From assembly GCA_963804165.1 (NCBI GenBank), contig CAWDPO010000041.1:96001-160000 (forward strand): 64,000 nt of DNA, read 5' to 3'. The notes beneath the pieces were generated by a model. It was not told where the DNA came from. It saw nothing but the letters and a program-made list of their open reading frames with translations, and searched no databases. A program made the position numbers and the translations under genes. Source of the stretch: an uncultured delta proteobacterium. Lineage in GTDB: Bacteria > Desulfobacterota > Binatia > UBA9968. Positions 1 to 64,000 of this stretch are shown here, in pieces. How positions within the stretch are numbered: the first letter of the stretch is position 1; every line of letters starts with the position of its first letter.

Positions 1-687
1 CACCACCGCCAGCATTTCACCGACCCCCGGCTCACTCTTCAAGTAGGTCGTCTGGGGGCAGGGAGCAAACGCTGCTTGCATCTTTGCTTCGATGACCTTG
101 AGATTGGCTTGTACATGATCGAGTTCGTCAAGCATCAACTTCAGCGCTTCGCCGGTATGAGGGGGCAGTTTAGCCAGCAGTCCTTCGAGGATCTGTCGTC
201 CCTGCTTGCCAAAGGCGTCGCTGATTCCGTCCACCTTAAAGCCGTACTTACTTATAGTGGCGTGAATCCGATTCTTGAGTTGGGTGCGTTGATTGCTCAA
301 CACCATGCGGGTGCGCGGCAACTCCCGAGCGTCGCGCACCGCGGACGGGGGAATCCAGACCGTCGGCAGGGTTCCTGCCCTCTGCAAACGGTTCATTCCT
401 TTGGCATCCAACTTATCGCTCTTGTTGACGCTGCCGATCATCAGCTTGGCCAAGCGTGCATTGACCAGTTGCGGACTCCCTTTTCCAGCTTCGATCTCAT
501 CGACTACCCAGTACCAGTTCCCAACCGTCTCCACCGCCACGGGAGTTCCGGGATTCCACTTCTTGGTAAAGTTCTCGATGGTTCCACCAACGTGCGCGAG
601 TTTGCACTCATAGAGCTTATCGCCCTTGTCGTTTTCCACTCGCGCCCAGCTGTAGTGCTTGTGAACATCCAATGCAATGTATTCCAT
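1..687 (-). mobile_element. IS110-family transposase/recombinase, N-terminal 229 codons (runs off window edge; not in ORF track)
   Basis: Manual translation from ATG 687: MEYIALDVHKHYS...PVAVETVGNW...NKSDKLDAKG...RTQLKNRIH...LKSEPGVGEMLAVV, giving the DEDD RuvC-like motifs and the PGVG motif; RBS AAGGAGG upstream. Confidence 0.93.
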
Positions 688-792
688 TTGCGATTTCCTC
701 CTTCACCCGCCAGTCTAGTCACTGACGCTGTGGATTCCATCGCTTTCATATTAATCAGCATGACAACCCGCGAACAGCCAACTCCGCCAGAA
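688..792 (-). ncRNA. IS110 left non-coding end, candidate bridge-RNA region
   Basis: About 100 nt non-coding between an interrupted REP and the transposase RBS. IS110 elements are known to encode bridge RNAs in a non-coding end; function here is inferred. Confidence 0.35.
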
Positions 793-829
793 GAACCATT
801 CCGACTTCTCTCGCTTCGTGTCCTTAGTG
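790..829 (-). repeat. Half REP palindrome (CACTAAGGACACGAAG...CTTC) truncated by IS110
   Basis: Arm matches the palindromes at 17807-17854 and 21379-21437; the second arm stops after CTTC. Confidence 0.6.
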
Positions 830-836
830 CATTCTT

Positions 837-2256
837 CTAGGGTTTAACGAGTGCGGGCCGTCGCGTGTGCCAATCTGTTGCGCTTTGATAGGCTGCCGCC
901 ATATTTAAAACGGTTTGGTCGCCGAACCAGGCGCCGATCAACTGCATACCGATCGGCATGTTTTCCGGACTGATACCGCAGGGAAGCGAGCAGCCGGGCA
1001 AACCGAGCATGCTCGGAAAGCGCAACAGATTGGAATGATTGTAACTCGCGTGGCGTGTATCGTCGCCATTGCCTTTTACGCCGTCGACGAGGAGCGGCGC
1101 GACTCTGCCGGTGGTCGGCGAGGCGATGATGTCGACTTTCTCATACGCTGCGCGCACGCGCCTCACGAATCTTGTGGCGCGCGCGCTGGGCGGTTAAATA
1201 TTCGGACGCGGTGATCGTCATGCCCACGGCAATGCCTCGGGCGACGTGGGGCACATAATCTTGATGGCGCTCGCGAAACCAACGGCGGTTGATGCCGGCG
1301 CTCTCGGCGGAGCTGGTCAACATGGAAGTCATCGCGGCGTACTTTAGCTCGGGAACGTCGACATCGACGATTTCGCAACCTGCGTCACCGAAAATTTGGA
1401 GCGCTGCCTCGAAAGCTTGCTTCACGGCAGGGTTCACGCCTTCCAAAAATGGCCGAAGAACACCGACTTTCAAGCCTGTGATATTAGCGTCAAGCCGAGC
1501 TGAGTAAGCCGGTTTTTCTTGATGTACACTCGCCGGATCGCGCGGGTCGTGGCCGGCGATGGGGTCCAAACCCAATGTGATGTCTTGCACCGACCGCGCA
1601 AACAGCCCCACATGATCTTGACTCCAGGCACCGCGGAACGAGCCGTGACGGCTGATGATGCCGAACGTGGGTTTAAAACCGACGATGCCGCAATAGGACG
1701 CCGGCCTGCGCACCGACGATCCGGTCTCGGTGCCATAGGAGAGCGGACCGATGCCGGCGGCAACGGCGGCCGCGGAGCCACCGCTCGACCCGCCGGCGAT
1801 GCGATCCACATTCCACGGATTGTGGACCGGGCCGAAGTGAGAAAGCGTCGACGTGCCGCCGTGGCCGAACTCGTCGAGATTCGTTTTGCCGATGATGATT
1901 GCACCGGCTGCGTGCAAGCGTTCAACTAAATGTGAATCTGTCGTAGACACCCAGTCCGCCAGAATCTTCGATCCGCCTGTGGTCAGCACGCCGGCGGTCT
2001 CAAACATATCTTTGATCGTCACGGGCACGCCGTGCAGCGGGCCGCGATAGTTTCCGCGGGCGATTTCCTGATCTGCTTTGCTTGCTTCGGCGGGCGCTTG
2101 TTCGCGTAGAACCGTGATGAAAGCGTTGAGCTTGCCTTCAAGCTGATTCAGATGCATCAGTGCCGTTTTCACGGCCTCGGCAGACGACAGCTCGCGCGCC
2201 GCGATGAGTTGTGAAAGTTCGGTCAAATTCAATTCAAGAATATTACCGGGAGTCAT
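837..2256 (-). CDS. Amidase signature family (GatA/AtzE-like), frameshift near 1165
   Basis: GPLHGVPVTIKD, GKTNLDEF, GGSSGGSAAAVAAG, GTETGSSVRRPA; C-terminus (PIGMQLIG) continues in ORF 837-1166. Confidence 0.9.
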
Positions 2257-2258
2257 AG

Positions 2259-2447
2259 TCAAACCTTTTTGCTTGCGGGTTGCGCTTGCTGCGAAATCCA
2301 CGGCGTGCCTTGAGCGAACTCTTCCAGCTCGGCTACGACTCTTTCAAGATCGGCAATTTCGGCGGTGATGAATTCGAGATCGGTAGCCGAAAACTCAACT
2401 TCCTCGAGCAGCGCCAGTCTGTGCGCAATCTTGTCCTTGTCTGTCAT
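2259..2447 (-). CDS. Small acidic helical protein upstream of amidase (possible GatC/AtzG-like partner)
   Basis: 62 aa from ATG 2447 with RBS GAGGAG; stop lies 2 nt before the amidase start. Confidence 0.6.
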   Translation of the reverse strand: MTDKDKIAHRLALLEEVEFSATDLEFITAEIADLERVVAELEEFAQGTPWISQQAQPASKKV

Positions 2448-2643
2448 ACCATTCTCCTCTTGTGGCGCGGTCATAGAACGGGTGAATCTAAGTTGCGGCC
2501 CTATCTCTGTAGGGATTTATAACTGAATGGTGTTTGATACAAGAAGCGCAAAGTTCATCAGCGTTGGTCGAATGAAAAAGCACTATGGGAATTTGTGGAC
2601 TAATGAAGGCGCTTGTGTTTTATTAATTTAAACGAGGTCATCA

Positions 2644-3372
2644 ATGAAAATACGGGCGTTGGGATTTTGTCGCGCTGGCCGAGCCAAGCCATTCTTCGTC
2701 AGCGTTTTTGTCGCCGCATGGTGCTTCATCTCGGGCAGCCTTTCATGGGCAGAGACCATTAAAGGCAGTATCCGGTACGTGGGCGCGCCGATTGATAAAA
2801 AGAAAACTTCCGTGACGATCGATCAATACGTTTGCGGCAAGGAAAAAGATCCGGAAGACTTGCTGCTCTCCTCGAACAACGGTATCCGCAACGCCGTGGT
2901 GTCGCTGCAGAATGTCCCGCCAGGGGCGAAGAGAGACTGGAATTTTCCGGCCGCGAAGATGGATCAGAAGCAATGCTCGTTCATTCCGCGCGTGGTCATC
3001 GTGCCGGCGGGCGGAACGGTAGAGTTTCTCAATAGCGACCGGCTGTTGCATAACGTCAGAAGTGCCGGCAAGGAGAATCCGCCGTTCAACCGAGCGCAAC
3101 CGCATGCGCGGAGCATTTCCTTCACGTTCAAACAGCCCGAGCTGCTTCGGGTCGATTGCGATCTCCATTCCTGGATGCGCGGTTGGGTCGTGGTTGCCGA
3201 GCATCCGTTCTACGCCGTAACCAACGAACAGGGCGAGTTTACCTTGGAAAATGTGCCGCGAGGCAAGTACACGCTGCAGGTGTGGCAGGAAAATTTGGGA
3301 AATGTGACGCAGGAAGTAGTGGTGGCAGACAAAGGACCCACGACGGTCTCGGTGGCGATGGGCAAAAAATAA
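2644..3372 (+). CDS. Secreted cupredoxin-like / carboxypeptidase-regulatory-like domain protein
   Basis: Signal peptide; QKQCSFIPRV, LHNV and CDLHSWM motifs; C-terminal GEFTLENVPRGKYTL. Confidence 0.75.
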   Translation: MKIRALGFCRAGRAKPFFVSVFVAAWCFISGSLSWAETIKGSIRYVGAPIDKKKTSVTIDQYVCGKEKDPEDLLLSSNNGIRNAVVSLQNVPPGAKRDWNFPAAKMDQKQCSFIPRVVIVPAGGTVEFLNSDRLLHNVRSAGKENPPFNRAQPHARSISFTFKQPELLRVDCDLHSWMRGWVVVAEHPFYAVTNEQGEFTLENVPRGKYTLQVWQENLGNVTQEVVVADKGPTTVSVAMGKK

Positions 3373-3394
3373 AAACCGCCCGTTCCTTGACTCG

Positions 3395-3847
3395 CTAAGG
3401 AGCCACGGCGATTTTTTTGGCCGCTTCCCATCCGGCCGAATGGTTCGGTTCCGCGATTGCCCGAAGCGAGCCTCCCTCATCGAGCGCGATGGTAAATGTA
3501 ACCTTGGGAAAGGAATAGACCGGGTGGAGATAGACACGTGCGATCTCCGCGGTGTTGATGTATAGCGCGATGTAACGGATCGCGTGCTCGCTCAGGGAAG
3601 GATGTTCGCCGCCCGCCCCGATGTTGACGGTGACGTCAAACCATTGTCCGCGCTTGACGGAGTCCGGCGCGGTGATTTTCGGCGTATGTTTGGCATCAAA
3701 GGAGGTGCGTAATTCCTTGAACTCGGGAGTGAATTGCTCTTCCTGCGCAGCCCACACCGGTTGCGCTCTCCCACCGGCGACAAACGCGCCAAAAACAAGT
3801 CCGACCGCAGCGGCAGCCCAGATACGCGACCGTGGATGAACAATCAT
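3395..3847 (-). CDS. Secreted desulfoferrodoxin/superoxide-reductase-like (class II SORL-type) domain protein
   Basis: KHTPKI, VNIG..EHP...EHAIRYIALY, P.VTF motifs; N-terminal signal peptide. Confidence 0.65.
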   Translation of the reverse strand: MIVHPRSRIWAAAAVGLVFGAFVAGGRAQPVWAAQEEQFTPEFKELRTSFDAKHTPKITAPDSVKRGQWFDVTVNIGAGGEHPSLSEHAIRYIALYINTAEIARVYLHPVYSFPKVTFTIALDEGGSLRAIAEPNHSAGWEAAKKIAVAP

Positions 3848-3891
3848 TTTTTAAATCCTCCCGTGTTTGACTAGCAAGTTCACCAATTCCA

Positions 3892-4944
3892 CTATGCCCC
3901 GCTAAGTACGTCGTAGGCCAGAACGCTTTCCTGCTTCCCGGCCACTCGCAAGAGCCCAAGATCGCGAACCCGCACGGCGTCCTTCACCCGGTCGTAGGTG
4001 TTCCCTGTGATCAGGATTTGTCCTGGTCCGGCATTCGCTTCGAATCGCTGGGCGATGTTGACCTCGTTGCCAATCACCGTGTAATCGGTTCTTCGCTCGG
4101 AGCCAATGTTCCCGGCAATGACAATGCCCGTGTTGATGCCAACACCCATGTGTAGACGAACCTCAGGAAACTTTGTGAAAGTGACTCGCATCAATTTTTC
4201 CTGAATGGCGAGGGCACAGCGGACCGCGCTTAAGGGATCATCTTCGCGAGCGATGGGCGCCCCAAAGAAGGCCATGAATCCATCGCCGCGAAATTTGTCG
4301 AGCGTCCCTCTGAATTCAAAGACGGTGTCGATGACGAGCTTCAAATAGCAATTGAGGATATCGACCACGTCCTGCGGATCGAGTTGTTCGGCGAGGGGTG
4401 TAAATCCCCGAAGGTCGCCGAACAGAATCGTGACCTCGCGCTTGTCGCCGCCCAACTTCAGATGACGCCCCGGATCGGCGACGATCTCGGCAGCCACGTC
4501 CGCAGAAACGTACCGGCCAAAGAGGTTACGGAGCAGATGGTTCTTTGTCTCGACGTCATCGTGGAGCGTCTTGATCCTGAGGAGCGACTTGACTCGCGTC
4601 AGGAGCTCTTCCCGGTTTACGGGTTTGCTCAGAAAATCGTCGGCCCCTGCTTCGATGCCGCGTATGCGGTCAGCCACGTCGGTGAGCGCGGTCAACATCA
4701 CGACGGGAAGGAGACAGGTGGCTTCATTGGCGCGGATACGCTGGCAAACTTCGTAACCGGACATACCCGGCATCATCACATCGAGCAGGACAAGATCCGG
4801 TGCTGCGCTGCCGATGAGCTCGAGAGCCGTAGGGCCGTCCTCTGCGGTAACTACTTCGTAGTGCGCCGATGTCAGCGCCCTCTCAAGTAGAGTCAGATTC
4901 TGCTTGTTGTCGTCAACTGCCAGAATGCGGGGAAGTCCACTCAC
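3892..4944 (-). CDS. Response regulator fused to class III adenylate cyclase
   Basis: REC (VDD, LLDVMMP, KP) plus LFGDLRGFT, DKFRGDG, DYTVIGNEVNIAQRFE. Confidence 0.93.
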   Translation of the reverse strand: MSGLPRILAVDDNKQNLTLLERALTSAHYEVVTAEDGPTALELIGSAAPDLVLLDVMMPGMSGYEVCQRIRANEATCLLPVVMLTALTDVADRIRGIEAGADDFLSKPVNREELLTRVKSLLRIKTLHDDVETKNHLLRNLFGRYVSADVAAEIVADPGRHLKLGGDKREVTILFGDLRGFTPLAEQLDPQDVVDILNCYLKLVIDTVFEFRGTLDKFRGDGFMAFFGAPIAREDDPLSAVRCALAIQEKLMRVTFTKFPEVRLHMGVGINTGIVIAGNIGSERRTDYTVIGNEVNIAQRFEANAGPGQILITGNTYDRVKDAVRVRDLGLLRVAGKQESVLAYDVLSGA

Positions 4945-4965
4945 GATGAATCAACTCTCAAAAAT

Positions 4966-5340
4966 TTATTGCTCAGGCAGCAAGTTCCGGATCAACTGCA
5001 ACAGCTCGCGCGGACTGTATGGCTTTGCCATATACGCCGTCGCCCCCGCATCCTTGGCTTTCTGGTCGTCGCCGCTGAGGGCAAACGAGGTAATTACGAC
5101 GATCGGGATAGCAGCGGTCTTAGGGTCGGCGCGAAGCCGGCGCGTCGCGTCCAGTCCGGACATCTTGGGAAGTTGGATGTCCATCAGGATCAGGTCGGGA
5201 ACCTCCTTGAGCGCGGTTGCCACGCCCAGCTCGCCGTCCGTCGCCTCGATCAGCCGGTAAGTGGTCCGCGCCAATAACTGGCGCACCATCTTCAGGTTAA
5301 ACTCGTTGTCTTCTACGTAAAGAATCGTCTTGCCGCTCAT
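4966..5340 (-). CDS. Single-domain response regulator (DivK-like)
   Basis: VEDNEFNL, DLILMDIQLP, IPIVVITSFA, KPYS. Confidence 0.93.
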   Translation of the reverse strand: MSGKTILYVEDNEFNLKMVRQLLARTTYRLIEATDGELGVATALKEVPDLILMDIQLPKMSGLDATRRLRADPKTAAIPIVVITSFALSGDDQKAKDAGATAYMAKPYSPRELLQLIRNLLPEQ

Positions 5341-7040
5341 GTGACCTCACCGTGATTCATGCGCAGAGGGATGGTAAAGAAAAAAGTCGATCCCTTGCCC
5401 AATTCGCTATCCACCCAGATCCGGCCGCCATGCATTTCCACGAATTTCTTTGTGATGTTCAGTCCGAGTCCGGTCCCACTGAACTCACGCGTGATTGCCG
5501 TGTCTACTTGTTGGAATTCACCGAAGATATTTTCGAGTTCGTTCGTAGGTATGCCGATTCCGGTATCCGATACGCGATAGAGCAAGTTTTCCCCTTGCTG
5601 CTCCACCCAGAGCGACACGCGTCCGTGCTTGCTGAATTTCAGCGCGTTTCCCACCAGGTTCATCAGACATTGGGTGATCCGCTTGCCGTCGCCCAGCGCG
5701 AGGGGAATATCATCCTCGGCCGCGGCGACGAAGTCCAAACCTTTTTCCAAAGCGAGCGATTGGAGCGAAGAACGGACGATCTCCACGACATCCTGGACCG
5801 AATACTCCGCCAAAACAAGCTCCATGCGGCCGGCTTCGATCTTGGAGAGATCCAGCACGTCGTTGATCAGGCGCAGCAGATGCTTGCCGTTGGTTTGGAC
5901 ATCCGTCAAAGGCTCCCGCAGGTGGGCCGGAACCTCGCCGTAGATCTCGTCGAGCATCATCTCGACAAAGCCGAGGATCGCATTCATCGGCGTGCGCAGC
6001 TCGTGTGACATGTTGGCGAGGAAATTCGATTTTGCTTTGCTGGCTTGCTGGAGCTGCTCGTTCAACCGCTGCAGTTCCTGAGACGCCTGATTCTGACTCT
6101 CGTAGAGACGGTGCAGTTCCTGGCTCATGTGGTTCATATGCGCCGCCAACGCGCCGAACTCGTCGCGATTTGGCACGTTGATCGTCGCCGCAAAGTTTCC
6201 TTTCGCCACCTCGCTCAGGAAGCCATGAGCCTTCTGCACGGGTAGGATAAAGGACCATGAGATGATGAAACCTAACAACAACGCCACCAGCATCAATGTC
6301 GCGGCGCTGACCGCCATGAGGATCAGCGTATTCCGGTTGGCCGCGGCGACGTTGGCCCGGAGTTGGTCCATCTTGTTGCGCTCGCGCTCGACCAACTGCG
6401 TGACGAATTCTTCGATGCGCCGATAGAGAGGATACTGCTTGTTCTGCTGCAGCCGCATCGCAGCTTCGACTTTACCGTCCCGAATCAGGTTTGCAATATC
6501 GGCCACGGTGGTCAGCGCCTCTCCCTGGGCGGTGCGGATCCGTTGGATCAGCTCTACCTCTTCCGGTTGAGCGGCCTTCTCAAGACGAGCCAGTGTATTG
6601 TTGAATCGGTTGTTCTCACGAAGAATGCTTTCGACCGTGGCCTCGCTTCGCAAGAGCAAAGCCATGGCTGTGAAGTTCATCTGCATGGCCAGGGCGTGCT
6701 GGATATCCTGCGACCAGTGCACCCGTTCGTGAGCCTCATCCAGGAGTTGGGCCTGACTGGACATTTTGGCGATGATCTGAAGGCTCATGGCGCCAATGCC
6801 GATCACCAGCAAAGTGACGAGGAGATAACCGGCGAGCAGTTTTGCATGAACCGAGGCCTTGATGGCCGCAACCCAATGCACCAACCTTCCCAACGGTGAT
6901 CGGGTCAGGAGAAACTGCACAATCCGTTCTTCCAAGCCGGCTGGCGCCGGAGCGGAGATCACGTCGCCGTCAGGAAGAGTGACTTCTGGTTTTGACACGT
7001 ACCTACTCTGCGGATCTAGCGCGAAGCTAGCAAAGGCCAA
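5337..7040 (-). CDS. Membrane sensor histidine kinase (helical sensor, HAMP, HisKA, HATPase); alternative start GTG 6998
   Basis: Two TM helices; FLANMSHELRTPMNAI, NLVGNALKF, DTGIGI, GTGLGL. Confidence 0.95.
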   Translation of the reverse strand: MAFASFALDPQSRYVSKPEVTLPDGDVISAPAPAGLEERIVQFLLTRSPLGRLVHWVAAIKASVHAKLLAGYLLVTLLVIGIGAMSLQIIAKMSSQAQLLDEAHERVHWSQDIQHALAMQMNFTAMALLLRSEATVESILRENNRFNNTLARLEKAAQPEEVELIQRIRTAQGEALTTVADIANLIRDGKVEAAMRLQQNKQYPLYRRIEEFVTQLVERERNKMDQLRANVAAANRNTLILMAVSAATLMLVALLLGFIISWSFILPVQKAHGFLSEVAKGNFAATINVPNRDEFGALAAHMNHMSQELHRLYESQNQASQELQRLNEQLQQASKAKSNFLANMSHELRTPMNAILGFVEMMLDEIYGEVPAHLREPLTDVQTNGKHLLRLINDVLDLSKIEAGRMELVLAEYSVQDVVEIVRSSLQSLALEKGLDFVAAAEDDIPLALGDGKRITQCLMNLVGNALKFSKHGRVSLWVEQQGENLLYRVSDTGIGIPTNELENIFGEFQQVDTAITREFSGTGLGLNITKKFVEMHGGRIWVDSELGKGSTFFFTIPLRMNHGEVT

Positions 7041-7073
7041 TCTGCTTCGTCAAGGTAACTGTCCGCGCGCTCG

Positions 7074-7104
7074 TTTGACAGGACGCCAACCTGTCGAATA
7101 TTTT
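7074..7104 (+). promoter_or_regulatory. Putative sigma70 promoter overlapped by a dyad (possible operator)
   Basis: TTGACA 7075-80, 18 nt, TATTTT; inverted repeat TTTGACAGG-N7-CCTGTCGAA. Confidence 0.4.
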
Positions 7105-7214
7105 AACTTGCAGAACGTTAAGCGCGCCACCGCGCTCGTAAGTTTTACAGAGATCGCCGACTTTTGCAGTACCTCGGGCATCTCGCTCGTCGAGAGGGAG
7201 GTTGCAAAGCAACG

Positions 7215-7559
7215 ATGCCGGTTTTCGAGTTTAGATGCAAAGAGTGCGAAGCAGTGACGGAAGTTCTCTGCTGGGGCGCCGGGTTCGCGAAGCATCGGGT
7301 GACTTGCGGTCAGTGCGGCAGCAAGGCCACCGCGAAGGTGATTTCCCGGGTAAGCTTCAAGGTCGCGAAGCCGGCCAAGTACAGTGAAGAGTTCTTGCAC
7401 AAAGCCCGGCCGTTTTTACGCAGGCAGAAAGAAACGGCGGAATATTTCGCCGAGGGAAAGGGCTCGGAAGATTCCAGAACCTTTGATCTCGCGGAGCGGA
7501 TCGGCGAGCGCATCGATCGAACCCTCACGACTCGGGTGCCGTCGCGCAAAATGAAGTAA
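7215..7559 (+). CDS. FmdB-family zinc-ribbon protein
   Basis: MPVFEFRCKEC...CGQCGS...KVIS. Confidence 0.85.
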   Translation: MPVFEFRCKECEAVTEVLCWGAGFAKHRVTCGQCGSKATAKVISRVSFKVAKPAKYSEEFLHKARPFLRRQKETAEYFAEGKGSEDSRTFDLAERIGERIDRTLTTRVPSRKMK

Positions 7560-7585
7560 CTCGACATTCCAAGGAAGGCGGAACG

Positions 7586-8725
7586 ATGTGGAACGGATTT
7601 AAAGTCATCGATTCGGACGCGCACCACCATGAACCGATAGACATGTGGGAGCGCTATCTGGAGCCGCAGTACCGAGACCGGGTCCCCAAGGTCATCGGCA
7701 TGCAGCGCAATTTCTACGTCTATGCTCAGGATAACCAGTTGTCCCCCGTGTTAGAAGCGGGCTCGCCGATACCTGCCCATCACGATAAATGGATGGCGGA
7801 CAAGTACGGCGAAGCGTACGACCGATGGTGGTCGCCTGACATTCGCCTCAAAGACATGGATCGCTACGGGTGGGACATTCAAGTCATACTCTCGACCAAT
7901 GGCAATCGCATCATGGAGAGCGCGATACAAAACCCTCAAGTTGGCGGCGCCATGGCGCGGGCCTATCACAACTGGTGTCATGATTATGCCAGCGCCGACC
8001 GCGCGCGCCTGAAGTTCACCGCTACTTTGCCTGCCGGCGATAGCGTAGCCATGGTTGCAGAAGCTCGGCGCGCGGTAGAAAAGCTCGGCGCCGTCTCGGT
8101 GCGCAACCCCTTGCTGCCGCCCGGCAAATGGTTGCACGAACCCGAATACGATGCGCTGTGGCAGCTCGCCAGCGATCTTGATTTCCCCATCTCCGTTCAC
8201 GGCGAATCGCGCCATGTTCGGGCCGCGCCGTTTCGTGCGCTGCGAGCAGATGAGGGGCCTTTCAGCGCGCTCGATCACGTGATCGGCTTTCCGATGGACA
8301 ATATGGTGACCCTGGCGCACTTCATTTTCACCGGTATCTTGGATCGCTTTCCCAAGCTGCGGCTTGGCATTTTGGAGTCTAACGCCGGCTGGGCCAATTT
8401 TTGGCTGCCGCGCATGGACGATCACTCCCATGGGCGCCGGCTCATCCTCGGCGCCGGCTTGCCTCTGAAACCGAGCGAATACGTCAACCGGCAGTGCGTG
8501 ATCTCCGCCGACCCCGACGAGCCTGGCCTCGACGGGGTAATCGACTTCATGGGCGACGACAATCTCGTCTGGAACACCGATTATCCTCATCCGGATGCGC
8601 CGGACCCGGATAAAGTTTTGCCCTGGTTCTCGGCTCAACCCATTTCGGACGACAGCAAGCGAAAAATATTATGGGACAACGCGATCAGACTCTACGGGCC
8701 GCGGCTGTTGAAAAGCAGCCCATAG
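7586..8725 (+). CDS. Amidohydrolase_2 family protein
   Basis: IDSDAHHHEP, ISVHG, LESNAGW, WNTDYPH, ILWDNA. Confidence 0.9.
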   Translation: MWNGFKVIDSDAHHHEPIDMWERYLEPQYRDRVPKVIGMQRNFYVYAQDNQLSPVLEAGSPIPAHHDKWMADKYGEAYDRWWSPDIRLKDMDRYGWDIQVILSTNGNRIMESAIQNPQVGGAMARAYHNWCHDYASADRARLKFTATLPAGDSVAMVAEARRAVEKLGAVSVRNPLLPPGKWLHEPEYDALWQLASDLDFPISVHGESRHVRAAPFRALRADEGPFSALDHVIGFPMDNMVTLAHFIFTGILDRFPKLRLGILESNAGWANFWLPRMDDHSHGRRLILGAGLPLKPSEYVNRQCVISADPDEPGLDGVIDFMGDDNLVWNTDYPHPDAPDPDKVLPWFSAQPISDDSKRKILWDNAIRLYGPRLLKSSP

Positions 8726-8823
8726 GGTTCACGAACGCGACGTCGTTTCAATTCTTGAAATTCGCTGGCGGTGGAATTTTTGCAGATCACTAGCGATCAA
8801 CCGCCAGTCGACTGTCTGGGCAG

Positions 8824-9984
8824 TTACTTTCTTTGCTCCAACGCTTGCTTGATGAGGTCGTCTACCGGCTTCATTTCCATCCAGCCTGGATTCCACATGA
8901 CAATGTAGTTCGCGCCGTCACGGCGCCGCATCATCGGCTGCACGTCGGTCTTGGGGATGTCGATTCTGAGCGAATCGTTTCTGCCGGCGCTTTCGGGGTC
9001 TCTTTGTACGGCGATCTGGCCTTCGCGGGAAAGCAGCCAGTTGAGCAAAACTTTGGCGGCGCTAGGATGTGCCGGTTTATCCATCAGGGCATAGGCTCCG
9101 GAAATCGGATCGAGTCCGACGCCTTCCTTCCAGCTCGTTGTGTCGAGGACTTGCACAGACAACCCTTGTTGTTTCGCATTCAGCGTGTCGTCGGTCTGGC
9201 TGAAAAGAAAAATCGTGTAGCGCTTTTGCGCCAGCCAGTCGGTCGCCTGGCGGTAGTCGCGCGAAAACACCAAGTCCATCTCGCCGAGAAGACGCCGCAG
9301 ATACAGTGGCCCGAGGTCCGGATTGTAATAGAGAAAGCGCGAGCCATTGCGTCCCTCGCCCGTTCTGGGATCGGTGGCGACGATTTTGCCCTTCCATTTT
9401 GGCTGGAGCAGATCCCAGTAGGATTTGAATTCCGCAGGATTGACGAGGTCGGTGTTGTAGCTGGCGAAGCGCAAGTAAACGCTGGCGCCGGAAACGAAAA
9501 GATGTTTGCCTTCGACATCCCCGTAATGGTGTTTGCCCTGCCACCATTTTGACGGATCGCGCACTTCGGGAAGAATGAGCGCCGAATCGATCGGCTGCAA
9601 CGTTTTTCCTCGGTACAGCGAATGGGCTGAAGTCAAGCCGCAGCGCACGACGTCGGCGAGGTGCTTTCCGGCGCGTCTTTCCGTCATGATGCGCGCAACG
9701 ATTTGGCTGCAAGATGCCGAGACGCTCGTCGTCTTTATTTTGGGAAACGTCCTATGAAACTCTTCGAGCAAACGATGGCTGCCGCTAGCTGAGTAAACGA
9801 CTTCTCCCTCTAGCTCCGCCGCTTTGACGACTTTTTCCCATTCGCTTTGCGAGACCGATTCGCCGGCGAGAGCGCTGCGAGCATGAAACGTCAGACTCAC
9901 GAAAAGGGCAAACCCTAAAACCCGGCAAACCGGCCAGCTTGCCCTGGTCATGACAAAAACCTTGCCGCTTTCTGATCGGAACAT
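8824..9984 (-). CDS. Extracellular solute-binding protein (Fe3+/thiamine-type cluster)
   Basis: Signal peptide; AAELEGEV, YNTDLV, SYWDLLQPKWKGKI, PAHPSAAKVLLNWLLSREGQ. Confidence 0.88.
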   Translation of the reverse strand: MFRSESGKVFVMTRASWPVCRVLGFALFVSLTFHARSALAGESVSQSEWEKVVKAAELEGEVVYSASGSHRLLEEFHRTFPKIKTTSVSASCSQIVARIMTERRAGKHLADVVRCGLTSAHSLYRGKTLQPIDSALILPEVRDPSKWWQGKHHYGDVEGKHLFVSGASVYLRFASYNTDLVNPAEFKSYWDLLQPKWKGKIVATDPRTGEGRNGSRFLYYNPDLGPLYLRRLLGEMDLVFSRDYRQATDWLAQKRYTIFLFSQTDDTLNAKQQGLSVQVLDTTSWKEGVGLDPISGAYALMDKPAHPSAAKVLLNWLLSREGQIAVQRDPESAGRNDSLRIDIPKTDVQPMMRRRDGANYIVMWNPGWMEMKPVDDLIKQALEQRK

Positions 9985-10232
9985 TGTCGGTGCTCTCAGT
10001 TTGATCGATCGAGCCGATGCCTCGAATCTACTTTCAGAACTCGGATGGCAAATGAGCGAGCTCGAATTTCTCGCCTTGCGAGGACATCTATATCATTCGG
10101 TCGGCAAACCGTGTCAAGAAATTCTGAAGCTCGGACAAAGTGATGCGCCGCAGACTTTCTCAGACGAGGAGATAAGGGATATGGGGAATGAGGGTGCGCT
10201 TTCTACTCTTTGTTTCTTTCGTCCGTGGTGGC

Positions 10233-11339
10233 TTAATCCAACAAGTCTTTCTCTTTGAGTTTTCTCGGCAAGTACGTCTTGGTCAGGTATTGAAAATCTT
10301 TGTTGGCGAGCGCGTCGAGCTCGAACTTGAGGCCGCTGGTGAGCATGCCTTTGATTTCATTCTGCCATTCTTTTTTCTGAAACCATTTGTACTTCATCAG
10401 TTCTTTGGCGCGGTTAACGTCTTTGTCGTTGAATTTGATGCCGACGTTGCGTGGCAGGCCGTAGCGCTCGGGGTCGGCGCTGGAGAAGCCGATGAACTTC
10501 GCCTTGGGGATAGCCATGCGCTGGCTTTCGAAGGCGAGGTTGATCGAGCCCTGTTTGACGACGGAGTAGATGTAGTAGCCCCAGGGATCGTTGTCGACGA
10601 GGACGTAAACTGGAAGCTTGTATTCTTCGTGCAGCCGCCGCGCCAGGCGGCGCACGCCGCGCGGCGGTTGGCCGTTGCCGGTGAGAAGAATGCAGTTGTA
10701 GCGTCGCCAAAATTTATCTTCCGACAGACGGTTCCACTGGGTGCCTTTTTCGACCAGCAGGACGAAGTCCGCGGTGCACTTGCTGATCTGAATATATTCC
10801 GGCTCGACGATGGACGGCACCGAGTAGCCGCCTTTGCCGAGCCGCGTGCAGTCCACTCGGTCGCCGTCGTCGACGATCACTAGCGGCCCGACGACCGTGC
10901 CGGAGTTTTCCGCGCGCACGTGCAGCTCTTCGCGCAGCGCTTCGAGAGTGACTTCGAGATCTTCGATCAGCGGGTCCGATTCGTTCTGGCCGTCGAAAGT
11001 GTTTTCGTGCGAGTTCTTGATCGTGTGCTTGGTGCGGTAGTAAATTTCCCGCAGCGACGTCGTCAGGTTGGCGCGCTGAAGCTCGGCGAGGGCATCGGCC
11101 ACGAGCACCGTCTGCATGAACTTTTTCGCCATGCCGACATTGAAAAACGTGCGCGCCTGCTTCCGCCGCCCCATCTCGATGATGCCGCGTTTCGCGTTGA
11201 AGTTGACGTTGGCCAGGCTGCGCACGGGAATCGCCAGCGCCGGATCCTGGCTGCGCTGCGCCGCGCTAATCACGACGTCGGCGACGCCGATGAGTTTCTT
11301 CTCGACCGCTCCGTTATTTTTTGGCTTTTTTTGCGCCAT
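10233..11339 (-). CDS. top6A: DNA topoisomerase VI subunit A
   Basis: LREIYY (catalytic Tyr region), Toprim LLVEK, TGNGQP, DNDPWG, ELDAL. Confidence 0.93.
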   Translation of the reverse strand: MAQKKPKNNGAVEKKLIGVADVVISAAQRSQDPALAIPVRSLANVNFNAKRGIIEMGRRKQARTFFNVGMAKKFMQTVLVADALAELQRANLTTSLREIYYRTKHTIKNSHENTFDGQNESDPLIEDLEVTLEALREELHVRAENSGTVVGPLVIVDDGDRVDCTRLGKGGYSVPSIVEPEYIQISKCTADFVLLVEKGTQWNRLSEDKFWRRYNCILLTGNGQPPRGVRRLARRLHEEYKLPVYVLVDNDPWGYYIYSVVKQGSINLAFESQRMAIPKAKFIGFSSADPERYGLPRNVGIKFNDKDVNRAKELMKYKWFQKKEWQNEIKGMLTSGLKFELDALANKDFQYLTKTYLPRKLKEKDLLD

Positions 11340-13396
11340 GTTTCTTTCCTATCTTTTGGCTGCGTTTTGCGCCGGTTCCTGCCTTTTCAAAACCCAAAGT
11401 CATTTGCTTCGCGCCGCGCTGCGTTCGACTTTCGCCTGATTCTTGCGGCGCGTCATTTTGGACTTGGCAGTATTCGGAAGTCTTGGCAGACTTCGCCTTC
11501 CCCTTCAGCCGGCCGGCGCCGCCGATTCGTCCATTCGAGCGGAGTTCTTCCGACCCTGCGTCATCGTTGCGGTCGTCGCCGGGCAAAACCGGCGCTTCGC
11601 CTTCGGTGCCTTCGGCGGTGACGATGATCGAGTGCGGCAGACCTTCGGGTCCGCCGCCGTCATGCCCGAGAATCTCATCGGTTTTCTCGCCGCCAGTCCG
11701 TCTCGATGGCGATCTTTTGCAGCTGGTTCTTTGAGCTTTTCTTTGGCGAGCTTACCGCCTTTCAGGCGGTTGCACGCTTCGACGACTTCTTCGATATAGA
11801 GCTCGAAGATATTGCGCCGGCGAAACTCGCCCTTGGCGCGCTCCCGCCGCCGCAGAAAAACGCCGAGCCGCCGGCCGCATTCTTGCAGAGCGAGTTTGAT
11901 TTCTTTTCTGATCTCGTCGTAGTCGGCGATCGCTTCTTTCGACTCGCTCGTGAACGGCACCCAGACCGACGCCATATGGACGAAGATCACCATCGGCCCG
12001 GCGGGCAGGGCGCCCCTGGATTGCGCCACGCCGTAGTTGCGCCAAGTGGTGTCGAGCACCGCTTTGAAGGTCGCGCAGGCGGACTGCTGGTAGAGCAGCG
12101 GCACGCGGTTGGCGTAACGAATGACACGCGCCAGCTCATCGTCGTCGTCGTGACTCTCTCCTTCAGCGAGCGGCTCCTTCGGCTGTTCGGGTTTGCCCGC
12201 CGCTTGTTCCGGTGCTTTGCCGAAAGCCAGGCCCGCTTCGATGACAAACGGATTGCCGCGGTAGACTGCCGGCGGCCGCGTCACGGCGGTGTAGAAATCG
12301 CCTTTGATCTGTTTATACAGGCCGTGCAGGATCGCTTTCTCGCCTATGGGCGAGATGCAGTTGCTCGGCGGCGCCATGATCTTGGTGGATTGAATTGCCT
12401 TATAAAATGTCTCGGCGGCGGCGCCGTGAAGATTTCTTGGCCGGGAATCGGGCGATAGCTTGGCTGTCTTGCAAATTTCCTGGCGCGAGATTGGATGAAA
12501 CTCGGCTAAACTCGCTCGACAGAAATCCCGAGAGCGAGTGGCTCTTGGTATCGTGGAGCATTTTCAGCATCATGCCGAATTCGATGCCATAAGGATGCGG
12601 TTTGATCTCACGCGGCTGTGGCGGCAACTCTTGAATGGTCCGGGGATATTCTTTGGTCTCTCCCTCCGGCGTGTGGTAGACGACCTTGACGTGCGGATTG
12701 GCAATCGCGACCTGCTCGAGATATTCGTCTACGGAGGCGCGACCCTTTTGGTAGCGTCCCTCGATTTCGAAGCTCACCTGGGTTCCCCGATGATTTTCCC
12801 ATTCAATCTGCTTTTGTTCGAAGATCCGCGGCTCGTTTTTTTTGGTATCGATCTGCACTTCGAAGTAGTGCGCCGGCGCGCGCGCGCCGGTGCGCGAGAT
12901 GATCTGCACCGGCTTGCCGGTGGTCAGTTGTGCGTACATGCCGGCGGCGGATATGCCGATGCCCTGCTGACCGCGGCTCATGCGCAAGCGATGGAATTTG
13001 GAGCCGTAAAGCAGCTTGGCAAAGATCCGCGGGATCTGCTGGCGGACGATGCCCGGGCCGTAGTCGATGACGGTCACACGGAAGCGGGTTCGCCTGACTC
13101 GGCGCCGGCGCGGCGCCGCCGTTCGACGCGACCTCGAGGTTGACCACGACTTCAGGTAATATTCCCGCTTCTTCGCACGCATCGAGCGCGTTATCGACGG
13201 CTTCCTTGACGCAAGTGAGTAGAGCTTTGCGTGGATTGTCGAAGCCGAGCAAGTGGCGGTTCTTGGTGAAAAATTCCGAAACCGAGATCTCGCGTTGGCG
13301 AGCGCCCATCTCGGCAGCGGACAGAATGGTCTTCGATTTTGGCTCGGCAGGTTGATCGCTTGCTGAGTCGTTGGTTTTCAACATCGGTTTCGACAT
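11314..13396 (-). CDS. top6B: DNA topoisomerase VI subunit B (at least 3 frameshifts; split over four ORFs)
   Basis: [77 protein letters not shown]. Confidence 0.92.
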
Positions 13397-13427
13397 TAGA
13401 GGATCTCCATAGCATCAGGTTTCGTTC

Positions 13428-13567
13428 AGCCGTCAGGAACCGGGAGAGCCGGGTGGAATAGCACGCACACGAGGGCCCTTCGCTCTTCCAAGCCTCCCAT
13501 ACCCCAACCCTCGATCACGGCGAACAGTTAGATCTCCAGTTGCAAGAGAGCACCGGTCATGACGGCT
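13428..13567. promoter_or_regulatory. Rod-like structured element in the long top6B leader
   Basis: Nested pairs AGCCGTCA/TGACGGCT, ACCGG/CCGGT, TGGA/TCCA, CGAGGG/CCCTCG. Confidence 0.45.
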
Positions 13568-13627
13568 TTGTATCCGCGGACAGACTTTTCATGAATGAAT
13601 GAATGATAGTGGTGTAAAACCAATGTT

Positions 13628-13636
13628 ATTATAGCA
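13628..13636 (-). promoter_or_regulatory. Extended -10 promoter (TGCTATAAT) facing top6B
   Basis: Perfect TGnTATAAT on the minus strand about 230 nt upstream of the top6B ATG. Confidence 0.6.
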
Positions 13637-13749
13637 GAGACGACGAGCTTTTGCAGCGCTGAGCGGAAAATTGTCGCGCCCATGGTGTTTGCACCCCATC
13701 TCGATATCCGTTAATTTTAGCTTTTGGCATCTCAGATTCGGATACGTTC

Positions 13750-15025
13750 TTGGCTTTATCCAGCAATAAGCAACAAGCGCCCTCCGCATCCGGTTCGGAA
13801 AAGAAAATTGCTTTTGCGGCCCTGCAGCATCGCGATTTTCGCGGCTTTTTCTTCACCACGATGCTCGCCATGATGGCGGACAACATCGAGCATGTAATCA
13901 GTTATTGGGTGCTGTTCCAAAAATTTCAGTCTCCTGTTCTCGCCGGCTTCGCCGTAATCAGCCACTGGACGCCGTTTTTGTTTTTGTCTGTCTATTTCGG
14001 CGGCTTGGCCGATCGCCATGATTGCCGCAGACTGATTCAAATTGCGCAGATCATGTATATGTTCGTGTCGGCAGCCTGGGCGTATTTCTTTTTTACCGGC
14101 ACGATAGAGATTTGGCATGCGTGCGTCTTGCTCGTCATTCACGGCATCGCCGGTGTATTCTGGACGCCCGCTGAGCAGTTGATCATTCACGACATCGTCG
14201 GCGCGGACGATCTGCCGAGCGCGGTGCGTTTAAATGCCACGAGCCGGCAATTCGGCATTCTTTTTGGGCCGGCAGTCGGCGGCGGATTGATGCTGTGGCT
14301 TGGCGCACCTGCTGGCCTGGTGGTGAATGCGTTAATCTATGTGCCATTAACGATCTGGCTGGTGGTTGTCCCTTACACTGGTCATACGCGGGAGGGCATG
14401 TCGCGTGCGGCGCATTGCGTTGGCGTGATGCCTTCGAGGTCATTCGCGAATATTGCGAGAACCGTCCGATCGTGACCATGATCGTACTCGGCGGCGCGGC
14501 GTCGCTATTCGTCGGCAACGCGTTTCAAGCAAACATGCCGGAGTTCGCACATGACCTCGGCACAGAAAAAGCGGATTTCGCGTACAGCGCATTGTTCGCG
14601 GCCAACGCCGCTGGCTCGGTGTTCGGAGGTTTTGTACTCGATGCCAAGGCGTGGCTGCCACCGACGGTGAAATCGGCGATCTCTTGCGCGATTCTCTGGT
14701 GTTTGACGATGACCGCTTTTGCTTTTTCACCAGTTATCCCTTGTCACTGGTTCTGCTTTTTCTCGCAGGCGCGTTAAACCTCGCATTCTATTCGATTGCG
14801 CAAACGATCGTGCAATTAGAAGCGCCCGTGGCATTGCGCGGCCGGCTGATCGGGCTCTTTTCCATGTCAGCGTATGGTCTACGTGCTTTTAGCGGCCTGA
14901 CGGTCGGCGTAATCGGCGGTTTCATCGGCATTCACTGGTCGCTGGCTTTAAGCTCAATGACTCTTCTCGCCGTCACTGTGGCACTCCTCACTTTCGCCTC
15001 GCAGGGACAAAGCAGCAAAGGCTAG
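13750..15025 (+). CDS. MFS transporter (MFS_3/EntS-like), copy 1, two frameshifts
   Basis: FAALQHRDFR, GGLADRHDCRRLI, LRGRLIGLF; split over three ORFs. Confidence 0.88.
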
Positions 15026-15090
15026 GTGAAAGTGGCGCCACTATTCCGGCGAAAATCGGTAATTCGCGCCATAAAGTCCAAGGAAAAGGC

Positions 15091-15144
15091 CCTTCGCTTA
15101 CGCTCAGGGTGACTCACTCCCAGTTTTAAACTGGGAGTGAGTCA
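15091..15144. repeat. Half REP fused to a perfect 35-bp palindrome
   Basis: CCTTCGCTTACGCTCAGGGTGAC (compare 34658-34739), then TGACTCACTCCCAGTTT-T-AAACTGGGAGTGAGTCA. Confidence 0.8.
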
Positions 15145-15208
15145 GTTTGCACGGCTCTCCAAGATCCGTTACTGTCAGCGATTAACCCCAGCGATTTCGG
15201 AGACAACA

Positions 15209-16509
15209 GTGGCACCCACGAATCAATAGAGGCACAGCAACTCCGACTGGTTCGCACAAGAAAATCGCCTTCGCCGCGCTCCATAATAAAGATTTTCGCG
15301 ATTACTTCATTGGCACGATGCTGGCGATGATGGCCGACAATATCGAGCATGTGATCAGCTATTGGTTGCTCTACAGAAATTTCAATCGCCAACGCTCGCC
15401 GGGTTCGCCGTGCTGGGCCACTGGACGCCGTTTTTGCTTTTCGCCGTCTACTTCGGCGCGCTCGCGGATCGCTTCGACTGCCGGAAAGTCATCCAGGTCG
15501 CGCAAATCATGTACATGGGAGTTTCGGCGACGTGGGCGTTTTTGTTTTTTACCGATACGATTCAAGTCTGGCATGCTTGCGTTCTGCTGGTGATTCACGG
15601 CATGGCGGGAGTGCTCTGGGGGCCGGGGAGCCAACTATTGATTCACGACATCGTCGGCCCCGAACATCTGCAAAGCGCCGTCCGGCTAAACTCTACGAGT
15701 CGGCAACTGGGCGTTCTTTTCGGTCCTGCGGTGGGCGGCGGGCTGATGCTGTTGTTGAGTCCGGCGATGGGTTTGGTGGTGAATACTCTGATCTATTTGC
15801 CATTGACGATCTGGTTGTGGACCGTGCCTTATACCGGCCATAGCCGCGAAGGGGTTGTGCCGGCGCGGCGCGCCCTCAGCTGGCGCGACGCCTTCGAGAT
15901 CGTCCGCGAGGTATCTGGTAACCGGCCGATTATCACGATGATCGTACTGGCGGGCTGCGTGTCATTCTTTGTCGGCACCGCGTTCCAGGCGACCATGCCG
16001 GAGTTCGCCCATGACCTCGGGGCTGAGAAAGCCGACTTCGCTTACAGCGCGCTGCTTGCCGCCAATGCTGCCGGCGCGGTGATCGGTGGTTTCTTGCTCG
16101 AGGGCCGCGGCTGGCTTCCGCCGCGCGTCCAAACCGCGATGATCAGCGCGATCCTTTGGTGCGTCGCCATCGCCAGATTCGCGCTCTCGTCCAATTATTT
16201 ATCCTCGTTGACTACTGTTCCTGGCCGGAGTGTTGAATCTGACCTTTTCTTCAATGGGGCAGACGATCGTACAACTGCTGTCCCCGCCGCGGCTGCGCGG
16301 CCGCTTGATCGGGCTTGTTCGCTATGGCGAGCATGGGCCTCAAAGCTTTTAGCGGTTTGACCGTCGGGGTCTTGGGCGGTTTGATCGGCGTGCACTGGTC
16401 GCTGGCAGCGAGCGCGATGGCGTTGTTGACCGTAACCGTCGCACTGTTTGCTTTTGCTCTCCCTGGCAGCGCCACGAAGAGCTCAACTAAAGCCGAACCA
16501 TACGTGTGA
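15209..16509 (+). CDS. MFS transporter, copy 2, several frameshifts
   Basis: Paralog of its neighbours (KKIAFAALH, MMADNIEHVISYW, ADRFDCRKVI); start approximate. Confidence 0.85.
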
Positions 16510-17789
16510 ATCCAACTTCTGCGAGCAACGTTTCGTCAGCGATCCCAGAGCGCAAAGTAGCATTTGCGGCACTGCATCATCGAGACTATCGAAGATATTT
16601 CTTCGTGATCATGATGTCGCAGATGGGCGACAATATCGAGCACGTGATCAGTTACTGGCTGCTCTACCAGAAATTTCACTCGCCGGTACTCGCCGGTTTT
16701 GCGGTCATCAGTCACTGGACGCCGTTTTTGTTTTTCGCGGTTTATTTCGGCGCCCTCGCCGACCGGCACGATTGCCGCCGCGTGATCCAAACCGCACAGG
16801 TGATATATGCCAGCGTGTCGCTCATTTGGGGCATTTTGTTTCTCACCGACACGATTCAGGTATGGCATGCGTGCGTTCTCCTGGTGATGCATGGCATGGC
16901 CGGTGTGTTGGGCAGCCCCGGCAGCCAGCTGATCATCCATGACATTGTCGGGCGCGAGTACTTGCAGAGCGCGGTCAGGCTCAATTCTACGGGACGAAAT
17001 ATCGCCGTGCTCTTCGGACCAGCGGTGGGCGGCGCGACGATGTTGATTTTCGGAGCGCCGGCGGGACTGTTTATCAACGTGTTCATGTACCTGCCGATGA
17101 TCGTCTTCATGTTCATCCTGCCCTATACCGGTCACGGTCGCGACGACGCGGGCAGCGGCCGGGCGCCGCGCTTTAGCCTGAGCGGCGCGTTGCAATTGAT
17201 GCGCGAGACGGCGGCGAATCCAACGATACTTTCTATGATCCTTCTCGGCGGCGCGACTTCGTTGCTCGTCGGCAACGCGTTTCAAGCGCAAATGCCGGGA
17301 TTTGCCCATGACTTCGGGCATGAGAGACAGGATTGGGCTTATAGTATTTTACTTGGCGCCAACGCCGGCGGCGCCGCGATCGGTGGCCTGTTATTGGAAG
17401 GCACCGGCATGCTGCGGCCGAACGCGCGCAACGCGGCGATTTGCTCGATCCTTTGGTGTCTAGCGATCGTCGGTTTCGCAGCGTCGACGAATTACCTCTT
17501 GGCCATCGCGCTGCTATTCTGTGCGGGATTCCTCAATTTGACTTTTCTCTCGATGGCACAAACGTTGGTGCAACTGCAGGCGCCGACCCAACTGCGCGGG
17601 CGCTTGATCGGTTTGTTCAACATGTCCAACAACGGCTTGCGCGCGTTCAGCGGCGTGACCGTCGGCGTCATCGGCGGCTTGATCGGTATCCACTGGTCGC
17701 TGGCGCTCAGCGCGATGATCCTTCTCGCGGTGACGATCGCGTTGTTTGCGTTCGTGATTCCCGGGCGGAGTGGCAGTGAGTTGACCTGA
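16506..17789 (+). CDS. MFS transporter, copy 3 (intact)
   Basis: 427 aa, multi-TM, GALADRHDCRRVI, LRGRLIGLF. Confidence 0.92.
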   Translation: MNPTSASNVSSAIPERKVAFAALHHRDYRRYFFVIMMSQMGDNIEHVISYWLLYQKFHSPVLAGFAVISHWTPFLFFAVYFGALADRHDCRRVIQTAQVIYASVSLIWGILFLTDTIQVWHACVLLVMHGMAGVLGSPGSQLIIHDIVGREYLQSAVRLNSTGRNIAVLFGPAVGGATMLIFGAPAGLFINVFMYLPMIVFMFILPYTGHGRDDAGSGRAPRFSLSGALQLMRETAANPTILSMILLGGATSLLVGNAFQAQMPGFAHDFGHERQDWAYSILLGANAGGAAIGGLLLEGTGMLRPNARNAAICSILWCLAIVGFAASTNYLLAIALLFCAGFLNLTFLSMAQTLVQLQAPTQLRGRLIGLFNMSNNGLRAFSGVTVGVIGGLIGIHWSLALSAMILLAVTIALFAFVIPGRSGSELT

Positions 17790-17806
17790 ACGGAAAGACT
17801 TCCTAC

Positions 17807-18003
17807 CACGAAGGACACAAAAATCGGAGGTATTTCGTCCTTCGTGAGCTTCGTATTACTATGGTTGAAATTTTGCGCGGCTTGCGCAAAGCGGTGAATT
17901 CGAATCCGAGGGCGACCGCCGGTCGCCCCTACGTATGCGCTTTTTGCGACTAAATCCTTCTTTTCCTTGTTTGCGGCGTAGCCGCGCTAGGTCCTTCGTA
18001 GTG
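17807..18003. repeat. Mosaic of REP-like palindromes between convergent genes
   Basis: CACGAAGGACAC../CTTCGTGAGCTTCGT; TTTGCGC/GCGCAAA; GGGCGACCGCCGGTCGCCCCTACG (identical at 38040-38063); GCGGC-GTA-GCCGC. Confidence 0.75.
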
Positions 18004-18011
18004 TTTACCGA

Positions 18012-18992
18012 TTAACCCACCGCTTGGCGGCGCTTGTCCTGCGGCGCCATCGTGCCGCTGCGAAATTCATTGCGCTTCAGAACAGCATAGCTGTCGAGCA
18101 GCTGTTTTTGTTCCGCCTCGGAAATACCCAGTTGTGGGCGGCGTACTTTGGCGGTCTTGATCAGTCCTTCGTGCTGCAGGACGACCTTGATGCGGGCGAC
18201 CGCTTCGACGATCGGTTCGCTGAAAACGAGTTCCTTTACCGATTCGAGCTCTTTCTGGATCGCCGCGGCTTCCTCGGATTTTCCGGCGCGTCCGGCGATG
18301 TCCATGGCGCCCCATTTTTCCGTTGCAACGTTGGCGACGCCGATGAGCGCGCCGTTGGCGCCGAGGTGATAACTCTCGGCGACAAAGCGATCGTTGCCGG
18401 TGAGCACGCGCATCGCGGCTTTGTCGCGCTTGAGTGTCTGAACCGTTTCGGTGAACAGATTAATGTCGAACGAAGCTTCTTTGAACGCTACGACGTTTTC
18501 AAGACGCGCGATGCGGCAAACGGTGTCCGGATCGTAGTAGTAGCTTTTGACCGGCACCTGGAAAAGCACGATGGGCACCTTCGTTTCGCGCGCGAGATCC
18601 TCGAAGAAACGGACTTTCAGATTGGGATCCACCTTGCCCCAGGCGAAAAGCAGCGGCGGGAAAATCATAACGCCGTCGACGGGCAGGTTTTCCAGATCGC
18701 GTATCAGGCTGACCGCTTCGTCGGTCGATTGCGGCGAGATGGTGGCGATATGCATTTTGCCGGCGCCGTGCATAACTTTTCCGGAGACTTCGTAGACTCG
18801 GCTTTTCTCTTCGATGCTCAAGACGGGGCTTTCACCGATGCGGGCGCAGGAAACCAGGCCGGCGACGCTGCCGATTCCGGAGAAATGTTGTGTCAGGCGT
18901 GTTAGACTTTCCGTGTCGAGCGCGCCATCCTGATTAAATGGCGTTACATGAGGAATGAAAAGGCCGCTAAAACGTTCATGGATGGCTGACAT
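18012..18992 (-). CDS. DapA/NanA-superfamily aldolase/lyase (not canonical DHDPS)
   Basis: VTPFNQDGALD, CARIGES replacing GTTGE, Schiff-base Lys in AFKEAS. Confidence 0.85.
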   Translation of the reverse strand: MSAIHERFSGLFIPHVTPFNQDGALDTESLTRLTQHFSGIGSVAGLVSCARIGESPVLSIEEKSRVYEVSGKVMHGAGKMHIATISPQSTDEAVSLIRDLENLPVDGVMIFPPLLFAWGKVDPNLKVRFFEDLARETKVPIVLFQVPVKSYYYDPDTVCRIARLENVVAFKEASFDINLFTETVQTLKRDKAAMRVLTGNDRFVAESYHLGANGALIGVANVATEKWGAMDIAGRAGKSEEAAAIQKELESVKELVFSEPIVEAVARIKVVLQHEGLIKTAKVRRPQLGISEAEQKQLLDSYAVLKRNEFRSGTMAPQDKRRQAVG

Positions 18993-19111
18993 TATTTCCT
19001 CCAGATTTCGGCGTTCAGTCCGGGTTTGAATGTATTGCTGGCATTAGTAGAACAGATTGCGGTATTAGTTCAAGCCGGCTAGCAGCACCGTTGTTTATTT
19101 GGCATGGCATT

Positions 19112-20677
19112 ATGAGTTCATTGGTTTCCTGCCAGGGCGTCGCCGATTTGATGGCGACCGATCGGTTATTCGTCGTGTTCGACGTGCGCGAGCGCGGCGA
19201 ATACAACGAGTGTCAAATTCCCGGCGCAACGTCGCTGCCGCGTAGCCAGATCGAATTTCGGCTTAATCAACTAGTGCCAAACGCCGCAGTGCCGCTTGTT
19301 CTCTACGATAACGACGACGGTAGAGCACCGCTCGCTGCCAAGACTCTAAATCAATTTGGCTATTCGGGGGTTTCAATTCTCGACGGCGGGCTGACAGCGT
19401 GGCGCGATGAGGGTCGGCCAACGGTCAGCGGTGTGAATGTTCCGAGCAAGGCCTTTGGCGAAAAAATTCATCACGAACAAAACATTCCGGATATTTCAGC
19501 TGAAGAGTTGCGTCAGTTGCTGGAAGAACGACAAGACGTACGCATTCTCGACGTGCGCACGCCAGAGGAATATGGTCGATTCTGCATTCCCGGCGGCATA
19601 AACGTTCCAGGCGGGGATCTCGTTCTATGGGCGGAGGAATTGAAGCAAACGAAATCCCCGGTAGTCGTAAATTGTGCGGGACGAACGCGCAGCATCATCG
19701 GCACCGCCGCGCTACGCCGTCTGGGTTTGACCAATGTCCGTGCACTTCGAAACGGCACAATGGGGTGGGTACTTGCCGGCTTCGAGCTCGAAAAGAATCC
19801 AGGGCGAATCACTCCGCCCGCGCCGCGGGGAAGCAGCGGACCAGTTCTTTCACTGGCCTTACGACTCGCAAGCGATGAGCACATTCCGTGGATTTCTCCG
19901 CAGGGGTTGGCGGAAGCATTGACAACAAATTACCGCGGCGTCACGTACTTCATCGACGTGCGCTCGGAGCCCGAGTATGAGGCCGGTCATGTTGCCGGAT
20001 CGGTCAACGTGCCCGGCGGGCAAGCGGTACAGCGCGCCGACGATTTCGTCGCTGTGCGAAACGCGCAGATTGTGTTTATCAGCAACGAATCAGCGCGGGC
20101 TGTGATGGCAGCTTATTGGTATCGGCAAATGGGGTTCCGGAACGTTTCTGTGCTGAAGGGCGGACTGCGCGCGTGGTCAGACGGCGGTGAAATGCTCGTT
20201 AGCGGCCCTCGGCAAAATGAGCCGTTGGGTTTCGAAGCCGCAAAACGGGTGGCTCGTTTGGTCGATGCGCGGTCGCTCGATCGCATCCTGCGCGATTCAT
20301 CGACATGGGTTCTCGATGTCGGCACGAGTCTAGAATTCGAATCGGCACATCTGCCGGGCGCTAAATGGATCTCCCGCGGCTGGATCGAGCTTAAACTTCC
20401 TGACAAGTATCCTGATCGGGCTCAGCCGATCGTCGTCACGTGTCCCGATGGACGGCAATCGGTTTTCGCGGCGCACGCGTTAGCCGAGATCGGTTATTTG
20501 AACGTATCGGTGCTAGACGGTGGACTGCGCGTGTGGTCGGCTGCGGGGTTCCCAACGGAACACGGATTGGGAACATCCTTGGCGCCAACCAACGACGTCG
20601 TCCTGTCGCCGTCAATCCGCGGCACCAAGGAAGACATGCAACGCTATTTGGATTGGGAGCTTGCGTTGCCGCGGTAA
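19112..20677 (+). CDS. Four-domain rhodanese/sulfurtransferase
   Basis: Four DV(R/G)-type domain starts; SGVNVPSKAFGE, VNCAGRTRS, MQRYLDWE. Confidence 0.9.
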   Translation: MSSLVSCQGVADLMATDRLFVVFDVRERGEYNECQIPGATSLPRSQIEFRLNQLVPNAAVPLVLYDNDDGRAPLAAKTLNQFGYSGVSILDGGLTAWRDEGRPTVSGVNVPSKAFGEKIHHEQNIPDISAEELRQLLEERQDVRILDVRTPEEYGRFCIPGGINVPGGDLVLWAEELKQTKSPVVVNCAGRTRSIIGTAALRRLGLTNVRALRNGTMGWVLAGFELEKNPGRITPPAPRGSSGPVLSLALRLASDEHIPWISPQGLAEALTTNYRGVTYFIDVRSEPEYEAGHVAGSVNVPGGQAVQRADDFVAVRNAQIVFISNESARAVMAAYWYRQMGFRNVSVLKGGLRAWSDGGEMLVSGPRQNEPLGFEAAKRVARLVDARSLDRILRDSSTWVLDVGTSLEFESAHLPGAKWISRGWIELKLPDKYPDRAQPIVVTCPDGRQSVFAAHALAEIGYLNVSVLDGGLRVWSAAGFPTEHGLGTSLAPTNDVVLSPSIRGTKEDMQRYLDWELALPR

Positions 20678-20682
20678 TCCGG

Positions 20683-20775
20683 GTTCAAAGTTCAAGGTTC
20701 CATGTTCAAGGTTGGCCCGAACGAAGTTCAATTCATCCGATTCCGACTTGAACTTTGAACGTTGAATCTTGAACT
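20683..20775. repeat. Tandem 7-mer (GTTCAAR) array followed by its inverted array
   Basis: GTTCAAA GTTCAAG GTTCCAT GTTCAAG ... CTTGAAC TTTGAAC GTTGAAT CTTGAAC. Confidence 0.85.
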
Positions 20776-20826
20776 CTATTCAGGGGCACGCTCAGCAGTT
20801 GTCGTACTTCGGACTGGCAAAGGTCT

Positions 20827-21357
20827 TCACCTTTTTGTCGCCACGTCGAAACGCAGCCGGGGCATTTCGGTGAGGTCTTTGCCGTAGACGTGAATTTCAA
20901 CCGTGTCGCGATCGGTGACGTTGTTCATTTCGTGAATGTCGTCGTCGGGGGCGATTAGGCAAGATACCGTTCCTGCGTGGTTCTTCAGCACGGCGCTGAC
21001 TTCGAGGTCGGCAAATTCGGAATTGGATCCTTTGTCTTTTCTGCGAAAGCGCGTCTCCTGAATCTCGTTTTCAACCACACCGACCATGCCCCAGGTGTCA
21101 TGATTGTGCGCCTTGGCATTATCTCCCGGCCCCCAAACCACCGACGAGATGTTAAAGAGCGAAGCGCGATGGAGCATGTAACGGCCGTAAGCCGTCGCGC
21201 CGCGCTTTCGATATTTTCCTTCGATGCAGTTCGGTTGTTGCACGAGCTTGGCGAGGAGCGGCTTGGCCGAGTTGACAATCTTTTCCTGAGAGCTTTCCGT
21301 TCTCGTAATGCGATCCAAGTCGTCGATGAAATCTTTCAGCAAATAGGTCGTTGTCAT
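20827..21357 (-). CDS. Cysteine dioxygenase-family (thiol dioxygenase) cupin
   Basis: YGRYML, WGPG, AHNHDTWG, DDIHEM, IHVYG; one extra A in the A5 run would extend the C-terminus to KKVKTFASPKYDNC. Confidence 0.88.
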   Translation of the reverse strand: MTTTYLLKDFIDDLDRITRTESSQEKIVNSAKPLLAKLVQQPNCIEGKYRKRGATAYGRYMLHRASLFNISSVVWGPGDNAKAHNHDTWGMVGVVENEIQETRFRRKDKGSNSEFADLEVSAVLKNHAGTVSCLIAPDDDIHEMNNVTDRDTVEIHVYGKDLTEMPRLRFDVATKR

Positions 21358-21378
21358 TTAAGATTTCACCATCAATAA

Positions 21379-21437
21379 CACGAAGGGCACGAAGCGCGGA
21401 AGGATTTCTCACCTTCGGAATCTTCATGCCCTTCGCG
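21379..21437. repeat. REP-like palindrome
   Basis: CACGAAGGGCACGAAG...CTTCATGCCCTTCGCG. Confidence 0.75.
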
Positions 21438-21460
21438 GCTTAAAAGTCTGTTTGGTGTAT

Positions 21461-22513
21461 TTATGCCGCTTGCTTTTGGACCCGCGGTAACTTCGACGCG
21501 TCGATATTGTAGAGCCGTGAAACGTTGTCACAAACCACTTTACGCTGGGTTTCCGGCGACAGATGGCCGAGATCGCGTTCGATGATTTTTCGCGAGTGCG
21601 GCCAGGTCGAATTCGGATGCGGAAAATCATTCGACCACATGATGTTGTCTTCGCCCCAATATTTTAGATTTTCGCCGCAGACGTGATCGTTGAAGAAACA
21701 GGCATAAATCTGCTCTTTGACGAAGCTGCTTGGATTGCGCGTGAACGGCGGCGGGTTTTGTTTCTTGAAACGATTGTAATAATAGTCCCACTGCTGAAAC
21801 ATCCACGGCATCCAGCCGCTCTCGTTTTCCACCGAGACGATCTTGAGCTTGGGATTTCTTTCGAGGACGCCGTAAAAAACGAACTCGAAGAGTGCGTTGG
21901 CGATATCCATCAGCTTCAAGTTGACGCTGCCGCGGTAACGCTCGACGCCTTTTCTGGTTTTATCTTTGTTGTAGCTGTGCCCGGTCAAAATATGCAGGCT
22001 GACCGGAGTATCGAGATCCTGGCATGCTGCCCAGAATTTATCGTAATGGCTGGAATGAAAGGGCAGATCCGGATGGGGCGCTTGCCAAATGATCGCGCCT
22101 TTCAATCCGGCCTTGTGGCAGCGCTCGAGCTCTTTGATGCCGTTGTCGATATTGTAGACGGGAATCGCTGGAATGCCGATCAAACGATGGGTATCGGCAC
22201 TGCAATAGTCGATCAGCCAGTCGTTGTAAACCCGAAAGCACGCTTCCTGCAAGCCGGGATCGTCGAGAGCGAAAAGGTCGAGCATCAAGGTTGGATAGAG
22301 GACTTCGGCGCTGAGTCCGTCGGCTTCCATTTCTTTCATCCTGGCGTTCGGATCCCAACCGCCGGCGTGCTGCTGGAAGCCTTCGCCGACCTGGTGTGGT
22401 GGAAAGAGCGGTGCCGCTTCGCGGTATTTCTCCGGGACGCCTTTTTTCCAAAGATCCACAGGCTCCATGACGTGGGAATCTGACGAAATGATAAGGTCAC
22501 TCGCTATCGCCAT
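21461..22513 (-). CDS. Amidohydrolase_2 family protein
   Basis: ISSDSHVMEP, VSLHI, MWSNDFPH. Confidence 0.9.
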   Translation of the reverse strand: MAIASDLIISSDSHVMEPVDLWKKGVPEKYREAAPLFPPHQVGEGFQQHAGGWDPNARMKEMEADGLSAEVLYPTLMLDLFALDDPGLQEACFRVYNDWLIDYCSADTHRLIGIPAIPVYNIDNGIKELERCHKAGLKGAIIWQAPHPDLPFHSSHYDKFWAACQDLDTPVSLHILTGHSYNKDKTRKGVERYRGSVNLKLMDIANALFEFVFYGVLERNPKLKIVSVENESGWMPWMFQQWDYYYNRFKKQNPPPFTRNPSSFVKEQIYACFFNDHVCGENLKYWGEDNIMWSNDFPHPNSTWPHSRKIIERDLGHLSPETQRKVVCDNVSRLYNIDASKLPRVQKQAA

Positions 22514-22624
22514 CTGTCTATCCTCCTTACAGGGCTGGACATTGAGTTATTCTTAATCTTAACCGCACCTTAATAGATCGGTGGCGCGCCTGTCAATTGG
22601 CGGAAAGGCGGAAGCCCAGAGGCA

Positions 22625-23332
22625 TCAGGTCAGAAATACAAGATCGCTCGACGTTGCTCGAAGAAACAAACCCTGACTGTCAGGCTTTCTCCATACCGAT
22701 GCCAGCCACGGTTGCTGCTCGCGCGGCAGGCCGGGCGGGCGATAGTAATGTGTTATTTCAGTGAAGCCCGCCGCGGTGACGAGCTGACACCAGGAGTCCC
22801 AATTATGATAGCAGCCGTATCGCTCGCCGCTCCAACCTTCTTCGTTTTCACCGCGCGGATTGGAGCTGAAGAGCACGCCGTCCGGCTTCAATGTTGCCCA
22901 AAGCTCCCTTAGAACTCGCGGCAGTTCCTGCCTTGGAACGTGAAAAAGCGATGCGTTGGCAAAAATTCCGTCAAAATATTCCGCCGGCAAATCCAGCTTG
23001 AGAAAATCTTGGCACCACATTTTACAGCCGCTGTAGCTGCTCCCCAACTCAACGAAGCGCTCTGCGCCATCAAGACCGATCGCTTCGTGACCGAGATCAC
23101 AAAAAACTTTCAAATCTCGCCCGGGACCGCAGCCGAAATCGAGTATGCGAAACGGTCCGGCGCCGTGAAGGGCTTGCAGGAACGCATCGCGATTCTGACT
23201 GACGTCGTGATCACGCGTGCCTTCCCAGAAACTCTCGGCATGCTGATTATAATGTGAAAGGGTGGTTGTCGATGTTTGTGCGAGTTCTTGTTTGCTCAGT
23301 TTCTGCAGTCGATCGTTCACTTTTGCTTGCAA
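22625..23332 (-). CDS. Class I SAM-dependent methyltransferase
   Basis: ILDFGCGPGRD, FDGIFANASLFHVP, LKPDG. Confidence 0.9.
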   Translation of the reverse strand: MQAKVNDRLQKLSKQELAQTSTTTLSHYNQHAESFWEGTRDHDVSQNRDAFLQALHGAGPFRILDFGCGPGRDLKVFCDLGHEAIGLDGAERFVELGSSYSGCKMWCQDFLKLDLPAEYFDGIFANASLFHVPRQELPRVLRELWATLKPDGVLFSSNPRGENEEGWSGERYGCYHNWDSWCQLVTAAGFTEITHYYRPPGLPREQQPWLASVWRKPDSQGLFLRATSSDLVFLT

Positions 23333-23343
23333 GGAAATTCGCG

Positions 23344-24339
23344 TTAAGTGGCGCGGCGAACTTGAACATCAGGGTTGATCAGGTTAAGCGGCCTGCCGTC
23401 GAGAAAGTCGAGGATGTTGTTCATCGCCTGCTCGTAGCGCTCGCTCATGACTTCCACCGTGGCGTAACCGCGGTGCGACATGAGGATCGCATTGTCGAAG
23501 CGGCGCAGCGGATGATCCATCGGCAGCGGCTCGACGTCGTAAACGTCGAGACCGACGCCGCCCAATTGTCCGCTCTCGAGCGCTTTGATCATCGCCGATT
23601 CACAGACGATCGGACCGCGCGCGGTGTTCACTAGAAGCACGCCGCGCTTCATCATGGCAAATTCTTTCTCGCCAATGCTATCGCGGGTTTCGGCGTTGGA
23701 GTTGATGTGCACGGTGAGAATGTCCGATTCGCGCCATAGGGTTTCCAAGGGCACGCATTCCGCGCCGACTTCTCCCGCTCGCTCTGCCGTGAGGGTGCGC
23801 GAATAGGCGAGCACGCGAGTATTCGGGAACGCCTTCATAATGCGGGCTACCTCACTGCCGATGCGGCCGAAGCCGAAGACGCCGATGGTTTTGTCTTCGA
23901 GTGTGTTGCCCGGGATAGCGGGCCAAGCTTCTTCGCGCATACGCAAATTCACTTGCGGAATCTTACGCAAAAGCGCGAGAATCAGCGCGACGGTCAACTC
24001 AGTCGTCGACACACCGTTGTCGGCTGCCGTGGCGGTGACGGCAATGGCGCGCCGGGTGGCGTTGGGTAGGTCCAGGTGCTTACTGGTTCGGCCGGTTTGC
24101 GAGATAAGTTTTAGGTTCGGCAACTGAGAATATTCTTTGTCACTGAAAAAAGTTCGCTCGCGCATCAAAAGGATCGAGTCGAAGTCGCGCAGCGCGGCAA
24201 CGATATTCTCCGAGCTGTCCAGCCGTCTTCTCAAGATGGTTACATCGGCGCGGGCCTTGAGCTTCTCGTAAGCCGGCACGCTGTCGGCGAGCTTTTCGAA
24301 ATCGTCCAATATCGCGACTTTGATTTTGTTGTTTGCCAT
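23344..24339 (-). CDS. D-2-hydroxyacid dehydrogenase family
   Basis: MRERT, GVFGFGRIG, LVNTARGPIV, LDVYDVEPLP. Confidence 0.92.
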   Translation of the reverse strand: MANNKIKVAILDDFEKLADSVPAYEKLKARADVTILRRRLDSSENIVAALRDFDSILLMRERTFFSDKEYSQLPNLKLISQTGRTSKHLDLPNATRRAIAVTATAADNGVSTTELTVALILALLRKIPQVNLRMREEAWPAIPGNTLEDKTIGVFGFGRIGSEVARIMKAFPNTRVLAYSRTLTAERAGEVGAECVPLETLWRESDILTVHINSNAETRDSIGEKEFAMMKRGVLLVNTARGPIVCESAMIKALESGQLGGVGLDVYDVEPLPMDHPLRRFDNAILMSHRGYATVEVMSERYEQAMNNILDFLDGRPLNLINPDVQVRRAT

Positions 24340-24344
24340 AATTG

Positions 24345-25025
24345 TTATGTCGTGGCCGTGACTTCGACTTCGCAGAATTTACCTTCTGAAGAATAGCCGT
24401 CGACGGAACAGTACTCCAGCTGCGGAATCCTCGCCGTCACGTGCCGGCCGAAAAGCGCTTTTAGATTTTCCAAGCTCTGACTGCGATGGAGGTAAAACGA
24501 GACACGAGCGACTTTATCCCACGCGCTTCCCGCGTCTGCAAGGGAGCCGGCAATACGAGGGAAGATGTTGTCGAATTGTTCTGCGAGTGTTGGCAAGACC
24601 GTGGTCACGCCCGAAAGAACGACCACGGAGTCGTAAACCAGAAAACGGATGGGCGCGATTGCCGGCTCGTATTCCACGACGCGCTTTTCGGCACTGGGAA
24701 CGGACGGACGCATGGCGAGCAGATCGAGTGCGACCTTGGCGGGCGAATCGAAATGCCCCGGCGCAATATAACTGGAGCTTGCCGAGCGCGCTTTGCCGGA
24801 TAATATTTTGACGCGCTCCGTGCTGCCGAGATCGCGGCTTTGGCGATCGCATCCCCAGAGCCGGCTTCGTACCGTGTTGTCGAGGGACAAGCCGTGCGCC
24901 TTGAGCTCCTGATCGAATCGCTGGAACAATTCCTGTGCTTCGATGGTCGCATTCGCCTCGGCTTTAGCTTCGCCGGACAATTCGACAAACTCTTTTCCAA
25001 GCCACGTGAAAATTCTTTTGTGCAT
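24345..25025 (-). CDS. RidA/YjgF-like protein with apparent tandem domains
   Basis: LKAHGLSLDNTV and LADAGSAWDKVARV segments; ends CEVEVTA. Confidence 0.6.
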   Translation of the reverse strand: MHKRIFTWLGKEFVELSGEAKAEANATIEAQELFQRFDQELKAHGLSLDNTVRSRLWGCDRQSRDLGSTERVKILSGKARSASSSYIAPGHFDSPAKVALDLLAMRPSVPSAEKRVVEYEPAIAPIRFLVYDSVVVLSGVTTVLPTLAEQFDNIFPRIAGSLADAGSAWDKVARVSFYLHRSQSLENLKALFGRHVTARIPQLEYCSVDGYSSEGKFCEVEVTATT

Positions 25026-25192
25026 AACGATGACTCCGAGATAACGGCGGCGATCCTATATCAGTGCAGTGTCTCGATCAATGGCGGTGAGGCGAAACGC
25101 GAGTATTTGCAACGGTTATCGGATGAATCCATGAAGTGCGCTGCCCGCTTAGATACAAAACCCGTGGTTAGGGAACATGGCGCCGTCAGTCG

Positions 25193-25342
25193 TCATGGCT
25201 TCCGGTAAAGCATGAACAGAACATCTTGAACTACCTTGATTAATGGTTTTCCCAGAAAGAACTCGGTGGAGAAGCTGATAAGACCGAAAGCGACGACGAG
25301 CAGGAGGAGAAAGAAAATAATCGCGCCGATTTTAGACTTCAC
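25193..25342 (-). CDS. 49-aa single-pass membrane protein (not in ORF track)
   Basis: GTG start after AAGGGGG; MKSKIGAIIFFLLLLVVAFGLISFSTEFFLGKPLIKVVQDVLFMLYRKP. Confidence 0.6.
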   Translation of the reverse strand: MKSKIGAIIFFLLLLVVAFGLISFSTEFFLGKPLIKVVQDVLFMLYRKP

Positions 25343-25661
25343 TGGAAAACCCCCTTGGAAACGAATTTGATTCTAGCAGCGAAGACGGGGCGAGCGCTAG
25401 AGTCGCGAGCCGAGAGGGAACTGCAATGCACGCTACGACGTGACGCTTAGGCGATGATACGATCGTCGTCGGGCGGGCCGGGGTGCCGCGACCGCCGCGG
25501 TTGCTCAGGCGGCCGAACTGGCGGGAAAAGTGCCGCTCGAAGCTCTCCACCTTCCTCGGATCGTTGGGGTCGAAACGAGCCGATACAGAGTTTGGCCGCA
25601 CACGCCGATAAATGGCAGCGAACCCCAAAACGGCGGCGCCGCCTGAGGAGTGAGCGGCGGG

Positions 25662-27236
25662 CTAATTGGCTGCGGGGGGCACGGCGCAGCAAGTCATCTG
25701 CGCGGATTTTGGCGCTGTCGGATCGGCGGTTTCCCAAACGGCGCGCAAATCGGGCGAGTACGGGTAGCGAATGCCATTTTCTTCGAGAATCTTTGCAGTG
25801 GTTTCCATCAAATCTCCTCGATTGAATACCATCGTCTCGTGCGTCAGCACGCCTGAGCTAGCAAATTTGAAACTGATCTGTTCGTCTCGGCTGTCGCGCA
25901 GGATTTCCACGAGATGGCGCAAGTTCTTGACCGGAACTCCGTTGATTTCACTCAACACGGAACGGTTGGGATCGTCGTATCCCCGGGTGATCCGACTGGG
26001 AAAGAGCGGCGACGATACGACGACCAGTTCCTCGTTCTCGAAGGCGGGTTTGTCGTAGCGCCGCGTTACCAGCGGGCTGGGCCTGCGTCCCAGCGTCGGT
26101 GGCGGCTGATTACCCAATCGATCCAAATAGTCTTGCGTCGTTTGTGAGAAGACAAAGGGGCCGAAAATAAAAAAACGCGGGCTCCTATCCATCAGATAGG
26201 GGATTACGAGTTCGCGTTGGGAGCGCACCGGCAAGTTGATTTGCGTTAGGCGTCCGTCGCGATAAATCGTCAGCGGTAGAAGACCGTTCTTCGCATACTT
26301 CTGCACGAGATAAGACGCCGACAAGCGAAGATCGTAACGGATCGCGACTTTGCCATCGCTGTCGATCGGCATGTCACTGATCTTGGTTATGACATCCCAC
26401 TCTTGCAAAGGATACCCGGGTTGATCGCGATAAGGTTGCGCCACCATGACTCCATTGATGCCCTTGGGCAATCCGAGCCGCTGTCGTAGGGCGTCGTTTT
26501 CAACGGTCTGAACCAGATCATAAAATTGCGGTTTGCCGTCGTAGACTCCATCCGCCATGTCGTTCAGAAAAAGCTGAATTTCTTCTACCGGAATCAAATA
26601 ACCGATGTTTTGCGCGTTCTGAATCAAGCTGAATACGAGACCGACCAACTTGCCGTCGGACACCGCCGGTCCGCCGCTGTTACCGAAGTTGAGCGCCGCA
26701 TCGACCTGGATGCGCAGGCCGTTCGCTTGGTAGTAGTAATCGGTGTACTCAATACGGGAAACGATCCCTTGGGTAACCGAAAGCTCGGCGCCGCCGGTGG
26801 GATAACCGTAAACATTTATCGAATCTTTGACGCGCGGAAGTTCCTGGGCGAAGGGCAAAGAGCCGCGTTGGTCAAAAAACGATTCGTCGTCGAGCTTTAG
26901 GAGGGCAAGGTCCATACCCGGTGTGATCGCCATTACGCGAGCTGGAATACGGCTAGCCGATTGGTTGGGCTGGACATAGATCTGGCTGGCATACTTAACG
27001 ACGTGCGCGTTGGTGAGAATGCGCTTGCCCTCGATGACAACGCCTGAGCCGCTGATTTGACGCGGGCTACCTTTAGTCCATGGGCGGAGCAGGTCCGGAC
27101 TGTGGTGAGTCGCGTGAATCTTTACAACCAAATCGCGGATCGCGTCCTGGGCATAAAGCCATGAAGGTGTGAGCATGCAAAGGCAATACAGGGATAGACG
27201 GATGATCATTCGATACATGGCATCTCCTTGCGTCAA
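25662..27236 (-). CDS. HtrA/Deg-family serine protease with PDZ domains
   Basis: GSGVVI, ILTNAHVV, DLALL, DAALNFGNSGGP; signal peptide. Confidence 0.92.
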   Translation of the reverse strand: MTQGDAMYRMIIRLSLYCLCMLTPSWLYAQDAIRDLVVKIHATHHSPDLLRPWTKGSPRQISGSGVVIEGKRILTNAHVVKYASQIYVQPNQSASRIPARVMAITPGMDLALLKLDDESFFDQRGSLPFAQELPRVKDSINVYGYPTGGAELSVTQGIVSRIEYTDYYYQANGLRIQVDAALNFGNSGGPAVSDGKLVGLVFSLIQNAQNIGYLIPVEEIQLFLNDMADGVYDGKPQFYDLVQTVENDALRQRLGLPKGINGVMVAQPYRDQPGYPLQEWDVITKISDMPIDSDGKVAIRYDLRLSASYLVQKYAKNGLLPLTIYRDGRLTQINLPVRSQRELVIPYLMDRSPRFFIFGPFVFSQTTQDYLDRLGNQPPPTLGRRPSPLVTRRYDKPAFENEELVVVSSPLFPSRITRGYDDPNRSVLSEINGVPVKNLRHLVEILRDSRDEQISFKFASSGVLTHETMVFNRGDLMETTAKILEENGIRYPYSPDLRAVWETADPTAPKSAQMTCCAVPPAAN

Positions 27237-27353
27237 AATCGACGCGCAAAACAGAGCGCATTATATACTAAAAGGGTCTTAAGTGAAGCCGCCTAAAAAA
27301 CACGCTTTGACTTGGCGCCGTTTGTCCAGTACATGGGCTCGATCGAAGGAATT

Positions 27354-28223
27354 ATGGCTCCTGAGGCGATTGCGCTTTTAGCTTCGATTTCGTTTGCCTT
27401 GTTTGCCGTGTTCGGCTGGCTCGGCTTGAGCCATTCGACACCGCTGACGGGCGCGATCGTTTCGCTTGCCGCGCGAACCGTGACGCTTGGGGTGGCGGTG
27501 GTTTTAAGTGGCGGTGTTCCCGGCTACCAGTAAGGCTCAACGGCATTTGCTGTTTTCGTATTTCTCGGCGTCTTGCAGAGCGCCATCAGTTTGCTGACTT
27601 TCATCGGCTTGCAACGAATCGGCACCTCGCGCAGCCAGCCGCTGCGTAACAGTTATCCGCTTTGGAGCACCGTGATTGCCATCGTCGTGATGCATGAGCA
27701 GGCGAGCGCGGCGGTATTGGCCGGAACCGTGTTGGTCGTTGCGGGGATTGTGCTGATCTCTTGGAAACCGGACACCGCGGCGCTGACTTATCGCTGGTGG
27801 CATGTGCTTTACTCTCTGGGCGCGGGTTTCCTCGCCGGCCTTGCGTTTCCGCTACGGCGCTACGGGCTGACGATCACCAACGAGCCGGTCTTTTTCAGCT
27901 TTGTCGTGGCGGTAGTTTCGCTACTGGGTTCGATTCCTTATGTGCTGTGGCATCGCTCTGAGCAAGGGCTGGTTTGGAATCGGCGCGGCGTCATGCATTT
28001 TTTTGCGTCGGGTTTTTGCGAAGCCATGGGGGCATTGCTCACTCTTGTCGCCCTCGCAAGCGCGCGCGTCGTGATCGTGTCTCCGATCGTAGCGACAACA
28101 CCGTTGTTCAGCTTGGCGATCTCACTGATTTTCCTGCGCGGCAAAGAACACGTCACCGGCCAAACCATCATCGGTACGGTGGCTGTGGTGCTCGGAACGA
28201 TCGCCATTGCGCTGGGAAAGTAG
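27354..28223 (+). CDS. EamA/DMT transporter, frameshift near 27530
   Basis: Hydrophobic helices; IGTSRSQPL..SYPLW and VSPIVATTPLF...FLRGKEHVT repeats. Confidence 0.85.
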
Positions 28224-28320
28224 GAGCGAAAATTGCCTTTGACAGCGTAAAGCTCCCAAGCGTATTTATGATTTAACAGTCTAATTCCTTAGTGTCGAAA
28301 AGTTAAGCGAGGAGGAAATC

Positions 28321-28630
28321 ATGTGGTATCTAGTTTTGCGCCGCCCTGTAAAGCCGCGCGAAGAATGGACGGTGACTCTCGATCAACATCTGGTCTGGAT
28401 GAAGCAGCAACATGAAGCCGGGAAAATTTTATTTTCCGGTCCGACGACAGATCGAAAATATGGCGTGTACGTGATTCGCACCGCGCTCCAAGGAAGAGGC
28501 TGAGAAGATCGCGGCGAGTGATCCCTACACGGTCGCCGGCTTCACCGCCTTCGAGCTGCTCGAGTGGGAAGTGCATCAAATCATGGGCGTCGGGCCGTTT
28601 ACGGCTGCGGAAATGCGCGCGCACCGGTAA
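28321..28630 (+). CDS. YciI-family protein, frameshift near 28485
   Basis: QHLVWM...GKILFSGP; the other frame continues SKEEAEKIAASDPYTVAG. Confidence 0.82.
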
Positions 28631-28636
28631 GACGAT

Positions 28637-28675
28637 TGGGGAAATGGAGTGATGGAGTAACGGAGTAATGGGGGG
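28637..28675. repeat. Short tandem 8-mer repeat (TGGAGTRA)
   Basis: TGGGGAAA TGGAGTGA TGGAGTAA CGGAGTAA TGGGG. Confidence 0.7.
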
Positions 28676-28683
28676 ATCCCAAT

Positions 28684-29803
28684 ATGGTTAAGGTGTGCTG
28701 GTCCATCGTTGTTCTCGGGTTTCTTTTTCATCTCGCTCCGGTTTCCGCCGATGCTCAATCCGACTGGAAGCGGCAATGGGAAGGAACCGATTGAAGCGGC
28801 GAAGAAAGAGGGCGAGGTGACGATCTACGGACCGCACAACCCTGCTTATCAGCAGGTCTGGTCGATCTTTCAAAAATCCTACCCTGAGATAAGGTTCAGC
28901 TTCGTTCCCGGTAAAGGCTCGGATCACGCGCAGCGCATCGTCGCCGAGCGCCGTGCGGGAAAATATCTTGCCGATTTGCTGATGGGCGGCTCGTCGAGCT
29001 TCGCGGCGTTCCCGCCGGGCACGTTGGAGCCATTGGAGCCACAGCTCATTTTGCCCGAGGTAACGGATTCGTCCGCGTGGTTTGACGGGAAGTTTTATTT
29101 CTCCGACCCACAGAACAATGCGGCGCTGATCATTTCGGGCGAGATCGGCACGCGTCGCGGCTCGTACAACACCAAGCTCGTCGATCCGAAGGAGATCCAG
29201 TCGTGGTGGGATTTGCTCCAATCGAAATGGAAAGGCAAGCTCGGCAGCTTCGATCCGCGAGTCGCGGGCGGCGGCGGAGAAACCTTCATGTTCTTTTACT
29301 ATACGCCGGCGTTAGGGCCGAAATTCATCACGCGATTTCTCACCGAAACCGATCTTTTGCTGACCCGCGATTTGCAGCAGGGAACGGATTGGCTGGCGCA
29401 AGGAAAAATTCTTTTCTACATCGGCAGCGGCCAGCCGGTGATGAAAGCCAAGAAGCAGGGTTTGCCGGTCGATCTGATGCCGCATGCGTTGAAAGAGGGC
29501 GACATCATGGGCGGCGGCTCTTGCTGCTTGGCGGTGATCAACAAAATGCCGCATCCGAGCGCAACCAAGCTGTTCGTCAACTGGGTTTTGTCACGAGAAG
29601 GGCAGAGCGCTTGGCAAAAGTATACCGAAGTAAACTCGCTGCGCGCCGACATTTCGAAGAGCGATTTACCTCCCGACGATGTGCCACAGAAGGGCGTGCG
29701 CTACTTCATGCTCAATTCTTCGAAGTACAACGATCAGGCCGGGCGAAAAGCGTTGCATCGGATCGTCGAGGACGCGCTGAGTAAAGCAGGAAAGGGAAGG
29801 TGA
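28684..29803 (+). CDS. Extracellular solute-binding protein (paralog of 8824-9984), frameshift near 28788
   Basis: Signal peptide MVKVCWSIVVLG... in another frame; AAKKEGEV, SWWDLLQSKWKGK, NWVLSREGQ. Confidence 0.87.
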
Positions 29804-29843
29804 TCCGGTCGTTGAGCGGGCAATGGCGGCAAAAGGAGGAGCA

Positions 29844-30797
29844 ATGCAGTCAGTCGGCTTAATCGGTCTCGGCAACGCGGGCCGCCCGATGGCGGAGCGA
29901 ATTCTCTCAAAGGGATATGCGCTCACTGTCTTCGATATCGACAAGGCGAAAGTCCAAGCTATCGCGCAGCGAGGGGCGCTTGCGGCAAATTCCGCGGAGT
30001 CAGCCGCGCGCGAAACGACGATCACACTCTTGCCATCTTCTGTCGAAGTGCGTCAGGCGGTTTTCGGCGAAGGCGGGGCGCTTGGCAATCTCCAGCCCGG
30101 TACGACGCTCGTCGATCTCAGCGGCACGGACCCCGACTGTGCGCGTGAACTGCAGGATCGGCTGGGTGAACGACAAATTGCTTTCATCGGCGGCACGATT
30201 CACGCCAGCGGTGCGCCGGCCGTTGTGATTCCGCAAGGACGTTTCTCGATCGTCGTCGGCGCCGAAAGAGCGAAACTTGCTTCGACCGTCGGTCTCTTGA
30301 ATGATGTGGCGGACACGGTTGTCTGTTTGCCCGAACCGTGGATGCCCAAGGCATTCAAAATCGCGATTATTTTATACGCCACCACTAACAACATCATCAC
30401 CGCGGAAATCTGCTCGTGGCTGACTGCGCAAGGCGCCGACCCGAAACTGTTCTTGCAGCTTCTTCGCACAACGGGTTCGGAAGCTTCTTCTGCTCGCCTC
30501 GAAGAATTCATGAAGCGCAACAACAACAATGGCGGCGCGCTGAGCAACAGCTACAAGGATTTTCGCCAGGCATTGAGCATCGCGGCGAAGCTTGAAATCC
30601 CAATGCCGCTAGCATCGATGGCCAATCAGATTCAAGAAATGGCGCGCGCCGCTGGTCTGAAGAGACTCAATAGCCCGGCCGCGATGGCGGAATTGTACCA
30701 GATCATTACAGGAACTGACTTGAGCCATGCGACCGTCAACACCGAGGGGCGCATTCCGGCCAGCCGCGAGCCGAGAGTCGTGTATCTCGGCGACTAG
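29844..30797 (+). CDS. NAD(P)-dependent beta-hydroxyacid dehydrogenase family (divergent)
   Basis: GLIGLGNAGRPMA Rossmann motif, KDFRQAL; lacks the usual DAPVSGG. Confidence 0.82.
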   Translation: MQSVGLIGLGNAGRPMAERILSKGYALTVFDIDKAKVQAIAQRGALAANSAESAARETTITLLPSSVEVRQAVFGEGGALGNLQPGTTLVDLSGTDPDCARELQDRLGERQIAFIGGTIHASGAPAVVIPQGRFSIVVGAERAKLASTVGLLNDVADTVVCLPEPWMPKAFKIAIILYATTNNIITAEICSWLTAQGADPKLFLQLLRTTGSEASSARLEEFMKRNNNNGGALSNSYKDFRQALSIAAKLEIPMPLASMANQIQEMARAAGLKRLNSPAAMAELYQIITGTDLSHATVNTEGRIPASREPRVVYLGD

Positions 30798-30850
30798 CTC
30801 ATCCAATCGATAATTGAACGAGCGGACTCATTTAAAGAAATCGATGACGG

Positions 30851-30934
30851 GAAAAATTTAGGCCGAGAAAAAATATTTTTCAGAAGAAAAAAATAGTCTT
30901 GACATGGCAACTGTGCGGCGTTAGGAGTTATATT
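30851..30934 (+). promoter_or_regulatory. A-tract (UP-element-like) plus TTGACA, putative promoter of the downstream ncRNA
   Basis: Several A/T tracts, then TTGACA 30899-904; the best -10 (TATATT 30929-34) is at non-canonical spacing. Confidence 0.5.
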
Positions 30935-30939
30935 AGCCT

Positions 30940-31345
30940 CGGATAGTACGGGGTCGAAAGAGCCGGTGCAGCGCGCGCCTGTCGCCAACTCTTTCAGAAT
31001 TAAAGTCGGAGGGTGTTAATGCAGGGAGAAGATAGTCCACCGGGCCAATCATGCCCGCAGTCGGCGGGCGCCAGCAGTTCGAGCAAGCTACCTGTCAGGC
31101 ATCGAGCTGTGTGAATCAAGCCCTCAAATTCTACGCCAAATGGCGTGAACCCGAAACGGGGTAAATCAGAAGGTTGGGCTTCCTCAGAGCAGACTCGTTA
31201 CCAAACTGACGGCAAGTGGAATCGAACGGAGCGCTGAGCGAGTCGTCGGTGTGCGGGCCGTAAGCCGCAAAATTAAATAAAGAATAATGACGCGATGGCG
31301 TCAATAAAACGGGCAGTCGTCCTAGGCGTGCTGCCCGTTTTGTTT
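30940..31345 (+). ncRNA. Candidate large structured ncRNA of unknown family (about 400 nt)
   Basis: More than 8 helices, several with G-U pairs on +; promoter-like region upstream; strong terminator; no downstream gene on +. Confidence 0.65.
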
Positions 31346-31348
31346 TAT
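31306..31348 (+). terminator. Intrinsic terminator, probably bidirectional
   Basis: AAAACGGGCAG/CTGCCCGTTTT followed by GTTTTATT. Confidence 0.85.
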
Positions 31349-31446
31349 TAACGGTTTACTTCCGCCGGAGCGGCTGGAACTTGCTCGGTTGCAAGGCGTG
31401 AGCGGACAGCGCCTTATTGACGCGCGTTATGGCAGAACGCCTGGAT

Positions 31447-32157
31447 TCAGCCGCGCAGCAATTTACCGTAGCCCTCGATCGGAGCTTTTGTGCCGAGGGC
31501 ATGCATCGCCCACCACAGAGACGCGGCGGTGCTTGATACCACGGGTTTTTGCGTGTCGTCTTCGAGCTCCTGCACGTAAGCGACCGAGCGCCAGCGACCC
31601 TGAATTAAAATACTCTCAACGTCAGGATGCCGGCGAAATAGCTCGCGCGCGACCTTATAAGACGCATAATCCGGCAGCTTAACCTGATCCACGGGTTTAG
31701 AAACTTCCAAGCCTTTGATCGCCAAAACTCTTACGCCGCCGTCCTCGTAGTATTTTTTTACCGCCTGGTTGATGGTTTCCTTATACGCAGTCGCGATGAC
31801 CGTGCTGCGGACGCGTAAATGCTTCAGCGCTTCGACTGTGGCACTCATCGCGGTACTGACCGGTAGCCCGACTTGCCGCGATAGCTTGGCTACAACCTCC
31901 TGCTCAGCGGCGTAACCGCGCTGGGTGCCCAACGTAATCCCGCCCATGAGAATCGCGTCGCACTCTTCGGCGGCGAAGATACCCAAGCCGGCTCCCAAAG
32001 CGTCGATCGCCTTGTTGAACTCGGCTTCCGTGTGCGCTTGAACGTTGAGCCCGGAGGCGACGATGGTAAAGCCTTTGGGCAAAATGAGATCCCAATCCGA
32101 CGGCGTTTCAAAAACCGAGGGGGATAAGTAACCGATCCGCGCTTTCCAGCCTGACAA
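31447..32157 (-). CDS. Maleate isomerase/arylmalonate decarboxylase (Asp/Glu racemase fold), lacking catalytic Cys
   Basis: WKARIGYLSPS, LEDDTQKPVVSS, IEGYGKLL. Confidence 0.82.
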   Translation of the reverse strand: MSGWKARIGYLSPSVFETPSDWDLILPKGFTIVASGLNVQAHTEAEFNKAIDALGAGLGIFAAEECDAILMGGITLGTQRGYAAEQEVVAKLSRQVGLPVSTAMSATVEALKHLRVRSTVIATAYKETINQAVKKYYEDGGVRVLAIKGLEVSKPVDQVKLPDYASYKVARELFRRHPDVESILIQGRWRSVAYVQELEDDTQKPVVSSTAASLWWAMHALGTKAPIEGYGKLLRG

Positions 32158-32583
32158 ATTATTTTCCTCCCGATAAATTAGTGATGCACAGATCTACCAC
32201 CGGTTCGTTTCACGCGTCGTCTGCCGAAGCATGAAGCCAGGAGACCTGGTAGCGGTCGCCACGAAACGAAAATGAGCCCAGATCGAAATGGAATAACATC
32301 GAACCCAGCTATTTAATCCGTACGTTCTTTGGGTCTTCGTATTATCTCAATACTCAGACTATGAAAAGTCCTGGTCCATGAACCGGCCGTTTGGGTCTGG
32401 TTCCAGATGATCGAGGCAAAGCTTGATTTCGTGCAACGCGCGGCTAAACTGACGAATTCCTGTTTAAAATAATTTCTGGAACTGCAGGAACATGCTATGG
32501 TGTGCGTCCAATACTTAGGAGGATGGAGTAATAGTTGGGGTATCTCATATTCAATCCATCACTTAGATATAGTGCATAAGTCT

Positions 32584-33735
32584 ATGAAAATTAACCATTC
32601 CTTGAGAAGCGGATCCCTCGCGATATTTCTTGTCGGCGTCATGATTGCTTCCTCGGTGCTCGCGACCGGACACGCCATTGCCGGCGATGGTCTAGAGTTC
32701 AACCGGCGCGCTACCGCGACCGCACAAATCCTGGCGGGTATTTCGCCGAATCCGCCGGACCCGGCGTTGAAGCGCCTCGTGGACACAGATGCTTTCAAAG
32801 AGCACCAGCAATGGATGACCAGTCGCTGGAATCAAGTGTCTCATCGCATCCAAACCATGGACGCGTGGCGGAGCCAAGAGATCAAACTTCTGGGAGCGCA
32901 GAAAAAGACCCTGCTTTATCCGTTCAGCGGTCCGGATTTTCTCAACGCTTATACTTTCTTTCCAGATCACGCGCGCTACGTATTTTTTAGTCTCGAACGA
33001 CCGGGAACGCTGCCGGATTTGGAGTCGGTGACGCTCGTGCAGTTCGCCAAGATGCTGCAAGACGTGCGCAGCGCGTTTCACGATATCTTCGAGCGCAATT
33101 ATTTCATCACTTCGTACATGACCAAACAGCTGACGACGCCGTGGATTCGTGGCACGGTGCCAGTGATGGCAACGATGATGGCGTTGATGAATCGGCGCAT
33201 TATCAGGATCGAGCCGCTCGATCTGTTTCCCGAGCTCACGCGCGCCTATGATGTGCCGGACACAAAACGACCGCCGGTAATGGTGCGCGCCGTGCGCGTG
33301 GAGTTCGCCAACCCGAACGCCGCGAGCACGCAGTACCTGTACTATGTCTCGCTGGATGCGACGGACAGGGCGCTTGATTACTATCCCGAATTCTTGAACT
33401 GGGTGGGGCAGTATAAGCCGGCTACGCTCCTACTCAAGTCGGCGTCCTATTTACTTCACGATAATCAATTTTCGAAAACTCGCACGATGCTCCTAGACTC
33501 GGCCGACGTGGTCGTGCAGGACGACACGGGAATCCCTTACCGCTACATCAGCCAAGAGCCCTGGCAGGTCAAATTATACGGGCGCTATCACAAACCAGTC
33601 AGACCGATGAAATATGGTTACCAAAAGGATCTCGAGGCGGCCTATATTTCTCGACCGGAGCAAGCGCCGTTGCCGTTTCCCTTCGGATATCATTGGCGCG
33701 GACAGCAGTCCGGTCTAATCGTCGCGCACCGCTAG
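32584..33735 (+). CDS. Exported hypothetical protein
   Basis: Signal peptide; motif-like blocks YPFSGPD, KSASYLLH, QDDTGIP, FPFGY. Confidence 0.75.
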   Translation: MKINHSLRSGSLAIFLVGVMIASSVLATGHAIAGDGLEFNRRATATAQILAGISPNPPDPALKRLVDTDAFKEHQQWMTSRWNQVSHRIQTMDAWRSQEIKLLGAQKKTLLYPFSGPDFLNAYTFFPDHARYVFFSLERPGTLPDLESVTLVQFAKMLQDVRSAFHDIFERNYFITSYMTKQLTTPWIRGTVPVMATMMALMNRRIIRIEPLDLFPELTRAYDVPDTKRPPVMVRAVRVEFANPNAASTQYLYYVSLDATDRALDYYPEFLNWVGQYKPATLLLKSASYLLHDNQFSKTRTMLLDSADVVVQDDTGIPYRYISQEPWQVKLYGRYHKPVRPMKYGYQKDLEAAYISRPEQAPLPFPFGYHWRGQQSGLIVAHR

Positions 33736-33749
33736 CGAGGCGGTTCCGT

Positions 33750-34601
33750 GTGCAGCAATTTTTCTTCGGTGCAGCGTTGTTGATCATGGCAACCCATTGC
33801 GGCGCCGCAGAAATTACCCGCCGATCCTTTCAAACCAGCGACGCGGTCACCTTGTCTTTCCTGGAAGCAGGGTCTGAGTTTGCCGGCGATAAAAATCCAA
33901 CCATCGCGTTGGTTCCGGGTTGGTTAATGCCGGCCGTGATTTGGCAAGAGCAACTGGAATCCTTTGGCCGACGCTACCACACTCTCGCGTTCGACCCGCG
34001 TGGACAGGGGGAGTCTCAGGTTCCTTCAATCGGTTATACCGCTGAACGGCGCGCCACCGATCTTCACGAGTTTTTGGCGCCGCGATCTAGAGTATTGCTG
34101 ATCGGCTGGTCTCTGGGTGCTATCGAAGCGCTACAATATGTCCATATGTTTGGGGCATCCCGGCTGACTGGCTTGGTGCTCGTCGATAGTTCCGTTGGCG
34201 AAGAGCCGGCGCCGAAGCCCGGTGGAAATTTTAAGCAACGATTACGCGAAAACCGCGATAAGGCTTTGGTTGAGTTTGTGCGTGCTATTTTCGCCAAACC
34301 ACCCGGCCAAGAAGCATTGGCCCAGCTGGTCACCGGCGCTAAACGAATGACTCTGGAAGATAGTATGGCGTTGTTGGATTATCCCTTCGAGCGCAGTCAC
34401 TGGAGAGCCATCGCCCGGGCTTTTGATAAACCGTTGCTTTATATCGTCACGCCGCAGTTCGAGCCGCAGGCGATAAATCTCAAAAAGAACCGGCCGCAGA
34501 CTCAAATCGAAGTATTCAAGAAAGCCGGGCATGCGCTTTTTGTCGACGAGCCGCAAAGGTTCGACGCCTTGATAGAAAAATTCATGACCCGTCTTCGCTG
34601 A
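33750..34601 (+). CDS. Alpha/beta hydrolase (non-heme haloperoxidase-like)
   Basis: DPRGQGES, GWSLG, AGHALFVDEP. Confidence 0.88.
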   Translation: MQQFFFGAALLIMATHCGAAEITRRSFQTSDAVTLSFLEAGSEFAGDKNPTIALVPGWLMPAVIWQEQLESFGRRYHTLAFDPRGQGESQVPSIGYTAERRATDLHEFLAPRSRVLLIGWSLGAIEALQYVHMFGASRLTGLVLVDSSVGEEPAPKPGGNFKQRLRENRDKALVEFVRAIFAKPPGQEALAQLVTGAKRMTLEDSMALLDYPFERSHWRAIARAFDKPLLYIVTPQFEPQAINLKKNRPQTQIEVFKKAGHALFVDEPQRFDALIEKFMTRLR

Positions 34602-34657
34602 TTCGGAAACAGGGCGCGAGCAGGGAATTCTCCACCCCAGAGAGACTGGGCTGCCAT

Positions 34658-34739
34658 GTCATCCTGAGCGCGATAGCCGAAGGATCTCGTGCTCGAAAAT
34701 GAGTGAAAATGCGAGATGCTTCGCTGCGCTCAGCATGAC
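34658..34739. repeat. Palindromic repeat GTCATCCTGAGCG...CGCTCAGCATGAC
   Basis: Arms GTCATCCTGAGCGC..CGAAGGATCTCG / CGAGATGCTTCG..GCGCTCAGCATGAC; half copy at 15091. Confidence 0.8.
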
Positions 34740-34839
34740 CCTCACGGTATTTTTTCTGATTGCGAGACAATCTCAGCGGGGAACTAAAGTGGCGTTTGTT
34801 CTGACGGACTTACCGCGTTACTTCTGGTCTTCAACACGC

Positions 34840-35899
34840 TTAGCGCAATTTCTTACGGGCTTCGGGCAGAAAACCGCTGTCTTCCAGATTGCGCACAAAG
34901 GTTGGGTTAAGGAGGTTGTTCAGATCGACTTGTGCCACCTTAGGGTTTATTTTTGCCACGATTTTCTGAACAAGTTTCCACGCGGCGGGATCGGGCATGA
35001 GCTCGACCGTCGCCATTGCCGTGAGCACCTTGTACGAAGCTTCGGCGTCCTCCGCGCTCGGAAAGCGGAAAGCTTTCCGCAAAATTTCCACAATATTGGT
35101 CTTAGCCTTTGGATCGTGGATCATTACAACGGCGTCGACCAGTCCTTTGAGCAGTCGCAAGACTTGATCGGGTGAGCCTGAGGCGGAATCCCTGAGAAAA
35201 CTAATCGTCGTGCCTTGATAGGGAACATTGATTTTGCCGATGTCGGCGAGCACATTGGCTCCCGCCCGTTTCGCCGCCTCGCTGAAACTATATGGAATCA
35301 CGGTGGCGTCCACGCCACCGGAGCCGAGCGCTTGCGTGACCGTCGCGGTGTCGCCAAGGATGCGCATTTTAAGATCGTATTTTTCCGGATCGATGCCGAG
35401 TTGGTCCAGGGCGATCATCGTTTGGAGCCAAAAGCCGCCGCCGATGCTTTGCACGCCGAAGGTTTTACCGCGCAGATCTTCAAGAGAGCGTATTTCTTTA
35501 CGTGCGATGAGCTCGCGGGGAATTCTATGCACCGGAGAAGCGACGCATTGGATGCTCATGCCGCCTGCAGTAGCGCTCAGAGCATTGGCCGGCGAGCCGT
35601 AGTTGTATTGCACCTGACCGGTCGCAAGCGTTGCCATGCTCAGCGAGCCATTTCGTAACTGGACCATACGCACGTCAAGCCCGTATTTTTTGAAGGTGCC
35701 TCTCTCGATGCCCACCCACATCGGCCCTACCGTTTCGTTTTGACCCGCGTAGGCGACGAGAATGGGAGAAGAGCTTTGGGCGGATGCCACAGAAAGCGCC
35801 ACCGCAATGACCGCCGCAAGGCTCAGCAGCAGCGTAAAAATATTTTTGCGGACGGGACGTTTCGGTTCGATGCCGGCTTAGGCAAGTTAAATGCTTCAT
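34840..35899 (-). CDS. NMT1/THI5/SsuA-like substrate-binding protein (frameshift in the N-terminus)
   Basis: FKKYGLDV, IRSLEDLRGKTFGV, FVRNLEDSGF. Confidence 0.85.
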
Positions 35900-35925
35900 G
35901 CGCTCCTTTGACGGTTACTGCCGAT

Positions 35926-36972
35926 TCACTGCCATAACCGTTTGAAGAAACCGGTTTTCTCCAGCTCATCTACATAACGATTGTCGTAATAGGCGGTTAG
36001 CGGTGTCTTTTGCGCCGCTGCCGCATCGATCAGCTTCAAAGCGACAAGCTGCTCGGCCAGATCCTTGAATACTTCCGGCGGCACGCGCGGGTCCTTGGCG
36101 AAGGCGTCGATGCCCGCCTGATAGCTCTCATCGAGCATGTTTTGCCGAGTCACTTTGGTGTATTTGCCGAGAATCTTAACGGCAAAAGCTTTGTCGTCGC
36201 GGATTTTTTTTAAGCCGTCGTAGACGGCTTCGATAAATCGTTTGACGATGTCCGGGTTCTTTTCGGCATAGGTGCGCCGCGCTACGACTCCCTGTTCGAT
36301 GAAACGGATGTTCATGTCGCGAATCTGTTTGATGCTGACCAGCTCGCGAAAGCCCTTTTCGCGCAGCACCACGCTTTGCGGCGCCGGGATCATCGCGCCG
36401 GCGATGGCGTTGGTGCTGAGCGCGGTCATTGATTCCGGATAGCCGCCGGTTTGTACGATGGCTGCGTCGGTGATGTTGGAGCGGTCCAAGATCGCCTTTG
36501 CCGTGAAATGCGACACAGAGCCGAAGCGCGTGACGCCGACTCTCTTGCCGGACAATTGCGATACCTGAGTAATCGCTGGCTGGACGTACAACGGCACGCT
36601 GAACGATTTTACCAGCGCGGCGACTTGAATGACGTCGCCGCCTTTAAGCACGTTGGAGATCACCGCCGGACCGGCCATGCCGGCGAGATCCGCTTCGCCC
36701 GCAAGCATGGATTGCACGATCAAAGATGAGGCGCCGGCGAACACTGGATCGACTTCAAGCCCGTGCTTTTCAAAGAGCTTTGCTTCATAGGCGACCAGAA
36801 AGGGAAGACTGTGATACGAGATCGGCGAGTAAGGAAATTTAATTTTGTCGAGAGCCATTGCGGGGTCGATGCTGGAGAAAATCGCTAGTACGAGCGCCAG
36901 AAACGCTGGAGTACAACATGGGCGTCGTGGCATTTCTGCTCTCCTTGGATAGGCAGCCGCGATGAGCATCAC
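35926..36972 (-). CDS. NMT1/THI5/SsuA-like substrate-binding protein
   Basis: LFEKHGLEV, LSGKRVGVTRFGS, YVDELEKTGF. Confidence 0.88.
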   Translation of the reverse strand: MMLIAAAYPRRAEMPRRPCCTPAFLALVLAIFSSIDPAMALDKIKFPYSPISYHSLPFLVAYEAKLFEKHGLEVDPVFAGASSLIVQSMLAGEADLAGMAGPAVISNVLKGGDVIQVAALVKSFSVPLYVQPAITQVSQLSGKRVGVTRFGSVSHFTAKAILDRSNITDAAIVQTGGYPESMTALSTNAIAGAMIPAPQSVVLREKGFRELVSIKQIRDMNIRFIEQGVVARRTYAEKNPDIVKRFIEAVYDGLKKIRDDKAFAVKILGKYTKVTRQNMLDESYQAGIDAFAKDPRVPPEVFKDLAEQLVALKLIDAAAAQKTPLTAYYDNRYVDELEKTGFFKRLWQ

Positions 36973-36990
36973 GGGTAATGGAGTGATGAC

Positions 36991-38019
36991 CTAGATTTTA
37001 TAGAAGCGCCGCGCATTTTCTCCGAGTATCGCTTCCTTGTGTGCATCCTTGAGGTCAGGGCGTTCGACGATTTCGTTGATCTCTTCCATACAGTTGTCGA
37101 GAGAAATCTCGTGCGGGAAGTCCGAGGCGAACATGAACGGCTCGGGCCCGACGCGCTCGATGGCATAAGCGAGGGACTTTTCGTTGCCTTCGCAGCTGAC
37201 GAACATTTTACCGCTTTTAAAATAGTCTTCGGGTTTGCGCTTGATGCGCAGGCCGCCGTATTCCAGCTCTCTTTCCAAGCGGTCGATCACCATGGGAATC
37301 CAGCTCGTGCCTCCTTCCAAGAAGCCGACGCGGAGATTTGGGAACTCATCGAATACGCCATCGACGATCATGCCGGTGGCGGCGATGGCGAGGGGCACCG
37401 GCATGCCGAGCGCGCGCGTGGCGGGGAAGACGGTGTATGTGTTGAAGCCGAGATCGCCGTAGCAGCCGCCATGGACCGCGAGGGCGCAGTCGAGCTGAGC
37501 GGCTTCTTCATAGATCGGCCAAAAATGTTTTGCACTCAAGTGCGGACTGAGACCGTTCGATGGCAGCATGGCGCCGACCATGCCCAAGTCTTTGACGGCG
37601 CGGCGCAACTCCGTTACCGCCGCCGGAACATCCTGGAGTGGAATCAACGCGATGCCCTTCAGGCGTGGACTGAATTTGAGATACTTCGCATGTAACCAGT
37701 CGTTGTAGGCTCTCGCGTACGCAACCGCCCAAGGAGGAAAAGCGACTTGACCGTAAGCCAATCCTTCGGTCGGATAGAGCACGCTCGATTCGAGCCCGGT
37801 CTTTTCGAGAAACTGCAGCCACTTTTCCGGACCGACGTTGGGATCAAATGTGCCGGGTTTGCGCTCTTCCAATCGCGGTGTATGAAATCGATCGAGACTC
37901 GGCAACATACGCCGAGGATTCATGTGACCAGTGGTTTTAAATGGCTCGCCGACGTAGCTGATCATTTCGTCGACCTTTTCCATCACATGACCGTCGCAAT
38001 CGACGTATTTGTTCGGCAT
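36991..38019 (-). CDS. Amidohydrolase_2 family, tandem paralog A
   Basis: VDCDGHVME, AVHGG, FASDFPHE. Confidence 0.9.
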   Translation of the reverse strand: MPNKYVDCDGHVMEKVDEMISYVGEPFKTTGHMNPRRMLPSLDRFHTPRLEERKPGTFDPNVGPEKWLQFLEKTGLESSVLYPTEGLAYGQVAFPPWAVAYARAYNDWLHAKYLKFSPRLKGIALIPLQDVPAAVTELRRAVKDLGMVGAMLPSNGLSPHLSAKHFWPIYEEAAQLDCALAVHGGCYGDLGFNTYTVFPATRALGMPVPLAIAATGMIVDGVFDEFPNLRVGFLEGGTSWIPMVIDRLERELEYGGLRIKRKPEDYFKSGKMFVSCEGNEKSLAYAIERVGPEPFMFASDFPHEISLDNCMEEINEIVERPDLKDAHKEAILGENARRFYKI

Positions 38020-38039
38020 TGATCCTCCGTTACGAAATG

Positions 38040-38063
38040 GGGCGACCGCCGGTCGCCCCTACG
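38040..38063. repeat. GTAG-type REP hairpin
   Basis: GGGCGACCGCCGGTCGCCCCTACG, identical to 17910-17933. Confidence 0.8.
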
Positions 38064-38100
38064 GGTTTAGTTCTCTATGCTCAGTGCGGTTTTAAATCTC

Positions 38101-39129
38101 TCATATCTTATAAAACTGCCGCGCGTTGTCGCCCAAGATCGCCGCTTTATGCTCCTGCTTCAAATCAGCGCGCTCGATGATCTCGTTGATCTCCTCCATG
38201 CAGTTGCCAAGGGATATCTCGTGAGGAAAGTCCGAGGCGAACATGAATGGCGCCGGGCCGACCCGTTCGATGGCGTAGGCGAGGGCTTTTTCATTGCCTT
38301 CGCAGCCGACGAAAATGCGCCCGCTTTTGAAATAGTCTTCGGGTTTCTGCTTCAAGTGGAGTCCGCCGTATTCAAGTTCTCGGTCGAGGCGATCGATGAC
38401 GATCGGGATCCACGCCGTACCACCTTCGAGAAAACCAATGCGCAATTTTGGAAATTGATCGAGCATGCCTTCGACGATCATGCCGGTGGCTGCGATGGCG
38501 AGCGGGAACGGCATGCCCAGCGCGCGCGTGGCAGAAAAGACGCCAAATGAGTTGAAGCCCAAATCGCCGTAGCAGCCGCCGTGCACGGCCAGCGCGCAAT
38601 CGAGTTTCTCCGCTTCTTCATAGATCGGCCAATATTCCTTCGCGCCGAGATGAAATCTCAATCCGTTGGAGGGCAGCATGGCGCCGAGCATGCCCAGTTC
38701 TTTCACTGCTCTGCGTAATTCCGCGACCGCGCTCGGCACGTCTTGCATCGGTATCAAAGCAACGCCTTTGAGCTTCGGACTGAATTTCAAATATTTTTCG
38801 TAAAGCCAATCGTTGTAACCACGGGCGTAAGCCACCGCCCAATCGACGAAAGAAACTTGACCGTAAGCTAAACCCTCGGTGGGGTAGAGCACGCTGTATT
38901 CGAGCCCGGTCTTGTCAAGAAACTCCATCCATCGCTCGGGTCCGATCGCCGGGTCAAAAGTCCCCGGCGTGCGACGCTGCAAGCGCGGCGTGTGAAAGCG
39001 ATCCAAGCTCGGTACCATGCGCCGCACGTGGATTTCACCTTCGATGCCATTTTGCCTTTCGATTAACTTCGCGATTTCATCGACTCTTTCCATCACGTGA
39101 CCGTCGCTATCGACGTAATGCGTCGCCAT
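38101..39129 (-). CDS. Amidohydrolase_2 family, tandem paralog B
   Basis: Same length (342 aa) and long identical blocks with paralog A. Confidence 0.9.
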   Translation of the reverse strand: MATHYVDSDGHVMERVDEIAKLIERQNGIEGEIHVRRMVPSLDRFHTPRLQRRTPGTFDPAIGPERWMEFLDKTGLEYSVLYPTEGLAYGQVSFVDWAVAYARGYNDWLYEKYLKFSPKLKGVALIPMQDVPSAVAELRRAVKELGMLGAMLPSNGLRFHLGAKEYWPIYEEAEKLDCALAVHGGCYGDLGFNSFGVFSATRALGMPFPLAIAATGMIVEGMLDQFPKLRIGFLEGGTAWIPIVIDRLDRELEYGGLHLKQKPEDYFKSGRIFVGCEGNEKALAYAIERVGPAPFMFASDFPHEISLGNCMEEINEIIERADLKQEHKAAILGDNARQFYKI

Positions 39130-39317
39130 TTTCGTTCCCGCCTTTCGATTGATCTGTGTCCTGCATAGTGAAGGTGTGGGCTACCTGTCAATAGATGAGT
39201 AGCGAGCGGACCATCTCAGTTGACGTGACGCTAGGCTGCTCGTTGCTTTGAACTATTACGAAACGCTTGTCACCGGGGCGGTTCCTGGTTTATTGCTAGG
39301 CGAAAGGAGACCGGGGC

Positions 39318-40130
39318 ATGCCTTATGTCAAAGCGAAAGACGGTGTCGACATCTACTACGAGGTCTCCGGCCACGGCACGCCGTTTTTGTTTTTGAGCGA
39401 GACCGCCTGCGACGGCGCGGTGTGGAATCTCTATCAAGCGCCGGAGTTTGCCCGCGACCATCGCGTGGTCATCCTCGATTATCGGGGCACGGGTTTATCC
39501 GGTAAACCGTCGATCAGCTATAGCACCGACGTGTTCGCTGATGATGCCGCCTCGGTTCTCGACCATCTTAGCCTCGAGGGTGCGGTCGTTTGCGGTCATT
39601 CGATGGGCGGCAGAGTTGCGCAGCTTCTTGCTCTCAATTATCCGCGCAAAGTTAGCAAATTGATCCTTGCGTCGAGCGGCGCGGCGCACCCAGGCGATCG
39701 CGGCATCCCACTGCGGATCGCCAAGGAAATGGTCGAGATGGGCTACGAAAGATACGTGCGTGAGCACACCATCGTCGTCGGCTGGACGGAGGTCTACGGC
39801 CGCAATCACATGAACCTGATCGAAAAATATCTCCAGGTGCGCATGGCCAATCTCTGCCCGGTGGAGTTTTACTTCCGCCATGTGCTGGCGCGCCAGGAGC
39901 ACGACACCAACGGTCGGCTGAAAGATATCAAAGTCCCGACCTTGATCTTCGTCGGCGACGACGATCATTTCGTCGTCAGCGACATGTCGCACCGCAGCGG
40001 CGCCGATATTCTCGCGAACGGTATTCCGAATTCGAAGCTGGTCGTTTTGCCCGGCGAGCGGCACAGCTATTTTTACACCGAGCCGGAGCAGGTTCACGAC
40101 ATGATTCGAGCGTTCCTCAAGGAAGGTTAA
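39318..40130 (+). CDS. Alpha/beta hydrolase
   Basis: DYRGTGLS, GHSMGG, VPTLIFVGDDD. Confidence 0.9.
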   Translation: MPYVKAKDGVDIYYEVSGHGTPFLFLSETACDGAVWNLYQAPEFARDHRVVILDYRGTGLSGKPSISYSTDVFADDAASVLDHLSLEGAVVCGHSMGGRVAQLLALNYPRKVSKLILASSGAAHPGDRGIPLRIAKEMVEMGYERYVREHTIVVGWTEVYGRNHMNLIEKYLQVRMANLCPVEFYFRHVLARQEHDTNGRLKDIKVPTLIFVGDDDHFVVSDMSHRSGADILANGIPNSKLVVLPGERHSYFYTEPEQVHDMIRAFLKEG

Positions 40131-40189
40131 GATAGCTTACGTTAGTAAATTTAGACGGCTCAAAAAATTGATCTTTTACGGAGGATGCC

Positions 40190-41509
40190 ATGGCATACGC
40201 GGCAAAAGGTAGAACGAAAGAGTTTCCGGTGTTCGATTGCGACAGTCACATTTACGAGCCCCCGGAGATCTGGGACAAATATATTCCGCAGAACAACCGC
40301 GAATTCGCCAAGACGTGTTTTTACCGAGATGCGGACCGACTGTTCTTGGTGCGCAACGGCAAAATCAGCTTCAGAGATCCCGACAAGTGGAAATATCCCG
40401 GCGAAACGTGGCATCCGGGCTTGACGAAGAAGATCATCGGTGAGACGCAGCCGGGAACCAAAGATTGGGATGAAAAAATAGGCAGGAACAAAAGCGCCAG
40501 GGACCCGCACGCGCGATTGAAAGACATGGACGCCGCCGGCATCGACCAGGTGATGATTTTCCCGTCGACGTTTGTCTATTTGCCACTGGTCGAGAACGCC
40601 GACGCAGCGTACATCTGCGCGCGGGCCTATAACGATTGGGCCTACGATTACTGCAGCGCAGACAAAAGACGCCTCTATCCGGCGGCGGTCTTGCCGGTTC
40701 AAAATGTGGACTACGCTATCGAAGAGCTGCGGCGCGTGTCCAAACGCGGCTTCAAATCCGCTTTGGTTCGGCCGATTATCGCCCAGGGCAAATATCCGAC
40801 GTTTCCTGAGTTCGATCCGCTGTGGCGCGAGTTCGAAGAACTCGGCGTGGTGCTCGGCATGCACACGTTTCCATCCCGGGGCGAGGCGATGTCGCCTGAG
40901 TTGGGTGAGCGCATGGGCGCGAACCGCAAACGTTTGTTCGGCGACGAAGATTTAATGGTTTATTCGCCGGGACAGTTCGTGGCGAACATCATGCAGATCA
41001 TGGGCTCCAAACAGGCCGGCGATGCGGCCTATGGGTTTATCGCCGAGGCGATGACCTGGACCGGTGTCGTGCTCATGACCGGCTGGCTGGAAAAGTTTCC
41101 GCGTTTGAAAGTCGCGATCCTCGAATCCAACTCAAGTTGGCTGCCGCTGGTGTTGGAGAAGGCCGAAACTTATCTCGATCTGTACAAGCATTTGGGCGAG
41201 AAGATCGGCGATCCGCACGACGTGTTTTATAAACATTGTTTTATCGCGTTCGAAAGCGATGAAATCATCACTCTGCGCTTATGGGATCTCTACGAGAACA
41301 TCGCGCTCTGGTCTTCGGACATGCCGCATCTCGATGCGTCGGATGTTTGGGAAGCGATCGACAACATGAACAAATGGAAAGTGCCGCAGAACGTGCAGGA
41401 AAAAATGCTCGGCGGCAACGCCAGGCGCTTGTACGGCATCGAGCCGGAGCTCGTGGTCACTAAGGCGCCGGACGAATATCAGCCGCAGACGATGTCGCGG
41501 CACGCGTGA
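40190..41509 (+). CDS. Amidohydrolase_2 family protein
   Basis: FDCDSHIYEP, LGMH, WSSDMPH. Confidence 0.9.
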   Translation: MAYAAKGRTKEFPVFDCDSHIYEPPEIWDKYIPQNNREFAKTCFYRDADRLFLVRNGKISFRDPDKWKYPGETWHPGLTKKIIGETQPGTKDWDEKIGRNKSARDPHARLKDMDAAGIDQVMIFPSTFVYLPLVENADAAYICARAYNDWAYDYCSADKRRLYPAAVLPVQNVDYAIEELRRVSKRGFKSALVRPIIAQGKYPTFPEFDPLWREFEELGVVLGMHTFPSRGEAMSPELGERMGANRKRLFGDEDLMVYSPGQFVANIMQIMGSKQAGDAAYGFIAEAMTWTGVVLMTGWLEKFPRLKVAILESNSSWLPLVLEKAETYLDLYKHLGEKIGDPHDVFYKHCFIAFESDEIITLRLWDLYENIALWSSDMPHLDASDVWEAIDNMNKWKVPQNVQEKMLGGNARRLYGIEPELVVTKAPDEYQPQTMSRHA

Positions 41510-41524
41510 GCTGCATGTTGAAAA

Positions 41525-41600
41525 CGTTCAAGCCGTTCAAATCGTTCAAACCGTAGGGGGCATTGAATTGCGTAAGGGCGCAGCATGCTGCGCCCTCTAC
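41525..41600. repeat. 9-mer tandem (CGTTCAA..) plus GTAG-type REP
   Basis: CGTTCAAGC CGTTCAAAT CGTTCAAAC; AGGGCGCAGCATGCTGCGCCCT. Confidence 0.75.
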
Positions 41601-42593
41601 CGTTTGTAGAGCTGCTTCACGAAGCCCGTGGCTTCGACTTCGCGCACCAGGCTTGCGTCGACGAACGCGCGCGGGATCGGCGGCGGCGGCCTTGGGGTCG
41701 CGCGGCGCCATGTCATCGAGTAACGTTTTCACACCTTCCGGAGTCGGCAGTAAGTTATCGGGATAGGCCGCCGTGTAGGTTTGCCAAGCGCGCTCGAGAC
41801 CTTCCTGATCAGATATGCGCAGATACTTGCCCCAGATCGCTTTAGATTCTTCTTTGTTGGTTTTGTTGAAGTGAATCGCCTCGATCATCGCGCGCGTGAA
41901 TTTTAGTAGCAGCGGCCGCTTGGCTTTGACGATCGCCTCGCGCGACAGTACGCCGTTCCACCAAAAGGGAATCTTCAACGACCCGATATCGAACAAGTGG
42001 CGAAAACCCAACTGCAATGCCTGGCGGACGAACGGTTCGGGCATGATCGTGAAGTTGATGACCCCTTTAGTCAGAGCGGCGAATCGTTCGGGATTGCCGC
42101 CGGCGGTGATGATCTTGGCGTCTTTATCCGGATCGATATGCAATCGGCGCAGCGCGAAGCGCAACCCCATATCCGAAGTGCTGCCGATGCGATTGACGCC
42201 GCCGATCTTGCCCTTGAGCTGGTCGGGGGCAGTAATATTTTGCTGCGCAATGATGTGATCGACAAATGTGCGGACGATTCCCAGGATCATCACGGTATCG
42301 GCGCCGGCAAGGCGCGAGCTGACGAGCGTCGTCACCGAGATCGCCGAGACATCGATCTCGCCGGCGAGCAAAGCTTGCAAAACGATCGGGCTGGCGCTGA
42401 TGCTGATGATCTCAGGCTCGACGCCATATTTTTGCAGCAGCTTCTTCTCTTGAAGCACCCATACCGCCGCGTTGGCCGGACTCGCACCGGCCCAGGCAAT
42501 GCGAATTTTTTCTTGAGCGAAAAGGTCGATCGCTTGCAAGGAAGAAGCGACGAGGAGAGTTATCAGGAAAAGTTTACCGGCCACGTTTTTCAC
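41597..42593 (-). CDS. NMT1/THI5/SsuA-like substrate-binding protein (frameshift near 41670)
   Basis: LKGKIGGVNRIGS; family-like C-terminus FVDASLVREVEATGFVKQLYKR is in the shifted frame. Confidence 0.85.
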
Positions 42594-42643
42594 CTCGTCG
42601 TGGATCTAATCTGATTCGGTCAGCGATTCCTCGGCGATGTGAA

Positions 42644-43378
42644 CTACCCTGGCATTTCCGCGAGCAAGCGCCCGTATCCCGGAATCCGGTGACGCAAACC
42701 GAGACACAGTTGCGTTCCCCAAGCGCGGGCTGGCCCGGCGTGGACGACGGTTAGGCCGGTGTCTTTTTCCAGGCGATCGATGATCTCGACGGTCTTCCAC
42801 GCTGAGCCAAGCATGTAGATGCCGTCAGCATCTTTGTGCTTTGCGGCGATGCGTTTCATGAATTCAAGTATTTGCTCGGGCGGCACGCTCGGAACGGCGG
42901 CGAAGGGCGAATCGATGCCTTCCATCGCCAGCACTTGGAATCCGGCATCGGTGAAATAGCGAGCGAAGACGTTGTTCATTTTCTCCGGGAAATAACTGGC
43001 GCCAACGAACTTCTTCATGCCAAGAGTGCGCAGCGCATGCACGTGGTTCTGTCCCGACGTAAACATCTGCACGCCGTACTTCTTTTCCCAGGCGCTAATC
43101 AGCTCCTGTTCTTTCTGATAGCCGAGCAGCATAAACGGCGGCGCACCGCTCGGACGGACGAGGTCTGCGCCCATTTTGGCGAACTCCGCCGCTTTCGCTT
43201 CATAGCCCGGCATGGACGTGCTGAACTCTTCCTCCGTGCCGCGGGTGAAGTTCATCGTCGAAGACAAAAATTTGATTTTCGCCGGTATCAACGTGTCGAG
43301 ATCGAGCTCCTGACCCGCTTCGGGCCGATTGGTGGGTCGGACGGTGCCCACGAGGTATTCTTTTTGAGCTTCAGTCAT
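42644..43378 (-). CDS. Maleate isomerase/AMDase-fold protein lacking catalytic Cys
   Basis: RBS AAGGAG; SGAPPF, LEKDTGLTVV, IPGYGRLL. Confidence 0.8.
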   Translation of the reverse strand: MTEAQKEYLVGTVRPTNRPEAGQELDLDTLIPAKIKFLSSTMNFTRGTEEEFSTSMPGYEAKAAEFAKMGADLVRPSGAPPFMLLGYQKEQELISAWEKKYGVQMFTSGQNHVHALRTLGMKKFVGASYFPEKMNNVFARYFTDAGFQVLAMEGIDSPFAAVPSVPPEQILEFMKRIAAKHKDADGIYMLGSAWKTVEIIDRLEKDTGLTVVHAGPARAWGTQLCLGLRHRIPGYGRLLAEMPG

Positions 43379-43527
43379 GATCTTTCTCCTTTGCAGATAC
43401 TCAAATTGTTTGTCGGTGACCGGATCTAACCACTTGTGCGGAGTTGGCGTCAAGCGCAGCGAGGCAGATAACTGGACAATTCCGCGGCGGACAACTATTA
43501 TTCGAGCCTTCCAAGCGAATGTCTCGA

Positions 43528-44373
43528 ATGAACCCAAGAAGCATTCAAATAGGATTCATCGGCCTCGGACGCATGGGCAAGCCGATGGCCATCAACATTC
43601 TCCGCGCTGGTTTTGCTCTCACTGTTTATGATTTGCGTGAAGAGCCAGTTAGAGAATTGGCTGACCTCGGCGCTCAAGCGACCCGCTCGCCGAAGGAAGC
43701 GGCCGAAGTGGCGGATATCGTTGCAATCGCAGTCGTGGACGATGCTCAAGTAGAAGACGTGATGACAGGGCAGCGCGGCGTGCTTGAAGGCGCTCGGCCT
43801 GAAACTGTCATCGCGATCCACAGCACGATTTTGCCCCCTACGGTTCGACGACTCGCTGAAGCCGGTCATAAAAAAGATGTCCATGTCATCGACGCGCCGG
43901 TGAGTGGGGGCGAAGCCGGCGCCAGGCAAAAGTCGCTCTGTTATATGGTCGGCGGCGAGCAGGTACTTGTCGAGCGGTGCCGCGTGGTGTTCGCCACATC
44001 CGCGTCGAATATTTTCCATATGGGTGCTCTGGGCAGCGGCGCCACGGCGAAGATGATTGTACAGGTCGTAACCTGTATCAATATGCTGGCCGCGCATGAG
44101 GCCGAGCTGCTCGCAGGCAAATGCGATTTAGACTTCGCGACAGTGCAGAAAGTGTTGCACCTGAGCTCGGCGCAGAGCTTCGTTGCCGACAATTGGCTTG
44201 ACCGGTTTAAGCTGCCTGAGGATCCAATGGAGATTCGACGCCGGCGCACGGAGGTTTTTCAGAAAAGCCTCGGGCCGGCGCTTGCGCTGGCACAGCAGCT
44301 TGGTTTGTCGCTTCCCGGCGCGACTTTAACGGAGCAGCTGTTGCCGCGAATCATGGGCATCGAAGAATCGTAG
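43528..44373 (+). CDS. 3-hydroxyisobutyrate dehydrogenase-family oxidoreductase
   Basis: GFIGLGRMGKPMA, DAPVSGG, MVGG. Confidence 0.92.
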   Translation: MNPRSIQIGFIGLGRMGKPMAINILRAGFALTVYDLREEPVRELADLGAQATRSPKEAAEVADIVAIAVVDDAQVEDVMTGQRGVLEGARPETVIAIHSTILPPTVRRLAEAGHKKDVHVIDAPVSGGEAGARQKSLCYMVGGEQVLVERCRVVFATSASNIFHMGALGSGATAKMIVQVVTCINMLAAHEAELLAGKCDLDFATVQKVLHLSSAQSFVADNWLDRFKLPEDPMEIRRRRTEVFQKSLGPALALAQQLGLSLPGATLTEQLLPRIMGIEES

Positions 44374-44413
44374 GCGATTGGTTTTCGTCCTCCAATTAGA
44401 GAAAGACATTTAC

Positions 44414-45400
44414 ATGGGAGATCAGGTAAGAATCGCATCTGCACTTTTGTTGTTCTTCCTGTTCGCGTGGTCGAAAGAGGGATTAGCAGAAACGGTCAAA
44501 ATCGCGATACCGAGCACGACACAAGCCGTGCTGCCGTTCACGATCGCGCGCGATAAAGGCTACTATCGCGCCGAAGGGTTGGACGTCGAACTCATTCTAG
44601 TGAGTGCGCCCATCGCTAGCCGCGCCTTGTTGAGCGGCGATGTCACGGTCGCTACCGTGGGAGGTGCAGGTCTACCACCCGTTTTGCGCGGTTCGCCTTT
44701 CAAATTTTTGTTTACGACCTACCACCGGGCGATGTTTTGGCTCTATGCCAAGTCGGAGATCCGCGACGTGAAAGGGCTGAAAAATAAGCGCGTCGGCGTC
44801 TCCGGCATCGGCAGCGGCCCCGATTCATTGCTGCGGGAAATCTTGCGGCAAAATGGCCTCGACCCCAATCGCGATGTCACGGTACTGAGTCTCGGAGTGA
44901 TGCCGACGATCTTTTCCGGGCTGCAAAGCGGGATCGTCGATGCCGCGATGCTTTCGCCGCCAGTTACGTTTAAGGCTCACGAGTCTGGGTTTCGTGAGTT
45001 GGTTTCATTTCCAAAGCAGGATTTGGTCGAACTGCAAGGCAGCGTCCTCGTCCGAGATGCCTCGCTGCAATCGGATCCGGCGCAGATGGAGAAATTTCTC
45101 CGCGGCACGTACAAAGGATTTCTTCACATCAAAGAAAATCGTGCGGCGACGCTTCCCTTTATCGCGCGCTATTTACAAGTTAATGACAGAGTCGCGGCTA
45201 CCGCATACGATCAAGTCGTGAGACCGGCGATGACTCAAGACGGAACGCTAAGCGCGGAGATGCAAGCTAAAGCCGTCGAGCATGTGCTCAAGCGCCTCGA
45301 TCTCAAGGAAGCACCGCCGTTGGCAAAGATTTTTGATTTTTCACTGACGCGGAAAGTTATGGCAGAATTGCAATCGAAGAATTGGCGGCCCGGAGCCTAG
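44414..45400 (+). CDS. NMT1/THI5/SsuA-like substrate-binding protein
   Basis: Signal peptide; KGYYRAEGLDVE, LKNKRVGVSGIGS. Confidence 0.88.
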   Translation: MGDQVRIASALLLFFLFAWSKEGLAETVKIAIPSTTQAVLPFTIARDKGYYRAEGLDVELILVSAPIASRALLSGDVTVATVGGAGLPPVLRGSPFKFLFTTYHRAMFWLYAKSEIRDVKGLKNKRVGVSGIGSGPDSLLREILRQNGLDPNRDVTVLSLGVMPTIFSGLQSGIVDAAMLSPPVTFKAHESGFRELVSFPKQDLVELQGSVLVRDASLQSDPAQMEKFLRGTYKGFLHIKENRAATLPFIARYLQVNDRVAATAYDQVVRPAMTQDGTLSAEMQAKAVEHVLKRLDLKEAPPLAKIFDFSLTRKVMAELQSKNWRPGA

Positions 45401-45441
45401 ATTGTTGGATTGCCGTAAGTCACGAAGCGAGCATATCTACT

Positions 45442-46398
45442 ATGGCCTTGAAACTCAGCATGACGTGCGCGCTCTACGATCGTAGCCAGCCGCTCATCGA
45501 TGGCCGGATCAAACCGCGGGACATCGATTTGGACATACACGTCAATTCGGATGACCGCAGCCGGCAGCGCGACGCGCGTGAAGGAAAATTCGACATCGCC
45601 GAGTTCTTCACCGGCATCTACGTGGCCGACATCGAATATCAAACGCTCGGGCTCACGGCGATTCCCATCTTCGTCAAGCGCATGTTTCGCCACTCGTATA
45701 TCTACATCAACAAACACGCCGGGATTTGCTCTCCGAGGGATCTTAATGGCAAGCGAGTCGGCACTCAGACCTGGTTCACCACTACGGCTCTCTGGGCGCG
45801 CGGCATCTTAGAGGATGAATACGGCGTCGATCTCAGATCGATTCTATGGGTTGCCAATTGGGCAGAAAAGATCGGTAACTGGCAACCGCCGTCGTGGCTC
45901 AAGCTTGAGATCGCGCCGCAAGGAGCGAAACTTCATGATTTGCTGATGGCTGGTGTTATCGATGCTGGGATCACTACGGAAACTTGGGCGCCGTTCGGCC
46001 AGCCAGATATAGATTTCTTGCTGCCGAACTATGCCGACGAGGAAAGAGCTTATTTCAAAAAGACCGGCTTCTTTCCGATCCAGCATACACTCGTGATCAA
46101 AAACACGGTGCTGGAAAAATATCCCTGGGTGGCGATGAGTATGTTCGATGCCTGGCAGGAATCGAAGCAAGAATGTTATCGCTGGCTCGATCGGCAACGG
46201 GTGCACCAGACCGGCTTATGGTATCGATCGCTCTGGGAAGAGGAGCGCGCGATTGCCGGCCCCGATCCGTACGTGTGGGGATTCAAGAAAACGCGCGCCG
46301 AAGTGGACAAGATGCTCGATTATACGTTTCGCCAGGGCTTGGTATCGCGGAGATTTCAGCCTGAGAATGTCTTTCATCCTAGCACGTTGGATACTTAG
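45442..46398 (+). CDS. 4,5-dihydroxyphthalate decarboxylase (PhtD/OphC)-like protein
   Basis: YDRSQPLIDGRIK, AIPIFVKRMFRHS, TTALWARGIL, TGFFPIQH. Confidence 0.82.
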   Translation: MALKLSMTCALYDRSQPLIDGRIKPRDIDLDIHVNSDDRSRQRDAREGKFDIAEFFTGIYVADIEYQTLGLTAIPIFVKRMFRHSYIYINKHAGICSPRDLNGKRVGTQTWFTTTALWARGILEDEYGVDLRSILWVANWAEKIGNWQPPSWLKLEIAPQGAKLHDLLMAGVIDAGITTETWAPFGQPDIDFLLPNYADEERAYFKKTGFFPIQHTLVIKNTVLEKYPWVAMSMFDAWQESKQECYRWLDRQRVHQTGLWYRSLWEEERAIAGPDPYVWGFKKTRAEVDKMLDYTFRQGLVSRRFQPENVFHPSTLDT

Positions 46399-46416
46399 AA
46401 GACAAAGAACTACGAC

Positions 46417-46462
46417 TGTTCAAGCCGTTCAAGCAGTTCAAAACGTTCAAGCCGTTTGAACG
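46417..46462. repeat. 9-mer tandem (GTTCAA core)
   Basis: TGTTCAAGC CGTTCAAGC AGTTCAAAA CGTTCAAGC then inverted TTGAACG. Confidence 0.8.
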
Positions 46463-46491
46463 GAGGGCAGCGGTTCAGAGACGAGGCAAAA

Positions 46492-47625
46492 ATGGAATTT
46501 AGCGAAGTAGTTCATACCGGTCCGGGAACATTGGCCGGCCGTTATTTGCGAATGTTTTGGCAGCCGGTTTGTTGTTCCTACGAGCTTGCGTCAGGCCGAG
46601 CGCTGCCGGTCCGAATCTTAGGTGAAGACTTCACGGTCTATCGCGGCGACAGCGGCGTTCCGCACCTGGTGGGGCCGCGTTGCGCGCACCGTGGCACGCA
46701 ACTTTCTGTCGGTTCGGTCGAAGGCGAGGGCATCCGCTGTTTCTATCATGGCTGGAAATACGAAGGCTCTGGGCAATGCGTCGAGCAGCCCGCGGAAGGA
46801 CAATCGTTCGCGGAAAAGGTCCGCATTCCGAGCTATCCGGTGCAAGAATACATCGGGCTCGTTTTCGCATATCTTGGAGAAGGCGAGCCGCCGCCATTGC
46901 CGCGCTATCCGAAGTTTGAAAGCCCTGATGTTTCGCTCGACGTGGCTGGGCTGCGGCGGATCTGCAACTACTTCAACAACATCGACAATTCTTTAGACAG
47001 CGTCCACGTGCGCTTCGTGCATCAAAGGCATCGCGACTCGGTGGACGATCACGTCGTGCTTGGCGATCCGGTCATTTCCGTCGAAGAGTCGGATTGGGGC
47101 GTCAGACGCTACGTCAAATATCCCGACGGCAAGGACCTAACGTTTTTCTTCGGCATGCCGAACATCAACTTTATCAACGGCCAAGTGGTCGATCCGGTGA
47201 TCAAGCGGGCCAACGTGATTGTATTCAAGGTTCCCGTGGACGACGAAAATCATATTCACTTCGAAGTTCGCGCCATTCCGCTTACAGGCGAGAGCGGCCG
47301 TGCGTGGATCGAAGAACGGCGAGAGTGGCGTGCGCAGGCAGAAAGAGATCGGCCGGAGCTCGTCCGGGCGATTCTCTCCGGAAAACTTCGGCTCAGCGAC
47401 GTGGATCCCAACCGCGTCGATTTTGTCATGTTGGAAGACGAAGTAGCTCAAACCGGCCAGGGATCGATCGCCGTGCGCAGCAACGAACACCTCGGCCGCA
47501 GCGACCGCGGCGTTTTTCTTCTGCGGAAGATTTGGGAGCGCGAGCTCAGAAACTTAGCTGAAAATCGCCCGCTCAAACAGTGGGTTTACCGGCCGGATAT
47601 GGTGCCGACGTATCCAAACACGTAA
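46492..47625 (+). CDS. Rieske oxygenase alpha subunit (phthalate 4,5-dioxygenase/LigXa-like)
   Basis: TGPGTLAGRYLR, CAHRG...CFYHGW, DSVHVRFVH, EHLGRSDRGV. Confidence 0.9.
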   Translation: MEFSEVVHTGPGTLAGRYLRMFWQPVCCSYELASGRALPVRILGEDFTVYRGDSGVPHLVGPRCAHRGTQLSVGSVEGEGIRCFYHGWKYEGSGQCVEQPAEGQSFAEKVRIPSYPVQEYIGLVFAYLGEGEPPPLPRYPKFESPDVSLDVAGLRRICNYFNNIDNSLDSVHVRFVHQRHRDSVDDHVVLGDPVISVEESDWGVRRYVKYPDGKDLTFFFGMPNINFINGQVVDPVIKRANVIVFKVPVDDENHIHFEVRAIPLTGESGRAWIEERREWRAQAERDRPELVRAILSGKLRLSDVDPNRVDFVMLEDEVAQTGQGSIAVRSNEHLGRSDRGVFLLRKIWERELRNLAENRPLKQWVYRPDMVPTYPNT

Positions 47626-47670
47626 CGATGCTTTGGTTCTTGCTTAGAGTAAACGATAAATTGCGTTCGG

Positions 47671-48663
47671 CTATGCTGCCTCTTCCGGAGCCCCGCCCGA
47701 TTTTGCCAGGTCTTCGACCTTGATTTTTTCAACGTTCATTTTCTCCGCGGCTTTCGTCATTCGATCCATCACTTCGTCGAAGCTCAGCGGCGGAGCATCT
47801 TTGGGACGGAAGCGGATCGGGTTGATGCGCGCGACGACGAAGCTTTTGAGATAAGGGCTGGTGAGACCTTTGGCTTTGAGCGCTTCGACTTTTTCGACGA
47901 CGGTCTTATCTAAATCCATCAGCGCTTTGGCCCGTTCGCGGCGGATTTCGATCGACGATTCGAGCGGCTTCTTCAGGAACTGGTCGGAGCGCCGGAGGAT
48001 CGGATGATAGGCGCCGCCGCTGAAGCGGCCGTTTTCTAGGTAGCAGAGGCCGAGCGTAATCAGCGCGGCTTCTTCGAACTCGAGCGCGTAGGTTTCTTCC
48101 GTTGCGTCATCCAGCGTCGCCAACTCCTGATACATTTTGATCACTTCAAGAGAGCGCTCGCGGAGGTTGTGCGCTTTCTCGGTATTGAGCGCGAGGATCT
48201 GATAAGCGGCGGAAGTCTCCGGCACGACGATGCCGACGATACATTTGGCGCCGAGCGTTCTCATGGCCGACAGGCGATGATTGCCGTTGGGTGTCCAATA
48301 GCGAATATTGCTGTCTTTAGTCTCCTTGCGCACGACGATGATCGGATCGAGAAAGCGGCCGAGCTTGGCAACGACGCCTTCAAGCTTGCGCACGTGCGTG
48401 TCCGACAGATTGCGTTGATAGGGAGTCGGCTCGACTTGGTCGATCGGCAACGCCGCCAAGACCAGCCATTGTCCGCCGAAAGGTTCACGGTACTTTGCGA
48501 GAACTTTGCCGCCGTCCTGATCGATGGCTTGCTCAAGGTCTTCGACCGCGGTCGGCGACGCCGTCGCCAGCAGCTCTCTGGCCGAGAGTCCGATGGATTG
48601 ACCAGCGAGCTTGCGTCGTTTGCGCGGCGCGCCGGTCTTTTTCTTGGCTTTTTTTTCGGCCAT
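47671..48663 (-). CDS. Stand-alone ParB/Srx N-terminal-domain protein
   Basis: VEPTPYQR, GRFLDPIIV, TPNGNHRLSAM, LALNTEK. Confidence 0.75.
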   Translation of the reverse strand: MAEKKAKKKTGAPRKRRKLAGQSIGLSARELLATASPTAVEDLEQAIDQDGGKVLAKYREPFGGQWLVLAALPIDQVEPTPYQRNLSDTHVRKLEGVVAKLGRFLDPIIVVRKETKDSNIRYWTPNGNHRLSAMRTLGAKCIVGIVVPETSAAYQILALNTEKAHNLRERSLEVIKMYQELATLDDATEETYALEFEEAALITLGLCYLENGRFSGGAYHPILRRSDQFLKKPLESSIEIRRERAKALMDLDKTVVEKVEALKAKGLTSPYLKSFVVARINPIRFRPKDAPPLSFDEVMDRMTKAAEKMNVEKIKVEDLAKSGGAPEEAA

Positions 48664-48704
48664 ATAGGAGTCTTACTTGCCGCTTCTGACTAACACATGA
48701 GCGG

Positions 48705-49973
48705 CTATTGTTCCAAGCGACGGATCGCCGGCATATAGAGCGCTACGGCGAGGGCCATGCCCGCGACCATGACGCCGCCGATCCCGACCGCGGTCGGTGC
48801 GCCGGCGAATTCCGCGATGGCCCCGGCGATGATTCCGCCCACAGGCATCAGTTCCCACGCGAGGCCGTAAATGCCCATGACGCGGCCGCGCAACTGGTTT
48901 GGCAAATTGACCTGCAGAATGGTGCTGATCGTCGTCATGTAGAATTGGCTGGTGGCGCCGAGCGCAAGAGCGAGCGCCAAAGAAAGCAGATACGATTCAG
49001 ACAACGCGAAGGATATCAGAACAATGCCGAACGCCATGGCGCCGACGAGGGCTTGACGTCCCCGGCCGCGGGAATGAGAAAACCATGCGACCGCGACGAC
49101 GCCGATGAACGCGCCCGCGCCGCCGGCGCTTTGCAGGAAGCCAAAACCCTGGGAGCCGACGTCCAAGACGTCGCGCGCAAATACCGGCATAAGGATCAAA
49201 TACGACATGCCGAAAACACTGTTAAAAAAGATCATGCCGATGAACGTATAGTAGATTTGATTTTTGCGGATAAAGTTGAGGCCCTCGGCCATGTGCTCGA
49301 TGACGCCACCGACCGACGGCGTGGTTAAAGACGATGTCAGGCGGATGCCCAGCCAAAGGCAAACGGCGCAAAGAGAAGCGCAAAAGCAAAAGTAGTAAGT
49401 CGGGCCGATACCGATAACATAAATCATCATGCCCGCAACCGCCGGGCCGACAAGCCGATTTAGTTGCCAGATCGTGCCGCCGACGGCGACCGCATTCGGG
49501 ATATCGTCGTTCGGCACCATCTGTGGTAGGAGCGCCATGCGGCTGGGCCTATCGAACGCGCGCACGCAGCCCGAAAGGAAAGCAAGGCTCATGACGTGCC
49601 AGAGCGCTACCCATTCGAGGACGATTAGGGTGGCGAGGAGAAAGAACGTCGATGCAGAGATGCTCTGGGACAGAATCATGATGCGGCGGCGATCGGTGCG
49701 GTCGGCAATGACGCCACCTAAGAGAGTCAGAGCTATCGTCGGCGCTGCGAAGCTCAAACCGGTGAGACCTAACAGCAAGGGCGAATCGGTCAGCTCAAGC
49801 ACTAGCCAACTCTGCGCGACCCCTTCCATGTTCTGCGCCAGCACCGAAGAAAGCTGACCGAACCAATAGAGTCGGTAATTGCGATGGCGCAATGCGCTCA
49901 ACGCTTGGCGCAAACGTTCGCTTCCGGAGACCGTGCTGACGGCGGCTTTTGACATAGACGCTTGTTCGCTCAT
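48705..49973 (-). CDS. MFS transporter (MFS_3/EntS-like)
   Basis: ALRHRNYRLY, GGVIADRTDRRRI, LRGRVMG. Confidence 0.92.
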   Translation of the reverse strand: MSEQASMSKAAVSTVSGSERLRQALSALRHRNYRLYWFGQLSSVLAQNMEGVAQSWLVLELTDSPLLLGLTGLSFAAPTIALTLLGGVIADRTDRRRIMILSQSISASTFFLLATLIVLEWVALWHVMSLAFLSGCVRAFDRPSRMALLPQMVPNDDIPNAVAVGGTIWQLNRLVGPAVAGMMIYVIGIGPTYYFCFCASLCAVCLWLGIRLTSSLTTPSVGGVIEHMAEGLNFIRKNQIYYTFIGMIFFNSVFGMSYLILMPVFARDVLDVGSQGFGFLQSAGGAGAFIGVVAVAWFSHSRGRGRQALVGAMAFGIVLISFALSESYLLSLALALALGATSQFYMTTISTILQVNLPNQLRGRVMGIYGLAWELMPVGGIIAGAIAEFAGAPTAVGIGGVMVAGMALAVALYMPAIRRLEQ

Positions 49974-50097
49974 GTACGATAAATTGCGCCATTGTTCATA
50001 AATGCCACGACTCTGTCAAAGCCCGCGCGAGACTTTTATTGTGACGAATGCTACTTTTGGTGCGCAACGGACATCCAAAACACAAAGGTGATTCGAC

Positions 50098-51450
50098 ATG
50101 GCCCAGTACGACTATGATTTGTTTACGATCGGTGCCGGTTCAGGCGGCGTGCGCGCGAGCCGAATGTCGGCGTCGTTCGGCGCTAAAGTGGCGGTGGCAG
50201 AAGAGCGCTACCTCGGCGGCACCTGCGTCAATGTCGGCTGTATTCCAAAAAAGCTTTTAGTCTACGCCTCGCACTTTGGCGACGATTTTGGCGACGCTAA
50301 AAATTATGGCTGGACGACGGCGGAAAGTCGCTTCGATTGGGCCCAGTTGATCGCCAATAAGAACAAGGAAATTCAGCGACTGAACGGTGTCTATCGAAAG
50401 GTTCTCAGCGATGCTGGAGTCACGATTATAGAGGATCATGCCGAAGTCATCGACGAACACACGGTGACCATCGGCGGGAAAAGGATCACAGCGAAGTACC
50501 TACTCGTCGCCGTTGGCAGTTGGCCGATGGTGCCGGAGTTTCCCGGTTGCGAACACGCAATCAGTTCCAACGAGGCATTTTATCTTCCCAGTTTGCCGCA
50601 AAGAGTGATCATCGTCGGTGGCGGTTACATCGGTGTCGAGTTCGCCGGAATATTTCACGGCCTGGGCGCGCAGACGACGCAGCTTTACTGGAGCGAGCTT
50701 TTTCTGCGCGGCTTCGACAGCGATATCCGCAGCACACTCGCCGAAGAAATGCGCAAACGCGGCATCGATCTGCGCTTTAAGACCGACGTCGTGAAGATCG
50801 ACAAGGTCGAGAACATGTTACGAGCGACATTGACCGATGGCACTGTCATCGGGGCCAACCAGATTCTATATGCCACGGGCCGGGTCTCCAAGACGCCAAG
50901 ATTGGGATTGGAAAGCGCCGGTGTGAATCTTAAAGCCAACGGCGCGGTGATCGTCGACGAGTACTCGAAGTCGAGTGTGGACAATATTTACGCCATCGGC
51001 GACTGCACCGACCGCTTGATGCTTACCCCGGTCGCGATCGCGGAAGGGATGGCGATAGCGAATACGTTGTTTAATAACAAACCAACTAAGCCCAACTATC
51101 TTAACGTGCCCACCGCGGTTTTCAGCACGCCGCCGTGCGGCACGGTCGGCATGACCGAGCAGCAAGCCCGCGCGAGCAATCTCGAGGTCGATATTTACAA
51201 GAGCGTATTCAAGCCTCTCAAGCACACGCTCACCGGCCGCGACGAGCGGACGATGATGAAACTCGTCGTCGAACGAGCCACAAACCGCGTGCTTGGCTGC
51301 CACATGGTCGGCGCCGACGCCGGTGAGATCATTCAAGGTCTCGCGGTCGCGCTTAACTGCGGCGCAACCAAAGCGCAGTTTGACGCGACGATCGGGATTC
51401 ATCCGACCGCCGCCGAGGAGTTCGTGACGATGCGCACCAAAGTCGCCTAG
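50098..51450 (+). CDS. gor: Glutathione-disulfide reductase
   Basis: GAGSGGVRA, GGTCVNVGCIPKK, GIHPTAAEEFVTMR. Confidence 0.95.
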   Translation: MAQYDYDLFTIGAGSGGVRASRMSASFGAKVAVAEERYLGGTCVNVGCIPKKLLVYASHFGDDFGDAKNYGWTTAESRFDWAQLIANKNKEIQRLNGVYRKVLSDAGVTIIEDHAEVIDEHTVTIGGKRITAKYLLVAVGSWPMVPEFPGCEHAISSNEAFYLPSLPQRVIIVGGGYIGVEFAGIFHGLGAQTTQLYWSELFLRGFDSDIRSTLAEEMRKRGIDLRFKTDVVKIDKVENMLRATLTDGTVIGANQILYATGRVSKTPRLGLESAGVNLKANGAVIVDEYSKSSVDNIYAIGDCTDRLMLTPVAIAEGMAIANTLFNNKPTKPNYLNVPTAVFSTPPCGTVGMTEQQARASNLEVDIYKSVFKPLKHTLTGRDERTMMKLVVERATNRVLGCHMVGADAGEIIQGLAVALNCGATKAQFDATIGIHPTAAEEFVTMRTKVA

Positions 51451-51489
51451 ACGGATTCGCGGTCGCAGGTTCCGAGAATTTCCCAATGA

Positions 51490-52165
51490 TTGCGAGACCA
51501 GCCAGCGCGGCGAAATGCTCGCGGTTGCCCAAGTCCATGTGCTGACTTGGTAGACCTGGTATCGCCGCGTCATGCCTGACGCGTTCCGCGCTTGATTGTT
51601 CATTTCGGCACGTGAGGCGGGCTGGCGAAGGTTTCTCGAAACACCACGGATGCTTCGGGTATACCAAGGTAGGCAAGAGACGGTCAGTTTTGTCAGTTTT
51701 GGCACTATGCGTGACAGTGACGAGGATTGGGCCTGAGCGTTGGCGAATTCTACGCGATCTACTATGTGTTAGCAGATTTTTGGCGAGGGAGGCGGCGGTC
51801 GGCCATGGGAGCGCGCGCAAAGAACTCAAGCCAACGAAGTCATGCTTTGGCTGCATTAGACCATTAGACCAATCCCGTGCCGGGAATTTTATCAGCGCTA
51901 AGGTCTCCAGCTCGACCTGGGGGCCGACAACGACCCCATGTCGGTGGCGTAAAACTCCCGGAAGTCCTTTACTCGAATGCCCTTGCGCGGCCAATCTGGG
52001 ATTGGGCAGGTGGAAGTTGTTTACGTTGGCAAACGAAACCGCAGCGTGCGCCGGCGCCACGGAGAAACTGCCCTAGATCGTTCCTCGTAGGGGCCGCGCA
52101 GCGGCAGCCGAGCCCTTTTTTGCCTACAAAATGAAGTCGTAACCATTCTGCCCCGACATCTTCAG
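51490..52165 (-). ncRNA. Candidate large ornate structured ncRNA (about 600-680 nt), strand tentative
   Basis: More than 12 nested helices in three or four domains; four A-C mismatches on + become G-U on -; extended -10 at 52173-81 on -. Confidence 0.55.
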
Positions 52166-52172
52166 CACCCCA

Positions 52173-52181
52173 ATTCTAGCA
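52173..52181 (-). promoter_or_regulatory. Extended -10 (TGCTAGAAT) pointing into the structured region
   Basis: TGnTAGAAT on the minus strand; no clear -35. Confidence 0.4.
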
Positions 52182-52200
52182 AGATCAAGCGCTTAAGGTC

Positions 52201-52216
52201 TGGCATTTTCGTTGCA
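52201..52216 (+). promoter_or_regulatory. Sigma54 -24/-12 promoter
   Basis: TGGCATTTTCGTTGCA, exact GG-N10-GC spacing, about 40 nt upstream of the CDS. Confidence 0.7.
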
Positions 52217-52252
52217 CAGCTGAATCAACGAAAGTACGTCGTTGCGAAGGGG

Positions 52253-53017
52253 GTGTCGATGGACAGGGAAGCTTTTCGAGAGCAAATGCTTGGGGTGATG
52301 GAGCGGAAGCGACATTGGGCTTGGCCGCTATTTACCTCCGGTCGTGTTCCAAAGGACCGACTCCATTTCCACTTCGAGCAAGAGTACGAAACCTACGTCC
52401 GCGACTTTCCCGTGCTGGTGGGCCGAGCCTATGTCCGCTGTCCGATTCCCGAAATCCGTCGAAGCTTGGCAGAAAACTTGTACGAAGAGGAAACCGGAGG
52501 TCTCGTCGCCGGCAGTCCGCATCCGCTATTGTTTCTTGAGTATCCGCGCGGACTCGGGATGGACCTCGATCGATTCGAGCACGTGCAGCCTCTCCCTGCC
52601 GCAAAGCGCTACCGTAAGTTTCTCGACGAGGCGACCCAGCACTTCGGCTGGGATATCGCAGCGGCAATCGTCACTATATTTGTCGAAGGCTCATGCGATG
52701 AACGTTCCGCTATGGATCCGCGGAGTCAACCTGCACCGCCGCCGTTGGACCAACATCCACTGGTGAAGTATTACGGCTTATCCGTGGACCATTTGGCACT
52801 CACCAAGGCGCACCGCCAAGTCGAAGGCAGTCATCGCGCGGCAGCGTGGAGGGCGATTATCGATCACGTCGTGCCAATGCGGCGTGGCGCGGTTGTCCGG
52901 GCGATGAAAGATGCCTTAGAACTCTGGTTCGGGTATCGCGACGCCGTGGCGGAAATTTGCGGCCTAGAGCGGGCAGACACGGACAACTCGCCCGGTCGTG
53001 CGACAGCGACCGCCTGA
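52253..53017 (+). CDS. Heme-oxygenase-like diiron protein (PqqC/CADD/TenA superfamily)
   Basis: LAENLYEEETG...HPLLF, IFVEG, AHRQVEGSH. Confidence 0.82.
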   Translation: MSMDREAFREQMLGVMERKRHWAWPLFTSGRVPKDRLHFHFEQEYETYVRDFPVLVGRAYVRCPIPEIRRSLAENLYEEETGGLVAGSPHPLLFLEYPRGLGMDLDRFEHVQPLPAAKRYRKFLDEATQHFGWDIAAAIVTIFVEGSCDERSAMDPRSQPAPPPLDQHPLVKYYGLSVDHLALTKAHRQVEGSHRAAAWRAIIDHVVPMRRGAVVRAMKDALELWFGYRDAVAEICGLERADTDNSPGRATATA

Positions 53018-53023
53018 GAGGTA

Positions 53024-54324
53024 TTACCCGATGGGCTCGCCGCGATAGCTTCGCGCGAGAATCTGCATCGGATTGAGCGGGCGGCGGCCGTTGCCTTGCT
53101 CGATTTGCAGCGCCGCAAGCGGGCAATCTGAACACGTTACTTTGGGATTGTTTTCCGCCATCGCTTGGAAGGCGCGGTTGCCCCATTTTAGCGATTGCTC
53201 GAAGTTTTCCTTTTTCATCGCCCACGTGCCGTCGTGACCGGAGCATTCTTCGACTACGGTCACATTCGTATCGGGCAAGAGCGAAAGCACATCACGGGTT
53301 TTGTAGCCAATGTTTTGCGCGCGCAGGTGGCAAGGCATGTGTAACTGAGATCATCCGCCCCCGTTTGGAAATCTTTCTTGAGCTTTCCTTGGGCTGCCAA
53401 TCCGGCGAGAAATTCCATCGGGTCCATGGTCTGCGCGGCGAGATTTTTCGCTGCCTCGGTGCCGAGCAGCCGCGGATATTCGACGCGGATCATCTGTGAG
53501 CAAGTCGGATTCGTCGCGATAACTTTGCGCCCGTCTTCGACGTACTGAGTTAAGCTCGCAACATTTTGTCTGGCTGCCGTAATGGCGCCATCGATGTCGC
53601 CGTTGTGCCAGAGCGGCATCCCGCAACAGCGCTCGTAAGCAAACGCGACGTCGATATTGTTGTGCGCCATGACTTCCAATGTGTCCGTGCCGATTTCCGG
53701 TTGATTGTAGTTGACGTAGCAGGTGGAAAAAAACGCGATTTTGGCCGTCGGCTCGCCCCGTGATGGTTTGCGCTGGCCGTCGAACTGCGCGGCGAAAGTC
53801 TTGGACGCGAAGGGCGGAAGTTTTTTGTCTTTGTGAATCCCCACCACGCTGTGCATGAGTTGGCGGTTGAGCGCATTCTCATTGGCCCAATTCGCCAAGG
53901 GAGCGGTTGCGGTCCCGAGCTTACCGACCAGATCCGGATGACCCAGCAGTTTGTCGACCAGCGGCACGCCTTTTTTCCTCACTTCCTGCGCTTTCGCGCG
54001 AGTGATCAAGCGAGGAAAATCGATGGCCCATTCGTGATCGCCTGGTGTGTAGGGACATTTGATGTAGCAAAGCTTGCACTGGAAACAAAGATCGACGACT
54101 TTGCTGACGTCCTCTACCTTTAGTTTCTTGGTATCGACTTCGGCGTATTTGCCTTCGGTGCAGTAGTCGTCGATGGCGTCGAACATGGTCGGAAAACTGC
54201 CGCAGTACTTGACGCACATGCGGCAGTCGGCACACAAGCTGAAGACACGCTCAACTTCGGAGCGGAGATCCTTTTCATCATAATATCTGCCATCTGTCGG
54301 ATCGTAAGCTGGATTGTTGGCCAC
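53024..54324 (-). CDS. GlpC/HdrD-like Fe-S oxidoreductase (2x4Fe-4S plus CCG domains), frameshift near 53340
   Basis: CADCRMCVKYC, CFQCKLCYIKCPY, ERCCGMP, PCHLRAQNIG, CSGHDGTW, SDCPLA. Confidence 0.88.
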
Positions 54325-54385
54325 GCGAATACCCTCAGCCGATTCTCAATTAACACTATCCCATGGTGTTGGGTGGAAACAACAA

Positions 54386-54490
54386 CGGAAGCAAAACCTG
54401 CCCGCTCAACCAAGGCTGTGAGGTGCAGTTCAATCCCGCCCATCCTTACGTCGAGGCCATCTCGTCCTTGACCACGAGGTTGAGCTTCCG
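54386..54490. promoter_or_regulatory. Rod-like structured intergenic element
   Basis: CGGAAGC/GCTTCCG, GCTCAACC/GGTTGAGC, CAAGG/CCTTG, GAGGTG/CATCTC. Confidence 0.4.
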
Positions 54491-54607
54491 AGGCCAAGCC
54501 CGCGGCTTTTCGATCATTTTTTACGGGAAAATTTGAAGGAATATCGTCGTGCTCAGAGCCGTTAACGTTGCCAGATTCAGCTCGTCTAATCGGCTCAGGA
54601 GGTTGTT

Positions 54608-55063
54608 ATGGCAAAAAAATCGTACATGACTTTTCTGGCGGCAGGGTTCGTATCCTTGCTGACGTTTGGCGATTTCGATCCTGCGGAGGCACGTGACCGT
54701 AATCGCAACGGGAGATCTGATCAGGCGCGCCGCGAGTTGCGCCGGGACCACGCCGAATTGGAGCGAGACCGCGCAGATTTGTCCCGTTTATATCGGCGCG
54801 GCGCGAGCCGAAGCGAGATCGGCCGAAAGAGAGCTGAAATCCGCGATGATCTGAGAGAGATCGCCCAGGATCGCCGGGAAATCTACGGCAATGATGGCGA
54901 AAATCGCTATGACCGTTACCGGTACGGAAACGGGTATGGCAATTACGGCTGGTCCGGCAATCGGAGCGGCGGCTGGGATCGCAACGAAAACAGCTGGTGG
55001 AATTGGGGCAACAACCGCTGGGATAATCGGGATCGCCGGGCCTGGGACTATTGGTACGAATAG
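54608..55063 (+). CDS. Secreted low-complexity protein (R/D/E helical core, G/N/Y/W-rich tail)
   Basis: RBS AGGAGG; signal peptide ending AEA; own terminator. Confidence 0.75.
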   Translation: MAKKSYMTFLAAGFVSLLTFGDFDPAEARDRNRNGRSDQARRELRRDHAELERDRADLSRLYRRGASRSEIGRKRAEIRDDLREIAQDRREIYGNDGENRYDRYRYGNGYGNYGWSGNRSGGWDRNENSWWNWGNNRWDNRDRRAWDYWYE

Positions 55064-55105
55064 CGTACGAAGGCTCGGCCAAAGCTGTAACTGTCTGGCT
55101 ATCTT

Positions 55106-55143
55106 GACAGGAGGCGGATCGCTCCCCGCCTCCTGTCCCTTTT
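55106..55143 (+). terminator. Intrinsic terminator
   Basis: GACAGGAGGCGG/CCGCCTCCTGTC plus CCTTTT. Confidence 0.75.
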
Positions 55144-55210
55144 GCAATCTTGACTTCCTGATCGACGCGGTCCTATAAGCGAAGATACTCTCGCTTCGCC
55201 GAAAGACCTC

Positions 55211-56393
55211 ATGATCATTGATTGCGACACCCATTTGATGCCGCGCGATGCTTTCGATAGCGTCGACGGCGACTTCGCTCGGCTTAAACCCGCGCTAAAG
55301 TTTAACGACCAAGGCCTTTACGTTGACGTCGAATTTCCCGGCTATCCGGCAGAGATGCCGGGTACGAGCCCATTGCTCGCGCCTGGTTCTGGCGCCATGT
55401 TTAGGAGTCTTTGGAATATCGAAGATCGGATGCGTGACTACGATCACAGGCTCGGCATCGAACGCCACGTGGTCTTGCCGCAGTTCTCCGGGTGGTGGTC
55501 GTATCTCATCGAGCCCGAGCTTGCATGCCGGATGGCTCGTTCGCACAACGAGGCGCTTTTGCGGCTGATGAGAGAGCATAAGGGGCGAATCCTGGGTGTC
55601 GCGCTGATCCCGCTGCAGGATGTATCAGGTTCGATCCGGGAGATGGAATGGGCCAAGGAAAACGGTTTCTGTGCCGTCGTGCTCGATAAAGTTTTTCCGG
55701 TAAAAGATCATCCCTGCAGCGAGCCCTTGGGAAGCCATCGTGAGCTTTGGCCATTTTTCAGCCGCGCCCAAGAGTTGTCGATGCCGATATATCTGCACAA
55801 CGTCCAGCACGGCCACCGCATGAGTAACTTGCCGCAGTTCCAGCGCGACGGTTTGTATATTTTTGCCCCGCAGGAAGGGCACATGAGCTTGGTGTCGCTG
55901 ATTTACCAGCGGTTTGCTGGATGAATTCTCTGAACTGCAATTTGTTTATACCGAGGCCGGTACGTCGTTTATCAAACCATTAGTCCAGTGGCTCGATCGA
56001 GTCCTGGAGCGGCCGCCGGTGGATTATGACGATCAGGAAGAGCCATTGACGAATCGTGGGCCGTTAACCAAGATTGGTGAGCGGCTGCGAAGGGCCAGGG
56101 CGCTCTATCCCGCCGAGGTGTTTCTGGAGAAGAACCAGCAGAAAGCCAGTCACTACTTCCAAAATAATTTTTACTTCACCATCGAAACCGAAGAGCCGGA
56201 ATTAGCCGAGGCCGTAGAGTTTCTAGGCGCGGAAAGATTTCTCTTCGCGACTGATTACCCGCACGATGATCCGGGTGGGCGAATGAAGTTCGAAGACGTG
56301 CGTCTATTGCGCGACAACCGCCAAATCGCCGAGGAAGCCAAAGAACTGATCCGCTGGAAAAATGCCCAGCGCCTTTTCAACTTAGCGGTCTGA
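55211..56393 (+). CDS. Amidohydrolase_2 family, frameshift near 55905
   Basis: IIDCDTH, IYLH; second ORF has TEAG, FATDYPHDD. Confidence 0.87.
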
Positions 56394-56398
56394 TCATC

Positions 56399-56887
56399 GT
56401 GGCCATACCTCAACGCTACAACACAGGTTACAATATCGGTGTCGGCGGCGCGGTGGTGCGCGAGGACAAGCTGCTCTTTATTCGGCGCGCTTCCCGCCAT
56501 GGTCGCGGCAACTGGCAATTGCCCGGAGGTTTCATCGAGCCGGATGAGACCATCGAGCAGGCGGTGGTGCGGGAGGTCCAGGAGGAGTCCGGAGTTACGG
56601 CCGAAGTGGAGGCGGTTCTCGGGCTGCGCAGCCGCTACGACCCCGATAGCGGCAACGGCATATACGTCATTCTGCTTTTGCGGCCGGTGAGCGGCGAACC
56701 TAAAGCGGACGGATATGAAACCGACCACGCCGAATATTTTACCCTTGAGCAAATACGCCAGCTCAATCCGCTGCCGCCGGTTAACTGGGAAATCGCCCAA
56801 CGGGTTCTTTCCGTCGACCGGCGCATCTTGCTGCCCAAGCCGCTGACCAACTTAAACGGCGCAAAGTTCACGCTGTTTGTCGGCTGA
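56399..56887 (+). CDS. Nudix hydrolase
   Basis: PGGFIEPDETIEQAVVREVQEESG. Confidence 0.93.
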   Translation: MAIPQRYNTGYNIGVGGAVVREDKLLFIRRASRHGRGNWQLPGGFIEPDETIEQAVVREVQEESGVTAEVEAVLGLRSRYDPDSGNGIYVILLLRPVSGEPKADGYETDHAEYFTLEQIRQLNPLPPVNWEIAQRVLSVDRRILLPKPLTNLNGAKFTLFVG

Positions 56888-56954
56888 TCGCCCGGAAGCT
56901 CGCGTTCGGACACTTTATTGGAGCGGGAATTCACTGAGGCGAGTTGAGTGTTTA

Positions 56955-58106
56955 TTAACGTTCGGTTGGTGTGAGAATGATCACCTTGATCAGCAATTCG
57001 CGGTCGGATTTCGCTGCCAGCTCATTTGACATGATGCCGGTTTTCTTCTCTGACTCAATTGCGGCTTCGGTGGCGAGTTCTTTCCGAAACTGGTCGTAAC
57101 GTTCAGCCGGTACCGTAAACCACCTAATTTCCGTCAACGAATTCGGCGCTGCCGCAACGGAACCTGCTCGTTTCGCCGCGGCAGCGGATGTCACTGCATC
57201 CGCTTCGGCCCGCTGGCGTTGCAGACTCCCGGATACCGGGCGATCGCCGCTTGGTTTGTCCGTTTGATCGCTGCGCTCCCCGGCACGGCGCCTGACGACA
57301 AACTCCACGTCAGCGCTCGGCTCGGTCATCGGAGATACCGACGGTTCAGGGGCAAATATTCCGGAACGTAGCGAGCCGCGGAGCGTTGTGCCGATGTCGA
57401 AAGCATCGCCGCTGGGGCGGAAGTTTTCTCTGCCAGTGGCAACTTCTTGCGCCTGAATGGGCGGACGGCGCGGCGCGTCTTTGAACTCTGTCGCGTTGTT
57501 TTCCGTTTTGGCTGACGGCTGAGATGCCGCCGGCGCCTCTTCTTTTGACAACAGGGAGTCCGCAACCGTCTTGCGGCGGGCTTCTGCGGCGGACAGCTGG
57601 GCGATCGCTACGTCAGGGTTACGATCGCGCTTAGCATCTTTGGCGATCGGCGCTGCAGGTGCGACGGGTTGGCTGGAATCACTCTCGGCGTTTACTTTCC
57701 GCTCGGACGGCAACTGCATTGCCGGCACAGGCGCGCTCAGTTCGTCCGGCCGGTTATTCTTGATTTGTGATTCCTTCTGATAGAGAAAGACCGCCAAAAT
57801 CGCAACCAGGACAACGGCTGCGGCTTGCATCGGCATGCCGATTTTGAGCGGCGGGGATATCCTCTGCCAGAACATTGGCTTGACCTCGATCTCTCGTACT
57901 TGAGCCATTATCCGCTGGGCAAAGCCCGCCGGCGGGTCGACCCTTGGCAGCTGAGCCACTTGTTTAACGCAATCGAGGATACCATCGGCTTCTTCGTGGC
58001 AAAGAGGGCAAGACAGAAGGTGCATTTCGATGTTTTTCATCCGGAGCGAGTCGAGGGACTTTTCCAGATAGTTTGGAAGCTCGATTTGCACTTCTTGACA
58101 ATTCAT
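56955..58106 (-). CDS. Zinc-finger (ZAS) anti-sigma factor, single TM
   Basis: MNCQEV...HLLSCPLC (HxxxCxxC), TM helix, coupled to the sigma gene. Confidence 0.88.
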   Translation of the reverse strand: MNCQEVQIELPNYLEKSLDSLRMKNIEMHLLSCPLCHEEADGILDCVKQVAQLPRVDPPAGFAQRIMAQVREIEVKPMFWQRISPPLKIGMPMQAAAVVLVAILAVFLYQKESQIKNNRPDELSAPVPAMQLPSERKVNAESDSSQPVAPAAPIAKDAKRDRNPDVAIAQLSAAEARRKTVADSLLSKEEAPAASQPSAKTENNATEFKDAPRRPPIQAQEVATGRENFRPSGDAFDIGTTLRGSLRSGIFAPEPSVSPMTEPSADVEFVVRRRAGERSDQTDKPSGDRPVSGSLQRQRAEADAVTSAAAAKRAGSVAAAPNSLTEIRWFTVPAERYDQFRKELATEAAIESEKKTGIMSNELAAKSDRELLIKVIILTPTER

Positions 58107-58681
58107 ATCGCTTTCCTTCCCGCGTAGAAATGTGGCGCGAGCTGCGCTTTGAGAGCTTGTCGTGCCCGATGCAGCCGGGATTTTACCGTCCCCACAGGTA
58201 TCTCGAGCACGCGCGCGACTTCGTCATAGGGGATGTCTTGCAGGTCTCTAAGCAGGAGAACCTTCGCGTCTTCCGGGTCGAGCTGGCTCAACGCATGTTG
58301 CACTCGTTCACGAATTTGTTTTTTTTCTAATGTTTCTGGAGGGCCGGGCTGGGGATCGCTGAGCAGATCGGCACTCTCGATCGGCACTATCCGCTGCTGT
58401 CTCGCGCCGAGGCTTTTGCGCCTCGTGCTCGAATGATTTAGCGCGATTCGGTAAAGCCATGTGGAAAAATTGGCATCGCCGCGAAACTGACCAACGGCGC
58501 GAAAGGCAGACAAGAAGACTTCCTGGGAAACCTCAGCGGCCTCGTCGTAGTCACCAAGCATGCGATAGACCAAATTAAAAATCGTCTTTTCGTGACGGCG
58601 AACCAGTATCTCGAAGGCGTCCGTTTCTCCGCGCTGCAGCCTCCGGACGCATTCCGCGTCGCTGATCCCGTCCGACACCAT
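58103..58681 (-). CDS. ECF sigma-70 factor (RpoE/SigW-like)
   Basis: FSTWLYRIALN, YDEVARVLEIPVGTVKSRLHRAR; start taken as ATG 58681, downstream of the ECF-type promoter. Confidence 0.93.
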   Translation of the reverse strand: MVSDGISDAECVRRLQRGETDAFEILVRRHEKTIFNLVYRMLGDYDEAAEVSQEVFLSAFRAVGQFRGDANFSTWLYRIALNHSSTRRKSLGARQQRIVPIESADLLSDPQPGPPETLEKKQIRERVQHALSQLDPEDAKVLLLRDLQDIPYDEVARVLEIPVGTVKSRLHRARQALKAQLAPHFYAGRKAI

Positions 58682-58694
58682 CTCGTTTGACTGA

Positions 58695-58722
58695 TTAGAC
58701 AAATCCTTCAAGAAAAGGTTCC
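58695..58722 (-). promoter_or_regulatory. ECF-type autoregulatory promoter
   Basis: GGAACC-N16-GTCTAA directly upstream of the sigma ATG. Confidence 0.7.
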
Positions 58723-58777
58723 CGATTCGCCGACCTTACCTAAAATAGCGAGATTGCGGGAAGTTTACCAATCTTAG

Positions 58778-60118
58778 TTACCCCGTAGCTAGTCCCGTAC
58801 GGTCCTCGACGCGGTGTCCTCTGGCGGACTCATTCCGCCTGTGATTGAGGCGGCTGGCGAGCTGCTTGAGTCTATTGACCTCCCGGGTGCCGAGCCGATG
58901 CAGTGTAAAGGCGGTCTTATTGTGCCAAAGCGGCTCATCGAGGTCGATCCAGCGGCGGCACTGCTCACCGTCCGGAGTCCCTGGGATAGGTGAAAATTCG
59001 GAAAGCATGACTTTGATTCCTAGCGCATGTGCCAAATGCATCGAATCCTCGACTGACTGTTCAGCATTATTTGGATGACCGACGATCAGATAGGCGTGCA
59101 GGCACGCCGCATCGGCGCCTGCGCCCATCAAGTTCGTCACCGCCCGCTCAAGTTCGTGGGAATATACTTTGCCGCCGGTCTTTTTTTGCCATGCGTAGGC
59201 GCCGCTTTCGAATCCCAGATAGAAATGGTCAAAGCCGGCGTCAACCATCAATTGCGCCAGACCGCGGTCGATGAAGCGCGCATTGAGCGCATTGGGCGTG
59301 TGAAAATTTACTCTGATGTTGCGCTGGAGCGCCGCCCTTAGGAACGGTTTGAGAATCTGCTCGGGCTGGGAGAGCAGGGCATCGTCATAGAATGCGACAT
59401 GCTCGACACCAAGTTGGTTTAAGAATTCGAGCTCGGCGATGGACTGGTTGAGCGGCCGCGCGCGAAACTTTGGGTAGACTTGCGGCACCGAACAGTAGGT
59501 GCAGCGAAACGGGCAGCCATCGGCGAGCTTGAGCACGCCGGTTCGCAACTTCGGATAGAGATCCCAAAGGGGCATCTGTCGATCGTCCGGCGCGATTTCC
59601 AGAAATCGCCACAGCGGAACAAGATCCGTTCCTTCGAGGACGAAATCAACGCCAAGCGCTCTGGCATGCGGCGCGCAAACTGTGGCGTACACGCCGCCGA
59701 GGACAATTTTGGTTTTTGGCGAAAAGGCACGAAGATCATCGATGATCTCCCGAACACCGGGATACCAATAGGTCATGACGGTTTGCACCAGGACAAAGTC
59801 GAAGGGCGCCTGACTGGCGAGAAAATTTTGGAACTCGGCTCGCGGCAGACCGAAACGGCGAAAATGTCGCGGAATCTCCGCGAAGATCGTCGGCTTAGCC
59901 ACAATCTCGGAGTAAAATTCACCCCGTCCCCAGCGGTCGGTCCGATAATTTCCCGGCGGCACTCGCAGATCGAGGCGGTCGAGGAAATCGAACAGGCTGA
60001 AGTCGGCTTGCCCGCGCAGAAAACCGGCCACGCGCAACAGGCCGTACGGCTTCAGCCAGAAATCATATGCGGAGAAATCGTAAACCGGCGGGTTGACGAG
60101 AAGGATACGCGGCTTCAT
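58778..60118 (-). CDS. B12-binding-domain radical SAM protein
   Basis: ILLVNPP, IVLGGVYAT, GCPFRCTYC, FYDDAL. Confidence 0.9.
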   Translation of the reverse strand: MKPRILLVNPPVYDFSAYDFWLKPYGLLRVAGFLRGQADFSLFDFLDRLDLRVPPGNYRTDRWGRGEFYSEIVAKPTIFAEIPRHFRRFGLPRAEFQNFLASQAPFDFVLVQTVMTYWYPGVREIIDDLRAFSPKTKIVLGGVYATVCAPHARALGVDFVLEGTDLVPLWRFLEIAPDDRQMPLWDLYPKLRTGVLKLADGCPFRCTYCSVPQVYPKFRARPLNQSIAELEFLNQLGVEHVAFYDDALLSQPEQILKPFLRAALQRNIRVNFHTPNALNARFIDRGLAQLMVDAGFDHFYLGFESGAYAWQKKTGGKVYSHELERAVTNLMGAGADAACLHAYLIVGHPNNAEQSVEDSMHLAHALGIKVMLSEFSPIPGTPDGEQCRRWIDLDEPLWHNKTAFTLHRLGTREVNRLKQLASRLNHRRNESARGHRVEDRTGLATG

Positions 60119-60140
60119 GCGAATGCGCTACCGCCAAGCT

Positions 60141-61073
60141 TCATAACAGTTCGTGCCACAGATGACTGAACTCGGTGGCGACAACTTGCGTGTAAGGCAC
60201 CGGACCGGTGAGTAGCCCGATATCCTTGGCGAAGCGATTCATGCTGGCAACTTTTTCTTCGGAAATGCGCGGATCATAGTAGGGAAGATCGCGCCGCACC
60301 AGCTCGGCGATCAGCTCTGCTTCAGGCGGCGGAAAGCGCTTCCTGCCGACTTCGGTTGCGCGGCTTGGGTCTTCTTTGAGGACTTTGTGTGCCTTCATGA
60401 GTGCGCGGATGGCGGCGGTTGCGGCAGCGGATTGTTCGTGGATCAGCTTATCCGTGGCGACCAGCGCCGAAAACGTATAATCCCGCGCCCCAGTCGGACC
60501 GTCGCCCCGGCGCACATCCAACACCATGGTGCCGATGCCGCGACGCAGTGCGACCTCGCAACCCATACCATTGGCCCAAAAGCCGTCGAGCTTGCCGTCT
60601 TCGAGTGCTTTGGCTGCGGAGAGTCCAAACGAGACGTTGGGGCCGCTAGCGCCGGGAATGGGAATAATTTGCACGTTATTTTCTTCCGGATCGATCCCCG
60701 CTTCGACGAGCATTCGCTGCAAACTCAAATTCACTCCAGGCGCGGCGCCGATGCGCAGCCCTTTAACGACGCTCAAATCGCCACGCTTGGGATGCAGATC
60801 ACTGCGGATGACCAAAAACCAGTAGGTATGCTGGCCGCAGGCGGCGAGCAACTTTGCGCCGCGCCACTCCGGGAAGGCAAGCAGCGTGGCGTGTGCCGAG
60901 CCGACGACAAAATCAAGCTCGCTATCACGCAATGCTTCGAAGGTTTTCGGAATGGGAAACAACAAATCGACCGAAGCGTCGAACCCTTCTTCCTTAAAAA
61001 ACCCCAATTCGACTGCGGCGATGATAGGAAAATAAGAGTTCGATACCAAATCCGGAACCGCGATGCGAAGCAT
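60141..61073 (-). CDS. NMT1/THI5-like SBP-fold protein without signal peptide
   Basis: MLRIAVPDLVSNSYFP, GFFKEEG, KGLRIGAAPG. Confidence 0.85.
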   Translation of the reverse strand: MLRIAVPDLVSNSYFPIIAAVELGFFKEEGFDASVDLLFPIPKTFEALRDSELDFVVGSAHATLLAFPEWRGAKLLAACGQHTYWFLVIRSDLHPKRGDLSVVKGLRIGAAPGVNLSLQRMLVEAGIDPEENNVQIIPIPGASGPNVSFGLSAAKALEDGKLDGFWANGMGCEVALRRGIGTMVLDVRRGDGPTGARDYTFSALVATDKLIHEQSAAATAAIRALMKAHKVLKEDPSRATEVGRKRFPPPEAELIAELVRRDLPYYDPRISEEKVASMNRFAKDIGLLTGPVPYTQVVATEFSHLWHELL

Positions 61074-61112
61074 GGTTACTCCCAAGTAACAATTTTAGGC
61101 GTCTTTAAATGA

Positions 61113-61180
61113 CTGGAACGATTGGAACTGCTGGAACGTCTGGAACTGTTCCAATCGTTCCAAAAGTTCCAGCAGTTCCA
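61113..61180. repeat. Tandem 9-mer (TGGAAC core) array with inverted array
   Basis: Four TGGAAC units then four GTTCCA units, forming a long imperfect hairpin. Confidence 0.85.
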
Positions 61181-61214
61181 AAAAACTAGATCGAGCATGA
61201 AGATGCCAATGAAA

Positions 61215-61565
61215 TCAGTCCGCCAATGGCACGGTCATGAAAATATGCGGCTCGTTGCCGAGCACGCGTGAGACATGCCCTTCGCCGGTGATATCGTCGG
61301 CGAGCATCACGTCTCCGGTCCTGAAGATTCGTCTAACGCCGTTGCTGGCTTCGATCTCCCAAGCGCCGGACAGAGTCACGAGGTACTGGCGGCGGGGCGC
61401 CGGGTGGCGTTCGATAACGAGCCCTGCCGGGGCGCTGCGAAAAACCGCGCTGGTCGCGACGCGCGAGTCCGTTGTCAGCATCGGTTGATTGCCGGCAAAT
61501 TTCAGCTCTATCTCCTCGAAGTGAGATTTTTGGTCGCTGCCGGTATAAAGCCGGGCGATTTTCAT
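61215..61565 (-). CDS. Small cupin-like protein
   Basis: RLYTGSDQKSHFE, HPAPRRQ, DDITGEGH. Confidence 0.85.
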   Translation of the reverse strand: MKIARLYTGSDQKSHFEEIELKFAGNQPMLTTDSRVATSAVFRSAPAGLVIERHPAPRRQYLVTLSGAWEIEASNGVRRIFRTGDVMLADDITGEGHVSRVLGNEPHIFMTVPLAD

Positions 61566-61629
61566 TTGTTCCTCCAATCGTTTCGAATTTGGGCACGAAA
61601 CTTGGAATGATTCAGCGGCCGGGTGAATC

Positions 61630-62274
61630 TCATAATGGAGTTTGTCTTCGATCCATTGCCTGATGCCATTTCATTTCAGCATCTTTGCCAAAGATCAAAG
61701 CCTTGTCGGCCGGAATTACGAACCAGCCATTGTTCTTGATTTCGGCCTCGAGTTGTCCCGGCGCCCAGCCGGCATAGCCGAGCATGATCAGGGATTGTCT
61801 TGGTCCTTTCCCCGCAGCGATCGCCTCGATCATCTTGATGTCCGAAGTCATGGCGATTCCATCTTTCACTTTCGTTGAGGTTTCCAGCTTGACGTCGTCG
61901 CTGTGCAGCACAAATCCTTGCAGACTGCTCACCGGTCCGCCGTAGTGGATGACAACCTCGCGTTTGGAACCCTTTGCCGCCGCGCCGAATCCCTTGAGCA
62001 GATCGTCAATGGGACCTTTAGCCAAAGGGCGATTGATGACCAGCCCTAGAGTGCCTTCGGAGTCGTGTTTGACCATGTAGATAACGGTCTCGACGAAGCG
62101 CGGATCGGTCATTTCCTCGGTGGCAACCAACAGTTGCCCGGCAAATTCGGCCTCGGTTTCCGCGGCCATCGGTACATGCCGTAGCAAAAGCAGGCATGCG
62201 AGGACTGCGAGCGCGCGTATCGAAATTGTAGAATAAAATCTGGCGGAGCGATCCTGATTGGAGATCCACTTCAT
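61630..62274 (-). CDS. yqgE: YqgE/AlgH (DUF179) family
   Basis: GQLLVA..MTDPRF, GLVINRP, YGGPV, GYAGWAPGQLEAEI. Confidence 0.9.
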   Translation of the reverse strand: MKWISNQDRSARFYSTISIRALAVLACLLLLRHVPMAAETEAEFAGQLLVATEEMTDPRFVETVIYMVKHDSEGTLGLVINRPLAKGPIDDLLKGFGAAAKGSKREVVIHYGGPVSSLQGFVLHSDDVKLETSTKVKDGIAMTSDIKMIEAIAAGKGPRQSLIMLGYAGWAPGQLEAEIKNNGWFVIPADKALIFGKDAEMKWHQAMDRRQTPL

Positions 62275-62295
62275 GAAAGTTGATGTTCGCCAGAT

Positions 62296-62727
62296 TCAGC
62301 CGCGTACCTTAGGTCCGACGCTTTCGATATTGATCCGAATGATGACGCGCTTCTCGCGCGCCATGCGCTCGTGAAATTCCGGCCAGCTCTTGTGCTCGCC
62401 GTAGACTTGGCGCTGCAGATAGATAAGTATGTCGAGCGCGTGAGGTAGAGAAATGATCTCTGCGGCACCATTGATCTGCACCCAACCTTCGCCGTGAAAA
62501 GAAGCGGTGATGGCGCACAGCGCGGCGCGCGGATCGCGCCTTAAGTTATTAACCTTGTAAGCGGTCTCTCGGCTGCTGATAATCGCTCTGCCTGCGCTAT
62601 CCAGACCGACCGTTACCGGCGACATCTGCAGGTTGCCGTTCTTGCGCTGCGTCGCCAGAATGCCCCAGTGATGCTTTTGTAAGAATTCCTTAGCTATTTC
62701 GATCTCGACCGCAATAAATTCCGCCAT
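62296..62727 (-). CDS. PPOX-class (putative F420-dependent) oxidoreductase
   Basis: LATQRKNG..QMSPV, KVNNLRRDPRA, EKRVII. Confidence 0.88.
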   Translation of the reverse strand: MAEFIAVEIEIAKEFLQKHHWGILATQRKNGNLQMSPVTVGLDSAGRAIISSRETAYKVNNLRRDPRAALCAITASFHGEGWVQINGAAEIISLPHALDILIYLQRQVYGEHKSWPEFHERMAREKRVIIRINIESVGPKVRG

Positions 62728-62900
62728 TGCTCATGCACCTCAAAAGATCGACTCGAATGTGACTGAAACGATCTTCGACACTAGAATACAGGTCGAGCCG
62801 TTTGCAAGAGCCTCTCGTATTCCTTGGCGCGTTTACGACCTCTTCGCCTTGACCGGTTACCTTCCTTGCCCTATAACGAAAGCATAAAGAGGAACAACGG

Positions 62901-63590
62901 ATGGCGATGACGGTTCCACAGATGACGCTGCCTGAAATTTTGCCGGTGTTTCCGCTAACCGGCGTGATGCTGCTTCCGGGTACGGTGCTGCCGCTGCACA
63001 TTTTCGAGCCGCGTTATCGCGCCATGGTCGAAGACGCGATCGAAGCTGACAAAATTTTTGGCATGATCCAACCCTACGTCCCGCAAGACGATAACCGGGG
63101 GCCGCAACCGGGCGCAGAAAACTCGGCTCCTGATTTATATAAGGTCGGCTGTGCGGGTTATATCGAGCAATGGGAAAAACTGCCGGACGGCAGATTTTTT
63201 GTTCAGGTTAAGGGCGTCAACCGATTTCGCATCTCCGAAGAGGTGGCGCTGCAGCGCGGTTACCGTCGCATCAAAGCGGTGTATCAAGCGTTTGACGATG
63301 CAGCCGGTGAGCAAAACTGGCGATGTGACCGGCCGGCGGTACTGCAGGCGCTCGCCACCTATGGCAAAGCTCACGGTATGCAAGTCCGGTCGGAACAAGC
63401 AGAAAAATTTTCCGACCTGGAATTAGTGAATCTTCTCAGCGTGTCATTGCCGTTTCATCCGGCGGAAAAACAGGCGCTGCTGGAAGCGCCCGGCCTGAAA
63501 GACCGCGAGCTCATGCTGGTCAATTTGCTGCAGCTGGACGCCGAACCGGTAGACCTCACCGCCGACACACCGCCGCGAACGCTTAATTAA
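62901..63590 (+). CDS. LON peptidase substrate-binding (N) domain protein
   Basis: LPVFPL..VMLLPG..LPLHIFEPRY, EKQALLEA. Confidence 0.9.
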   Translation: MAMTVPQMTLPEILPVFPLTGVMLLPGTVLPLHIFEPRYRAMVEDAIEADKIFGMIQPYVPQDDNRGPQPGAENSAPDLYKVGCAGYIEQWEKLPDGRFFVQVKGVNRFRISEEVALQRGYRRIKAVYQAFDDAAGEQNWRCDRPAVLQALATYGKAHGMQVRSEQAEKFSDLELVNLLSVSLPFHPAEKQALLEAPGLKDRELMLVNLLQLDAEPVDLTADTPPRTLN

Positions 63591-63866
63591 CCCGCAGGCC
63601 CTTCCCTCTATTTGTAAACGATCGGAAAAATATTTTCATTCGCCTCACGCCGCGTGCATCGGCCTACAATTCAGAGATGGAATTGAACAGAGCAGTAATT
63701 CGGCAATCTCCAATTTCTAATCGGGCTGGACTTTCAGTTTGCCAACTAATCGCCCGACCTCAGCGCGTTTTAGGTTACTCTTCTTCAAGGAAAACCCTAG
63801 AGTTCGCCTCTAAAATTATCTAAAATTGCCCCTTCCAGCCCACCGGCCGGGTGGAGGTTGTGAATA

Positions 63867-64000
63867 ATGGCTAAGAAGATATCCACAAAGCTTGAGAAAC
63901 ACGGTCATACGCGGGTGGATGATTATTATTGGCTGCGCGAGCGGGAAAGCGCGGAGGTTATCAGTTACCTGAATATCGAAAACGAGCGCGCCGCCAAGGA
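63867..64000 (+). CDS. ptrB: Oligopeptidase B (S9A), N-terminus only (runs off window)
   Basis: RBS GGAGG; manual translation MAKKISTKLEKHGHTRVDDYYWLRERESAEVISYLNIEN. Confidence 0.85.
   Translation, partial: MAKKISTKLEKHGHTRVDDYYWLRERESAEVISYLNIENERAAK

Follow-up and report, generated by a model that had tools for sequence, protein, structure and literature searches.

A conserved RNA gene with a short Pro-Pro reading frame in uncultured soil bacteria: a possible free-standing attenuator

The stretch of DNA analysed here (64 kb, hereafter the window) contains a conserved RNA gene of about 410 nt, located on the + strand at approximately 30935-31346, between convergent genes, and belonging to uncultured soil bacteria. 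It is best explained as a free-standing RNA gene outside Rfam, the 5' part of which is probably translated. The gene is conserved among relatives, helices in its 3' half covary, its short frame carries a constant signature at a fixed spacing from an invariant hairpin, and pieces of it are present in RNA libraries. The reading preferred here, to which a probability of roughly 45% is given, is that of a free-standing, attenuator-like riboregulator, in which a ribosome pause at two proline codons would gate the fold or the activity of the downstream RNA domain. The first-pass annotation had described a stand-alone structured RNA, about 400 nt in length, that has a promoter-like region and a terminator to itself, and the sequence-level findings, conservation included, agree with that description.

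Limits, neighbours and occurrence of the gene

The A-tract and TTGACA box that had been noticed ahead of the RNA are both present (Table 1), the box following directly on an A/T-rich run. A-rich runs occur at the same place in the homologues, and an exact TTGACA was found upstream in 66 of the 67 loci with enough flank, the remaining one having TTGACT. The hexamer located 17 nt past the -35 box starts with TA in 46/66 loci, and the start of the RNA is predicted at about 30934-30936. The strong terminator proposed for the other end was likewise recovered, as a long hairpin followed by a U-run at 31304-31346 of the minimum free energy (MFE) fold. A simple consensus scan for promoters and terminators called neither signal on the + strand; the promoter was missed because TAGGAG lacks the final T which the scan demands, and the terminator because its loop, as paired here, exceeds the length allowed by the scan. 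At the level of sequence the predicted promoter and terminator are separate from the neighbouring genes, as is demanded of dual-function small RNAs.

The position between convergent genes, 29823-30797 (+) and 31447-32157 (-), was also confirmed. The upstream gene encodes NAD_binding_2 and NAD_binding_11 domains, and the downstream one belongs to the Amdase family. A convergent Amdase neighbour was found also at L008, L012, L018, L054, L055, L058, L061, L063, L064 and L157; this synteny is limited to the subfamily of the window, the other subfamilies having no Amdase neighbour. The gene-context survey found no neighbouring gene family or theme shared across the loci, and gene context was dropped as a guide to function, a common neighbour not having been found. 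These data bear on the possibility of a cis-acting device, either a leader or attenuator controlling the co-directional gene that follows or, for the window, an antisense source into the convergent Amdase gene. Among the loci with a called downstream ORF, that gene is co-directional in 12/32, some of these genes being close (TctC in L071 and L072, 47-59 nt away; cdaA in L077, L085 and L146, about 0 nt away); several genera of the window's subfamily retain the Amdase neighbour, and GCCCG of the frame could base-pair with CGGGC on the 5' side of the terminator stem. However, a strong U-run terminator is conserved in 62/70 loci, the downstream gene is convergent in 20/32, so that the regulated same-strand gene which defines an attenuator is lacking, and there is no common neighbouring family. 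Moreover, the possible anti-terminator pairing spans about 250 nt and shows no covariation because both its sides are invariant. A device acting in cis is for us the least likely of the alternatives.

Copies of the RNA measure about 330-420 nt. Within a single family of uncultured bacteria from soil and groundwater the RNA is close to universal, and elsewhere its presence is patchy. BLASTN recovered homologues in 21/61 genomes of relatives, with a single copy in the window's own genome, and a covariance model (R1) detected the element in 70/90 genomes of the family, comprising 21/23 genera and 28/31 high-quality genomes; closed genomes (G037 and G395) are among the carriers. At the level of the order the covariance model found it in 72/123 genomes, with 2/5 in a sister family and 0/28 in a third one; in the class sample it occurred in 3/18 genomes of one family of another order, and in the phylum sample the sole match among 151 genomes was the window's own, the 150 others being negative.

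Metatranscriptome contigs from four runs of four studies (soil and rhizosphere) contain pieces of the element between 30949 and 31314, three of which (30956-31113, 31103-31216 and 31187-31314) are identical to the window. The word depth of the contigs over the central block was 128-2884 in run X6 and 262-557 in run X9, values that are per contig and include relatives; such contigs are silent on strand, ends and true expression level. No contig of the four runs covered 30700-30948 or 31315-31600, and contigs cannot show ends or silent flanks; the small word shares of 16 further listed runs likewise carry no weight as evidence.

The absence of a recognisable family, asserted in the first-pass annotation, holds against the whole of Rfam 15, which gave no match at gathering score over the entire 64-kb window. 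At E<=10 the region 30800-31450 gave just three chance-level rows (mir-2217, greA leader and HOXA11-AS1_6, E 1.5-4.8), all far below the cut-offs, and at E<=1 no match was obtained in 17 diverse homologous loci. Since the set covers raiA, OLE, GOLLD, ROOL, HEARO, group I and II introns, 6S and SRP, the loose likeness to the raiA motif suggested in the first-pass annotation is not upheld, no Rfam model matching at E<=10 beyond the rows above. The stated lack of tmRNA and RNase P signatures is correct: ARAGORN found no tRNA or tmRNA in the window, and neither RF00023 (tmRNA) nor RF00010 (RNase P) matched at the element, the frame of which has a Shine-Dalgarno box and an AUG, unlike the tag frame of tmRNA, which has neither. 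A replacement of one of these RNAs was considered because the window's own genome (81% complete) gave no RNase P match and only tRNA-like tmRNA matches. It was excluded, canonical tmRNA (188-218 bits) and canonical RNase P RNA (295-309 bits) being found elsewhere in 5/5 near-complete relatives that carry the element. Among open-access main texts, a description of this RNA was found neither in the literature on Binatia noncoding RNA nor in that on dual-function RNAs, stalling and EF-P.

Table 1. Features of the RNA gene and its surroundings (positions in the window).
Feature	Positions	Strand	Basis
A/T-rich run, UP-element-like	30860-30898	+	read directly; function inferred
-35 box TTGACA, perfect	30899-30904	+	sequence
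-10-like hexamer TAGGAG, 17 nt past the -35 box	30922-30927	+	sequence
5' hairpin P1, GCCUCG / CGGGGU	30936-30954	+	MFE fold
5' helix P2, GAAAGAG / CUCUUUC, with inner GCA/UGU helix	30956-30995	+	fold and relatives
Shine-Dalgarno box GGAGGG, 5 nt before ATG	31008-31013	+	conserved
Mini-ORF, 31 codons and TGA, MQGEDSPPGQSCPQSAGASSSSKLPVRHRAV	31019-31114	+	conserved frame
Pro-Pro-Gly codons CCA CCG GGC, codons 7-9	31037-31045	+	conserved
Hairpin GCCCGC-N5-GCGGGC, invariant, six pairs (arms from 31053 and 31064)	31053-31069	+	homologue alignment
Hairpin CAGTTCGA / TCGAGCTG (arms from 31075 and 31102); 3' arm = last sense codons before stop	31075-31109	+	relatives
Three-way junction, closing helix AAGCCC/GGGCUU (arms at 31118 and 31176)	31118-31181	+	covariation
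Junction hairpins ACGCC/GGCGU and ACCC/GGGU	31133-31146 and 31149-31162	+	covariation
GCAG..UCGU, possible 3' partner of 31102-31110, extending the stem under the junction	31190-31199	+	relatives
GCGGGC, conserved, then A-rich linker (31262-31287)	31253-31258	+	alignment
Pre-terminator hairpin UGACGC-GAUG-GCGUCA	31288-31303	+	covariation
Intrinsic terminator, AAAACGGGCAG ... CUGCCCGUUUU and U-run	31306-31346	+	MFE fold
Amdase-family gene, convergent	31447-32157	-	Pfam Amdase, E 1.1e-33; context only

Secondary structure and covariation

The + strand, read 5' to 3', folds with an energy of -160.3 kcal/mol (z -3.40), which was reached by 0/100 shuffled sequences; for the - strand z was -2.60, with 2/100 shuffles as good. 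G-U pairs are frequent in the covariation alignments (UG 13, GU 9 and GU 20 at single pairs), and on the opposite strand these would be A-C mismatches.

In the 5' part the CCC/GGG pairs of P1 are retained in close relatives, and the inner pair of P2 (alignment columns 58/68) reads AU in 12 sequences and GC in 6. P1 is not universal because it is absent from the subfamilies with short leaders, and P2 is likewise not found in all of them. The hairpin GCCCGC/GCGGGC, which the first-pass annotation had read by eye, is invariant and paired in 94.9-97.2% of the homologue cells, the lower value being that of 68 sequences, in which no covariation is seen. The hairpin CAGTTCGA / TCGAGCTG, from the same reading, was 86.7% paired among 18 close relatives, and its duplex in the window has an energy of -16.0 kcal/mol (z -2.2); it is not general in distant subfamilies. 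Two further pairings were rejected, namely CCGGGC-GCCCG as a universal hairpin, which variants with Asp, Asn or Cys after Pro-Pro disrupt, and an anti-Shine-Dalgarno role of CUUCCUC (31181-87), the pairing of which with the box fails, on inspection by eye, in L005-type sequences.

The helices of the earlier reading that form the three-way junction hold up as well, the closing helix and the two inner hairpins covarying in the homologues. Among 68 sequences one pair of the closing helix is CG in 21, GC in 17, AU in 14 and UA in 6, and one pair of a junction hairpin is UA in 30 and CG in 29; the junction strands UCAA... and ...AGAAGG are conserved. Over the 68-sequence alignment 90.4% of the cells are paired and 21/28 pairs change on both sides, with a covariation score of 0.363 compared to 0.136 for shuffles (0/500 of which reached 0.363) and to 0.062 or less for slid controls; the structure of the model guided the fitting of alignments A4 and A6, which are thereby biased toward it. 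On a structure-blind MAFFT alignment 4/5 pairs of hairpin 1 (31133-31146) covary.

The stem under the junction may be extended by the segment 31190-31199, which is about 89-91% paired in close relatives (one pair being UA in 8, CG in 2 and GC in 2) and 79.7-86.8% paired on 68 model-fitted rows; in the window itself the pairing is weak (-9.8 kcal/mol, z -0.3). A leader-peptide attenuator would have two alternative hairpins, one of them covered by the frame. In the window's subfamily the 3' end of the frame may pair either upstream or downstream, and significance is confined to that subfamily; over 53 sequences z < -1.64 was reached in 14 for each partner, with mean z of -0.49 and -0.87.

The other helices that had been read by eye fared differently. 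Among 18 sequences CAGCGC/GCGCTG was just 55.8% paired, TCCAC/GTGGA just 52.1%, GACTCGTT/AGCGAGTC 59.9% and ACTCTTT/GGAGGGT 77.2%, and the covariation of the four together was matched by shuffles in 194/500 trials. The long-range and pseudoknot helices proposed at first thus lack covariation support in the homologues and are not retained.

Downstream of the junction, CGGG of the block at 31253-31258 is invariant in 17 close relatives and visible in distant copies. The pre-terminator hairpin is 92.5% paired, with 4/6 pairs changing on both sides, and the terminator 96.2% paired, with 11/11 pairs doing so; for the whole 3' module 95.0% of the cells are paired and 15/17 pairs change on both sides. 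This module lies on the same strand, 14-151 nt past the core, in 62/70 loci.

The reading frame and the proposed pause

A start codon followed by Pro-Pro at codons 5-10 was found in 68/68 copies (at codon 6 in 37 of them and at codon 7 in 20), and GGAG, GAGG or AGGA stands at most 16 nt from the scored start in 65, the scoring script having taken an upstream start in the other three rows. The first proline codon is CCA in 48 copies, CCG in 18 and CCC in 2, and the second CCG in 55, CCT in 11 and CCA in 2, so that CC is fixed in both and variation is confined to the third base. The following residue is G in 51 copies, D in 7, N in 4, C in 3, K in 2 and E in 1. The distance between ATG and Pro-Pro differs among subfamilies by whole codons only, and the GC hairpin starts 13 nt after the first base of the second proline codon in 64/64 sequences. 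The N-terminal motif can be written M-x-[DE]-[DEG]-x-[TSN]-P-P-G-x-x-x-P, and the only firmly conserved feature of the putative peptide is an acidic start, then Pro-Pro-(Gly/Asp/Asn) at codons 6-9. Constraint is limited to the first 8-9 residues.

The length of the frame is less constant. It is 31 aa in 14/21 close rows, scores as 23-34 codons in 55/68 and ranges overall from 8 to 52 codons; two copies end right after Pro-Pro-Gly (MKEVTPPG and MNEVTPPG) with their RNA features retained, and these are also intact where the frame is altered to 42 aa (L004), 52 aa (L058), 40 aa (L061) or 37 aa (L063). The other two frames are equally open (median 27 open codons vs 25), and an open frame by itself therefore means nothing here. 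Selenocysteine insertion or read-through at TGA was excluded, the stop codon varying among TGA, TAA and TAG, as was a frameshift into a longer frame after Pro-Pro, no frame being consistently long (at least 40 open codons in 3, 14 and 21 of the 68 sequences for the three frames).

Two simpler interpretations have to be weighed against these data. In the first, the locus would be a plain small-protein gene, with the peptide of about 31 residues as its product and the structured RNA as a stabilising 3' untranslated region. The start codon, the N-terminal motif and the synonymous changes of the proline codons throughout the copies, together with the Shine-Dalgarno motif and the prevalent length of 31 aa among close rows, are what such a gene would show. 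Nevertheless, the C-terminal half of the peptide is not conserved, frames are shortened or shifted in some copies while the RNA features persist, the codon-position entropy in close relatives (0.70 / 0.48 / 0.67) has no third-position excess, and neither Pfam nor NCBIfam has a family matching the peptide. The codons for Pro13 and Ala-Gly have no synonymous variation at all, which fits the constraint of an RNA hairpin and not of a peptide, and it is outside the frame that conservation and covariation are strongest. A small-protein gene is accordingly regarded as unlikely.

In the second, the RNA would be purely non-coding (protein-binding, ligand-binding or catalytic), the box, the AUG and CCN CCN being RNA motifs. 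The strong covariation of the junction and of the 3' hairpins, the invariant blocks (GCCCGC, GCGGGC and the junction strands), which suggest recognition and not coding, the equal openness of the other frames and the high word depth of the central block in X6 and X9, relatives included, are all in keeping with this. On the other hand, RNA motifs would hardly account for third-base variation alone in both CCN codons in 68/68 copies, for the retained spacing of box and AUG, or for the shifting of Pro-Pro by whole codons; and the changes among GGC, GAC, AAC and TGC in the codon after Pro-Pro break the possible GCCCG pairing yet give Gly, Asp and Asn. This interpretation seems less likely still than the preceding one. 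The first-pass annotation had named conservation following the codons of the 31-aa frame as the observation that would count against its structured RNA; the frame is indeed conserved like a translated one, but the strongest covariation lies downstream of it, so that the element fits neither the picture of a wholly non-coding 'ornate RNA' nor that of an ordinary small-protein mRNA.

The preferred reading, that of a pause-gated riboregulator, starts from the nature of the codons. Pro-Pro before Gly, Asp or Asn is among the stronger stall contexts. At the level of sequence the element has the consecutive proline codons and stall-prone residue of an XPPX stall motif and, at that level only, the short frame with sensor codons of an attenuator. 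According to PMC5021804, ribosomes stall at PPG motifs, EF-P relieves the stall, and the RNA downstream is reshaped when stalling occurs in short leaders, mgtL among them; PPN serves as a standard stall motif in PMC11611912. Against the preferred reading stand the lack of a third-position excess in the frame, the equal openness of the other frames and the partial overlap of CCA CCG GGC with the possible GCCCG pairing, through which part of its conservation could be owed to the RNA.

On this basis we infer translation, a pause, its coupling to the fold and an output. A strong promoter would drive the RNA, and an exposed Shine-Dalgarno box and AUG would open the mini-ORF, which would serve as a sensor and not as a product. 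Ribosomes would pause at Pro-Pro for a time set by EF-P and by the supply of prolyl- and glycyl-tRNA, with the GC hairpin placed at the leading edge of the ribosome held there. As long as it is held, the remaining frame would be free of ribosomes and the downstream domain could fold. The frame would usually end at the foot of the three-way junction (the stop codon is 3-22 nt before it in 51/64 sequences), and run-through ribosomes reaching that codon would repeatedly open the helices at the junction base. The fold of the 3' domain would in this way report the state of translation elongation, and might thereby govern how long the RNA lasts or how it acts in trans, on a protein or on a second RNA. 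It is tempting to speculate that the element represents a new class of riboregulator, a 'free-standing attenuator' that acts in trans and has no cis target. A start-proximal Pro-Pro pause, strengthened by the GC hairpin, would sense either EF-P activity or the supply of prolyl-tRNA and pass the signal on to a large junction domain by way of its fold, its lifetime or its binding of partners; this wider proposal is tentative and somewhat doubtful.

With this element an RNA family absent from the catalogues comes to light. Should the Pro-Pro mini-frame act as a sensor, it would constitute a device of the leader-peptide type with no downstream gene, the boundary between attenuators, small RNAs and small-protein genes would blur, and the RNA would be a natural reporter of EF-P-dependent pausing. 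The cell would then possess an RNA-level sensor of translation-elongation capacity that has no target in cis, and the design allows a direct test of the effect of EF-P at the predicted position of the ribosome.

Comparison with known systems

With the raiA motif, OLE, ROOL, GOLLD and HEARO the element shares a length of several hundred nt, heavy structuring and restriction to a lineage, and like these ornate RNAs it is apparently well represented in RNA libraries; unlike them, it is not matched by their Rfam models. To our knowledge, no ornate RNA of this group carries a conserved translated mini-frame.

The dual-function small RNAs SgrS/SgrT, RNAIII/delta-haemolysin and SR1/SR1P (review PMC12612679) resemble it in being free-standing transcripts with their own promoter and terminator, in which a small frame is combined with a structured regulatory part. 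In those RNAs the peptide is a conserved functional product, whereas in the element the first 8-9 residues alone are constrained.

The leaders mgtL and mgtP of Salmonella mgtA and mgtCBR, in which, according to PMC5021804 and PMC11611912, proline codons slow the ribosome and its position selects the RNA fold, are similar in having a short frame with proline codons near the 5' end. They are, however, 5' leaders of the genes they control, some of them acting via Rho, whereas the element ends at its own terminator in 62/70 loci. With the start-proximal arrest leaders ErmCL, CatA86L, TnaC and SecM the element would share a ribosome that is held within the first ~10 codons, just before a hairpin, and remodels the downstream RNA. 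Arrest in those leaders depends on a drug, an amino acid or a pulling force and serves to expose the ribosome-binding site of the gene that follows, whereas no such gene or second ribosome-binding site is seen on reading the sequence of the element.

A likeness in organisation is offered by rnTrpL of Sinorhizobium meliloti, an attenuator-derived small terminated RNA with a short translated leader frame which also acts in trans (PMC6614838), and the leader peptide of which, peTrpL, can have a role of its own (PMC7298713). The likeness consists in a leader-type frame inside a small terminated RNA. rnTrpL is much shorter than 410 nt; it lies upstream of trpE(G), is still active in cis and has Trp sensor codons, whereas the element, at about 410 nt, shares no downstream gene among its loci, has Pro-Pro in place of Trp codons and includes a large covarying junction domain. 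The two have no sequence or Rfam relation, and in the preferred reading the element would work like a leader-peptide attenuator detached from any downstream gene.

The RNA gene, its fold and its occurrence in RNA libraries

The element, an RNA gene of about 410 nt (30935-31346, + strand), lies between two convergent genes; the convergent setting, the TTGACA box at its head and the closing terminator described in the first-pass annotation were all borne out for 30899-31346. Neither a promoter nor a + strand terminator was called by a simple consensus scan of the element.

Features of the element and of the adjoining region
Feature	Position	Strand	Remark
3-hydroxyisobutyrate-dehydrogenase-like gene	29823-30797	+	
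Perfect TTGACA	30899-30904	+	preceded by A/T-rich run
TAGGAG		+	17 bases beyond TTGACA
5' hairpin P1	30936-30954	+	
5' hairpin P2	30956-30995	+	
Mini-frame, 31 codons	31019-31114	+	contains Pro-Pro
Three-way junction	31118-31181	+	
Terminator-like site	31303-31288	-	consensus scan
Long hairpin and U-run	31304-31346	+	end of element
Match of 3' module model R2	31306-31343	-	
Amdase-family gene	31447-32157	-	
412-aa ORF	32497-33735	+	no Pfam family at E<=0.001

With a site and an R2 match on the - strand as well, the terminator region (31288-31346) looks bidirectional and might terminate transcription of the convergent Amdase gene too. The + strand fold of the element reached -160.3 kcal/mol (z -3.40), 0 of 100 shuffles being as good, and the - strand gave z -2.60. 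G-U pairs are frequent and compatible with the + strand only, in agreement with the orientation first proposed from them.

When 18 close relatives were aligned with MAFFT, blind to structure, pairing in the closing helix of the junction and in both its hairpins came to 93-98%, and hairpin 1 showed both-side changes in 4 of 5 pairs. The core is covered by a covariance model, R1 (built from 18 sequences; its 193 positions start at the Shine-Dalgarno box and end a little beyond the junction), and the 3' module, composed of GCGGGC, an A-rich linker, a hairpin and the terminator, by a second model, R2, which places it 14-151 nt past the core on the same strand in 62 of 70 loci. The 68 copies aligned with R1 have 90.4% of cells paired and both-side changes in 21 of 28 pairs, and the 62 loci with a 3' module have 95.0% paired and both-side changes in 15 of 17, both alignments being fitted to their own models, which favours the modelled structure. 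The 68 copies had a covariation score of 0.363. Shuffles gave 0.136, none of 500 attaining 0.363, and slid partners did not exceed 0.062. Examples of covarying pairs are CG 21 / GC 17 / AU 14 / UA 6 and UA 30 / CG 29. The hairpin GCCCGC-N5-GCGGGC is invariant in these copies, with zero covariation. Four helices earlier read by eye (CAGCGC/GCGCTG, TCCAC/GTGGA, GACTCGTT/AGCGAGTC and ACTCTTT/GGAGGGT) are not conserved: they are 52-77% paired, and their covariation score was reached by shuffles in 194 of 500 trials. P1 and P2 are restricted to some subfamilies, the leaders elsewhere having just about 25 nt.

The run index gives 20 rows with the element from 13 studies, 13 of the 20 being recorded as RNA. 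Contigs from four RNA runs (four studies) carry pieces of it between 30949 and 31314, three of which match the window letter for letter (30956-31113, 31103-31216 and 31187-31314). In relatives' sequences the central block 31028-31127 has a per-contig word depth of 128-2884 in run X6 and 262-557 in run X9; the strand of a transcript, its ends and its real level of expression are not given by library contigs. One X9 contig with a relative's sequence departs from that of the window at 31301, inside the 5' arm of the terminator; the letters beyond are presumably Illumina adapter, which would mean that a cDNA fragment ended there.

Distribution, neighbourhood and relation to known RNA families

BLASTN detected the element in 21 of 61 relatives' genomes, with one copy in its own. 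Within the family, R1 found it in 70 of 90 genomes (21 of 23 genera), including 28 of the 31 of high quality. At order level 72 of 123 genomes were positive; 69 of these fell among the 89 genomes of the same family, counted without the window's genome, and 2 among the 5 of a sister family, and the 28 of a third family gave none. The class sample added 3 of 18 genomes, from one family of another order, and the element was not found in the 150 other genomes searched in the phylum sample. These tallies include three unpublished genomes (G005, G076 and G035), all with a match, without which the figure for the family becomes 67 of 87; they were excluded from every alignment and model.

A pattern scan limited to a single genome from each species gave 55 loci, in which R1 made 41 matches at E <= 0.01. 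The 34 above 35 bits are the real copies; their records bear depositor titles, mostly 'Candidatus Binatia' or 'Deltaproteobacteria' MAGs, that disagree with one another. The other seven (15.5-23.3 bits; titled Kitasatospora, Sphingomonas, Devosia, Rhodanobacter, Gemmatimonas, Nitriliruptoraceae and Acidimicrobiales) are taken for chance hits. Two or three R1 matches each were obtained in G009, G012, G017, G023, G029, G031, G068, G075, G077 and G083-G085, and several genomes of the same genus have a divergent type only (26-41 bits vs about 200); paralogous subfamilies therefore coexist. One copy (L016, G023:C648, locus 1-1320) adjoins a DDE transposase ORF (DDE_Tnp_1, DUF772), diverges past the junction and lacks the 3' module (GCGGGC, hairpin, terminator), and looks like an RNA gene truncated by insertion of an insertion sequence.

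The convergent Amdase gene downstream is kept over several genera of the window's subfamily, as might be expected of a device acting in cis. Other subfamilies have other neighbours (NMO, NMT1, TctC, cdaA and others), 20 of 32 called downstream genes are convergent, and no common neighbour was found across the loci examined; this fits a stand-alone gene, and action in cis is considered very improbable.

At L077, L085 and L146, all from one genus and hence not independent support, the element is immediately upstream of the co-directional diadenylate cyclase gene cdaA (Pfam DAC, CdaA_N). In the copy from another order (L162, G395) an aminoacyl-tRNA editing-domain gene (397-861, + strand; Pfam tRNA_edit, YbaK/ProX type) precedes the element by about 600 nt in the same orientation, which is curious next to a putative Pro-Pro sensor and, at one locus only, may be due to chance.

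The absence of a recognisable family was borne out by Rfam 15, which gave no match at the gathering score over the entire window, just three chance-level rows at E<=10 in 30800-31450, and none at E<=1 across 17 diverse homologous loci; the likeness to raiA suggested in the first-pass annotation is unsupported. ARAGORN gave no hits in the window. In the window's own assembly (G000; 81% complete, 46 contigs) RNase P RNA is absent from the matches and tmRNA is represented by tRNA-like matches only, none over the cut-off, probably through an assembly gap; five near-complete relatives carrying the element were therefore examined. Each of the five carries canonical tmRNA (188-218 bits) and canonical RNase P RNA (295-309 bits) at other sites in its genome, so that the element was rejected as a candidate for either, as its lack of their signatures had indicated. 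It is a new RNA family, of which no description was found in the literature searched, largely that outside subscription journals.

The mini-frame and its geometry

Conservation of the 31-aa frame had been named beforehand as the sign that would speak against a non-coding RNA, and it holds for the beginning of the frame, not for its C-terminal half. All 68 copies have a start codon with Pro-Pro following at codon 5-10 of the frame as scored, most often codon 6 (37 copies) or codon 7 (20). The scored start has a Shine-Dalgarno motif ahead of it in 65; in the remaining three an upstream start had been picked in scoring. Both Pro codons have CC fixed and vary at the third base only (first CCA 48, CCG 18, CCC 2; second CCG 55, CCT 11, CCA 2), and the following residue is G 51, D 7, N 4, C 3, K 2 or E 1. 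A purely non-coding RNA would agree with the covarying helices and leaves this constancy unexplained; it is regarded as quite unlikely.

A plain small-protein gene, somewhat less unlikely, would account for the length of 31 aa in 14 of 21 close rows. Among the same rows L007 has lost two whole codons (-2) and L017 has gained one (+1), and frameshifts or early stops are found in L004, L012 and L020. The codon-position entropy of 0.70 / 0.48 / 0.67 in close relatives, the unconserved C-terminal half and the equally open other frames were counted against coding. The peptide has no Pfam or NCBIfam family match, and two copies stop directly after Pro-Pro-Gly with the RNA features retained. Since Pro-Pro is conserved and the signs of coding are otherwise poor, we infer from the sequences that the constraint is on translation through Pro-Pro, itself presumed, and not on a protein product.

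Counted from the first nucleotide of the second Pro codon, the invariant hairpin starts at +13 nt in 64 of 64 sequences, and the stop codon is 3-22 nt upstream of the junction in 51 of 64. A ribosome whose P site is occupied by the second Pro codon extends about as far as such a hairpin, and similar distances separate frameshift sites from the structures that stimulate them. Within the window's subfamily two pairings are open to the last sense codons (31102-31110): one with an upstream arm (31075-31082; -16.0 kcal/mol, z -2.2), the other, weaker, with a downstream arm (31190-31199). This choice of partners is not a general property, each being significant in 14 of 53 sequences.

Proposed action and precedents

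The best-supported account, given a probability of a little under one half (about 0.45), is that of a free-standing, attenuator-like riboregulator, with translation, pause, coupling to the fold and output all postulated. The exposed ribosome-binding site would load ribosomes onto the mini-frame, where they would pause at Pro-Pro-(G/D/N), ahead of the GC hairpin; whether a ribosome stays or runs to the stop at the foot of the junction would decide the folding and action of the 3' domain.

PPG is reported to stall ribosomes, with relief by EF-P, and proline-dependent pausing at mgtL to remodel the RNA (PMC5021804); PPN is a documented stall motif (PMC11611912), and stronger pausing is linked to CCA as the first codon of Pro pairs (PMC8129111). 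The nearest precedent is rnTrpL / peTrpL, a terminated leader RNA acting in trans (PMC6614838). The element is an unusual variant of leader-peptide sensors and dual-function RNAs.
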